The notes under the pieces are model-generated. The model had not been told where the DNA came from. It saw only the letters and a list, made by a program, of their open reading frames with translations, and made no database searches. Positions 1 through 64,000 of a stretch of 64,000 nucleotides of DNA are shown here, piece after piece. Within the stretch, counting starts at the first letter, position 1; every line of letters starts with the position of its first letter. This stretch comes from Escherichia coli (GTDB taxonomy: Bacteria > Pseudomonadota > Gammaproteobacteria > Enterobacterales > Enterobacteriaceae): assembly GCF_016903815.1 (NCBI RefSeq), contig NZ_CP069973.1, one strand, 5' to 3'. A program made the position numbers and the translations under genes.

Positions 1-20
1 GGACTCGCAAATTCCCCTTG

Positions 21-50
21 AAAATACTCCGGTAGCGTTAGCCACCGGAG
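21..50 (-). terminator. Putative rho-independent terminator downstream of hisP
   Basis: Inverted repeat ctccggt(27-33)/accggag(44-50) just 3' of the hisP stop; on the minus strand it is followed by a short U-rich run. Confidence 0.4.
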
Positions 51-56
51 GGGGAA

Positions 57-830
57 TTATTTCAGCGATCCCTTAAGGAACTGTTGCAGACGAGGGCTTT
101 GCGGGTTACCAAATAACTGTTCTGGCGCGCCCTCTTCTTCTATTTTCCCCTGATGGAGGAAAATGACGTGAGTAGAAACATGGCGAGCAAAGCCCATTTC
201 GTGAGTCACTACCACCATGGTTTTCCCCTCTTCTGCCAATTGCTGCATAATACGTAACACTTCGCCTACCAGTTCAGGATCGAGCGCCGAGGTAGGTTCA
301 TCAAACAGTAAAACTTCCGGTTCCATCGCCAGCGCCCGCGCGATAGAAACACGCTGTTGCTGACCACCGGACAGGTGCACCGGGTATTTCCCCTGCGCAC
401 GTTCGTCTATCCCGACTTTCGCCAGATACTTCACCGCCCGCTCGCGCGCTTCCTGCTTGCTCAGGCCCAACACCTGAATCGGCGCTTCCATGACGTTTTC
501 CAGCACCGTCATATGGCTCCAGAGATTGAAGTGCTGGAATACCATCGTCAGGCGTGTGCGCAGTAAGCGCAGCTGATTTTTATCGGCGACTTTGAGTTGA
601 CCGTCTTTGTCGCGCACCAGATTGATCGTCTGGCCGTTAACCACGATCGATCCTTCGCTCGGTTTTTCGAGGAAGTTAATGCAGCGCAGAAAGGTACTTT
701 TCCCCGATCCCGACGATCCGATGATGCTTATGACATCTCCGGCATTCGCTTGCAGTGAGACCCCTTTCAGCACTTCGTGTTCGCCGTAGCGTTTGTGCAA
801 ATCGATAACGTTTAATTTATTCTCGGACAT
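57..830 (-). CDS. hisP: Histidine/lysine-arginine-ornithine ABC transporter ATP-binding protein
   Basis: 257-aa ORF with Walker [13 protein letters not shown] signature LSGGQQQR and Walker [12 protein letters not shown]; first gene of the hisJQMP context. Confidence 0.95.
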
Positions 831-837
831 CGTATTC

Positions 838-1554
838 TCAGTGCGTTGAAGAAGGTTTCACATGCTGCAACCAGCGTTTTTCCGCTCTGCGAAAGAGGCT
901 GATCAGGACATAAGAGATGATTAAATAGAGCACCGCGGCAATGCCGAAGGCGGTAAAAGGTTGATACGTGGCGGCGTTAATATCGCGGGCTATTTTCAGC
1001 AGATCCGGCACAGTAGCGGTGAAAGCCAGCGCAGTAGAGTGCAGCATCAGGATCACTTCGTTGCTGTAGGCCGGTAACGCAATACGCAGCGCCGATGGCA
1101 AAATAATGCAGCGATACATTTTAAAGGTCGAGAAGCCATAGGCTCTGGCGGCTTCGATTTCCCCATGCGGCACTGAACGGATCGCTCCGGCAAAAATCTC
1201 GGTGGTGTAAGCACAGGTGTTAAGCGTCAGCGCCAGCACGGTACAGTTCAGGCCACTGCGAAAAAAGGCGTTAAGAAACTCGGTCCCCTTAACAATCTCC
1301 AGCGTATACATGCCGGAATAGAACACCAGCAACTGAACATACAGCGGCGTACCGCGAAAAATATAGGTAAATAACCAGATTGGAAACTGGATGTATTTAT
1401 TACTGGAGACACGACCAATCGCCAGAAACAGCGCCAGAACTCCGCCTATCACTACCGACAAAATCAGCAGCCACAGGGTGATCGCCACGCCAGTAAAGCG
1501 ATAACCGTCGGTCCACAACAACGGTTTCCAGTATTCATGTAAGATTTCGATCAC
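838..1554 (-). CDS. hisM: Histidine ABC transporter permease
   Basis: 238-aa hydrophobic permease ORF between hisP and hisQ, starts overlapping in operon fashion. Confidence 0.9.
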
Positions 1555-2237
1555 AGGTCAGCCCTCTTCACACCCACGGAGTAGCGGCGCTCAAGGACCA
1601 GCAGCACACCATTGGAAACAGTGGTGAAAACCAGGTAAATCACGCCACAGACGATGGCGAAATAGAACGGTTCCCAGGTACTTTTGCCTGCCAGCTGCGT
1701 GGCTTTGACCACATCTTCCAGGCCAAGTAACGAAACCAGAGCGGTAGATTTGAGGATCACCTGCCAGTTGTTGCCAATGCCTGGCAGGGCGTAACGCATC
1801 ATCGCCGGAAACATGATCCGCCGAAACACTTGCCCACGAGTGAAACCGAACGCCGTCGCCGCCTCTATATGTCCTTTCGGCACTGCCATAAAAGCGCCAC
1901 GGAACGTTTCGGTAAAATAAGCACCGTAGATAAAACCGAGAGTAATAATACCAGCGACCATCGGATCGATATCAATCTGCCCGACGCCCATCGCCTCCGT
2001 CACCGTGTTTAGTGCAATCTGCAAACCGTAGAAAATTAGCAGCATCAACACCAAGTCCGGCACGCCTCGAATCAGCGTGGTGTACCCTTCGAAAATCAGC
2101 CCCGAAAGCCGATTTTGCGAGAGCTTACCGCCAGCGCCAATTAAACCGATGATTACAGCGAGCACTACAGAGCTGATAGCCAGCTCCAGCGTGACGAGCG
2201 CACCCTGTAAAATAACACCTGAAAACCCATACAACAT
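1551..2237 (-). CDS. hisQ: Histidine ABC transporter permease
   Basis: 228-aa permease ORF overlapping the hisM start by 4 nt. Confidence 0.9.
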   Translation of the reverse strand: MLYGFSGVILQGALVTLELAISSVVLAVIIGLIGAGGKLSQNRLSGLIFEGYTTLIRGVPDLVLMLLIFYGLQIALNTVTEAMGVGQIDIDPMVAGIITLGFIYGAYFTETFRGAFMAVPKGHIEAATAFGFTRGQVFRRIMFPAMMRYALPGIGNNWQVILKSTALVSLLGLEDVVKATQLAGKSTWEPFYFAIVCGVIYLVFTTVSNGVLLVLERRYSVGVKRADL

Positions 2238-2326
2238 GCTGCCTGTCCTGTCGTGTGTGGTGAATTACCGCCTCTTGTCTCCCTCCGGTTACCCGAAGGG
2301 AGCGGACTTTCTTTCACCGATGGCGA

Positions 2327-3109
2327 TTAACCACCATAAACATCAAAATCGAAGTACTTTTTCGCTAATTTCTCGTAAGTACCGTCAGCGCGCATTTCGG
2401 CAAAGGCTTTGTTCAGTGCCTCGCGCAGTTCGTTATCTTCTTTACGCAGGCCCATGCCGGTCCCTACGCCAAACAGTTTTTCATCTTTAACAGACGGACC
2501 ACCGAATTTGTAATCTTTACCGACGGGTTGTTTGAGGAAACCTTCGCTGGCTGCGACCTCATCCTGGAACGCGGCATCAATACGTCCGGCAGTCAGGTCA
2601 GAATAAATATTGTCCTGCCCCTGATAAGAAACGATTTCAATGCCTTTTGGTGCCCAGTGTTCGTTACCGAACGTCTCCTGGGTGGTGCCCTGCAATACGC
2701 CTACCCGTTTGCCTTTCAGCGATTCGACTGTCGGCTGAATGTCGGAATTTTTCGCCACCACCAGACGAGAATCGGCTGCGTATAGTTTGTCGGTGAATGC
2801 TATTTCTTGCTGACGTTTTTCCGTAATGGAAAGCGATGACATGATGGCGTCAATCTTCTTCGCTTTTAAGGACGGGATTAACGCATCCAGTGGGTTTTCG
2901 ACAAACGTACATTGCGTATTGATGCGTTTGCACAACTCCTTTGCCAGATCGATATCGAAGCCAACCAGTTCACCTTGTGAATTTTTTGATTCAAATGGCG
3001 CATAGGTCGGATCGGTACCGATGCGGATGTTTTGCGGAATCGCAGCAAACGCCACAGTTGCGCTGGAGAAGGCCAGAACCAGAGAGAGCGATAGCACCAG
3101 TTTTTTCAT
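2327..3109 (-). CDS. hisJ: Histidine-binding periplasmic protein
   Basis: 260-aa ORF with N-terminal signal peptide; paralogous to the adjacent argT ORF over its full length. Confidence 0.93.
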
Positions 3110-3329
3110 AATGTCCTCAACTGACAGTCTTTTTATAGGGAATATTTACAGGTTTGTTACACTTATCGTGCCATAAAATTGACCATCAAGGCAAAATATC
3201 CCGCCCCGTTAGACGTATTATTTTTCATTAAAAATGCTTAAGTATGCATTTCAATGCACCACGATAGTGCAACAAACCTGCCGTGCACCATGATGATCAT
3301 TCCATCAGGTACAGCTTCCCTGCGACGTA

Positions 3330-4112
3330 TCAGTCACCGTAGACATTAAAGTCAAAATACTTTTTCGCCATCTTGTCGTAGGTGCCGTCCTGACGCAGCT
3401 CGCCAAGCGCCTTATTAAACGCCGCCGTCAGTTCCGCATCATCTTTACGTAGCCCTACACCGGTGCCGTCACCGAAGTATTTTTTGTCTTTCACTGATGA
3501 GCCAGCAAAGGCGAAGTCTTTACCAGCAGGTTGCTTGAGGAATCCTTCGCTGGCAGCAACTTCATCTTGTAACGCAGCATCCAGACGTCCTGCAGCCAGA
3601 TCGGAATAGACCAAATCCTGGTTGGCATAGGCCACCACATCCACACCTTTGCTACGCCAGGTCTCGTTAGCGTAAGCTTCCTGGGTTGATCCCTGCAGCA
3701 CACCAACATGTTTACCTTTCAGTGAATCCAGCGTTGGCTGAATCGGCGAACCTTTGGCGGCAATCAAACGAGAATCTGCGGCGTACAGCTTGTCGGAGAA
3801 AGCAATCTCCTGCTGACGTTTATCGGTAATGGAAAGCGACGAAATAATGGCGTCGATTTTTTTCGCTTTCAGTGAGGGGATCAGCGCGTCAAAGTCACTG
3901 GCAACCCAGGTACATTTCACCTGCATCCGTTTGCACATCTCGTTACCGAGATCGATATCAAAGCCAACAAAGTCACCTTTGGCATCTTTCGATGAGAACG
4001 GCGCATAGGTGGTATCAGTTCCGATACGTACCGTCTCCGGTAGCGCCGCATAGCTGGAAGCCGCTGCGGAGAGACCGACTAACAAAGACAGAGCGAGAAT
4101 CGACTTCTTCAT
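3330..4112 (-). CDS. argT: Lysine/arginine/ornithine-binding periplasmic protein
   Basis: 260-aa signal-peptide ORF, paralogue of hisJ, upstream of hisJQMP. Confidence 0.93.
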
Positions 4113-4179
4113 ACATAACCCTCAAGTGAAAATGGCTTTTTTATGTTGTGTATTGTGTTGTGTGTTTGCAGGCTCTTTC

Positions 4180-4196
4180 ATGCAGGTCTTATGCCA
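4180..4196 (-). promoter_or_regulatory. Sigma-54 type promoter (-24/-12) upstream of argT
   Basis: Minus-strand sequence TGGCATAAGACCTGCAT fits TGGCAC-N5-TTGCA with correct GG/GC spacing, about 70 nt upstream of the argT start; argT is known to be nitrogen regulated. Confidence 0.6.
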
Positions 4197-4377
4197 TCTT
4201 TACGACAGCAGTAACATTCAACGTTAAACATGTTAATAAGACGTTGCATTATTGTCCTGAAGTTGAAGATAGCAGGTATGGCGGTTGAATCGCAGCGTTT
4301 CGATTCATCGAAAGGAACAAAATGTCGAGGATTTGATCGCGGTTGCAAAATTGCCCTGAAACAGGGCAACAGCGGAG

Positions 4378-4947
4378 TTATGCGCCCTGCCAGCGGGCAA
4401 AGAGATCTTCAGGAAGCGTTATGGCGAATTGATCGAGTACACGGTTAACCGTCTGATTTATCACATCATCAAGGGATTGCGGGCGATGATAAAACGCCGG
4501 AACGGGAGGCATAATCACCGCACCGATTTCTGCTGCCTGAGTCATTAAACGCAGATGGCCTAAGTGCAATGGTGTTTCACGTACGCAGAGCACCAACGGG
4601 CGACGCTCTTTCAGCACCACATCTGCCGCACGGGTCAGTAAGCCATCAGTATAGCTATGGACAATGCCGGACAGGGTTTTGATTGAACAGGGTAAAATCA
4701 CCATCCCCAGTGTCTGGAAAGAACCGGAAGAAATGCTGGCAGCAATATCGCGCGCATCGTGCGTCACATCGGCTGATGCCTGCACTTCGCGCAGGGAAAA
4801 ATCCGTTTCGAGGGATAAGGTCTGGCGCGCGGCCTGGCTCATCACCAAATGCGTTTCAACATCTGCGACATCGCGCAGAACCTGTAATAAGCGCACGCCA
4901 TAAATCGCGCCGCTGGCACCGCTGATGCCTACAATGAGTCGTTTCAT
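4378..4947 (-). CDS. ubiX: Flavin prenyltransferase UbiX
   Basis: 189-aa ORF starting MKRLIVGISGASGAIYG, directly downstream of purF. Confidence 0.92.
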   Translation of the reverse strand: MKRLIVGISGASGAIYGVRLLQVLRDVADVETHLVMSQAARQTLSLETDFSLREVQASADVTHDARDIAASISSGSFQTLGMVILPCSIKTLSGIVHSYTDGLLTRAADVVLKERRPLVLCVRETPLHLGHLRLMTQAAEIGAVIMPPVPAFYHRPQSLDDVINQTVNRVLDQFAITLPEDLFARWQGA

Positions 4948-5041
4948 AAATAGTTGCCCTGTCAGACTTGCAGGCAGACTTTGCAGGATTTCGGCGGGAG
5001 TTGCAAGTCAGGGTGCCAGACCGGCACCCTGAGCGAAGGCA

Positions 5042-6559
5042 TCATCCTTCGTTATGCATTTCGAGATTTTCCACTTCGTTCTGACGTTGCACTGCTTTGG
5101 CGTCATCATTACGTAACGTATCGAGGAAATCGAGGTAGCCCTGATCAACATCTTTGGTGACGTAGACGCCGTTGAACACCGAACACTCAAACTGCTGAAT
5201 ATCCGGGTTTTCAGCGCGAACGGCTTCGATCAGATCGTTCAGATCCTGGAAAATCAACCCGTCAGCACCGATGATCTGGCGAATTTCATCTACTTCGCGA
5301 CCGTGAGCGATAAGCTCCGTAGCGCTCGGCATATCGATACCGTAAACGTTCGGGAAGCGAATCTCCGGTGCCGCAGAAGCGAGGTACACTTTCTTCGCTC
5401 CGGCTTCGCGTGCCATCTCGATAATCTGCTCAGAAGTGGTGCCACGGACGATGGAGTCGTCGACCAGCAGGACGTTTTTATCGCGGAACTCGGCGCGGTT
5501 GGCGTTCAGCTTACGGCGCACGGACTTACGACGCAGTTGCTGACCCGGCATGATGAAGGTACGGCCTACATAGCGGTTTTTAACGAAGCCCTGACGGTAC
5601 GGTTTGCCCAGAATACGAGCAATTTCCAGCGCGATATCACATGAGGTTTCCGGGATCGGGATCACCACGTCGATATCCAGATCTTCCCATTCGCGGGCAA
5701 TTTTCTCGCCCAGCTTCGTGCCCATATTCACACGCGCGCTGTAAACGGAAATTTTGTCGATGAACGAGTCCGGGCGAGCAAAGTATACATACTCAAACAG
5801 GCACGGATTGCTGACCGGATTGTCAGCACATTGACGGGTAAACAACTGCCCTTCTTCAGTGATGTAAATCGCTTCGCCCGGCGCGACGTCACGCAGGAAA
5901 TCAAAGCCTAGTGTATCGAGCGCAACGCTTTCGGAAGCGACCATATATTCTGTGCGGTTCTCGTCAATATCACGTTTTCCCAGTACCAGCGGACGAATAC
6001 CGTTAGGATCGCGGAAAGCAACCATACCGTGGCCGATAATCATCGCCACACAGGCATACGCGCCGCGGATTAAGCGGTTTGTGGCAGCAATGGCAGCGAA
6101 AATATTGTCGGCTTCCAGCGGGTAGTGGCGGAAGTTGTCCAGCTCGCTGGCGAAGATATTAAGCAGAATCTCCGAGTCGGAAGTGGTATTGATGTGGCGG
6201 CGTTTTTCTTCAAACAGTTTTTTACGCAACTCGTGAGCGTTGGTCAGATTGCCGTTGTGGGCAAGCGTAATGCCATACGGAGAGTTAACGTAAAACGGCT
6301 GCGCTTCAGAGGCGCTGGAGCTGCCAGCCGTAGGGTAACGCACATGACCAATGCCCATATTGCCCTGCAAACGCTGCATATGGCGAGCTTCAAATACATC
6401 GCTCACCAGCCCGTTCGCTTTACGCAAACGGAAGCAGTTATTGGCATCTATGGTGATGATGCCGGCGGCATCCTGACCGCGATGCTGAAGCACCGTTAAG
6501 GCATCATAAATCGACTGGTTAACCGGCATAACACCGGCGATACCGACAATACCGCACAT
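5042..6559 (-). CDS. purF: Amidophosphoribosyltransferase
   Basis: 505-aa ORF starting MCGIVGIAG (N-terminal Cys glutamine amidotransferase) with PRTase domain. Confidence 0.95.
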
Positions 6560-6595
6560 ACGTCTTTTTCCTCGTTAAGCCACATCTCAGAGCAC

Positions 6596-7084
6596 TTACG
6601 CTCTGGGCAAGAAACTTGACGAGCTTTGCAGATAATCAAAAAACCATCTGATGATAAAACTGAACTGCGGGATCAGCTGTGATTTGCTCCAGTCTTCGCT
6701 TTTCGACACCCCGGTAAAGGAGTCGAGAAAGAAGAGAATGGCGGCAACAATCAACACACCGCGCAACGCACCGAAACAGACGCCCAGCACCCGATCGGTG
6801 CCTGACAACCCCGTTTTCTCCACCAACTGGCCTATCACGAAGTTCACGATAGCACCAACGATCAGGGTAGCGATAAACAGTACCGCGATGGCAATCCCAT
6901 TTCGAACCAGTTCGTCTTCAAAGCCCGTAAACCAGACTGACAGGTAAGTGTAGTAATGACTGGCAACAAAGAAAGCACAACCCCATGTCACCAGCGATAA
7001 CGCTTCACGAACAAAGCCGCGGATCAGGCTAACCAGAGAGGAAAAAGCAATCACCGCGATTATGGCGTAATCAATCCAGACCAT
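6596..7084 (-). CDS. cvpA: Colicin V production membrane protein CvpA
   Basis: 162-aa multi-TM ORF immediately upstream of purF. Confidence 0.9.
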   Translation of the reverse strand: MVWIDYAIIAVIAFSSLVSLIRGFVREALSLVTWGCAFFVASHYYTYLSVWFTGFEDELVRNGIAIAVLFIATLIVGAIVNFVIGQLVEKTGLSGTDRVLGVCFGALRGVLIVAAILFFLDSFTGVSKSEDWSKSQLIPQFSFIIRWFFDYLQSSSSFLPRA

Positions 7085-7140
7085 ATGTGTCCCACGATTT
7101 TACGCCCTGTCATCCTGTTCGGGGCGCATTCTAACAGAAA

Positions 7141-7156
7141 AAGAAAACGTTTGCGT
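7141..7156 (-). promoter_or_regulatory. PurR operator (PUR box) of the cvpA-purF operon
   Basis: Plus-strand AAGAAAACGTTTGCGT is the exact reverse complement of the PUR box consensus ACGCAAACGTTTTCNT, about 57 bp upstream of the cvpA start. Confidence 0.85.
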
Positions 7157-7223
7157 AGGGATTTCCTTCCCACGCATCAATAAAAATGGCGCTGAAAAAA
7201 TATTCAACGCCATCGACTTTTTA

Positions 7224-7338
7224 TGCCTTTGCGGCATCGGGCAATGCGTGTCGGATGCGGCGTAAACGCCTTATCCGACCTACGTTTCTACTCCTGCGTA
7301 GGACTGATAAGACGCGCCAGCGTCGCATCAGATAAGAC
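7224..7338. repeat. REP (repetitive extragenic palindromic) element cluster
   Basis: GC-rich imperfect palindromes of the cggatgcggcgtaaacgccttatccg type in the cvpA-dedD intergenic region. Confidence 0.7.
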
Positions 7339-7342
7339 CGTA

Positions 7343-7993
7343 TTAATTCGGCGTATAACCCATTACCACGCCACTTAAGCCAGAAAGTTGCTTCAACTCA
7401 CCCAGCGAACCTTTCAGCTTATCTTTCGAGGCATCTGGCCCAACCAGAATACGAGTAATTTTACCCTGCACTGGCGTGGATGGCGACGTATAAACCCGAT
7501 AACCGGCACCGCGCAGCTTACCGACAATCTCATTCACTTTATCGGCATTTTTCAGTGCGCCCAGTTGTACAACATAGGCTTTACCCGTTGGCGCTGCTTT
7601 TTCTTCCACGACCGGCTTCGGCGCAGGTGGTGCTTCAACCTTCGGTTTCGGCGGCTCTACCGGTTTCGGCTTCGGTGGGACGACCGGTGCAGGTTCCGGT
7701 TCAAACTCGGTGTTATTGGCTGCAATAGTGGCCGGATCGAGCGACGGTGCTGCGGCATCACCTGCCCGCACCTCTTCCGCTGCGCCTTCCGGCGGCTGCG
7801 TCGGCAGCGCCTGGGTGGCGGCTGGCATCATATCAGGCTCATCGCGATCGCCCGCTTTTGGCACCAGCGGGATAGCCGCGAACTCATCCTGATAATGTTT
7901 TTTCTGCCCGTCCAGCAGCCCTGGAAGTACAATCACCCCCAGCGCCACCAGCACGATCGTGCCCACTAACCGATTCTGAAACTTACTTGCCAC
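7343..7993 (-). CDS. dedD: Cell division protein DedD (SPOR domain)
   Basis: Pro/Ala/Lys-rich ORF with C-terminal SPOR-like domain; GTG start chosen at 7991-7993 (MASKFQNRLVG) rather than the longer track ORF. Confidence 0.85.
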   Translation of the reverse strand: MASKFQNRLVGTIVLVALGVIVLPGLLDGQKKHYQDEFAAIPLVPKAGDRDEPDMMPAATQALPTQPPEGAAEEVRAGDAAAPSLDPATIAANNTEFEPEPAPVVPPKPKPVEPPKPKVEAPPAPKPVVEEKAAPTGKAYVVQLGALKNADKVNEIVGKLRGAGYRVYTSPSTPVQGKITRILVGPDASKDKLKGSLGELKQLSGLSGVVMGYTPN

Positions 7994-9251
7994 CGCTTCT
8001 CCTCGCGTCAATCACTTCCATGACATGTGCGACCGTGTGGAACGAACCACACACCAGCACGGTATCTTCCGCTTTAGCGTCCGCCATTGCGGCATCCCAT
8101 GCCTGCGCCACGCTATCAAATGATTTGCCGTTACCCAAATGCTCAAGCAGTTGTTCTGCCGTGGCACCGCGCGGCCCTTCCAGTGGCGCACAATACCAGT
8201 CATCAACCACGCTTTTCAACCAGGCCAGAGTTCCGGCAATATCTTTATCATGTAGCATACCGATAACCGCCAGCACGCGCCCGTTTTTCGGTAGCGCTTT
8301 CATACGCCCGGTGAGATATTCCGCCGCATGTGGATTATGCGCGACATCAAAAATAACGCGTGGTGACTCGCTCACAATCTGGAAACGTCCCGGCAAAATT
8401 GCGTTGGCAATCCCGTCGCGAATGGCATTTTCACTGACCTCCAGCCCGCTGGCACGCAGTGCCGCCAGCGCCGTTGCGGCATTCGGTTGCGGGACAAGCG
8501 GCAACGGCAGATTTTCCAGCGTGCCGTGAGCATCGCTAAACGCCCAGTCATGATCGGTGACGGAATAGTTCCACTCAACGCCCCGACGTTGTAACAGTGC
8601 ACTTTTTTCCTGCGCCACATCAGCAATGGTAGAAGGCATTTCCGGCTCACCGACAATTGCCGGTTTTTCGCTGCGGAAGATGCCTGCTTTCTCGCGACCA
8701 ATGCTTTCGCGATCTGGCCCCAGCCAGTCGGTATGATCCAGCGCAATGCTGGTTACTACCGCAACATCGGCATCGACAATATTGGTTGCGTCCAGACGAC
8801 CGCCCAGCCCTACTTCCAGAATCACCACGTCAAGTTGTGCCTGTTTGAACAGCCACAACGCCGACAGCGTACCGTACTCGAAATAGGTCAGGGAAATATC
8901 ACCGCGTGCCGATTCAATCTCCGCAAAAGAGGCGGTGTGGGCCGATTCCGGCAATTCCTGCCCCTGCACACGTACGCGCTCGGTATAACGCACCAGATGC
9001 GGTGAACTGTAGACGCCCACTTTGTACCCTGCCGCCATCAGAATCGACTCCAGCGTACGGCAGGTGGTGCCTTTGCCATTCGTACCCGCAACGGTAAACA
9101 CAAATGGCGCTGGTTTCAGAACGCCAAGACGCGCCGCGACCTGGCTCACGCGCTCAAGGCCGAGATCGATAGTTTTACTGTGCAGGTTTTCCAGATAAGA
9201 AAGCCACGAAGCCAGAGGCGACGCGGCTTGAGGAGTGCGTTTGATAATCAT
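7983..9251 (-). CDS. folC: Dihydrofolate synthase / folylpolyglutamate synthase
   Basis: 422-aa ORF with Mur-ligase-like P-loop (AGTNGKGT) between accD and dedD. Confidence 0.93.
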   Translation of the reverse strand: MIIKRTPQAASPLASWLSYLENLHSKTIDLGLERVSQVAARLGVLKPAPFVFTVAGTNGKGTTCRTLESILMAAGYKVGVYSSPHLVRYTERVRVQGQELPESAHTASFAEIESARGDISLTYFEYGTLSALWLFKQAQLDVVILEVGLGGRLDATNIVDADVAVVTSIALDHTDWLGPDRESIGREKAGIFRSEKPAIVGEPEMPSTIADVAQEKSALLQRRGVEWNYSVTDHDWAFSDAHGTLENLPLPLVPQPNAATALAALRASGLEVSENAIRDGIANAILPGRFQIVSESPRVIFDVAHNPHAAEYLTGRMKALPKNGRVLAVIGMLHDKDIAGTLAWLKSVVDDWYCAPLEGPRGATAEQLLEHLGNGKSFDSVAQAWDAAMADAKAEDTVLVCGSFHTVAHVMEVIDARRSGGK

Positions 9252-9320
9252 GGTATCCGCTGATTCGTTACGGTGAGAATAGCAAAAGGGCAGAGCCAGT
9301 GGCCCTGCCCTTATCAGTTA

Positions 9321-10235
9321 TCAGGCCTCAGGTTCCTGATCTGGTACCGGTGGCACCACTACGCCTTCACGCGGCGCTTCAGGATTCGGCGCTGGCAGAT
9401 TCATCAACTTCGCCAGAATACTCGCCAGTTTCAGGCGCATTTCCGGACGACGGACGATCATGTCGATCGCGCCTTTCTCGATCAGGAATTCACTGCGCTG
9501 GAATCCTGGCGGCAGTTTTTCGCGAACGGTCTGTTCGATAACACGCGGACCGGCAAAGCCGATTAACGCTTTCGGTTCAGCGATGTTGAGATCGCCCAGC
9601 ATGGCGAAACTTGCAGAAACACCGCCCATGGTCGGGTCGGTCAGCACGGAGATGTACGGCAAGCCGCGCTCCTGCATTTTTGCCAGTGCCGCAGAGGTTT
9701 TCGCCATCTGCATCAGCGACATCAGTGCTTCCTGCATACGTGCGCCACCAGAGGCGGAGAAGCAGATCAGTGGGCAGTTATCTTCCAGCGCCTGCTCAAC
9801 GGCACGCACGAAACGTGCACCTACCACAGACCCCATGGAACCGCCCATAAAGGCGAACTCGAATGCCGCAGCGACAACCGGCATTCCATACAGGGTGCCT
9901 TTCATCACCACCAGCGCATCTTTTTCGCCGGTTTCTTTCTGCGCAGATGCCAGACGGTCTTTATACTTCTTGGAGTCACGAAACTTCAGCACATCTTTCG
10001 GCTCAAGCTCGCTACCCAACTCCACAAGGCTTCCTTCATCTAACAGGCTATGCAGGCGATTACGCGCTGTCATACGCATGTGATGGTCACACTTCGGACA
10101 GACCTCAAGATTACGTTCCAGCTCAGCGCGGTATAAAACCTGACCGCAGCTATCACACTTAGTCCACACCCCTTCAGGAATGCTCGCCTTGCGGGTGGGA
10201 GTAATGTTGCTTTTAATTCGTTCAATCCAGCTCAT
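9321..10235 (-). CDS. accD: Acetyl-CoA carboxylase carboxyltransferase beta subunit
   Basis: N-terminal zinc-finger Cys pairs (CDSCGQ...CPKCDHH) and carboxyltransferase domain; start trimmed to ATG at 10233-10235 (MSWIERIK), verified in sequence. Confidence 0.93.
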
Positions 10236-10390
10236 TAGGGACCTTTCTGTCTGAACCTGGTTCGATGCCAGTTTTATCTTTGGGGACGCATAATGCCATT
10301 TTTGCCCCCAACAGACCATGAATGTTGCACATTAAAACATAACAGCCCGAAACTTTGGATAAAAAAGTGGTCGAACCGCGGAGTTACTTT

Positions 10391-11050
10391 TTATTTTGCG
10401 GCGCGTGCCGCAGCGCGTTTGTGGCGAATAAATTCGAAAACACCTGGCAATATTGAAACAAAAATAATGCCAACAATCATCAGTTTAAGGTTGCTCTGAA
10501 TGAAGGGGAGCGTTCCGAAGAAATAGCCTGCGTAGGTAAAAAGCAGTACCCACAACAGTGCGCCGATCACGTTATAAGCGGCGAAATGACGGTACGACAT
10601 GTGGCCCATTCCCGCAACAAACGGGGCGAACGTTCTGACGATCGGCACAAAACGGGCGAGAATAATCGTTTTGCCGCCATGTTTCTCATAAAACTGATGA
10701 GTCTTATCAAGATAACTGCGACGAAAGATTTTCGAATCCGGATTACTGAACAGTTTGTCACCAAATAACCGTCCAATGGTGTAGTTCACCGCGTCACCCA
10801 CAATCGCGGCGATCAGCATCAGCACCACCATCATATGGACGTTGAGATCGTTGGTTTCCAGTGATGCCAACGCACCGGCAACAAACAGCAATGAATCACC
10901 CGGTAAAAACGGCGTTACCACCAAACCGGTTTCACAGAACAAAATTAAGAACAAAATGGCATAAACCCAGACGCCATACTCCGCGACCAGTTCTGCCAGA
11001 TGCACGTCAATGTGCAGGATAAAATCGATGAGGAAATAAATCAGGTCCAT
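10391..11050 (-). CDS. dedA: DedA-family inner membrane protein
   Basis: 219-aa multi-TM ORF in the conserved position between accD and truA. Confidence 0.88.
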
Positions 11051-11132
11051 ATTAGCCTATGCCTTGTACTCGTCATCTTTCAGGCTGTAACTACGTTGGC
11101 TACAGCCTGAAATGTTCCGAGCATTATTCTTG

Positions 11133-11945
11133 TTAGTCCGCCAGAAATAGCGGGCCCATTGGCGGTTTTGGAAGATCATACCGGTCAGGGTAATCCACCG
11201 CGACCAGATACAGCCCTTCCGCTTTTGCCGTTGCTGCCGCCAGCGTTCTGTCCTTTGCCGCCAGCAACTCTGCTATCCAGCTCTCCGGCTGGTTGTGGGC
11301 ACCGACTTCCATCAGGCTGCCGACAATATTCCTGACCATATGATGTACAAAGGCATTCGCTTTGATATCTACCACCACATAAGGACCGTGACGCGTGACA
11401 TTAATATGCATAACGTTGCGCCACGGGGTTCGGGATTGGCACTGCACCGCACGGAACGAGGTGAAATCATTCTCGCCCAGCAAGCATTGCGCGGCCCGAT
11501 GCATCCGTTCAGCGTCCAGCGGTTCGTAAAAATGGGTTACCCCTTTACTCAGTACCGCCGGGCGCAGCCGATGATTGTAGATGATGTAGCGATAACGGCG
11601 AGCCGTGGCGCTAAATCGGGCATGAAAATCATCAGGTACAGCTTTAACCCAACGCACGGCGATGTCACCAGGTAAATTCGCATTTACGCCCAACGTCCAC
11701 GCAGCGTCTTTGCGCTGCGCGGTCGTTTCGAAATGCACAACCTGCCCGGTGCCGTGTACACCTGCGTCAGTACGCCCGGCGCAGAAGACGGTGATCGGTT
11801 CGTTCGCCACCTGGGAGAGCGCCTTTTCCAGCTTCTCCTGCACACTGCGGACTTCGTTCTGCCGTTGCCAGCCGTAATACTTACTGCCGTCGTACTCAAT
11901 GCCCAGCGCAATTTTATAAACTGGCGGTTGTTGCTGGTCGGACAT
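11133..11945 (-). CDS. truA: tRNA pseudouridine(38-40) synthase
   Basis: 270-aa ORF with TruA-like motifs ([17 protein letters not shown]). Confidence 0.93.
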
Positions 11946-12958
11946 TAGTACAGATACTCCTGCACCAGTTTCTCGGCGATTTTTACTGCCATCAGCGCGC
12001 CGCCAAAGCGAACGTTATCGGCCACCGACCAGAACTGAACTTGCTCCGGCATACCGTAGTCATTACGTACGCAGCCAACGGAAAGATGCGGCGTACCAGA
12101 AGCATCCCCCACCTGAGTCGGGAATTCGTTCTCTTCAGAGAGCACAATATCTTCGCCCTGAGCAAACGCATCACGCGCTTCTTCTGCCGCCAGCGGACGC
12201 AGAGCTTCAAAGTTGACCATCTGGGCATGACCGTAGAATACCGGTGCCTGGACGACGCTTGCCGAAATCATCAGCCCTTCGTCCTGCAGGATTTTGCGTA
12301 CTTCGTCAACGATACGACGTTCTTCACGCACGCTACCTTCGCTATCCGGCAGTAACGGCAGCATGTTGAACGCCAGCTGACGCCCGAAGAAATCTTCTTC
12401 ATCAATCGGAATGCCGTTGAGCAATTTAGCACTCTGCCCCGCTAACGCATCGACCGCTTTTTTGCCCTGGGCGGAGGCTGAAATCAGGCTGGTAACGCTG
12501 ATACGCGACAAACCGCCCTGATCGATTAACGGTTTCAGTGCCGCCAGCAGCTGACTGGTCAGACTGTCTGGTACGGCGATGACATTCCGGTTGCGGTAAT
12601 CGGTCAGTACAAACGGGTTTACTTCCGGCACCACCAGCGGTACGTCGGGTTCGAGAGCAAACAATCCGCTGCTGTCGATCACCAGGCAACCTGAGTTGGT
12701 CGCTTCTTCAACCCAGGCAGCGGTAGCTTCTTTGCCTGCGACAAAAAACGCCAGCTGCGCCTGCGTCCAGTCGAATTCAGCGGCATCCTGCACGGTGATT
12801 GTCTTACCACCAAAGCGCAGTTGTTCGCCTGCGCTTTCGTTACGTGCCAGTGCATAAATTTCCCCAACCGGGAACTGACGTTCAGCCAGCGTTTCAAGCA
12901 GGGCTTCGCCCACAGCGCCAGTTGCGCCCAGGACGGCAATGTTCCAGCCTTCAGACAT
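11945..12958 (-). CDS. usg: Aspartate-semialdehyde dehydrogenase paralogue Usg
   Basis: 337-aa ORF with N-terminal Rossmann motif (VLGATGAVG), overlapping the truA start. Confidence 0.88.
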
Positions 12959-13023
12959 GGTGGTTTACTCCAGAAATAGCAAAGCTCCCTGCCAATATTA
13001 CAGCAGAGAGCATGAAGAAGAGA

Positions 13024-14160
13024 TTAACGTGCCGGATGATGAACGGCGTTAAAACCCAGTTTACACAGCAATGATGCCGCGCTGGCGTCATCACAAATTA
13101 CATACAGAGATGACCATTCACGGCGCTCAAGATAGTTTTTGCGCAGCTTATCGAACTCACCCGGTATTCCGGCGACTTTACGCAGCGGTGCGTCATCGCG
13201 GCGCACATCATACACCAAATGCACCAGCCTTTTCAGCGTCGGTTGATCGAGCGGGCCATGCAGCGTAATGCGGCCAAACTCTGGCGCGGGCAGCAACGTA
13301 TCCAGCGCAACGTGTTGTTCATGCCCAATAAACTTGCTATAAGCTTCAAACACTTGCGTAGTACCGCGTGCTTTACCTTCCAGGGTATAGCCTGCGATAT
13401 GCGGCGTGCCGATATCCACTTTTTTCAGCAATTCCACGTTGAGTTCCGGTTCGCCTTCCCAGACATCCAGCACTACGCTTAACTTCTGGCCTTCGTTCAG
13501 ACAGGTCAATAGGGCAGTATTATCGACGACTGCGCCACGGCAGGCGTTAATCAGAATCGCTCCGGGCTTCAGGCTACGGATCAGTTTTTCATCCGCCAGA
13601 TGTAGCGTTTTGTACGGACCATCTTTAAAGAGTGGCGTATGGAAAGTCAGAATATCCGCATGCTGAACTAATTCATCCAGCGAGCGGAAATCACCCTCAT
13701 CCCCACGGTCGGCGCGAGGCGGATCGCAAAGTAAGGTTTTAATCCCTAACGCTTCCAGTCGTGCCTGTAAACGCCGACCAACGTTACCAACGCCCACGAT
13801 CCCCACGGTACGCTCGCGCAGTGAAAATCCATCGCGTTCGGCAAGCATCAGCAGGGAGGAGAAAACATATTCCACCACCGCAATCGCATTACAGCCAGGT
13901 GCCGCGGAAAAACCAATTCCCGCCTGCTTTAACCACGCTTCATCGACATGGTCGGTCCCCGCGGTGGCAGTGCCAACAAATTTAATGGGTTTTCCTGCCA
14001 GCAAAGATTCATTCACTTTCGTGACCGAACGCACCATCAGCGCATCCGCGTCTGCCAGTTGAGCGACGGGGATTGGACGCCCGGGAACCGCGGTCACCTC
14101 ACCCAAACGGCTAAATAAGTCGCGGGCATAAGGCATATTTTCATCAACAAGGATTTTCAC
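13024..14160 (-). CDS. pdxB: Erythronate-4-phosphate dehydrogenase
   Basis: 378-aa ORF with D-2-hydroxyacid dehydrogenase NAD-binding motif (GIVGVGNVG). Confidence 0.93.
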
Positions 14161-14258
14161 GTTTGTGTTACCTGTATGAGACGAGAGTTAACCGGACAAG
14201 TGTGCCATAATCTCGCGGCCAGGCATACTTGCGAAGATTTCAGGTATAAGGATACGTA

Positions 14259-16432
<2,174 letters not shown>

Positions 16433-16592
16433 TTACTCCAGAATGCAGCGCAAGGCGAGGAGTCTCCCCGTCTCATCTCTCTGGTTTTCAGGGTTACGGT
16501 GCGTTGGCAGGATTTAACGCGTACGTCTTTTCAGAAGGAAATCGACAAAGCGGGAAGTTTGCCTGGAACAGGCGGCGATTGTCAATAATGTG

Positions 16593-16620
16593 AAAAAGGG
16601 AACCATCAGGTTCCCTTTTG
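16593..16620 (-). terminator. Rho-independent terminator downstream of fabB
   Basis: Hairpin aaagggaacc-atca-ggttcccttt; on the minus strand the stem is followed by a U-run. Confidence 0.7.
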
Positions 16621-16627
16621 CGTTAGT

Positions 16628-16702
16628 GTCGGATGCCGCATTGGCGCGTAATGTTGGATGCGACGCTGGCGCGTCTTATCCGACCTACTCCGGCCTACTG
16701 CG
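16628..16702. repeat. REP element
   Basis: GC-rich palindromic units (cggatgccgcattggcgcg...cttatccgacctac) in the yfcJ-fabB intergenic region. Confidence 0.65.
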
Positions 16703-16704
16703 AA

Positions 16705-17925
16705 TTAATCTTTCAGCTTGCGCATTACCAGCGTGGCGTTGGTGCCGCCGAAGCCGAAGCTGTTAGACATAACGGTGGTCAGTTCGCGATCGGTCGTTTC
16801 GGTCACGATGTTCAGACCCGCAGCCTGCTCGTCCAGCTCTTCAATGTTGATGCTCGGGGCGATAAAGCCGTGTTCCAGCATCAGCAGAGAGTAGATAGCT
16901 TCCTGTACGCCAGCAGCGCCCAGAGAGTGACCGGTCATTGCTTTGGTTGCAGAAATCGCCGGGCTCTTATCGCCGAATACTTCACGGATAGCCGCCAGCT
17001 CTTTCACGTCGCCAACCGGAGTCGAAGTACCGTGAGAGTTCAGGTAGTCGATTGGGGTATCAACACCGTGCATCGCCATCTTCATGCAGCGCACTGCGCC
17101 TTCGCCAGACGGAGCAACCATGTCTGCGCCATCAGACGTTGCGCCGTAGCCAACGATTTCAGCGTAGATATGAGCACCACGTGCCAACGCGTGTTCCAGT
17201 TCTTCGACCACCACCATACCGCCGCCGCCAGCGATAACGAAACCGTCACGGTGAGCGTCATAAGTACGGGAGGCTTTTTCCGGGGTGTCGTTGTATTTGG
17301 TAGACAGCGCACCCATCGCGTCGAATTCGCAAGCCATTTCCCAGCACAGCTCTTCGCCGCCGCCAGCAAACACGATGTCCTGTTTGCCCAGTTGGATCTG
17401 CTCTACTGCGTTACCGATACAGTGTGCGGAAGTCGCACACGCGGAGCTGATGGAGTAGTTAACGCCGTGAATCTTAAACGGCGTGGCGAGGCAGGCAGAA
17501 ACGCCGGATGCCATCGCTTTGGTGACCACATACGGGCCTACCGCTTTCAGGCCGCGCGGGCCGCGCATTGCGTCAGCGCCGAACACCTGAAAACGCGGGG
17601 AACCGCCGCCGGAACCTGCAATCAGGCCAACGCGCGGGTTATTCTGGTAAGCTTCCGGGGAGAGGCCAGCATCTGCAATTGCCTGCTCCATAGAAAGGAA
17701 TGCATAAATGGATGCGTCGCTCATAAAGCGCACAACTTTGCGGTCAATGAGGCCAGTGGTATCCAGTTTTACGTTGCCCCAGACGTGGCTACGCATGCCG
17801 GAATCCTTCAGCTCCTGAGAGAAAGTGATCCCTGAACGTCCTTCACGCAGAGATGCCAGGACTTCCTGCTGGTTATTACCGATGCTGGAAACAATGCCCA
17901 GGCCAGTAATCACTGCACGTTTCAT
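16705..17925 (-). CDS. fabB: 3-oxoacyl-ACP synthase I
   Basis: 406-aa condensing-enzyme ORF with active-site Cys context and C-terminal [10 protein letters not shown]. Confidence 0.95.
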
Positions 17926-17972
17926 TCAATACCTCTGTAAGTCGCACATAGAGTAAGTTTCGAATGCACAAT

Positions 17973-18004
17973 AGCGTACACTTGTACGCCGAACAAGTCC
18001 GATC
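17973..18004 (-). promoter_or_regulatory. fabB promoter operators (FabR palindrome and FadR site)
   Basis: Palindrome AGCGTACACTTGTACGCC (17973-17990) adjacent to GAACAAGTCCGATC (17991-18004), about 50-80 bp upstream of the fabB start; fabB is known to be regulated by FabR and FadR. Confidence 0.7.
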
Positions 18005-18017
18005 AGCCAATTAATAG

Positions 18018-20090
<2,073 letters not shown>

Positions 20091-20107
20091 TCTCCTTTGG
20101 CAGTGTT

Positions 20108-20141
20108 TGCCGGATGCGGCGTGAACGCCTTATCCGGCACA
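20108..20141. repeat. REP element
   Basis: gccggatgcggcgtgaacgccttatccggc palindrome between mnmC and yfcL. Confidence 0.7.
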
Positions 20142-20145
20142 TTAC

Positions 20146-20424
20146 TTACTGCTGTGACGCCTGCTGAAACAGGTTTTCCCACATATCGGTCACCAGCGCC
20201 TGGTCACGCGGCGACAACTCACCGGCACCAATGGCTTTTTCCAGACTCTGGCTAACGGTTGTATGTACCGCCTGGGCGGAGTGGTCATCACCACTTTCCA
20301 GTTCTGCGATGGCTAATGTCAGGTGGCCACGCAAATACCCACTGGCAAACAACTCATCATCACTGGCATGGTCAACCATACCGTCGATTAATGCCAGAAT
20401 GCGTGATTCAAACTCCGCGATCAT
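20146..20424 (-). CDS. yfcL: Small conserved protein YfcL
   Basis: 92-aa ORF in the conserved position next to epmC. Confidence 0.8.
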
Positions 20425-20457
20425 CTTCTTTCCTCATTGTAAAACGTGGCGCTGGCT

Positions 20458-21006
20458 TTAGTTGAGCGCTTCCGGCCACGGGAACTGTTCCGCCGTAAGT
20501 TCCGGCGTGTGATAATAATTTTGTAATGCTTTAATGAAGCGTGCCGGGCGTTCAGGAATGCCGTTTTCCAGATAATCCATCACCTGTGCATGTACCCGCC
20601 GTTGAAATACCACGCGGTCCGGTTCGAAATCCCCTTCCAGATTGTCGCAGCTAACATTAAACGGATATCCCGCCGCCACACAGAACAACCAGTCGAACGC
20701 CTGCGGCTTCACTTCAACATCTTCAAACTGGCTTTGCGTTTGGGCATCGCGTCCGTCCGGGCAATACCAGTAGCCGAAATCAACCAGCTCACGGCGCGCT
20801 TTCCCGGCAATACACCAGTGCGAAATCTCATGAATTGCGCTGGCATAAAAGCCATGAGCAAAGACGATTCGGTTATACGGTACTTCCGCATCAGCAGGAA
20901 GATAGATCGGTTCGTCGTCGCCTTTAATCAGACGGGTATTAAAATCATCGGCAAAGCAGCTATTAAAAATTTCAATCAACTGCTCATAGTGGTGTGTACT
21001 GTTCAT
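20458..21006 (-). CDS. epmC: EF-P beta-lysyl-lysine hydroxylase
   Basis: 182-aa ORF (formerly yfcM) in conserved synteny between yfcA and yfcL. Confidence 0.85.
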   Translation of the reverse strand: MNSTHHYEQLIEIFNSCFADDFNTRLIKGDDEPIYLPADAEVPYNRIVFAHGFYASAIHEISHWCIAGKARRELVDFGYWYCPDGRDAQTQSQFEDVEVKPQAFDWLFCVAAGYPFNVSCDNLEGDFEPDRVVFQRRVHAQVMDYLENGIPERPARFIKALQNYYHTPELTAEQFPWPEALN

Positions 21007-21815
21007 TAGTTAATCCCCAACCAGTGGAGGATCTCCTGTCCGTGGCTATCGTAAAGTAATTTGGCACTCATCACCGCTGAGACAATAACAATCATCGGGC
21101 GGATCAGCTTTTGTCCTTTGCTCAACACCAGTCGTGAACCCATGCGCGCGCCGAGGAACTGCCCCACCAGCATCACGAATCCTGTCGCCCAAATCACTTT
21201 GCCACCGAGAATAAACAGCAGTAAACCGCCGATATTTGACGTTGCGTTGAGTAATTTGGCGTGAGCCGTGGCTTTGGCGAGGTTGAATCCGCACAGCGTA
21301 ACAAAGGCCAGCGCGTAAAACGATCCCGCTGCCGGACCAAAGAAGCCGTCATAAAAACCGACGCAGCCACCGGCAATTAACGCGAAGGGTAAACCGTACA
21401 TCCGGCGCTGGCGATCTTCTTCACCCAGCTTTGGCATCAGCAAGAAATAGAGGCCGATACAAATCACCAGAATGGGCAAAATCTGCCGTAAGACATCAGC
21501 CTGAACATACTGCACCAGCAATGCGCCGCTCATTGAGCCGACAAAGGTCATGGCGATATTGAGTTTCTGATCGCTTAAACTAACCACTTTGCGGCGAATA
21601 AAGTAGATAGTGGCGGAAATAGAGCCGCCGCAGGCTTGCAGTTTATTGGTTGCCAGCGCGTTAGCGGGAGACATCCCCGCCGCCATCAATGCCGGAATAG
21701 TGAGTAACCCACCGCCACCGGCAATCGAGTCGATAAATCCCGCCAGCATGGCGACAAAAAAGAGAACTCCCAGCAACAGCGGGGAAACCATAAACAGGCT
21801 ATTAAACGTTTCCAT
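21006..21815 (-). CDS. yfcA: TauE/SafE-family membrane transporter
   Basis: 269-aa multi-TM ORF with internal duplication typical of the TSUP family. Confidence 0.85.
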   Translation of the reverse strand: METFNSLFMVSPLLLGVLFFVAMLAGFIDSIAGGGGLLTIPALMAAGMSPANALATNKLQACGGSISATIYFIRRKVVSLSDQKLNIAMTFVGSMSGALLVQYVQADVLRQILPILVICIGLYFLLMPKLGEEDRQRRMYGLPFALIAGGCVGFYDGFFGPAAGSFYALAFVTLCGFNLAKATAHAKLLNATSNIGGLLLFILGGKVIWATGFVMLVGQFLGARMGSRLVLSKGQKLIRPMIVIVSAVMSAKLLYDSHGQEILHWLGIN

Positions 21816-22639
21816 TAGATCACGTGCTCATCCAGTAGCGCCTGGCAGGAAGGCGGCAACGGAGGCGGTGTCTTCTTCTCAGGCTTTGTTGTTCCCGGTT
21901 TTGGAGGTTCAAACCAGCTTTGCAGTTCTGCCCCGCAACCATCGCCCGGTGGCGGTAAAGGTTGATCTTCACACTCCAGACTATCGGCAGGACAACGTAA
22001 TCGTACATGCATATGCGCGCGATGCTGGAACCAGGGTCGCACTTTGCGCAACCAGTCGCGATCGGTGCCCGCATCAAGGCAAAGTTGTTGTTTAATCGCC
22101 GGATTAACAAAAATGCGTGTGACGTCTTTGTCCTGGGCGGCGAGTTTGATCAAGCTGAAAATTTCCGGCTTCCACAGCGTCGGGACAACGTGTTTACCGT
22201 CGCGGGAAACTAAATCTAACGCTTGCGGGCGCAAGAGCTGCGCGGAGGTCCAGCGTGTTTTTGGCAGTTGCAGGAAGATGTCCACATCCAGTCCGGTCTG
22301 GTGGCTGGCGTGACCGCCGTTGAAACGACCACCAGCAGGCATCCCCATATCGCCAATCAGCACCGTGCCCAAGCTCAGATTGCTCACCTGGCTACTCAGA
22401 CGCTGGATAAACATCACCAGATCCGGATGTCCGAAATAGCGACGCTGATCGGTACGCATGACCTGATAATGTTCGGACTGTATCGGCAGCGTGTCAGCGC
22501 CGACGATACAACCATTAGAAAAACTGCCTATCGATTGTGCGCTACCCGGCACAGGTTGGGTTATTTTTTGCCACGGCGTCGCTGCCAGGCTGGCGCTACT
22601 GGCAAGCAGGGCCAGCAGCGCAATCGCGGTTTTGTTCAT
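21815..22639 (-). CDS. mepA: Murein DD-endopeptidase MepA
   Basis: 274-aa ORF with signal peptide, upstream of aroC. Confidence 0.9.
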
Positions 22640-22642
22640 TTT

Positions 22643-23728
22643 TTACCAGCGTGGAATATCAGTCTTCACATCGGCATTTTGCGCCCGTTGCCGTAACAGG
22701 TGATCCATCAAAACGATCGCCAGCATCGCTTCTGCGATCGGCACCGCACGGATCCCAACACAAGGATCGTGACGGCCTTTGGTGATCATCTCAACTTCTT
22801 CGCCAAAGCGGTTAATGGTACGCCCTGGCACGGTAATGCTGGAGGTTGGCTTCAGCGCCATATGGGCAATGATTTGCTGCCCGCTGCTGATGCCGCCAAG
22901 AATGCCGCCTGCATGGTTGCTCTGGAAACCGTCTTTAGTGATTTCGTCGCGGTTCTGGCTGCCACGCAGCGCCACCACGTCAAAACCATCACCAATTTCT
23001 ACGCCTTTCACCGCATTGATGCTCATCAGCGCATGGGCGATGTCGGCATCCAGGCGGTCAAAGACCGGCTCGCCAAGTCCGGCGGGGACGCCACTGGCAA
23101 CAACGGTGACTTTCGCGCCGATGGAGTCGCCCTCTTTTTTCAGCGCGCGCATCAGTTCATCTAACGCGTCGATTTTGTCCGGGTCCGGGCAGAAAAACGG
23201 ATTTTGCTCGACCTGCGACCAGTCTTTGATTTCCAGCGGAATGTCACCCATCTGGGTCAGGCAGCCGCGAATCTCAATGCCAAATTTCTCGGCGAGATAT
23301 TTTTTTGCAATCGCCCCTGCCGCCACGCGCATGGCGGTTTCACGAGCGGAAGAGCGCCCGCCGCCGCGATAATCGCGCAGACCGTATTTTTGTTCGTAGG
23401 TGTAATCGGCATGGCCTGGACGGAAAACGTCTTTAATGGCGCTGTAATCCTGAGAACGCTGGTCGGTATTTTCGATCAACAAGCCAATGCTGGTGCCGGT
23501 AGTAACGCCTTCAAAAACACCGGAGAGAATTTTGACCTGATCCGGCTCACGACGCTGGGTGGTGTAGCGCGATGTCCCAGGGCGACGACGATCAAGGTCA
23601 TGTTGCAGGTCCGCTTCCGTCAGCGGAATGCCTGGCGGAACACCATCGACGATGCAGCCGAGCGCCAGCCCGTGCGATTCGCCGAAGGTGGTTACGCGAA
23701 AGAGTTGTCCAATTGTGTTTCCAGCCAT
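22643..23728 (-). CDS. aroC: Chorismate synthase
   Basis: Starts [20 protein letters not shown] (second ATG of the track ORF); chorismate synthase signature. Confidence 0.95.
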
Positions 23729-23762
23729 CACGGCTCCGTTATTGTTGTGTTTGCGTGTTTAC

Positions 23763-24695
23763 TTAATCTTTATAAATCGCGAAATGTTCACGGGCCGCCA
23801 GCAGCTGCTCTTTGGTGAGCATAAACACACCATCGCCGCCGTTATCAAACTCCAGCCAGGTGAACGGAACATCCGGATATTGTTCCATAAGATGTACCAT
23901 GCTGTTGCCCACTTCACAAATCAGCACGCCATCATCAGCGAGGTAATCTGCCGCGTTTCCGAGAATGCGACGCGTCAGTTTCAGGCCGTCGGTGCCAGAT
24001 GCTAGGCCCAGTTCCGGCTCGTGACGGTATTCGTTTGGCAGGTCGGACATATCTTCCGCATCGACATACGGCGGGTTAGTGACAATCAGGTCGTACTGCA
24101 CTTTCGGTAAATCACGGAACAGATCAGAGCGAATCGGAATGACGTTGTGGATCAGACCGTGTTCTTCGATGTTCTGTTCAGCAACCGCCAGCGCGTCGGG
24201 AGAGATATCCACCGCGTCAACTTCCGCATCCGGGAAGGCATAAGCACAGGCAATGGCGATGCAGCCGCTACCGGTACACATATCTAAAATATGCTGCGGT
24301 TGCTTGCTGATAAGTCCGGCAAATTTATTGTTGATCAATTCACCAATCGGCGAGCGCGGCACCAGCACACGTTCATCGACGTAAAATTCATGACCGCAGA
24401 ACCACGCTTTGTTAGTCAGGTAAGCCACCGGAATGCGTTCATTGACGCGGCGGATCACGCGCTCAACAATACGGTGTTTTTCGCTGGAGGTCAGACGCGC
24501 GGTGCGCATATCTTCCGGGATATCCAGCGGCAGGTAGAGTGAAGGCAACACCAGTTGCACGGCTTCATCCCACGGGTTGTCAGTGCCGTGGCCGTACCAG
24601 ATATTCGCCGCGCTGAAGCGGCTCACCGACCAGCGCAACATGTCCTGAATGGTTTGCAGCTCATTTACTGCTTCATCAACGAAAATTTTATCCAC
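23763..24695 (-). CDS. prmB: Ribosomal protein uL3 glutamine methyltransferase
   Basis: SAM-methyltransferase motif ([12 protein letters not shown]) and NPPY; GTG start at 24693-24695 ([10 protein letters not shown]) verified in sequence, the track ORF being a 5' over-extension. Confidence 0.9.
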
Positions 24696-24860
24696 GTATT
24701 CCTCCAGGGCATGATCGCAATAATTTCGGCGGCTAGTTTGCCATGAAGATGACGATAAATCAGCATTCACGCGCGGTGAGTGAGGAAAAATACGTTTAAA
24801 ACGATCGATTGCGCTACGAGTCGGGTAAACTGTAGGAAAATTAGAAATAGAGACAGATAA

Positions 24861-25412
24861 ATGAAAAAGAAAACAACACTTAGCGAGGAGGACCAGGCTC
24901 TGTTTCGCCAGTTGATGGCGGGGACTCGCAAGATTAAGCAGGACACGATTGTCCACCGACCGCAGCGTAAGAAAATCAGCGAAGTGCCGGTGAAACGGTT
25001 GATTCAGGAGCAGGCCGATGCCAGCCATTATTTTTCCGATGAATTTCAGCCGTTATTGAATACCGAAGGTCCGGTGAAATATGTTCGCCCGGATGTAAGC
25101 CATTTTGAGGCGAAGAAGTTACGCCGTGGCGATTATTCACCGGAGCTGTTTTTGGATTTGCACGGTTTGACGCAGCTGCAAGCCAAGCAGGAGTTAGGCG
25201 CATTGATTGCCGCCTGTCGCCGCGAACATGTGTTTTGTGCCTGCGTGATGCATGGTCATGGGAAGCATATTTTGAAGCAGCAAACGCCGCTGTGGCTGGC
25301 GCAACATCCGCATGTGATGGCATTTCACCAGGCACCAAAAGAGTACGGTGGTGATGCGGCATTGCTGGTGTTGATTGAAGTGGATGAGTGGTTGCCGCCG
25401 GAATTACCGTGA
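24861..25412 (+). CDS. smrB: Smr-domain ribosome rescue endonuclease
   Basis: 183-aa ORF with C-terminal Smr domain (LDLHGLT...), divergent from prmB. Confidence 0.88.
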
Positions 25413-25413
25413 A

Positions 25414-25468
25414 TGCTGGCATCGAATGCCTGATAAGACGCTTCAGCGTCGCATCAGGCATCAGTGCA
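25414..25468. repeat. REP element
   Basis: gcctgataagacgcttcagcgtcgcatcaggc palindrome between smrB and yfcO. Confidence 0.65.
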
Positions 25469-25481
25469 CAACGACGAGCTA

Positions 25482-26360
25482 CTACAGCATATTCAGTACG
25501 TACTGGAATCGACAGGTAGAATCAATAGGTTGCCGCGAGGTGGTATCCACGCGAAGCACCATATCATGAAGCTCTTTGTCGGTAATGGGGTGACGATTTG
25601 GTGTTACCGTCACTTTGGCATTGTCACAGCCCGATGAGGTGAAGGTGAGCATCTGCGACACCCAACGACAATAAGCACCACGATCGTCAGTATCACCAAA
25701 TTTGCTGCCGTCACACAGTTTGCCGTCTTTCATCAGGTAGGTGGAGAGCGTTTTTTCAATTATCCCGCCGGTAGACTGGAGCGCTAACGTCTTATCATGC
25801 ACAACCCGACTTTCATTCCAGGAGACATCATAAGGCCCTAACGGTATAGGTGGACAAGAAGAGTTACTGACTGTGCGTCCGGAATAGGTTCCCGGAGCAG
25901 GATCAATAAGATCAATGCTATCTGCATGTGTCGATACCAGCCACGGGCAGCCATGAACGCTGGAGTCTTCCTTCCAGACTTCCATTCGTATTTCATAACA
26001 AGTCCACATCGTCCTTTGCGCACGGCTGTCATACTCTGCAAGCCCCGGACAAGATGATTGTGATATCGCTGTCATCGATATGACTTTTAATGATGGTGCA
26101 GGGCCAGGTCCCGTCCAGCTTTTCAAAGGTATCCATCCAGTGATTAAACCGGTGTTATTTGGTGTCTCATAAACACCGTGATTGACGCTATCGGGGGTAA
26201 GAACATCAAGATAATAAGTTATCTTCGTAGAATAGCTTGCATACCCTATCGGTGTATACATTGTTGCAACAATGACATTCGCCTGAACTGCTGTACTGAA
26301 GAAAAGTGATATCAGCAGGCCCAAAATCCAGCGCATTATTTTCATCTTAAATATACTCAA
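25482..26360 (-). CDS. yfcO: Fimbrial operon-associated secreted protein YfcO
   Basis: 292-aa signal-peptide ORF at the distal end of the yfc fimbrial operon; exact start uncertain. Confidence 0.75.
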   Translation of the reverse strand: MSIFKMKIMRWILGLLISLFFSTAVQANVIVATMYTPIGYASYSTKITYYLDVLTPDSVNHGVYETPNNTGLITGWIPLKSWTGPGPAPSLKVISMTAISQSSCPGLAEYDSRAQRTMWTCYEIRMEVWKEDSSVHGCPWLVSTHADSIDLIDPAPGTYSGRTVSNSSCPPIPLGPYDVSWNESRVVHDKTLALQSTGGIIEKTLSTYLMKDGKLCDGSKFGDTDDRGAYCRWVSQMLTFTSSGCDNAKVTVTPNRHPITDKELHDMVLRVDTTSRQPIDSTCRFQYVLNML

Positions 26361-26892
26361 ACGTTGCGGTTAACTGGGCGGTAAAATTACCAGGTGTTAC
26401 ATCACGCCCCTCTTTTGCCTGTAACCATGCTCTGAAATTAAGACTGTTATTGCCATCATTCAGCACAAAGGTCACTCCCGTCGTGTTATTAATAGCAACA
26501 GCAGTACCATCAGTAGTTTCCATACCAATGCCTACGCCCTGTGCACCAGAGGTATCATCCAGAGCCAGAAATCCCGGTTGCCCACTGTCTTCTGTTCCGG
26601 TCAGAGTAACTTTTACGCTGTACTGCGCTGGCCCACGGCAATCTTTCAGGCGAAAAACCACCGGTACACGATCGGACTGACCGCGCACCATCAAATCTTT
26701 GTGGCTAATATTCGCAAACTGTACCTCTGCCAACGTTCCAGCCTGTTCCACCGGAGTACAGGTTTTGCTCATCAGGTTGCCGTAAAAATGCAAATTATTA
26801 GCTGCCAGTGCTGAATGACTCGCCAGCACCAGCACACCGCCCAACAGAAAGGTTTGCACCCTGATACATTGATATTTCTTCAGTTTGTTCAT
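26347..26892 (-). CDS. yfcP: Fimbrial subunit-like protein
   Basis: 181-aa signal-peptide ORF with fimbrial subunit C-terminal beta-strand (ATFEYI). Confidence 0.8.
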   Translation of the reverse strand: MNKLKKYQCIRVQTFLLGGVLVLASHSALAANNLHFYGNLMSKTCTPVEQAGTLAEVQFANISHKDLMVRGQSDRVPVVFRLKDCRGPAQYSVKVTLTGTEDSGQPGFLALDDTSGAQGVGIGMETTDGTAVAINNTTGVTFVLNDGNNSLNFRAWLQAKEGRDVTPGNFTAQLTATFEYI

Positions 26893-27368
26893 TGATAATC
26901 CACCTGCAATGTGGCGTAAGCGGAAAAGTTACCGTCAGTCAGCGTGGCATCGGAAGCTTTTACAGGTGCGGCCTTCAACTTCGGCAGGTTGGCGGGTGTC
27001 ACGTTAAGCGGGGTATTCAGCTTAAAGGGCTGACCGTTTTGCTGGAGTTCAATCCCTAATCCCGTGACATCCGTCTGAATCGCCGCATCGTTATAGTTGG
27101 TCTGTGTACCGGTCCAGGTTAGCGTCATTACCCAGGCGTCATCGGTAATATCAGGGTCACACGTTATCTGGTACGGAACATCTTTGCGGTAATTAACCCC
27201 GTCAATATTGTCGATAATGACGTCGATAAACTGGATCTCAATATCATCACCATTGCTGACGGTGCAGACCGGAGGTTCGATCAGCGTACCCGTGAAGGTG
27301 ATATCTTCCGGTGCGGCATGCGTTATGGTGCAAAAAGCGGATAATAAAATTAACGAGAGTCGTTTCAT
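26889..27368 (-). CDS. yfcQ: Fimbrial minor subunit-like protein
   Basis: 159-aa signal-peptide ORF ending ...LQVDYQ, paralogous to yfcR. Confidence 0.8.
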   Translation of the reverse strand: MKRLSLILLSAFCTITHAAPEDITFTGTLIEPPVCTVSNGDDIEIQFIDVIIDNIDGVNYRKDVPYQITCDPDITDDAWVMTLTWTGTQTNYNDAAIQTDVTGLGIELQQNGQPFKLNTPLNVTPANLPKLKAAPVKASDATLTDGNFSAYATLQVDYQ

Positions 27369-27856
27369 TGGTAATCCACCACCATTGTCATGCTGGCGTT
27401 AAACTGTGCGCCTGTCAGCGTCACGCCATTCTGTTTGACTGGCACTGCTTTTAGTTGTGGCTGGCTACTGACGCTAAATGGAGTCCAGGTATTGTCGCCA
27501 ATCGCAAACAGAGAGTTATCTGCTGCATTTTCAATACGAATGCCAAACCCGGTAATTCCCGTGCTTAACACCGTTTCGCCATTGATCGTGGTGGTTGTGC
27601 CCTTAAACTGCATCTGAAGGTCATCGCTCAGGCTATTGGCACAGTTCAGGGTATAACCTGCATCTTTGCGATATTCAGTACCATTGATTTTTTTGATGAT
27701 CACATCACCAAAATCGACGTTACTGCCTTTTACGGTACAAGGAGGTGGTGGGTCTACCAGTACGCGCAATGTCAATGGCACACTTTTCGTTTCACCGGCA
27801 AGAGCACTGCCCGTAAGCAGCACTCCTCCCAGCCCGGCCAAAAGTAGTCGTTTCAT
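27365..27856 (-). CDS. yfcR: Fimbrial minor subunit-like protein
   Basis: 163-aa signal-peptide ORF ending ...MVVDYQ. Confidence 0.8.
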   Translation of the reverse strand: MKRLLLAGLGGVLLTGSALAGETKSVPLTLRVLVDPPPPCTVKGSNVDFGDVIIKKINGTEYRKDAGYTLNCANSLSDDLQMQFKGTTTTINGETVLSTGITGFGIRIENAADNSLFAIGDNTWTPFSVSSQPQLKAVPVKQNGVTLTGAQFNASMTMVVDYQ

Positions 27857-27871
27857 CTCACACTCCCGGCC

Positions 27872-28621
27872 TCAGCCTTTGCGGCTCTGCTCTTCATCAA
27901 CCTGGCAACTGTTACCGTTGCAGGTGAAAAAGAGCGGCATCCGAGCGCCATAGTCGTTGACATAGGTCAGTACCGGCACACTCCCCATCTTCACATTCAG
28001 CGGTGCAGAGGTTTTCGGCGACATCACTATTGGCGAGAAACCGGCTGCCGGATTGCCATTTTTCTGTGCGCTGGCATTACTGAAAATGACGTAATACGGC
28101 GTCGGGTTATTGACAGTAAATTCCTGACCGTTGCGGGTTAAGGTCACTTTATGCTGCCACGGGTTTTGCGTGGTGTTTTTTTCCAGAGCTTTCGGTCGCC
28201 AGAAAAGTTTGATACGCGTCTGAAGAGCGATTTGTAGCGTGTTGGATTTGTTCGATTTCGGCGGAATTTCGCGCACGTTGAAATAGAACATCGATTCCCG
28301 ATCGGCAGGTAATTTATGAATATCCGGCAGGCCCTGAATTTTAACCTGGCCATTCATCATTGCTTCAATGCGCTGTACAGGCGGCAATACCGCCAGCGGC
28401 GAGCTGATCTTGACGCCCTTTTCATCTTCAATCCAGCTTTGCGCCAGATAAGGCAGTTTGGGGTCGTTATTACGCAGCGTCACACTGATAGATTTATCGC
28501 TTTCATTAAAAATCAGGCGAGTACGATCGGGCGTTACTGACGCCTGGGTAGAAAAACTTACCGTTGCTGCCAGTAACGACAGTACCGTTGTCAATGTTTT
28601 GGCAGAGAGATATTTAGTCAT
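27872..28621 (-). CDS. yfcS: Periplasmic fimbrial chaperone (PapD-like)
   Basis: 249-aa signal-peptide ORF with PapD-like chaperone features. Confidence 0.85.
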   Translation of the reverse strand: MTKYLSAKTLTTVLSLLAATVSFSTQASVTPDRTRLIFNESDKSISVTLRNNDPKLPYLAQSWIEDEKGVKISSPLAVLPPVQRIEAMMNGQVKIQGLPDIHKLPADRESMFYFNVREIPPKSNKSNTLQIALQTRIKLFWRPKALEKNTTQNPWQHKVTLTRNGQEFTVNNPTPYYVIFSNASAQKNGNPAAGFSPIVMSPKTSAPLNVKMGSVPVLTYVNDYGARMPLFFTCNGNSCQVDEEQSRKG

Positions 28622-28640
28622 GGATCATTCCTTAATCACG

Positions 28641-31292
28641 TTATTGGTTCGATGAAACAGACATCGGCGGTTCCATTGGTGTCACCTGTTGTGTCTGCTC
28701 CTGAATGACGGGTTGAATATCATGCGGTATGACGGGAGAACTTCCCCCCTTTTGCTGGCATGGCAACAACAAGCCATTGAACAGGTCATTCGGTAACGGG
28801 TCTGGCAGGCTGATATCGCAGTGAGATTCACCCTCCCAGAAAACGGTCATATGTTCACCCGGTTTAACGCCTGCCAGATAAACATTACCTTCGTCATCAA
28901 CCAACCCTACTTGTTGTTGATTATCGTTTTTCACTTCCGCCCCAAATGGCGGATGGCTGCCATCCTGCAAGCGCAGCACTGCCATCGCCTTCTCACCGCT
29001 GATTACCGCAAATTTACGGTAGCCAATAGCGCCTTCCGTCAGCGTTGCCTGAACCACTGATTTTGTAGCTTCAGCGTTTTCCGGCAGTTTGTTCAAATCG
29101 ATATAAGCCTGGTTGCGGTAGTAATCATTAACATCTGCCACCACCGCTTTGCCGAACATGTTGGTATAAACGGCGGAACCATTACCTTCAACCGGCACAT
29201 TAGCAACGCCATCAGCGTCGATTAACAGACGTGTACCGCCCATGTTTTGTGTACGATGCAGTGCCCCGCCATGAGCGGTCAGCGTTGCCCCGCCCTGTAA
29301 AGAGATCCCTGCTGAGGTGTATTGCCCTTCATGGTAGTTGGCACTGAGATCCACTTTTGCCAGAGTACCATCGTGGCTGTAGTAGCCATCCACGCTGCTG
29401 TGGTTTTCGCTGGTTCCGGCGCTTAACGTGTAGTGGCTGGCGTCATCAATGCGGTGATACAGACTCACCTGATTGCTGTCGGCACCGCTGCCATAGTTGC
29501 CGTTGTAACTGATGGTGCTGTTGTCGCCCCACGGCAAACTTAAGGACAGATAAACACCCTTGTCAGCACTTTTATCGTATTCGTAGCGATAACCGGTCAG
29601 AGAAACGCTCAGGTTGCGAAGGCTTCCTAAATTAAAATAATGAGAAAGCATCATGTTGTAGTTGGTCTGATCCTGGCGATCCCAGTAGGTATGGTGGGAA
29701 TAGTTGAGATAGACCGAAACGCGCGCATCCGTGAAGTTCTGGTTATAGGTGACCGTATACATCTCTTTGTCGTTACCGGTGCGCGCCCGGTCGTCGTCGT
29801 TCGCATCCAGATACTCGCTCATGGTCATGTAGTTTTTTTCAGAGAAGCGGTATCCAGCAAACGTCACCCGACTGTTGAGTTCATCAAAATCTTTGGCATA
29901 GCTGACGCGATAAGAGTTGCCGTCCAGCGTTTTGTTGCCATACACGCTGTTATCGTCGAGTTGAACACGAGAGTGAGTGACATCAAACGCTAACGCGCCT
30001 AGCAGCGCCAGGTCACGACCGAGGCCCAGCGCCGCCGACTGGTAGTTTTCATCGGCTAACGCACCGCCGTAGAGCGACCAGCCATTGGCAATCCCCCAGG
30101 ATGCCTCGCCGCCCGAGAAGAAGCTACCTGCAACCTGATGGTCCCAGTTTTGTGGACGCCCCATTGTCACTTTGTAACGCACCTGGCCGGGGCGAGTCAG
30201 GAACGGCATGGACGCCGTGCTGACGTCGTATTCCTGTACCTGGCCGTTTTGTTCTTCAATGCGGACATGCAGCGTGCCAGAGACGGAATCGCCAATATCC
30301 TGGATGCGGAATGGACCTGCGGGTACCTGGGTTTCGTAAATGACACGGCCCATTTGGGTTACGGTCACTTTAGCGGTAGTGTGTGCAACACCTGAAATAT
30401 CGGGGGCGTAGCCGCGCAGGTTTGGCGGTAACATTTGATCATCGGTACTGATGCTGCCGCCAATGTAACTGAAGCCATCAAAAATATCGGAGTTGAGATA
30501 ATCTTCGCCCAGCGAAAGTTTGGCTTTTAATGACGGCAAGGCGCGCCAGGCGTAGTAACGACTCCACTCCCAGTTTTTTTGCGTACCGCTATCGTCAGTG
30601 TCGCCGTCATCGTTACTGCGGGTATGCTGATAATCGCTCTGCCAGTCAGCTCGTAAGCGCCACGGCCCAACGTTAACGCCGACCGTACCATTACCGCAGA
30701 TGTCGTTAGTGTCATCACCCCCATTTTCATGCCGGGTTTGCGCGTTGATACTGTAATCGGCAATAAGCCCAGGGATACCGTCATCCCAGCGCGAAGGCGG
30801 ATCCCACTCGCTGTCGGTATATTCCAGATAAGCCTGCGGTACAGAAACAAGGAGTGCAGACTGGCCTAAATCGCCGCTAATTTCTGTACCTGCTAAAAGT
30901 GCCGTATTCAGACACTGACCATCGCGGATCCATTGCAAATTCTTTGCAATATCTTCCTTCAGACCAAACTGGGCAACCAGCTCTGGCGATAAGCAGGCAT
31001 ATGATTTATTCGGATCGTTTTCAGTTGCGTACCAGTAGATATCGTAGTCGTCAGGTAACGGCTGATTATTTACATGAACGCGTAAGTTATATTTTCCCGG
31101 TTCTACATAGCCTTTTTGCGAAAAACGGCCCAAATCAATTTTGGTATTGCCTTTTAAATCAAGAAATCGGCCATCAAACTGAATGGTATCGTCTGCCAGG
31201 GCATTAAATGGACTTCCAGAAATTGCCAGAGCAATCCACCACGAAAGCCCCCGTAAACGGAGAAAAGAATGTTCTGGCATCGGCGTATCCAT
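28641..31292 (-). CDS. yfcU: Fimbrial outer-membrane usher, intact
   Basis: Single uninterrupted 883-aa usher ORF with signal peptide; corresponds to the K-12 locus where the usher is split into pseudogene fragments. Confidence 0.85.
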   Translation of the reverse strand: MDTPMPEHSFLRLRGLSWWIALAISGSPFNALADDTIQFDGRFLDLKGNTKIDLGRFSQKGYVEPGKYNLRVHVNNQPLPDDYDIYWYATENDPNKSYACLSPELVAQFGLKEDIAKNLQWIRDGQCLNTALLAGTEISGDLGQSALLVSVPQAYLEYTDSEWDPPSRWDDGIPGLIADYSINAQTRHENGGDDTNDICGNGTVGVNVGPWRLRADWQSDYQHTRSNDDGDTDDSGTQKNWEWSRYYAWRALPSLKAKLSLGEDYLNSDIFDGFSYIGGSISTDDQMLPPNLRGYAPDISGVAHTTAKVTVTQMGRVIYETQVPAGPFRIQDIGDSVSGTLHVRIEEQNGQVQEYDVSTASMPFLTRPGQVRYKVTMGRPQNWDHQVAGSFFSGGEASWGIANGWSLYGGALADENYQSAALGLGRDLALLGALAFDVTHSRVQLDDNSVYGNKTLDGNSYRVSYAKDFDELNSRVTFAGYRFSEKNYMTMSEYLDANDDDRARTGNDKEMYTVTYNQNFTDARVSVYLNYSHHTYWDRQDQTNYNMMLSHYFNLGSLRNLSVSLTGYRYEYDKSADKGVYLSLSLPWGDNSTISYNGNYGSGADSNQVSLYHRIDDASHYTLSAGTSENHSSVDGYYSHDGTLAKVDLSANYHEGQYTSAGISLQGGATLTAHGGALHRTQNMGGTRLLIDADGVANVPVEGNGSAVYTNMFGKAVVADVNDYYRNQAYIDLNKLPENAEATKSVVQATLTEGAIGYRKFAVISGEKAMAVLRLQDGSHPPFGAEVKNDNQQQVGLVDDEGNVYLAGVKPGEHMTVFWEGESHCDISLPDPLPNDLFNGLLLPCQQKGGSSPVIPHDIQPVIQEQTQQVTPMEPPMSVSSNQ

Positions 31293-31363
31293 CCATGATT
31301 TTTTATAATTTAGTTATTTGGTAGTTATAAACCCCATAACTTTGCAGCTATGGGGGAAATACA

Positions 31364-31930
31364 TTAGAGATACGTGATCTGGAACGTCGTCAGCGTTTCA
31401 AACGGTGCCGGTGTTGGTGTTACAGCATCCGTTTCACCCACTAACCATGCTTTAAAGTTCAGAGTTTGTTTAGGCTTGCCTTTTCCCGTTGAACTGTCCT
31501 TCACGATAGGTTGCTTAATCTCTGCTCCCAGTGCATAACCTGTACCGTGCTGGTCACCGATAACCAGGCTAACGTTTGGAATTTCAGTTCCATTATCCAT
31601 GTTAGACAGAGAATAGTTATCTGCGTTAGTGGAGTACGGATTACCGGTGAATGTGGTAGCCATTGTCGTTTCTGTATTGAAATTACAGTCCTGTAAACGA
31701 ATCTGGAAATCTTTTGGTGTGGTTGTTTTGCCGCCGGTTAAAGAACCCGTACCGATGCTGCCCATATCCACTTCCAGTTTATGATCGTCAGGAACAATTG
31801 AGCACGGGGAGTCTTCAATTGTGCCGTAAAATCTCACTGTACCGTTGTTCCCTGCGGCAACGACTGATGCTGAAGTCAGCGCCCCCATGAGCATTGCCGT
31901 GGCAACTGCTGCTTTTACAAACTTACTCAT
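31364..31930 (-). CDS. yfcV: Major fimbrial subunit
   Basis: 188-aa signal-peptide ORF ending ...FQITYL; first gene of the yfc operon. Confidence 0.85.
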   Translation of the reverse strand: MSKFVKAAVATAMLMGALTSASVVAAGNNGTVRFYGTIEDSPCSIVPDDHKLEVDMGSIGTGSLTGGKTTTPKDFQIRLQDCNFNTETTMATTFTGNPYSTNADNYSLSNMDNGTEIPNVSLVIGDQHGTGYALGAEIKQPIVKDSSTGKGKPKQTLNFKAWLVGETDAVTPTPAPFETLTTFQITYL

Positions 31931-32540
31931 TATTTGTCCTTAAATCATAAATAATTAGAATATAAGCCAACTGAAATATTGACGTAGAGCTTCTTCAATT
32001 TTTACAGCGACTTTTAAGCAGCCAATGAACAGATTTTCAGCTCCTGAAAAAACAGGTTCCTTGATATAATATTCTTTGGCGTGCCGAACATGTTGATATT
32101 TTAATATGACTGATGCAATTTAAATTTTCTAACATTCAAAGTTAGAAATACTTAATTAATGGACGGGGATAATAATTACTGAAATTTTTCATCTCAGTTA
32201 TGAAGAATGAGTTCAAAAAAACGGCAAATGCAAAAACTCAGTGAATAAATCAAAGTCAAAAACAATCACATGGCAATGACTATCTTGTGATATTAATTTC
32301 GCAACGATATAATATTAAAACACTATAATTAATATAAAATCAAGACCCAATAATATTTTTCACTTTAGTCATTATTTACCTAAAAATGCTTCCAGAAAAA
32401 TAATTTATGAATAAAAGTAAATTCTCTTTCAATATGTAAATTTTTACAAATAAAAGCGTCATGCCGTATAAAATAAAGACCATTCGATCACAAGCGGATC
32501 ATTGTTAGTACAATAAGATTGCATAAATTCAACATTGCCA

Positions 32541-32580
32541 GAAAAAAATAAAGGCCCGATAGATTACACCAGCGGGCCTT
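32541..32580 (-). terminator. Rho-independent terminator downstream of sixA
   Basis: Stem aaggcccg (32551-58) / cgggcctt (32573-80); on the minus strand it is followed by UUUAUUUUUUU. Confidence 0.7.
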
Positions 32581-32591
32581 GTGCATGCGTA

Positions 32592-33077
32592 TTAAATCGC
32601 TTTTGCCATCTTCAGATTACACGGGCTCATCTGCCAGTTGAATGTGCCGTTTCCGCTTTCATCAAGCGTTACGCTGGCAATGGCCGAGGTGGTAAACATA
32701 GGCGGCGTTTCGCCCGGACATAACTCAGCAACCAGATACCCGACTAAGGGTAAGTGGGAGATCACCAGTACCGAAGCAACACCTTCATTGGTCAACGCCT
32801 GTAAATAGGCACTGACCAGACCAACATCGCCGCAGGGCGTTAACTCCGGCAGAACTTCTGCACTGGAAGGCAGGTTCAGACAATCCCCTACTTCTTCCAG
32901 TGTTTGCTCGGCTCGCAGGAACGGGCTCACCAGAACGCGTTCGATTTCCACTTTTTGACCTTTCAGCCAGTTCGCCATCAGGCGAGATTCGTCACAACCG
33001 TTAGTAGTCAGAGGACGAACCGAATCACTGGCGGCATCGAGGGCTGCGTCGCCGTGACGCATGATAAAAACTTGCAT
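32592..33077 (-). CDS. sixA: Phosphohistidine phosphatase SixA
   Basis: 161-aa ORF starting MQVFIMRHGDA (RHG catalytic motif). Confidence 0.92.
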   Translation of the reverse strand: MQVFIMRHGDAALDAASDSVRPLTTNGCDESRLMANWLKGQKVEIERVLVSPFLRAEQTLEEVGDCLNLPSSAEVLPELTPCGDVGLVSAYLQALTNEGVASVLVISHLPLVGYLVAELCPGETPPMFTTSAIASVTLDESGNGTFNWQMSPCNLKMAKAI

Positions 33078-33279
33078 ATTGCACCGCTTTTGTTAACCAG
33101 ATTCGCCCGTTTTCTTTCATCTGAAACCAGAGAAAGAAAACGGTGGCCGGCATTGTGCCTTATCCATTCACCGAATGAAACGCTGTTTTTTACCTCAATG
33201 GCGTAAGTATAGTCAATATGCGTTTACATTTTGAGCAACACTCCGCCATTCAGCGCGGATTCATATAGCTTTGACCTTC

Positions 33280-35424
33280 TTATTGCAGGTCAGTTGCAGT
33301 TGTTTTCCAAAAACTTTCCCCACGCTTGCTCATCTCGACTAAACGCTCGCAAGGGGTAAAACGGGAACCATACTGCGTGGCCAGTCGTTGCATTATTGCA
33401 ACCACTTCACCCGCACCGAGAGAATCGATGTAGCGGAACGGACCACCGAGAAATGGCGGAAAACCAATGCCAAATACCGCGCCAATATCTCCGTCACGCA
33501 CGCTACGGATAACCTGCTCGTCCAGACAACGTACTGCTTCATTCAGCATCAACATCACACACCGTTCAGCTACCTGCGGTGCGGAGAGTCGCCCCTGCCC
33601 TTGTGTGCCAATCAGCGGGTAAATGGCGGGATCGACCTGTTTTTTGCTTTTACGCCCTTTCTGACCATAAAGATAGAAACCCCGACCATTTTTTCTGCCT
33701 TTGCGATCGTCGTTCAAAATTGAAGAAACAACATTTGCAGGCGCGCTAAAACGTTCTCCATAAGCGGCTTCCAGTACAGGAATAATTTTAGTCCCGGTGT
33801 CGATTCCTACCTCATCCAAAAGTTGGATTGGGCCTACCGGAAAACCAAATTTCACCAGCGCGGCATCAATGTGCTCTACCCGTTCACCTTCGGTCAACAT
33901 GCGGATAGCTTCATTAATGTAAGGCGCTAAAATGCGATTGACGTAAAACCCGGCTTTGTCACGCACGACAATGGGCGTTTTACCCTGTTTTTTCGCCAGT
34001 TTTACTGTGGTAGCGATGGTTTGCGCCGATGTCCCCGCATGAGGAATAATCTCCACCAGCGGCATTTTTTCCACCGGACTGAAGAAATGCAGGCCAATAA
34101 CTTGCTCAGGTCGCGTAGCGTGAGCGGCGATATCACCAATCGGTAAAGATGACGTATTCGAAGCAAAGATGGTATGAGCGGCGCAATTTTGCTCAACTTC
34201 CGCCACCATTTGTTGTTTTAATTCGAGATTTTCAAACACCGCTTCAATAATCAGATCGCGATGGGCAAAGCCGCGATAGTCCGTCGTTCCGGAGATTAAT
34301 GCCAGCTGTCTGTCACGTTCGCTGGCTTTGAGATGACGACGGCGAACTTTGCCCTCCAGCTGATCCCAACTGTACTTCAGCGCATGATTTATGCCCTGCG
34401 GGTTGATATCTTTAATTCTGACCGGAAGCCCCGCTTTACAAGCAGTGACGTAAGCAATACCGCCGCCCATCAAGCCACCACCTAAAATTCCCACGCTGTT
34501 TAATGGCGCAGGCGGCGCATCACTGCCAGGATCTTTCTTCACTTCCGTACTGGCAAAAAAGATACTACGCAGCGCCTGCGATTGCGGCGTCATCGCCAGT
34601 TCGCCAAAAGCACGGGCTTCAGCGTCATAGCCGCTACTGGTGCCTTGCGCTAATCCCGTTTCGACAACCTCCAGGATGCGTTCTGTCGCCGGATAGTTAC
34701 CCTGAGTTTTGTGTTCTGTTTTCTTGCCGACCATTTTGAACAGCAGCGCACGACCTAACGGCCCCGCCAGAATACGCTCGCGTACAGGTAGAGGGCGTGA
34801 AGATGGACGATCCTGCTTTGCCAGCTCAACAGCGGCTTCCAGTAAAATGGATTGCGGAACGACGTCATCCACCAGCCCCAGCTTTAATGCCTGTTTCGCC
34901 CGAAGTTGTTTTCCGGTGAGGATCATCTCTAATGCTGTGCTGACGCCTATCAGACGCGGTAAACGCTGGGTGCCGCCTGAACCGGGTAATAATCCAAGTT
35001 GTACTTCAGGCAAACCGAGCACCGTTTTAGGATCGTCAGTACACATGCGACCGTGGCACGCCAGCGCCAACTCCAGCCCACCGCCCAGGCAAGCGCCATG
35101 AATAGCCGCGATAACCGGAACGGGCAAAGCATGAATCTCCGCCATTAACTGTTGACCCTGCCGCGCCAGTGCTTCCGCTTCTTGCGCCGTTTTGCAGTTG
35201 GCGATCATGTTGATGTCTGCGCCAGCAATGAAGTTGTCTGGTTTCGCGGAGATAAACACCACGCCGCGCAACTCTTTGTTTTCACGGAGTTGCTTAATAA
35301 TGGCGCGCACCTGCGAGGCAAACTCCGCCTTCAGGGTATTCATTTTCTCACCCGGTACGTCGATGGTGATAACAGCAATGTTGTCCAGACGGACATTAAG
35401 GGTAAACGCTGATGCCATTTCCAT
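33280..35424 (-). CDS. fadJ: Fatty acid oxidation complex alpha subunit (anaerobic)
   Basis: 714-aa enoyl-CoA hydratase / 3-hydroxyacyl-CoA dehydrogenase fusion ORF. Confidence 0.93.
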
Positions 35425-36734
35425 TATTCCGCCTCCACAACCATTGCCGCGCCAAGCCCACCCGCAGCACAGGCGGTCACTAATCCAAATCCACCGCCGC
35501 GACGCCGAAGTTCATGCAATGTCTGGGTAATCATCCGCGCGCCGGTCGCCGCGAAGGGATGCCCGTAAGCAATCGAACCGCCAAGCACGTTAAATTTGCT
35601 ATCGTCCACTTCGCCAGTGGCATGTGCACGCCCCAGTACATCACGAGCAAAACGTTCGCTACCCAGCAACTGAATATTCGCCAGTGTCTGAGCTGCAAAG
35701 GCTTCGTGCATATCGATCAATGTCAGATCGCTCATTGTCAAACCGGCACGTTCCAGCGCCAGCGGCGTTGACCAGGCCGGACCGAGCAACATGTCCTGCC
35801 AGACATCTATCGCAGTAAATGCGTAACTGCGCAGATACCCCAGCGGTACCAGCCCTAATTCTTTCGCCCGGGATTCAGTCATCAGGATCACCGCTGCCGC
35901 GCCATCGGTCAGCGGCGTACTGTTTGCCGCCGTTACCGTTCCGTGTTTGCGATCAAACGCCGGGCGCAGCTTTGCGTAATCGGCAAGCGAGGAATTACCG
36001 CGAATATTGTTGTCTTCGACAAGCGGTTGTTTATAAGGAGGGATAAAGGCAGTCATCACCTCTTCTTTGAGTTTACCGTCTGACCACGCCTGAGCGGCTC
36101 GCTGATGCGAACGGTGCGCTAATGCATCTTGCTGTTCGCGAGTAATACCGTAGGTTTTCGCCATTTGTTCAGCGGTGTCGCCCATCCGTAAGCCAGTAGA
36201 GTATTCCGCCACTGCCGGAGGCACCGGCATTAAGTCGCGCAAACGCAGGCGAGAGAAGAGTTTCAGGCGCTGGCTCATGGTTCGAGCTTTGTTGACATCA
36301 ACCAGCACGCGCGCCAGTTTTTTACTGACGCCAATTGGCAATACGGAAGAGGAATCGGCCCCACCGGCAATCCCCGCGCGAATAGTTCCCGCCATCAGGC
36401 TTTCTGCGACGTTTGCAATCGCCTGGAAACTGGTAGCGCAAGCGCGGCTGACGCTGTAAGCATCGGTATGCACATTCATTCCGGTGCCGAGAACAATTTC
36501 ACGCGCAATGTTGGGGGCTTCCGGCATTTGTACGACCTGACCAAAAACCAGTTGTTCAATCACTTCGGCGGGGATCTCGCTGCGTGCCAGCAGTTCGCCT
36601 ACCACCATCTTCCCTAAATCAACCGCGGGAATGCCATGAAAAGCCGTCGCCTGGCGGGCAAAAGGCGTACGTAAACCGCTAACAATGGCGATACGATCGC
36701 CCTGGCGGGTAACCAGCGGTAAAACCTGACCCAT
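35424..36734 (-). CDS. fadI: 3-ketoacyl-CoA thiolase (anaerobic)
   Basis: 436-aa thiolase ORF overlapping the fadJ start. Confidence 0.93.
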
Positions 36735-36760
36735 AACACTCCCCTGTAAAATAATAAATA

Positions 36761-36777
36761 AAGTGGTCTGACCTGAT
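36761..36777 (-). promoter_or_regulatory. Putative FadR operator in the fadIJ promoter
   Basis: Minus-strand ATCAGGTCAGACCACTT fits the FadR consensus ANCTGGTCNGACNTNTT, about 30-45 bp upstream of the fadI start. Confidence 0.6.
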
Positions 36778-36860
36778 CATAGTCTTAACTATTTTTTTAC
36801 ATTTAGCCAAGTGGAGAAAAGGGAAAGTGGGAGCTATGACACAGAGAGAAAAGTAGAAGA

Positions 36861-36897
36861 GAAAATAAAACGCCCCTGCCAACAACTGACAGGGGCG
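36861..36897 (-). terminator. Rho-independent terminator downstream of yfcZ
   Basis: Stem cgcccctg/caggggcg followed on the minus strand by UUUUAUUUUC. Confidence 0.7.
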
Positions 36898-36914
36898 TAC
36901 GTACCCGAGAGGAA

Positions 36915-37199
36915 TTAACGCAGACCCAGCTGGAAGATCAGCATTTCAGCTTCGCAGGCAAAAGTGAAATCGATATCCAGGCGCACACCGTCAGACTCTT
37001 CAGTGAAAGTCGGGGTGATTTTGCACGGTTCGGATTCCACGCTACGGGCTTTTTCAGTCAGCGCCGCCAGCGTTTGTTCTGCTTCTGCGCGGTTTGCAAA
37101 CACGCGGCTGTAAGACGCGGTGCAGTCGGAGTTGTCCATAATGGTGCCAACATCCATACAGCAGCAAACCGGGGTTTCATCAGCACTACATTTACTCAT
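36915..37199 (-). CDS. yfcZ: UPF0381 family protein YfcZ
   Basis: Start set at ATG 37197-37199 (MSKCSADETPVCCC), verified in sequence; conserved neighbour of fadL. Confidence 0.85.
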   Translation of the reverse strand: MSKCSADETPVCCCMDVGTIMDNSDCTASYSRVFANRAEAEQTLAALTEKARSVESEPCKITPTFTEESDGVRLDIDFTFACEAEMLIFQLGLR

Positions 37200-37444
37200 C
37201 GTTGATTTCCTCTGTATGTGCACCCAAGGTGCCAGATAAACGTTGTGGATATTTTACGCTTCCGGAAAGTGCTGCTCCAGTTGTTAATTCTGCAAAATCG
37301 GATAAGTGACCGAAATCACACTTAAAAATGATCTAAAACAAAATTCACCCGAATCCATGAGTGCGCCACCTCCAAATTTTGCCAGCTGGATCGCGTTTCT
37401 TAGATCATATTTGAAAAAAGATAGAAACATACTTGCAACATTCC

Positions 37445-37485
37445 AGCTGGTCCGACCTATACTCTCGCCACTGGTCTGATTTCTA
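37445..37485 (+). promoter_or_regulatory. Two FadR operators in the fadL promoter
   Basis: AGCTGGTCCGACCTATA (37445-37461) and CACTGGTCTGATTTCTA (37469-37485) both fit the FadR consensus, about 90-125 bp upstream of fadL. Confidence 0.7.
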
Positions 37486-37570
37486 AGATGTACCTCAGAC
37501 CCTACACTTCGCGCTCCTGTTACAGCACGTAACATAGTTTGTATAAAAATAAATCATTGAGGTTATGGTC

Positions 37571-38911
37571 ATGAGCCAGAAAACCCTGTTTACAAAGTCT
37601 GCTCTCGCAGTCGCAGTGGCACTTATCTCCACCCAGGCCTGGTCGGCAGGCTTTCAGTTAAACGAATTTTCTTCCTCTGGCCTGGGCCGGGCTTATTCAG
37701 GGGAAGGTGCAATTGCCGATGATGCAGGTAACGTTAGCCGTAACCCCGCATTGATTACCATGTTTGACCGCCCGACATTTTCTGCGGGTGCGGTTTATAT
37801 TGATCCGGATGTAAATATCAGCGGAACGTCTCCATCTGATCGTAGCCTGAAAGCCGATAACATCGCGCCTACGGCATGGGTTCCGAACATGCACTTTGTT
37901 GCACCGATTAACGACCAATTTGGTTGGGGCGCTTCTATTACCTCTAACTATGGCCTGGCAACAGAGTTTAACGATACTTATGCAGGCGGCTCTGTCGGGG
38001 GTACAACCGACCTTGAAACCATGAACCTGAACTTAAGCGGTGCGTATCGCTTAAATAATGCATGGAGCTTTGGTCTTGGTTTCAACGCCGTCTACGCTCG
38101 CGCGAAGATTGAACGTTTCGCAGGCGATCTGGGGCAGCTGGTTGCCGGTCAGATCATGCAATCTCCTGCCGGGAAGACTCCTCAAGGGCAAGCATTGGCA
38201 GCTACCGCCAACGGTATCGACAGTAATACCAAAATCGCTCATCTGAACGGTAACCAGTGGGGCTTTGGCTGGAACGCCGGTATCCTGTATGAACTGGATA
38301 AAAATAACCGCTATGCACTGACCTACCGTTCTGAAGTGAAAATTGACTTCAAAGGTAACTACAGCAGCGATCTTAATCGTGCGTTTAATAACTACGGTTT
38401 ACCAATACCTACCGCGACAGGTGGCGCAACGCAATCGGGTTATCTGACGCTGAACCTGCCTGAAATGTGGGAAGTGTCGGGTTATAACCGTGTTGATCCG
38501 CAGTGGGCGATTCACTATAGCCTGGCTTACACCAGCTGGAGTCAGTTCCAGCAGCTGAAAGCGACCTCAACGAGTGGCGACACGCTGTTCCAGAAACATG
38601 AAGGCTTTAAAGATGCTTACCGCATCGCGTTGGGAACCACTTATTACTACGATGATAACTGGACCTTCCGTACCGGTATCGCCTTTGATGACAGCCCAGT
38701 TCCGGCACAGAATCGTTCTATCTCCATTCCGGACCAGGACCGTTTCTGGCTGAGTGCAGGTACGACTTACGCATTTAATAAAGATGCTTCAGTCGATGTT
38801 GGTGTTTCTTATATGCACGGTCAGAGCGTGAAAATTAACGAAGGCCCATACCAGTTCGAGTCTGAAGGTAAAGCCTGGCTGTTCGGTACTAACTTTAACT
38901 ACGCGTTCTGA
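37571..38911 (+). CDS. fadL: Long-chain fatty acid outer membrane transporter
   Basis: Starts [25 protein letters not shown] (signal peptide) and ends with beta-barrel C-terminal ...NFNYAF. Confidence 0.95.
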
Positions 38912-39276
38912 TAACGCGTTCGCCTGGATAAAGTCACCAGCTATGCAGGTGACTTTAACTCCCCCACTTCACCGAAAGTAGTTTCCTCATTGCTTGCCTC
39001 CTGAGTTTTGCAAACAGCCTGATGGCAGCTTGCCCTTTCAAATCAGTAAGTGGTATCCACAGACAAACCTGAAGGGAAACGCATATTTTCAGGCGTTCTG
39101 CTCGTCCTTCTCAAAGAGTTTACTTTTCTGCATTTCCAGGATACTCAACCTCCCTGGCTATTGTGCGCTCATACACTCAAATTAAAGATAGGCTCTAAAT
39201 AAATGAGCGTTTTTTGATAGTCTATTTTATTAGGTAATATATATTTGTAACAAATCAATCAACATGGAATAAAATC

Positions 39277-64000: not shown

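Follow-up and report, generated by a model that had tools for sequence, protein, structure and literature searches.

The 17-mer TGGCATAAGACCTGCAT at positions 4180-4196 of the window (the whole 64,000-nt stretch of Escherichia coli DNA analysed here) can be identified with high confidence as argTp, the sigma-54 (RpoN)-dependent promoter of argT, activated by NtrC through the mechanism proposed below. This assignment is made because the motif is conserved and because published binding and expression experiments bear on the same element; every feature of a sigma-54 promoter that can be tested on sequence was found, and the experimental features are reported in the literature. The motif lies on the minus strand, which is the argT strand (its plus-strand reading is atgcaggtcttatgcca), and runs from 4196 to 4180 as a TGGCAT -24 element, an AAGAC spacer and a CTGCAT -12 element, a combination with one exact match in the 64-kb window. 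The GG (4195-4194) and GC (4183-4182) dinucleotides are exactly 10 nt apart in the canonical TGGCAC-N5-TTGCW register, and only two departures from this consensus were observed: the -24 hexamer has T in place of C, and the base before TGC is C in place of T. The original prediction of a TGGCAT-N5-CTGCAT element with canonical GG/GC spacing was correct in coordinates and sequence and left the minus strand unstated; the distance to the argT start, predicted at about 70 nt, was measured as 67 nt from the end of the motif to the ATG (4112). Publications on the argT promoter go back to the 1980s, genome-wide sigma-54 maps have included it since 2013-2015, and the element is this previously described argTp, so that the finding is already known, correct but ordinary. 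It confirms that a genuine sigma-54 promoter can be recognised in raw sequence read without tools, and adds nothing new on argT itself.

The region of the window from 3300 to 4400 matches complete E. coli chromosomes at 100% identity, and the RefSeq annotation of a 100% identical genome gives the gene order folC-dedD-cvpA-purF-ubiX-argT-hisJ-hisQ-hisM-hisP, all on the minus strand of the window. The argT coding sequence (3330..4112, minus) encodes a lysine/arginine/ornithine ABC transporter substrate-binding protein of 260 aa, annotated by RefSeq as ArgT, and ubiX ends at 4378, leaving a ubiX-argT spacer of 265 nt. Just after ubiX, an intrinsic terminator (4345..4370, minus) consists of a 9-bp stem with arms GUUGCCCUG and CAGGGCAAU followed by UUUUG, with a fold energy of -17.7 kcal/mol (z = -2.7); its arms are conserved, with compensatory changes in Buttiauxella. 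This terminator is the upstream boundary of the argT control region and insulates it against read-through. The sigma-54 motif is thus intergenic, co-oriented with argT, downstream of the ubiX terminator and at a plausible leader distance from the gene.

Occupancy of this motif by sigma-54 has been demonstrated experimentally. In E. coli K-12, sigma-54 ChIP-seq site OS22 has the same motif upstream of argT and likewise on the minus strand, ATGGCATAAGACCTGCA, with a peak 12-fold above threshold (Bonocora et al. 2015, PMC4591121); it corresponds to 4197..4181 of the window. Table 1 of the same study lists argT with a “Distance 58” from the predicted start to the gene, and gives the EcoCyc status of the argT promoter, as of 2015, as “predicted” and not “confirmed” (PMC4591121). 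In Salmonella, the identical 18-mer was bound by sigma-54 in ChIP-chip (Samuels et al. 2013, PMC3844500), and argT expression was 3.5-fold higher in the wild type than in an rpoN mutant in the presence of DctD250, a promiscuous, constitutively active enhancer-binding protein; the same paper treats argT as one of four sigma-54 operons established by experiment, with reference to Ames & Nikaido 1985 (PMC3844500). The 17/18-nt cores of K-12 argTp and Salmonella Typhimurium argTr (ATGGCATAAGACCTGCA and TGGCATAAGACCTGCATG, respectively) are identical to the window without any difference, and the downstream gene, its orientation and the predicted 58-nt leader are also as in the window. Genomic SELEX with the RpoN holoenzyme gave a peak in the argT/ubiX spacer of 61% for the holoenzyme alone and 55% with NtrC (Shimada et al. 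2021, PMC8743547).

With regard to nitrogen control, NtrC has been found at the locus by ChIP-seq in nitrogen-starved cells, where the signal at argT was weak (5.4-fold) and was added by eye, not by the peak caller (Brown et al. 2014, PMC4066584), and argT was counted among the NtrC-activated genes from expression analysis (PMC4066584). The gene has also been described as transcribed from an NtrC-activated sigma-54 promoter under nitrogen limitation and as not regulated by ArgR (PMC6640053). Comparison with published argT promoters, which had been proposed as a check, returned an identical sigma-54 binding motif in both E. coli K-12 and Salmonella, and the predicted nitrogen-regulated sigma-54 promoter of argT is supported by these identical sites together with the RefSeq identification of ArgT (PMC4591121, PMC3844500, PMC6640053). 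In metabolic engineering, argTp is already in use as a strong nitrogen-responsive part.

Conservation of the promoter was examined in one genome per species, scanned for an ArgT-specific coding pattern, which gave 30 loci and 29 extracted argT upstream regions from Escherichia, Citrobacter, Salmonella, Buttiauxella, Cedecea, “Klebsiella” sp. BIGb0407 and an Enterobacteriaceae MAG. In all 29 argT orthologues, covering six genus-level groups, the best sense-strand sigma-54 match fell 55-74 nt upstream of the ATG and TGGCAY-N5-(C/A)TGCA was kept. The GG and GC dinucleotides were invariant and the spacer between the two elements varied, as in TGGCATAAGACCTGCA, TGGCATGAAAACTGCA, TGGCACGAAAACTGCA and TGGCATAAGAACTGCA. 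This was further quantified in an alignment of 18 ubiX-argT spacers, with column identities of 100% for TGGCA and 99% for CTGCA and 78% for the remaining spacer. Within E. coli, 50 nt comprising the promoter and the start of the leader were found as an exact match in 5015 of 5426 complete genomes, and the core was kept in all six divergent spacer alleles examined.

In the proposed mechanism, sigma-54 RNA polymerase would form a stable closed complex on the GG and GC dinucleotides whatever the conditions. Under nitrogen limitation, phosphorylated NtrC, an AAA+ enhancer-binding protein, would contact this closed complex by DNA looping, and its ATP hydrolysis would open the promoter, with transcription predicted to start near 4170 and to yield a 58-nt leader. 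For as long as it is not activated, the bound holoenzyme would sit just downstream of a weak sigma-70 start at ~4202 and dampen that start, and at the level of the transcript the small RNA GcvB would limit ArgT synthesis when amino acids are plentiful by acting on a C/A-rich target in the first ~26 nt of the leader.

Several positions from which NtrC may activate argTp in E. coli were considered. In glnAp2, the archetype of NtrC-activated sigma-54 promoters, two strong NtrC sites lie some 100-140 bp upstream. argTp resembles glnAp2 in its -24 GG/-12 GC architecture, in its activation by NtrC under nitrogen limitation and in its neighbouring sigma-70 promoter, on which the nitrogen-regulation machinery has a negative effect, but in Escherichia it differs in that its upstream spacer carries no recognisable NtrC site. 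Specifically, a scan with the NtrC consensus TGCACC-N4-TGGTGCA at a cut-off of at most 4/13 mismatches gave no NtrC-like site in the ubiX-argT spacers of the Escherichia and Salmonella sequences. The missing canonical upstream site affects the model of activation, and not the identity of the promoter or its dependence on NtrC.

NtrC sites were found on the other side of the gene. Two tandem sites in the argT-hisJ spacer (3255..3300, minus), TGCACTATCGTGGTGCA (3271..3255) and the weaker ATGATCATCATGGTGCA (3300..3284), form a candidate enhancer; the former is the sole match to the NtrC consensus with 0 mismatches in the 64 kb and lies ~0.9 kb away from argTp on its downstream side. The pair is conserved in Escherichia, Salmonella, Citrobacter and Buttiauxella; it directly adjoins the -35 hexamer (TTGAAA) of the hisJ sigma-70 promoter known from the literature (TTGAAA-16-TTTAAT), and it coincides with a strong 23.7-fold NtrC ChIP-seq peak, “hisJQMP” (PMC4066584). 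Further downstream, a sigma-54-like motif, ATGGCACGATAAGTGTA (3158-3174, minus), is located 48 nt upstream of the hisJ ATG and scores 12.6 bits with the matrix described below. At the orthologous position, a canonical TGGCACGATAACTGCA is found in Citrobacter and TGGCATGAAACATGCA in Buttiauxella, and all Escherichia sequences have GTGTA at -12. The text and sites of the K-12 sigma-54 ChIP-seq paper (PMC4591121) do not include hisJ. The Escherichia hisJ motif looks like a decaying or weakened sigma-54 promoter.

The chances are about even that argTp, while being a genuine sigma-54 promoter, receives its activation from weak or non-canonical NtrC sites in its own upstream spacer, or from NtrC in solution, and not from the hisJ-proximal sites. 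The terminator palindrome TGCCCTGTTTCAGGGCA (4366-4350), with the same TGCnC-N7-GnGCA frame, is one candidate for an upstream site, and the forward primer of a published 196-bp plasmid fragment (4366..4171) starts exactly at this palindrome; among 12 sigma-54 promoters, this fragment, which contains none of the downstream sites, had the highest GFP signal. NtrC-like sites also occur at the equivalent position just after ubiX in other genera, a good one in Buttiauxella and weaker ones in the Cedecea group, in a segment that is absent from Escherichia in the alignment. However, the palindrome departs from the NtrC consensus at 5/13 positions, and the changes in its Buttiauxella counterpart are compensatory, as in a terminator stem, so that the palindrome is more likely just the ubiX terminator than an NtrC site. 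The plasmid result does not decide on the location of the enhancer because the fragment also carries the sigma-70 promoter, and genomic SELEX with NtrC alone showed no enrichment of the argT spacer, its table listing neither this spacer nor that of hisJ.

A more speculative arrangement, to which we give a low probability, is that in Escherichia, and probably in Salmonella, argTp has lost its own upstream NtrC enhancer and would be activated by the sites at 3255-3300, ~0.9 kb downstream, which would originally have served the hisJ sigma-54 promoter; the weak NtrC ChIP signal at argT, which is centred on the -24/-12 element, would then reflect a cross-link through looping and not direct binding to the DNA. 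The link of these sites to argTp is one that we infer. If true, it would represent a natural chromosomal bacterial enhancer acting from downstream across a whole gene, and one that has outlived its original promoter. The notion that upstream NtrC sites occur only where the downstream ones are missing was also considered and set aside, since Buttiauxella has both and the pattern is therefore not clean.

With either position of NtrC, argTp is still read as an NtrC-activated sigma-54 promoter, and a second role of the bound holoenzyme is apparent from published work. In Schaefer et al. (2015), the sigma-54 motif of argT occupies positions +6 to +22 relative to a sigma-70 start (PMC4551910 Table S3); this start maps to ~4202 in the window, 5 nt before the motif. 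Their RNA-seq comparison of cells with and without sigma-54 gave an argT level in the presence of rpoN that was 23% of the vector control, expression being higher when rpoN was absent, and sigma-54 was demonstrated to lower sigma-70 transcription from the argT promoter in vitro (PMC4551910). From the published offset, the overlapping sigma-70 promoter would comprise TTAACA (4236-4231), a 17-nt spacer and TACTGC (4213-4208), a putative promoter at 4208..4236 on the minus strand with its start at ~4202; a consensus sigma-70 scan of 3000-4500 returned no promoter at the threshold of the scanner. The last -10 position is C in the window and T in K-12 (TACTGC vs TACTGT), and if the hexamer assignment is right this C at 4208 would weaken the sigma-70 promoter.

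Outside nitrogen limitation, argT expression is rpoN-independent and is in fact repressed by rpoN. The original prediction had named rpoN-independent expression as a point against the promoter; the higher expression of argT without rpoN (Schaefer et al. 2015) bears on that point, and is read as an added repressive role that leaves the promoter standing. In this respect argT belongs to the class II “repressive” sites of Schaefer et al. (2015), along with mdfA and topA, in which the motif lies just downstream of a sigma-70 start with C at -12 and expression, that of argT included, rises without rpoN. It differs from a purely repressive site in that it also has rpoN-dependent activation.

It is improbable, but not to the point of being negligible, that the site is mainly one of repressive docking, at which the holoenzyme on 4180-4197 chiefly blocks the upstream sigma-70 promoter and contributes little productive sigma-54 transcription of argT. 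The class II placement at +6 to +22, the 23% expression and the in vitro reduction of sigma-70 transcription (PMC4551910) are in line with such a role, as are the proposal of a “repressive” class of RpoN promoters, with the argT spacer bound by the RpoN holoenzyme alone (PMC8743547), and the outcome of the upstream NtrC scan. On the other hand, given an active enhancer-binding protein, argT is more highly expressed in wild-type Salmonella than in the rpoN mutant (PMC3844500), it is among the NtrC-activated genes, with NtrC at the locus in nitrogen-starved cells (PMC4066584), and conservation across genera is seen for the -24/-12 core but, outside Escherichia, not for the putative sigma-70 -10 hexamer. 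The repressive and activating roles of the argT sigma-54 site are compatible, and for this reason the docking model differs from that of an activated argTp in emphasis only.

The strength of the motif as sequence was assessed with a PSSM derived from the other 41 intergenic motifs under sigma-54 ChIP-seq peaks (Bonocora et al. 2015, PMC4591121), with which both strands of the window were scanned. The argT site scored 14.7 bits, ranking third in the window and 14th-lowest against the 41 training sites, and thus inside the range of bound sites (8.8-21.5 bits, median 16.1). Matches scoring at least as high as argT are expected ~0.59 times per shuffled 64 kb; the degenerate consensus TGGCAYNNNNNYTGCW is likewise expected 0.59 times per shuffled window, with at least one match in 45 of 100 shuffles, and the exact pattern 0.03 times, a test that is circular. 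The two higher scorers were CTGGCATAACCAATGCT (46381-46397, minus; 15.8 bits) and TTGGCATTATTTTTGTT (10457-10473, minus; 15.0 bits), sense-oriented inside ORFs of 799 aa and 219 aa, respectively, and neither sequence occurs in the text of the K-12 sigma-54 ChIP-seq paper (PMC4591121). A good sigma-54 match is no evidence by itself: the argT motif is well formed but, taken as sequence, falls within chance because ~0.6 equal matches are expected per 64 kb, and it becomes significant because of its placement, its conservation and the published binding data. A functionless chance match to the consensus, which these expected numbers and the two better-scoring intragenic sites would allow, is effectively refuted already and has next to no probability, since three independent studies saw binding at the site, in vivo and in vitro, and the site keeps its position in all 29 orthologues while the surrounding spacer averages 78% identity.

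The transcript from argTp carries a further layer of control. The sigma-54 start was placed at ~4170, 12 nt downstream of the -12 C, from the position of the -12 element, in agreement with the published distance of 58 nt to argT; this predicts a leader of 58 nt (4113..4170, minus) with a Shine-Dalgarno sequence TGAGGG at 4124-4119. A C/A-rich element, TGCAAACACACAACACAATACACAAC (4145..4170, minus), begins at the predicted +1 and is complementary to the R1 seed of GcvB. Using E. coli gcvB, confirmed as Rfam RF00022, leader positions 4170-4145 were predicted to pair with GcvB nt 66-92 in a duplex of -57.4 kcal/mol, compared with -32.9 +/- 4.0 kcal/mol for shuffled leaders, a difference of ~6 sd. 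The C/A-rich block is conserved across genera in the 18-sequence alignment, and argT is listed as an R1-dependent GcvB target that was verified in Salmonella and is conserved in E. coli (PMC9299463). The leader thus resembles those of other GcvB-regulated ABC transporters (dppA, oppA, gltI and livJ/K), which together with argT have a C/A-rich element complementary to the R1 seed in the 5' UTR; in argT this element starts at the predicted +1. An Rfam scan of the argT leader gave no known RNA family. Control by GcvB is post-transcriptional, acting on the transcript and forming no part of the promoter.

The spacer also contains an invariant block, CTGCTATCTTCA (4264..4275, minus), ~100 nt upstream of the sigma-54 start, with 100% column identity in the 18 aligned spacers from six genus-level groups, compared with a spacer mean of 78%. 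In the Cedecea group this block forms a palindrome, TGCTATC-N9-GATAGCA. By-eye comparison of the block and its adjacent A/T-rich region with the consensus sequences for IHF, ArgR, Lrp, Nac/LysR and MetR gave no convincing fit. In the same group (loci L013, L023 and L026), terminator stem arms TTGCCCTG and CAGGGCAA are retained just downstream of the ubiX stop and enclose a 14-16-nt loop with GCACCA-like NtrC half-sites, with no T-run after the stem; this stem may be a different element from the E. coli terminator.

The spacer of the window is a minority allele: only 223 of 5425 genomes share it at 99% identity or more, and its identity to the K-12 type is 96.2%. All differences lie upstream of the promoter core: a tight cluster spans 4302-4314, and the two single changes are C4208, within the putative sigma-70 -10 hexamer, and A4201, just past that hexamer and shortly before the -24 element. 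On the minus strand, the cluster reads TTCCTTTCGATGA compared with TTTCTGCCATTCA in K-12 and extends an inverted repeat, TGAATCG-N8-CGATTCA. A larger change was seen in E. coli B27, a house-fly isolate (NZ_AP027424.1; locus L006, ~2170-2570), in which ubiX and the entire spacer down to the -12 element are missing: homology to the window restarts at ...CATGAAAGAG and the TGGCAT-N5-CTG part of argTp is absent, which looks like a naturally occurring deletion of the promoter in this single genome. Elsewhere in the 64-kb window, a tRNA gene at 42760-42831 on the plus strand was the sole match at the Rfam gathering threshold.

Follow-up and report, generated by a model that had tools for sequence, protein, structure and literature searches.

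The locus raises the question of whether a 16-bp element located upstream of cvpA is an operator for PurR, and whether cvpA and purF are repressed together from it. The element occupies positions 7141 to 7156 of the window, which denotes the whole 64-kb stretch of DNA that was analyzed, and reads AAGAAAACGTTTGCGT on the plus strand and ACGCAAACGTTTTCTT on the strand that codes for cvpA and purF. The initial annotation had placed the element 57 bp upstream of cvpA. This distance is correct as a coordinate offset of 57, which corresponds to 56 bases between the box and the cvpA start codon (ATG at 7084..7082 on the minus strand). The gene neighborhood in the window is argT-ubiX-purF-cvpA-dedD-folC-accD-dedA on the Escherichia coli chromosome, and at least 80% of the length of a 1-kb query around the box was matched in 5423 of 5426 complete E. 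coli genomes, with purF, cvpA and dedD as the annotation at these matches. The stretch from the box to the cvpA start codon is identical in the window and in K-12 MG1655. The SNPs that separate the two sequences are scattered and all are situated farther upstream, for example a T/C difference at 7172 and changes in the REP region. The element at 7141..7156 is the long-characterized PurR operator of cvpA-purF-ubiX, which is unchanged in this strain and already known. In what follows, in vivo occupancy, in vitro binding, the identity of the corepressors and repression are taken from the literature, whereas the sequence, its non-randomness, the match to PurR sites, the position relative to the published transcription start site (TSS), conservation and the compact operon layout derive from the present analysis. 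The coordinates of the features are collected in Table 1.

Table 1. Positions of the operator, promoter elements, genes and upstream hairpin of the cvpA-purF-ubiX locus in the window.
Feature	Position	Strand	Remarks
Intrinsic-terminator-like hairpin with T-run	7185..7214	-	12-pair stem; 28 nt upstream of box
PUR box (purF operator)	7141..7156	-	ACGCAAACGTTTTCTT; imperfect 16-bp palindrome with central CpG; -36..-21 relative to TSS
Inferred -35 hexamer, ACGCAA	7151..7156	-	Placed by 17-nt spacer upstream of TAGAAT and published TSS
-10 hexamer, TAGAAT (-13..-8)	7128..7133	-	Read from sequence, placed by TSS; 7 nt downstream of box
Discriminator, GCGCCCC, all G+C	7121..7127	-	Read from sequence; kept across genera
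TSS of cvpA-purF-ubiX (G), +1	7120	-	Published TSS (PMC3415461); 36-nt 5'UTR
cvpA, 162 aa	6596..7084	-	First gene of operon
purF, 505 aa, amidophosphoribosyltransferase	5042..6559	-	36 nt after cvpA stop codon; without a PUR box of its own
ubiX, 189 aa, flavin prenyltransferase	4378..4947	-	94 nt after purF stop codon; third gene of published unit

The identity of the element is established by comparison with the characterized purF operator and with published PurR binding data, both of which had been proposed as checks in the initial annotation. In K-12, the motif AAGAAAACGTTTGCGT was listed at 2,428,842-2,428,857 and assigned to the transcription unit cvpA-purF-ubiX (Cho et al., 2011, Table 1; PMC3159470). 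As cvpA starts at 2,428,785 in K-12, the offset of the motif is 57 nt there also, and the window and the K-12 ChIP-chip motif share both the 16-mer and its distance from the gene. Occupancy by PurR at this site was detected by ChIP-chip with a log2 enrichment of 1.77 solely when adenine was supplied, and cvpA-purF-ubiX was placed among the previously characterized PurR promoters (Cho et al., 2011; PMC3159470). The restriction of occupancy to adenine-supplemented cells fits with corepressor-dependent binding, the corepressors of PurR being hypoxanthine and guanine as described in reviews. The cvpA-purF regulatory fragment from -171 to +56 was the target of purified PurR in electrophoretic mobility shift assays (EMSA; Robertson et al., 2018; PMC5829826). 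The crystal structure of a PurR-guanine-purF operator complex and a DNA bend of roughly 97 degrees induced by PurR also are cited in reviews. The ChIP-chip and EMSA results thus support the assignment of a PurR operator upstream of cvpA.

The description of the box as a perfect, exact match to the PurR consensus requires qualification. The description stands for ACGCAAACGTTTTCNT, to which the box shows no mismatches and which is the only consensus form that it matches exactly. This form reportedly is that of the classic pur-regulon literature. The classic PUR-box consensus is believed to have been derived with purF as the prototype and, therefore, the exact match is partly circular. The description does not hold for the other forms, as one mismatch was evident with the PurR ChIP-chip/MEME consensus ACGNAAACGTTTGCNT (PMC3159470), one with the SwissRegulon PurR 17-mer ACGCAAACGTTTTCCTT as quoted (PMC4576408), and two with the RegPrecise ideal palindrome ACGCAAACGTTTGCGT. 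The half-sites ACGCAAAC and AAGAAAAC are symmetric at 6 of 8 positions in the arrangement ACGCAAA-CG-TTTTCTT, with the CG at positions 8-9. The site possesses the attributes by which a PUR box is recognized, namely a 16-bp imperfect palindrome with a AAACGTTT core and a central CpG. Perfect is an overstatement for what is a good PUR box and an imperfect palindrome. As the prototype site itself, the box is more than a mere good match.

The position of the box within the promoter was defined with a published start site. A total of 240 reads placed the cvpA TSS of K-12 at minus-strand position 2,428,821, yielding a 36-nt 5'UTR, and the sequence from -50 to +1 was given as GGAAGGAAATCCCTACGCAAACGTTTTCTTTTTCTGTTAGAATGCGCCCCG (Kim et al., 2012, supplementary file 2; PMC3415461). 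This sequence equals window positions 7170..7120 on the minus strand; the polymorphism at 7172 falls outside it. The box consequently extends from -36 to -21 with its center at -28.5, overlies the -35 position together with the greater part of the spacer, and has purF among its downstream genes. Overlap of the core promoter by the operator is typical of the pur regulon according to reviews. The inferred -35 hexamer ACGCAA comprises the first six bases of the box and matches poorly with TTGACA. The cvpA promoter was not called in a scan with the sigma-70 consensus because this hexamer is weak, and its location was taken from the published start site instead.

Conservation of the region was assessed with one genome per species at 80 cvpA loci from about 25 genera of Enterobacteriaceae, including Escherichia, Salmonella, Citrobacter, Enterobacter, Klebsiella, Raoultella, Kosakonia, Buttiauxella, Cedecea and Mangrovibacter. 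CvpA is at least 90% identical throughout this set, and the footprint is shallow as the loci are all close relatives. Upstream sequence was sufficient at 79 loci. The identical 16-mer was present 54-59 nt from the start codon at 78 of these, and the remaining locus bore a single substitution (ACGCAATCGTTTTCTT). The box is, therefore, conserved in orthologous upstream regions. Mean identity to the window among the 80 sequences was 99.9% in the box, 100% in the 7 nt between the box and the -10 hexamer, and 99.6% in TAGAAT, and fell to 46% beyond 7197. Within E. coli, exactly one copy of the 81-nt promoter segment was found in 5425 of 5426 genomes at a threshold of at least 95% identity. In the most divergent among the E. 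coli matches listed, the differences were outside the box, which was unchanged. The invariant block extends over approximately 7165..7118, and its length of ~48 nt is three times that of the PUR box. It takes in GGAAATCCCT upstream, and the spacer, the -10 hexamer and the discriminator downstream.

As the invariant block extends past both ends of the box, conservation is not specific to the 16 bp and on its own supports a promoter plus operator, not an operator specifically. The box might accordingly have been kept as -35 and spacer sequence of the promoter and not for PurR, with PurR regulation of the operon being weak or indirect. This reading is very improbable. ACGCAA is a poor sigma-70 hexamer, so that a promoter role alone leaves 16 invariant positions unexplained. 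Furthermore, the match to independent PurR sites is strong: a log-odds matrix was constructed from the 27 motif instances other than the cvpA site in Cho et al. (2011, Table 1), and the box scored 21.9 bits with this leave-one-out matrix, which is the top match on either strand of the whole 64 kb. By the same matrix the cvpA site ranks about 12th of the 28 listed PurR sites, the other 27 being scored in-sample. The adenine-dependent occupancy in vivo and the binding of the fragment in vitro also argue against a purely promoter-related role. Moreover, operator and promoter roles are compatible, as their overlap is the probable mechanism of repression. Operator-constitutive mutations within the box, by which repression by purines is lost while promoter strength is kept, reportedly were described by Rolfes and Zalkin in 1988, to whom footprinting of the operator also is credited. 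Overall, the site is almost certainly the operator at which cvpA-purF-ubiX is repressed by corepressor-loaded PurR.

The second part of the question is whether purF is controlled from the box together with cvpA, as the initial annotation had proposed in describing cvpA-purF as a single PurR-repressed operon. The three genes cvpA, purF and ubiX have been named as a transcription unit (PMC3159470, PMC3141248). They are located on the same strand with gaps of 36 and 94 nt, there is one dominant TSS, and the cvpA-purF order is conserved. Terminator-like matches between the genes of the operon were confined to coding sequence and occurred at chance frequency, and none was credible. In 79 of 80 species purF follows directly after cvpA on the same strand, mostly at a distance of 33-37 nt. 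When the 80 loci (~5.4 kb each) were scanned with the matrix at a threshold of at least 14 bits, a recurrent match was observed solely in the bin from -100 to -51 upstream of cvpA, at 79 loci, and no second box recurred near purF. Thus, purF is without an operator of its own and depends on the box upstream of cvpA.

It might be argued instead that the box controls cvpA alone and that most purF expression stems from a separate promoter within or behind cvpA. A TSS was reported at K-12 2,428,646, which is 386 nt upstream of purF (Kim et al., 2012; PMC3415461), and a start within cvpA is what this alternative would call for. However, the internal site was represented by 3 reads compared to 240 for the cvpA TSS. 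The 36-nt gap without a credible terminator, the linkage of the two genes in nearly all species, the lack of a second PUR box near purF, and the treatment of cvpA-purF-ubiX as one PurR-regulated unit in the literature also oppose the alternative, which is highly unlikely. The initial annotation was, therefore, sound in regarding cvpA-purF as one PurR-repressed operon, with the refinement that the operon also includes ubiX. The cross-species linkage covers cvpA-purF, and the assignment of a single unit is based on layout, the published TSS and the literature.

The internal TSS maps to approximately position 6945 of the window on the minus strand, inside cvpA, where a weak internal promoter is possible. 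Based on the ratio of reads, a trickle of PurR-independent purF transcription possibly emanates from this site.

The box also was evaluated against random expectation. By chance, 3.4e-5 occurrences of the exact 16-mer would be expected on the two strands of 64 kb, and the ACGCAAACGTTTTCNT pattern occurred once in the window compared to no occurrences in 100 dinucleotide-preserving shuffles. In shuffles of the window (n = 30), the leave-one-out matrix gave a best score of 18.2, and the maxima averaged 13.6. That the 16-mer is a chance likeness to a PUR box devoid of a regulatory role can be dismissed: loose matches with up to 3 mismatches are frequent by chance (mean of 0.84 per shuffle), but the match is exact, its score exceeds those of shuffled sequences, the box recurs at a fixed distance from cvpA in about 25 genera, and the site is a published target in ChIP-chip and EMSA.

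No convincing second PurR site was detected when the 64-kb window was scanned with the matrix. The sole candidate, ACCAAAGCGATGGCAT at 17508..17523 on the minus strand, is positioned ~400 nt inside the fabB coding sequence (open reading frame 16705..17925) and is the motif given for the weak PurR ChIP-chip region fabB-mnmC (Cho et al., 2011; PMC3159470). Even as a member of the training set, the candidate scored only 13.25 bits, a value no higher than is typical of shuffled sequence, and it is unconvincing as a PurR site on sequence alone.

The spacer between dedD and cvpA contains further elements. The hairpin upstream of the box (7214..7185) has a folding energy of -18 kcal/mol (z = -5.25), was matched in stability by none of 200 shuffles, and is conserved across genera. 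The probable roles of this hairpin are to terminate transcription of dedD and to insulate the promoter of cvpA. The rest of the spacer, ~7225..7340, resembles REP/BIME palindromic units, for example GTAGGTCGGATAAGGCGTTTACGCCGCATCCGACA. This stretch diverges between species and holds most of the SNPs relative to K-12, and the 1-kb query had a median of 6 matches per E. coli genome compared to 1 for the promoter segment. An inverted-repeat finder with a 9-nt exact seed returned nothing in 7160..7360, the REP-like palindromes being too imperfect for the seed. In an in vitro run-off microarray, the intergenic region upstream of cvpA was transcribed in the direction opposite to cvpA (PMC3141248). 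Transcription of 7085..7342 on the plus strand hints at a divergent or antisense transcript. The dedD gene (7343..7993 in the window) is 651 nt in length in a genome that is identical over the 1-kb query compared to 663 nt in K-12, and the difference of 12 nt may be located in the part of the protein that is rich in proline, alanine and lysine.

The discriminator that separates the -10 hexamer from the start site (TAGAAT-GCGCCCC-G) is nearly invariant in about 25 genera, with a 1-nt deletion in the C-run of one E. coli strain. GCGCCCC resembles the discriminator of rrnB P1, and this likeness suggests that the cvpA promoter may be sensitive to ppGpp/DksA. The proposal of an additional conserved input into the promoter besides PurR, for example ppGpp/DksA acting via the discriminator or a factor that acts at GGAAATCCCT, is tentative and rather doubtful. 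If ppGpp/DksA did act in this way, purF transcription would be under stringent control, on top of the inhibition that ppGpp is known to exert on the PurF enzyme. A literature search that combined purF with ppGpp, DksA or the discriminator retrieved solely the post-translational inhibition of the enzyme and nothing on the promoter.

The following sequence of events is envisaged for control at the operator. When purines are plentiful, PurR, a dimer of the LacI/GalR family loaded with hypoxanthine or guanine, would bind the 16-bp imperfect palindrome. Bound across -36 to -21 of the single strong promoter, the repressor would exclude RNA polymerase and thereby block initiation, a mode of occlusion that is suggested by the position of the box. 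Repression would jointly lower the expression of cvpA, ubiX and purF, the last of which specifies the enzyme of the first committed step in de novo purine synthesis. At low purine levels, the corepressor would be lost, PurR would leave the DNA and the operon would be transcribed.

The site is the textbook operator that places the first committed step in de novo purine synthesis under the control of purine availability. The PurR-DNA structures were solved with the purF operator as the DNA. The box can serve as a positive control in motif scans and is useful in annotating the strain; it raises no new question.

The closest counterpart of the site is the K-12 purF operator, the prototype PurR site of the PurR-corepressor-DNA crystal structures, which has the same 16-mer, the same distance to cvpA and the same gene order. 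The operator and core promoter are without any difference between the two. The site shares the 16-bp palindrome, the AAACGTTT core and the central CpG with other PurR operators (purT, purHD, purL, purMN, purC, purEK and glyA), which likewise usually overlie the core promoter and at which repression requires hypoxanthine or guanine. The purT operator, ACGAAAACGTTTGCGT, is more symmetric than the cvpA site, in which one half-site is AAGAAAAC. In contrast to the cvpA site, purC, purMN, purT and others were bound by PurR also without adenine (PMC3159470). The cvpA box is placed over the promoter, whereas the purB and purR sites are downstream roadblocks and the carAB site is far upstream at -128.5. 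More distantly, lacO, galO and the Cra/FruR box of the LacI/GalR family have in common with the cvpA site the binding of a dimeric repressor to a palindrome of roughly 16 bp with a central CpG. The hinge helices enter the minor groove at the central CpG step and bend the DNA, as described in reviews and as reportedly observed by Schumacher et al. in 1994. LacI is released by its inducer, whereas PurR needs its corepressor to bind. Compared with the LacI/GalR operators, the operator at cvpA is single, without looping between auxiliary operators.

Follow-up and report, generated by a model that had tools for sequence, protein, structure and literature searches.

The window, a stretch of 64,000 nucleotides of Escherichia coli DNA, contains a complete operon in the order yfcV-usher-yfcS-yfcR-yfcQ-yfcP-yfcO between sixA and smrB (Table 1). 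The usher occupied an ATG-initiated open reading frame of 883 amino acids (28641-31292, minus strand) without an internal stop, as the first-pass annotation had claimed without giving the strand. The description of an otherwise complete operon was also borne out, as the six other genes were intact and of normal length. The usher was accompanied by an adjacent gene for its cognate PapD-like chaperone, four genes with the Pfam Fimbrial domain and one DUF2544 gene.

Table 1. Features of the yfc locus in the window
Feature	Coordinates	Strand	Details
smrB, conserved flank	24861-25412	+	bounds divergent block
Divergent allelic block (operon and both intergenic regions)	25413-32591		sliding identity to K-12 42-83%; full configuration in 240 of 5426 genomes
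YfcO-like putative tip adhesin, 287 aa	25482-26345	-	Pfam DUF2544; RefSeq StfH/YfcO family; 39-54% identity to other alleles
YfcP-like minor subunit, 181 aa	26347-26892	-	Pfam Fimbrial; best NCBIfam StfG; 55-68% identity to other alleles
YfcQ-like minor subunit, 159 aa	26889-27368	-	Pfam Fimbrial; best NCBIfam StfF; 51-66% identity to other alleles
YfcR-like minor subunit, 163 aa	27365-27856	-	Pfam Fimbrial; best NCBIfam StfE; 49-64% identity to other alleles
YfcS-like periplasmic PapD-like chaperone, 249 aa	27872-28621	-	Pfam PapD_N, PapD_C
Yfc-family PapC-like outer-membrane usher	28641-31280	-	879 aa from second ATG; maximal ORF to 31292 (883 aa)
Tyr codon TAT opposite K-12 TAG	29550-29552	-	residue 581 of 883-aa ORF, 577 of 879-aa protein
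YfcV-like major fimbrial subunit, 188 aa	31364-31930	-	Pfam Fimbrial; best NCBIfam StfA, below equivalog cut-off; 66-73% aa identity to other alleles
Upstream intergenic region, AT-rich (29-37% GC)	31931-32591	-	GC profile; unalignable with K-12 counterpart
sixA, conserved flank	32592-33077	-	bounds divergent block

The product of the usher gene is more likely to be the 879-residue protein predicted from the second ATG, since this codon is the RefSeq start of the identical usher sequence in strain 7/2 (WP_020232969.1), has the same position as the K-12 start and is preceded by a GGA 7 nt upstream, while inspection of the sequence before the first ATG revealed nothing resembling a Shine-Dalgarno sequence. 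Judged by eye, the N-terminus (MPEHSFLRLRGLSWWIALAISGSPFNALA followed by DD) resembled a signal peptide with its n-, h- and c-regions, as it had an RLR, a hydrophobic stretch and an ALA before the DD, and the alignment to PapC started directly after these elements. Pfam matches to PapC_N (1-146 of 146), Usher (3-549 of 549) and PapC_C (3-61 of 66) placed the protein in the PapC/FimD family with its N-terminal domain, plugged beta-barrel and C-terminal domain uninterrupted. The NCBIfam model NF011812 matched over its full length with 1792 bits, relative to a cut-off of 972.

Comparison to the pi-type P fimbriae (PDB 7lhg, 1pdk) aligned the usher to PapC over 805 of 809 mature residues with 739 bits, and about 37 extra Pro/Gln-rich residues extended past the PapC C-terminus. 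The chaperone scored 207 bits against PapD and shared the cleft residues Arg8 (DRTR) and Lys112 (IKLF) as well as the C-terminal Cys pair. The corresponding scores to FimD (272-277 bits) and FimC (approximately 90) were far lower, which assigned the system to the pi clade in the scheme of Nuccio and Baumler, and the yfc locus has been listed as pi-type (PMC3032704). As in pap, the gene for the usher comes before that for the chaperone. Unlike pap, the window locus had no PapG-like adhesin, YfcO being a DUF2544 protein with no solved relative, and genes for a PapB/PapI-type regulator or a PapH-type terminator were not seen there either.

The best NCBIfam matches of the operon were to components of Salmonella enterica Stf (stfACDEFGH), namely StfA for the major subunit, StfD for the chaperone and StfE, StfF and StfG for the minor subunits, and YfcO fell within a family named StfH/YfcO. 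All five matches were below the equivalog cut-offs, with 133.5 relative to 267 bits for StfA, 340 to 447 for StfD, 153 to 264 for StfE, 168 to 253 for StfF and 153.5 to 253 for StfG, and the window usher was 55-63% identical to Salmonella Stf ushers. Judged by these scores, the window operon is homologous, not equivalent, to Salmonella stf.

The K-12 locus yfcOPQRS-yfcU(pseudogene)-yfcV (b2332-b2339, b4661) shared its position, seven genes, gene order and orientation with the window. The K-12 usher gene, yfcU (b4661), has pseudogene status in the annotation and was once split into yfcT and yfcU. The first-pass annotation had described it as pseudogene fragments, which was right in substance, the cause being one in-frame amber codon (TAC to TAG, codon 579) with no frameshift in the alignment. 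The two ushers were collinear with small indels only, the window gene having TAT opposite the K-12 TAG and neither a frameshift nor a stop of its own, and the K-12 locus was not identical to that of the window.

Between K-12 and the wild strain EBJ001, which carries the K-12-type allele and has TAC at the K-12 TAG codon, 1 nt of yfcU and 2 nt of the whole 7169-bp sixA-smrB interval differed. An 80-mer bearing the TAG was present in 363 of 5426 complete genomes and the eight carriers sampled all resembled K-12 derivatives; the restriction of the TAG to the K-12 lineage is based on this count and these eight rows. The nine non-K-12 usher alleles examined, that of the window included, were all intact and a Tyr occupied the codon in each of the seven that were aligned. 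Intact ushers annotated as coding sequences were found in EBJ001, C41(DE3), O26, O157, UTI89, E166, CFSAN018748 and WP8. Because the non-K-12 alleles examined were intact and the sampled genomes with the TAG 80-mer were K-12-like, an intact usher is, on the evidence of these genomes, the species norm and not a strain trait, and the K-12 nonsense mutation is a recent exception of the laboratory lineage.

An intact usher in the window and a pseudogene in K-12 could together be taken to set this strain apart from typical E. coli such as K-12 by an ability to make Yfc fimbriae, and the first-pass annotation implied as much in treating the intact gene as noteworthy. This is highly improbable when every non-K-12 representative was intact, a single base separates the K-12 TAG from a wild allele and the sampled carriers of the TAG look K-12-derived. 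The observation of an intact usher is correct but ordinary, and already known in its elements: yfcU is a pseudogene in the K-12 reference annotation, Yfc is recognised as a core-associated locus (PMC3559732), and the diversity of the yfc genes was noted before, their nucleotide diversity being high and their trees discordant with MLST (PMC4850163). A literature search found no paper on yfcU as a pseudogene, the matches being to papers on the Plasmodium yFCU marker, and yfcT together with yfcU matched a microarray table only.

The differences from K-12 extended well beyond the amber codon. In a sliding comparison, identity was 42-83% within the divergent block and 91-100% over the genes on either side. 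The usher was 76% identical in nucleotides and 80% in amino acids, YfcV 66%, YfcR, YfcQ and YfcP 60-66% and YfcO 51%, while the intergenic regions could not be aligned. The window operon is, by these alignments, a separate old allele lineage and not the K-12 operon minus its stop.

Divergence of this order, with K-12 identity of only 76% for usher nucleotides and 39-66% for subunit proteins, could alternatively reflect replacement of yfc by another fimbrial type through horizontal transfer. The closest usher from outside E. coli (92%) came from an Escherichia sp., and strains W and O157 have an alternative pi-type cluster at the sixA-yfcN locus that was named separately by Archer et al. (PMC3032704). 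However, the genes were the same in number, order and chromosomal position as in K-12 and the usher passed the same NCBIfam subfamily model over its full length. The Escherichia yfc-locus ushers formed one group with 76-100% amino acid identity, and the window usher was 76-92% identical to all of them in contrast to 53-64% for the ushers of E. marmotae, Pseudocitrobacter and Salmonella. The definition of Wurpel et al., based on locus and usher phylogeny, pools such alleles (PMC3559732), and under it the location between sixA and smrB (yfcN), the NF011812 match and the identity grouping assign the operon to Yfc, even if K-12 YfcU, at 80% amino acid identity, is distant for a member of the same type. 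Replacement by another fimbrial type is thus considered unlikely, and whether the cluster is called yfc or something else is largely a matter of naming.

The usher locus was present in 5385 of the 5426 genomes. Window-type ushers (at least 90% identity) were found in 633 genomes and the full 7.2-kb configuration in 240, while the other usher families comprised a K-12 type (approximately 3090), a B2 type (approximately 1215) and an O157 type (approximately 430). The O157/W type (ECs3216-3222, 'epo/eso') and the B2/UTI89 type, which includes the yfcV allele used as a UPEC marker, had the same locus, architecture and intact usher as the window. Relative to the window, the O157/W type was 80% identical in the usher and 45% in YfcO and the B2/UTI89 type 77% and 54%, respectively, in amino acids. 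Per-gene amino acid identities revealed both divergence and mosaicism between alleles, and in a neighbour-joining tree of p-distances, which lacked bootstrap support, usher alleles from E. albertii, E. fergusonii and an Escherichia sp. were interspersed among those of E. coli. The alleles at this locus appear from these patterns to be very old and to have been reshuffled as two modules, an assembly module yfcV-usher-yfcS and a tip module yfcR-Q-P-O.

The Clermont phylotyping genes lie beyond the ends of the window. In fadJ, the window shared 95.9-96.8% identity with the phylogroup A, B1, E and B2 representatives, and by this marker the backbone is therefore outside all four. One identical match was of serotype O102:H6, which we take to be ST405 of phylogroup D.

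Usher dN/dS ratios were 0.009-0.073 in both shallow and deep comparisons, with pS of approximately 0.69 between families indicating synonymous saturation. Strong purifying selection of this kind makes a functional usher likely. In YfcO, residues 23-165 had a median identity between alleles of 36% relative to 72% for residues 166-287; an AlphaFold2 model of the protein was all-beta with a pLDDT of 85. No part of the operon varied more than the N-terminal half of YfcO, a sign that receptor binding or antigenicity may be under diversifying selection. It is possible, and we propose it tentatively, that the ancient lineages are kept by balancing or diversifying selection and that the minority combination in the window has its own receptor specificity through this half of YfcO.

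The operon promoter is presumably located in the AT-rich intergenic region upstream of yfcV, which was only 42-63% pseudo-identical to the K-12 counterpart with many gaps. Ten promoter-like sites were predicted there relative to 11.5 expected in shuffled sequences, which was not above chance, and no Rfam family was found in the region. Repeats were short and imperfect, as AT-rich DNA predicts, the best inverted pair being 22 nt at 77%. A fim-like invertible switch was considered for this region and rejected, as the inverted repeats were weak and a recombinase gene was absent nearby.

AT-rich upstream regions are typically silenced by H-NS, and the operon might be intact yet repressed in this way under essentially all conditions, so that intactness would carry no phenotype. 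The AT-rich region and a promoter signal no better than chance are in keeping with such silence, as is the K-12 yfc operon, called functional but cryptic in a passage of PMC3559732 that cites Korea et al. 2010. We regard permanent silence as somewhat unlikely because dN/dS of 0.01-0.07 indicates selection on the usher protein, which would require expression in some natural niche.

The operon of the window is very probably an ordinary, functional-looking Yfc chaperone-usher operon homologous to stf, to which the K-12 stop is the exception, and the window carries it in the form of a deeply diverged lineage found in a minority of genomes. By analogy with PapC and FimD, the usher would be exported by the Sec pathway and insert into the outer membrane as a beta-barrel with a plug, and its N-terminal domain would recruit complexes of the YfcS chaperone with subunits. 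Donor-strand exchange would then join the putative YfcO adhesin first, the YfcP, YfcQ and YfcR adaptors next and the YfcV rod last, and the fibre would be extruded via the usher barrel.

K-12 is a poor reference for the yfc operon because its usher carries an amber codon of the laboratory lineage. Methods that take their sequences from K-12 or CFT073 (for example yfcV PCR, microarrays and genome-wide association relative to K-12) will misjudge strains with the window allele, whose YfcV is only 66-73% identical to that of other alleles. YfcO is so different between alleles that functional results obtained with one allele should not be transferred to another.

The usher gene of the yfc operon is intact in the window and all of its companion genes are complete, as the first-pass annotation had proposed, with every gene encoded on the minus strand and smrB and sixA as the flanking genes (see table). 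RefSeq places the start of the identical DNA in strain 7/2 at the second ATG (window 31280), giving 879 amino acids (WP_020232969.1), and this codon coincides with the K-12 gene start in the alignment. A GGA lies 7 nt 5' of the second ATG and an A/T run precedes the first, and the usher product is likely the 879-residue form. All three Pfam modules were full length (PapC_N 1-146/146, Usher 3-549/549 and PapC_C 3-61/66), the NCBIfam subfamily NF011812 covered the protein end to end (1792 bits, cut-off 972), and PapC was by far the best of the solved relatives (739 bits, covering residues 2-806 of its 809; FimD, 272-277 bits). By inspection, the N-terminus (MPEHSFLRLRGLSWWIALAISGSPFNALA, followed by DD) resembles a putative signal peptide, and the PapC alignment begins directly after it. 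The usher runs past the PapC end with some 37 Pro/Gln-rich residues (ending in SSPVIPHDIQPVIQEQTQQVTPMEPPMSVSSNQ; window 28641-28751, residues ~843-879), a tail that is also kept in K-12 YfcU.

Genes of the yfc operon in the window and the amino-acid identity of the window proteins to those of other alleles
Feature	Coordinates	Strand	State	Identity
YfcV-like major subunit	31364-31930	minus	complete gene	66-73%
Usher, maximal ORF	28641..31292	minus	ATG start, 883 aa, zero internal stops	77-80%
PapD-like chaperone (YfcS)	27872-28621	minus	complete gene	74-83%
Minor subunit, Pfam Fimbrial (yfcR position)	27365-27856	minus	complete gene	49-68% (YfcR, YfcQ, YfcP)
Minor subunit, Pfam Fimbrial (yfcQ position)	26889-27368	minus	complete gene	49-68% (YfcR, YfcQ, YfcP)
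Minor subunit, Pfam Fimbrial (yfcP position)	26347-26892	minus	complete gene	49-68% (YfcR, YfcQ, YfcP)
DUF2544 protein, StfH/YfcO family	25482-26345	minus	complete gene	39-54%
SixA, SmrB (flanks)				96-100%

The chaperone shares Arg8, Lys112 and a C-terminal cysteine pair with PapD. The 660 bp upstream of the operon are 29-37% GC; promoter-like sites occurred there at chance level only, an Rfam search of the upstream region returned no family and no convincing invertible element was found upstream of the operon. A 421-aa maximal ORF nearby (23763-25028, minus) was rejected as an ORF-caller artefact, being prmB (annotated at 933 bp, 310 aa) with a spurious N-terminal extension that overlaps the start of the divergently transcribed smrB.

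K-12 MG1655 also has all seven genes at this site and its usher is indeed broken, yfcU (b4661) being an annotated pseudogene through one internal stop, a TAG at codon 579; no frameshift was found in its reading frame. The TAG aligns with a Tyr codon (TAT, 29550-29552) in the window, and yfcU of the wild urinary isolate EBJ001 differs from K-12 by one base (TAC vs TAG), with two differences across the whole 7169-bp sixA-smrB interval. The exact 80-mer centred on the TAG occurred in 363 of 5426 complete genomes, and the eight sampled were all K-12 laboratory derivatives or had K-12-like names and sizes, while ~2,650 further genomes with K-12-type ushers mismatched inside it. The K-12 amber is a recent lesion and appears limited to the K-12 lineage.

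The usher was an intact annotated CDS in EBJ001, C41(DE3), O26:H11, O157:H7, UTI89, E166, CFSAN018748 and WP8-S17-ESBL-08, with Tyr at the K-12 stop position in all of those aligned there, and the locus was present at ≥80% coverage in 5385 of the 5426 genomes. These eight non-K-12 strains, the near-universal locus and the apparent limitation of the TAG to K-12-like genomes together indicate that an uninterrupted usher is normal for the species, and yfc has been described as a core-associated cluster intact in 36/36 genomes examined (Wurpel et al., PMC3559732). The interpretation in the first-pass annotation is partly supported: the operon does look functional from its sequence, but the contrast with K-12 reflects K-12 rather than the window strain, and the intact usher is an already known state of the locus. 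Insertion sequences break the usher in some genomes, including IS1 in K-12-type ushers and in the ushers of two or more B2 records (one of them named O25b:H4-ST131) and ISVsa5 in strain RM10410; natural inactivation thus occurs, via insertion and not via the K-12 stop codon.

Alignment also bore out that the loci are non-identical, the window usher having 76% nucleotide and 80% amino-acid identity to K-12. This divergence spans the entire operon and both intergenic regions (~25413-32591), with flanking genes 91-100% identical, and the window operon is not, on this comparison, the K-12 operon minus a stop codon. Within YfcO, median identity to other alleles was 36% over residues 23-165 and 72% over residues 166-287. 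The last 400 bp of smrB beside the divergent block (25000-25412) are 91% identical to K-12, and the sequence just upstream 99%, which suggests that recombination tracts delivering yfc alleles reach into smrB.

The 5426 genomes included ~3090 K-12-type, ~1215 B2/UTI89-type, ~430 O157/W-type and 633 window-type ushers (≥90% identity), and the full 7.2-kb window configuration was found in only 240. In C41(DE3) the V, U and S genes are of the K-12 type but R, Q, P and O differ, and strains with window-type ushers, two of them with identical YfcV, likewise carry other versions of R, Q, P and O, so that V-U-S and R-Q-P-O seem to behave as two separate modules. A distinct pi-type cluster has been described at sixA-yfcN in strains W and O157 (Archer et al., PMC3032704), and high nucleotide diversity and trees conflicting with MLST were reported for yfc genes (Ren et al., PMC4850163). 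An IS3-family IS1397 transposase lies directly downstream of yfcO in CFSAN018748 (positions 1-1203 of that locus, L009), at the place of smrB in other strains.

Outside E. coli the closest ushers were from Escherichia sp. (92%), E. albertii (82%) and E. fergusonii (78%), followed by E. marmotae (63%) and Salmonella (55-63%), and in a simple neighbour-joining tree without bootstrap the alleles of E. albertii and E. fergusonii were interleaved among the E. coli ones. Usher dN/dS was 0.009, 0.039 and 0.063 for comparisons inside the window-type family; between families it was 0.060-0.073, with synonymous sites saturated (pS ~0.69). By these estimates the usher is under strong purifying selection, and its allele lineages are very old.

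The window carries the full set of sequence features of a PapC/PapD-type assembly system. Following the structural paradigm of PapC and FimD (PDB 7lhg, 3rfz and others), Sec would export the subunits, YfcS would cap each through donor-strand complementation and the usher N-terminal domain would recruit the complexes; the plug would then move aside and donor-strand exchange would link subunits as the fibre is extruded, with YfcO predicted at the tip, YfcP/Q/R as adaptors and YfcV as shaft. K-12 yfc has been termed 'functional but cryptic' (PMC3559732, with reference to Korea et al. 2010), and YfcU has been used as a model substrate for the TAM assembly machinery (PMC11014939, with reference to Stubenrauch et al. 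2016).

In the UTI89 record (NZ_CP062228.1; positions 7600-8272 of the extracted locus, L007) the B2-type yfcV has no stop after the conserved C-terminal FQITYL; the frame continues for at least 36 further codons, and the annotation lists the gene as a pseudogene. The junction 80-mer was exact in 114 genomes, among them ATCC 11775 and an APEC O2:K1:H4 strain; ~490 other B2-type genomes, including Nissle, have 24 additional bases there. A stop-removing deletion in yfcV, a widely used UPEC marker gene, would lengthen the chaperone-bound C-terminus of the pilin.

Much of the divergence, mosaicism and age of yfc alleles is already published in outline (PMC3032704, PMC4850163), and what remains of most interest is the allelic polymorphism at the yfc locus, which is old and modular and has itself been described in part.

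Follow-up and report, generated by a model that had tools for sequence, protein, structure and literature searches.

The yfc chaperone-usher fimbrial operon of Escherichia coli is preceded by several hundred base pairs of AT-rich DNA with no long open reading frame (ORF), and the question is whether this DNA controls the operon, encodes a small RNA or is mostly filler. A sequence-only reading had placed the region at 31931-32540, and had taken it for a fimbrial promoter silenced by nucleoid proteins in front of a cryptic operon, with room for a small RNA. We examined the locus in a 64,000-nucleotide (64-kb) stretch of E. coli DNA, hereafter the window, and we describe its anatomy, its base composition, the density and positional conservation of its promoter-like sites, and its allele structure. 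The source segment is 100% identical to E. coli strain 7/2, whose RefSeq annotation was used for gene calls.

Limits and base composition of the spacer

The region lies between two genes on the minus strand:

31364-31930, minus strand: yfcV, major fimbrial subunit (188 aa) and first gene of the yfc operon (ORF list; 'fimbrial protein' in the RefSeq annotation of strain 7/2)
32592-33077, minus strand: sixA, phosphohistidine phosphatase, a conserved core gene (ORF list; RefSeq annotation of strain 7/2; Pfam His_Phos_1)

The yfcV product matches the Pfam family Fimbrial (PF00419, E = 4e-18). The true yfcV/sixA spacer is 31931-32591 (661 bp), and it most likely serves as the control region of the yfc operon. 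The start given earlier is correct, while the earlier end at 32540 is too short, leaving out only the terminator of sixA:

32540-32580, minus strand: intrinsic terminator of sixA, with a hairpin at 32551-32580 (AAGGCCCG...CGGGCCTT) followed by TATTTTTTTCT on the minus strand (read from the sequence)

This hairpin starts directly 3′ of the sixA stop codon (32592-32594), has a predicted RNA folding energy of -20.4 kcal/mol (z = -2.3), and is found at the same place in every spacer allele with a different sequence each time. A simple scan for intrinsic terminators found none inside the spacer, and it missed the sixA hairpin because the stem-loop is long or interrupted.

The GC content of the spacer is 0.292, compared to 0.496 for the whole window. 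In 200-bp windows it ranges from 0.245 to 0.335 within the spacer and is about 0.5 in the flanks, and the lowest-GC 661-bp stretch of the entire 64 kb falls in the yfcV/sixA spacer. A/T tracts of at least 4 nt occur at 30 per kb, compared to 10 per kb in the window, and TpA is twice as frequent. The description of a strongly AT-rich region upstream of the yfc operon is therefore confirmed, and its AT content exceeds the genome average by a wide margin across hundreds of base pairs.

The absence of ORFs has a simpler origin. The longest ORF inside the spacer has 35 codons, and a 62-codon ORF with a TTG start (32535-32723, plus strand) overlaps just the last 6 bases of 31931-32540, so the statement that the region lacks ORFs of 60 codons or more holds. 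However, when the spacer is shuffled with its composition kept, 84% of the resulting sequences have no such ORF either, compared to 20% of 661-mers of uniform composition. The absence is not beyond chance, and it follows from the AT-rich composition alone.

Spacer alleles and the yfc cassette

We found that the spacer exists as several deeply diverged types. Of 5426 complete E. coli genomes, 633, strain 042 among them, carry the window type at 95.9-100% identity; 3072 carry the K-12/B1 type, and 1206, including ATCC 11775 and Nissle, a third type. The O157-type spacer matches that of K-12 at 83.5% identity over just 24% of its length; 430 genomes show 80-90% identity to the K-12 spacer and are probably of the O157 type. 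Other types are carried by strain E69, Escherichia sp. MOD1-EC7003, E. whittamii and Pseudocitrobacter, or come from gut metagenomes, and O157:H7 and Escherichia sp. E1V33 appear to share an allele. Spacers of different types are 47-69% identical, and closely related pairs are 86-99% identical. The window and K-12 spacers are about 54% identical, and a word-11 blastn search at E ≤ 1e-5 does not connect the two types. Across ten full-length spacers, from the sixA stop codon to the yfcV ATG, length stays at roughly 570-690 bp and GC content at 0.27-0.325. Since these quantities hold steady while identity falls to 47-69%, it is the properties of the spacer that are conserved and not its sequence.

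The divergence extends through the operon. In a three-way 19-kb alignment, the yfc operon and its spacer (about 25380-32590) form a single divergent cassette, with 40-82% identity between types compared to 93-100% in the flanking core genes, and at least seven deeply diverged alleles of this cassette exist. Its right edge is the sixA stop codon: identity to K-12 rises from 0.40 to 0.98 across 32540-32740. Consequently, even the sixA terminator differs between types. Published substitution rates show the same pattern at the gene level (yfcV dN 0.128 and dS 0.597 vs 0.006 and 0.083 for sixA; PMC4720273 Table S2). The least alignable part of the spacer is its distal portion, where column identity between alleles is 29-47% and AT content is highest:

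32351-32540, no strand: distal hypervariable AT-rich segment (GC 0.245-0.26), hardly alignable between alleles

We compared ORFs of at least 12 codons across seven alleles, and no ORF of the window allele belongs to a conserved set. An antisense ORF of 49-51 aa common to K-12, O157 and E. whittamii sits in conserved DNA and is absent from the window allele. Pfam searches with the small spacer ORFs returned no match, and ORF comparison together with Pfam gave no sign that the distal spacer once encoded a papI/papB-like regulator.

A conserved cluster of overlapping promoter-like sites

Promoter scans and allele alignment identified a conserved block some 375-390 bp 5′ of the yfcV ATG:

32285-32350, both strands: central conserved sigma-70 promoter cluster
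32285-32313, plus strand: promoter-like site, TTGTGA (32285-32290), 17-bp spacer, TATAAT (32308-32313)
32338-32309, minus strand: promoter-like site, -10 TATTAT (32314-32309) with TTTATA (32338-32333)
32350-32322, minus strand: promoter-like site, TTGGGT (32350-32345), 17-bp spacer, TATAGT (32327-32322)

A further site lies close to yfcV:

31934-31961, plus strand: promoter-like site in the proximal block, TTGTCC (31934-31939), 16-bp spacer, TAGAAT (31956-31961) (matrix scan)

In a position-weight scan of both strands, the central plus-strand site is the second-best sigma-70 match of the 64 kb and the proximal plus-strand site the tenth-best, placing two of the window's ten best matches inside the spacer. 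The central plus-strand site keeps its position in all seven alleles, even though its -35 hexamer varies among them (TTGTGA, TTGAGA, TTGTAA or TTGGCA) and the -35 element is not preserved in the L031-type allele; a site in the sense direction is retained in six of the seven, and the position of the proximal site in all seven. The window's TTGGGT-17-TATAGT aligns with TTGAAA-17-TATAGT of K-12, which has been proposed as the K-12 yfcV promoter under an RpoD-holoenzyme SELEX peak (PMC3946193).

Promoter-like sites are exceptionally dense on both strands and overlap one another (59 per kb in the spacer, compared to 7.8 per kb in the window), and the spacer ranks first among all 661-bp windows. This density is largely driven by composition, as the spacer holds 39 such sites compared to 26.4 ± 5.9 in shuffles (z about 2).

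The -10 elements on opposite strands, TATAAT and TATTAT, overlap with a 1-bp offset, and the predicted -35 elements stand 16-18 bp away. From these predictions, the central block reads as a bidirectional promoter in all alleles, with its stronger arm facing away from yfcV. Bidirectional sigma-70 promoters with overlapping -10 elements and start sites 18 bp apart have been described (Warman et al.; bioRxiv 10.1101/2020.01.31.928960), and they are reported to be especially common in horizontally acquired DNA to which H-NS binds. The predicted cluster in the window shares their 1-bp-offset geometry. It differs from them in having no gene on its divergent side, and its stronger predicted arm points away from the sole downstream operon. 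According to PMC12825309, polymerase can bind overlapping -10 elements in just one orientation at once. On that basis, the stronger divergent arm could divert polymerase from the yfc direction.

Probable silencing by H-NS

The corresponding K-12 spacer is already catalogued. It is promoter island 2453647_489 (yfcV/sixA), one of 78 listed (PMC3661553 Table 1) and marked as H-NS-bound by two ChIP studies (PMC3661553). It also binds RNA polymerase in vitro, with an RpoD-holoenzyme genomic SELEX peak that carries an HNS mark (PMC3946193) and an RpoS-holoenzyme SELEX peak (PMC5493296), and both yfcV and sixA are flagged TRUE for H-NS binding at the gene level in ChIP data from SE11, SE15 and K-12 (PMC4720273 Table S2). 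The yfc operon has been described as functional but cryptic and repressed by H-NS (Korea 2010, in the form in which PMC3559732 cites it). H-NS as the sole cause of promoter-island silence is disputed (PMC11661796). Overproduction of TosR (PapB family) in CFT073 raises yfcV expression, as does overproduction of BolA in K-12.

The island and the window spacer occupy the same locus between the same flanking genes (Panyukov & Ozoline 2013, PMC3661553), have similar dimensions (680 bp and GC 0.32 in K-12; 661 bp and GC about 0.29-0.30 in the window allele) and are alike in their extreme promoter-like density on both strands. Binding of H-NS and RNA polymerase is documented in the literature for the K-12-type allele only. 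A search of the literature on strains carrying the window allele, such as 042, found no experimental data; PMC3923964 and PMC10301672 gave no usable start-site or ChIP results for this allele, PMC12266141 does not mention yfc, and we found no mapped start site for any allele of the locus. Because the window allele is only about 54% identical to that of K-12, silencing is carried over to it through shared properties and not through sequence. The high-affinity H-NS motif TCGATAAATT is not enriched in the spacer beyond composition (4 occurrences vs 2.1 ± 1.4).

Based on these comparisons, we consider it likely that the window spacer is an H-NS-type silenced regulatory region. The proposal of a nucleoid-protein-silenced fimbrial promoter was thus right in kind, with an H-NS-bound counterpart in K-12, but it reaches the diverged window allele by analogy of properties only. 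The word 'cryptic' need not apply to this strain, whose yfc usher is intact (883 aa), unlike the K-12 pseudogene.

Related systems place the spacer among known regulatory regions. In extraintestinal pathogenic strains, the yad operon has been shown to be under H-NS repression and to respond to host cues: it is de-repressed when hns is mutated, and serum induces it (PMC13245861). Its yadN/folK region resembles that of yfc: both belong to core-associated cryptic chaperone-usher operons with a long AT-rich spacer, neither has a dedicated regulator gene or is phase-variable, and the yad spacer is an H-NS-bound promoter island. The yad operon lies at a different locus.

The regulatory regions of pap and fim are likewise long, AT-rich H-NS targets upstream of chaperone-usher operons. 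They differ from the window spacer, which lacks a conserved GATC pair and papI/papB or recombinase genes, and which has the same orientation in all 633 genomes that carry it.

Along the minus strand, the spacer consists of the sixA terminator, about 190 bp of hypervariable AT-rich DNA, the promoter cluster, a long AT-rich leader or proximal segment with a few conserved blocks, and the ribosome binding site. The most likely mechanism is as follows. AT-rich, A-tract-rich DNA would nucleate a filament of H-NS (and StpA) over the promoter cluster. RNA polymerase could still bind the spacer, while productive yfc transcription would be off under laboratory conditions. With overlapping -10 elements and a stronger -35/-10 pair that points away from yfcV, bound polymerase would be biased towards a non-productive upstream transcript. 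Expression of yfc would then need counter-silencing, through temperature or host cues or through regulators such as the PapB-family TosR or BolA. Silencing in the window allele, the actual start sites and promoter competition are inferred.

Conserved blocks in the proximal region

The best-conserved part of the spacer is the region nearest yfcV:

31931-31975, minus strand: conserved proximal block with the Shine-Dalgarno sequence AAGGAC at 31936-31941 (allele alignments)
32017-32031, minus strand: conserved block, arm 2, TGTTCATTGGCTGCT, complementary to arm 1 (RNAalifold, pair counts)
32070-32085, minus strand: conserved block, arm 1, GGCACGCCAAAGAATA, complementary to arm 2 (RNAalifold, pair counts)

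From about 31975 to the Shine-Dalgarno sequence and the ATG, the alleles are almost invariant, Pseudocitrobacter included. A TATATT hexamer about 30 nt upstream of the ATG scores as a -10-like element in five of seven alleles, the window allele not among them, and a proximal yfcV promoter at this hexamer is a possible alternative start. Compared to K-12, the window spacer has a 12-nt insertion after arm 2, and the K-12 TATAAA hexamer is replaced. A second RNAalifold hairpin, over the Shine-Dalgarno sequence and the AUG, was rejected as weak, with all pairs A-U or G-U and zero covariation.

The two arms might pair as a helix in the leader of the mRNA, or might equally serve as DNA, either as two inverted 10-bp sites (CCAWWGAATA) for a protein or as an element of a proximal promoter. 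Readings as an RcsAB box or an IHF-like site gave poor, non-conserved matches and were dropped.

The first of these possibilities leads to a distinct explanation of the spacer, in which it would act as a structured cis-acting leader. A 5′ UTR of about 370 nt would start at about 32302-32315 (transcription from the central cluster gives a leader of about 370-385 nt), the arm helix would control yfcV translation or mRNA stability, and such control could act alongside H-NS silencing. RNAalifold finds the arm pairing in seven alleles that are otherwise about 50% identical. Over 13 sequences, 89.4% of cells are paired compared to 84.3 ± 1.5 in shuffles (none of 500 reaches the observed value), the covariation score is 0.151 compared to 0.086 in shuffles (1 of 500), and controls with the partner slid along the sequence pair just 17-38%; this shuffle test is known to be lenient with related sequences. 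Three of the 13 arm pairs change on both sides, a stepwise compensatory series is visible (C-G in E69, G.G in E2348/69 and G-C in the window allele), and one A.C position is substituted only by G-C, G.U or A-U. The arms stand 33 to 42 nt apart depending on the allele, a variation that suits an RNA loop better than phased DNA sites, and when the putative leader is folded as a single sequence (z = -2.9), the arm helix is part of the structure. However, six of the 13 pairs never vary and so carry no information, the outer stem is broken without compensation in the three deepest alleles (B2, Pseudocitrobacter and L031-type), single-base variants disrupt pairs in L120 and in L032/L056, and neither arm is present in the B2-like metagenomic contig L026. 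Arm 2 abuts a TATAAA -10-like hexamer in most alleles, the window allele being an exception, and the arms may therefore be promoter DNA instead of RNA. No Rfam family matches. We regard the leader helix as an unlikely, though not far-fetched, account of the spacer.

Small RNA, phase switch or filler

Another possible reading is that the spacer holds an independent noncoding RNA gene: the near-consensus plus-strand promoter at 32285-32313 would drive an RNA of at least about 260 nt over 32320-32580. This RNA would lie antisense to the 3′ end of sixA and its terminator, and would regulate sixA or yfc. The rank of this promoter (second of the 64 kb), the retention of its position through changes of -35 hexamer, and the reported abundance of divergent promoters in H-NS-bound, horizontally acquired DNA are in keeping with such a gene. 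Yet the segment that would be transcribed is the least conserved of the spacer, the plus strand has no intrinsic terminator (the sixA hairpin lacks a U-tract on that strand), and the -35 element is lost in the L031-type allele; the antisense promoter is also explicable as the mirror image of the sense -10 element. Rfam searches of four alleles, at a permissive threshold for the window allele and at the gathering threshold for the K-12, B2 and O157 loci, returned nothing in the spacer. The spacer thus does not combine a promoter with a terminator, conservation or a known family, and poorly conserved downstream DNA, no terminator and no Rfam family together make a discrete small RNA unlikely. 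The suggestion that the region holds one finds no backing here, and we judge the RNA-gene reading improbable. A phase-variation switch, either by Pap-type Dam/Lrp methylation or by a fimS-type invertible element, could be imagined from the usher, which we take to be classed with Pap-like fimbriae, from two GATC sites 11 bp apart in the window allele, and from an imperfect 22-nt inverted repeat flanking 368 bp (32135-32502). Against the methylation switch, GATC counts are at chance (about 2 per spacer, zero in the B2 allele), no GATC pair is conserved, a Pap-type switch having two such sites about 100 bp apart, and no papI-, papB- or recombinase-like ORF lies in or beside the spacer. Against inversion, the repeat is only 77% complementary, in AT-rich DNA, and all 633 window-allele genomes are collinear in a single piece, so that the inverted form was not seen. 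A switch of either kind is hardly credible.

The remaining account holds that the spacer is mostly unconstrained filler, with only a short proximal promoter and the sixA terminator functional and its AT-richness due to mutation bias or relaxed selection. Alleles indeed have very little identity in the segments 32086-32284 and 32351-32540, and within the window-type family 38% of columns vary in the first of these. Composition explains the absence of ORFs, the motif counts and much of the density of promoter-like sites. But unconstrained DNA would be expected to shrink, whereas the length and GC ranges given above are kept in all alleles and related species examined; discrete conserved blocks lie far from the start codon, and RNA polymerase and H-NS bind the K-12 spacer. 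We therefore give filler little credence, and return to the H-NS-silenced regulatory spacer as the preferred reading. A more specific version of it, in which a device kept through at least seven ancient alleles and into Pseudocitrobacter (the diverting bidirectional promoter together with the CCAWWGAATA pair, as leader helix or as regulator-binding sites) sets the counter-silencing threshold, is a tentative idea that we hold to be on the unlikely side.

Implications for Yfc regulation and yfcV typing

This feature was already known for the yfcV/sixA locus, and the finding is in that sense ordinary: it closes as a catalogued H-NS-type regulatory spacer. Regulatory results obtained in K-12 or CFT073 should not be assumed for strains that carry the window allele. 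The blocks that survive about 50% turnover, at 32285-32350, 32070-32085, 32017-32031 and the ribosome binding site region, are targets for mutagenesis of the Yfc switch.

Nearly every E. coli strain has Yfc fimbriae, and yfcV serves as a marker for uropathogenic strains. Because the spacer and the operon together make up a single, sharply bounded allelic cassette, a PCR for the 'presence of yfcV' probably reads out the allele that a strain carries, and not whether the gene is present.

Variants of the yfcV/sixA spacer and probable contaminant contigs

We found two sequences that depart from the common spacer alleles. In strain XJW9B277 (H91, NZ_CP068041.1 3339661-3341117), an IS1A insertion interrupts a K-12-type spacer; the regulatory region has been naturally disrupted or, possibly, activated. 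A metagenome contig with a coverage of 1.4 (L026, ERZ772969.21994) carries a B2-like spacer in which a segment of about 100 nt, including both complementary blocks of the putative yfcV leader, has given way to unrelated sequence between retained flanks; it could be a genuine variant or an assembly chimera.

Two further matches carry the names of other organisms. The first (L006, JAIJJM010000567.1), 2.2 kb long, belongs to a metagenome-assembled genome assigned to Collinsella sp. and is 99.7-100% identical to the E. coli yfcV/sixA segment of the window. The second (L011, NZ_VIRG01000022.1) is a contig of only 428 bp and low coverage, assigned to Stappia sp. BW2, that encodes a YfcV relative with 62% identity. 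The two contigs look like E. coli DNA contaminating the respective assemblies.

An ORF antisense to the yfcV leader

An ORF of 49-51 codons runs antisense to the yfcV leader in the K-12, O157 and E. whittamii alleles:

about 9170-9320 of the K-12 locus (L002), plus strand of that locus: antisense ORF, with equivalents in the O157:H7 (L004) and E. whittamii (L009) loci

Its protein identity among these three alleles is 39-86%. MOD1-EC7003 and E69 have a shorter version of the ORF, and the window allele lacks it. The ORF probably exists only as a by-product of the conservation of the DNA.

Other AT-rich regions of the window

A second AT-rich region, at 38926-40200, has a GC content of 0.32-0.36 and a high density of promoter-like sites, and spans a yfdF-related gene annotated as 'hypothetical protein'. 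Identity to K-12 is only about 50% over part of the region (39539-39938), and the B2-type genome lacks the entire segment. In K-12, the yfdF/mlaA spacer, like the K-12 yfcV/sixA spacer, is a listed promoter island. A third AT-rich stretch, at 44076-45500 (GC 0.30-0.35), contains the site that, in the whole window, best matches the sigma-70 consensus:

44986-44958, minus strand: TTGACT-17-TATGAT

The yfc operon and its spacer as a divergent cassette

The yfc operon and its upstream spacer form a single divergent-allele cassette (25380-32590), within which identity between E. coli types is 40-82%, compared to 93-100% in the flanking core genes. Its edges are sharp, one lying in the smrB/yfcO spacer and the other at the sixA stop codon, and divergence is greatest in the distal spacer and in yfcO, the adhesin gene (about 25920-26280).

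O157:H7 and Escherichia sp. E1V33 (L010), a separate species representative in the genome collection used, have spacers with 99% identity. In addition, the spacer of EPEC strain E2348/69 (L013), a member of phylogroup B2, is of the window type and not of the B2 type. Both observations suggest that the yfc cassette has been transferred between lineages via recombination.

The usher gene (28641-31292) is intact in the window strain and encodes 883 amino acids, whereas K-12 yfcU is an annotated pseudogene with an internal stop. Judging from this intact reading frame, the yfc operon may be functional in the window strain.
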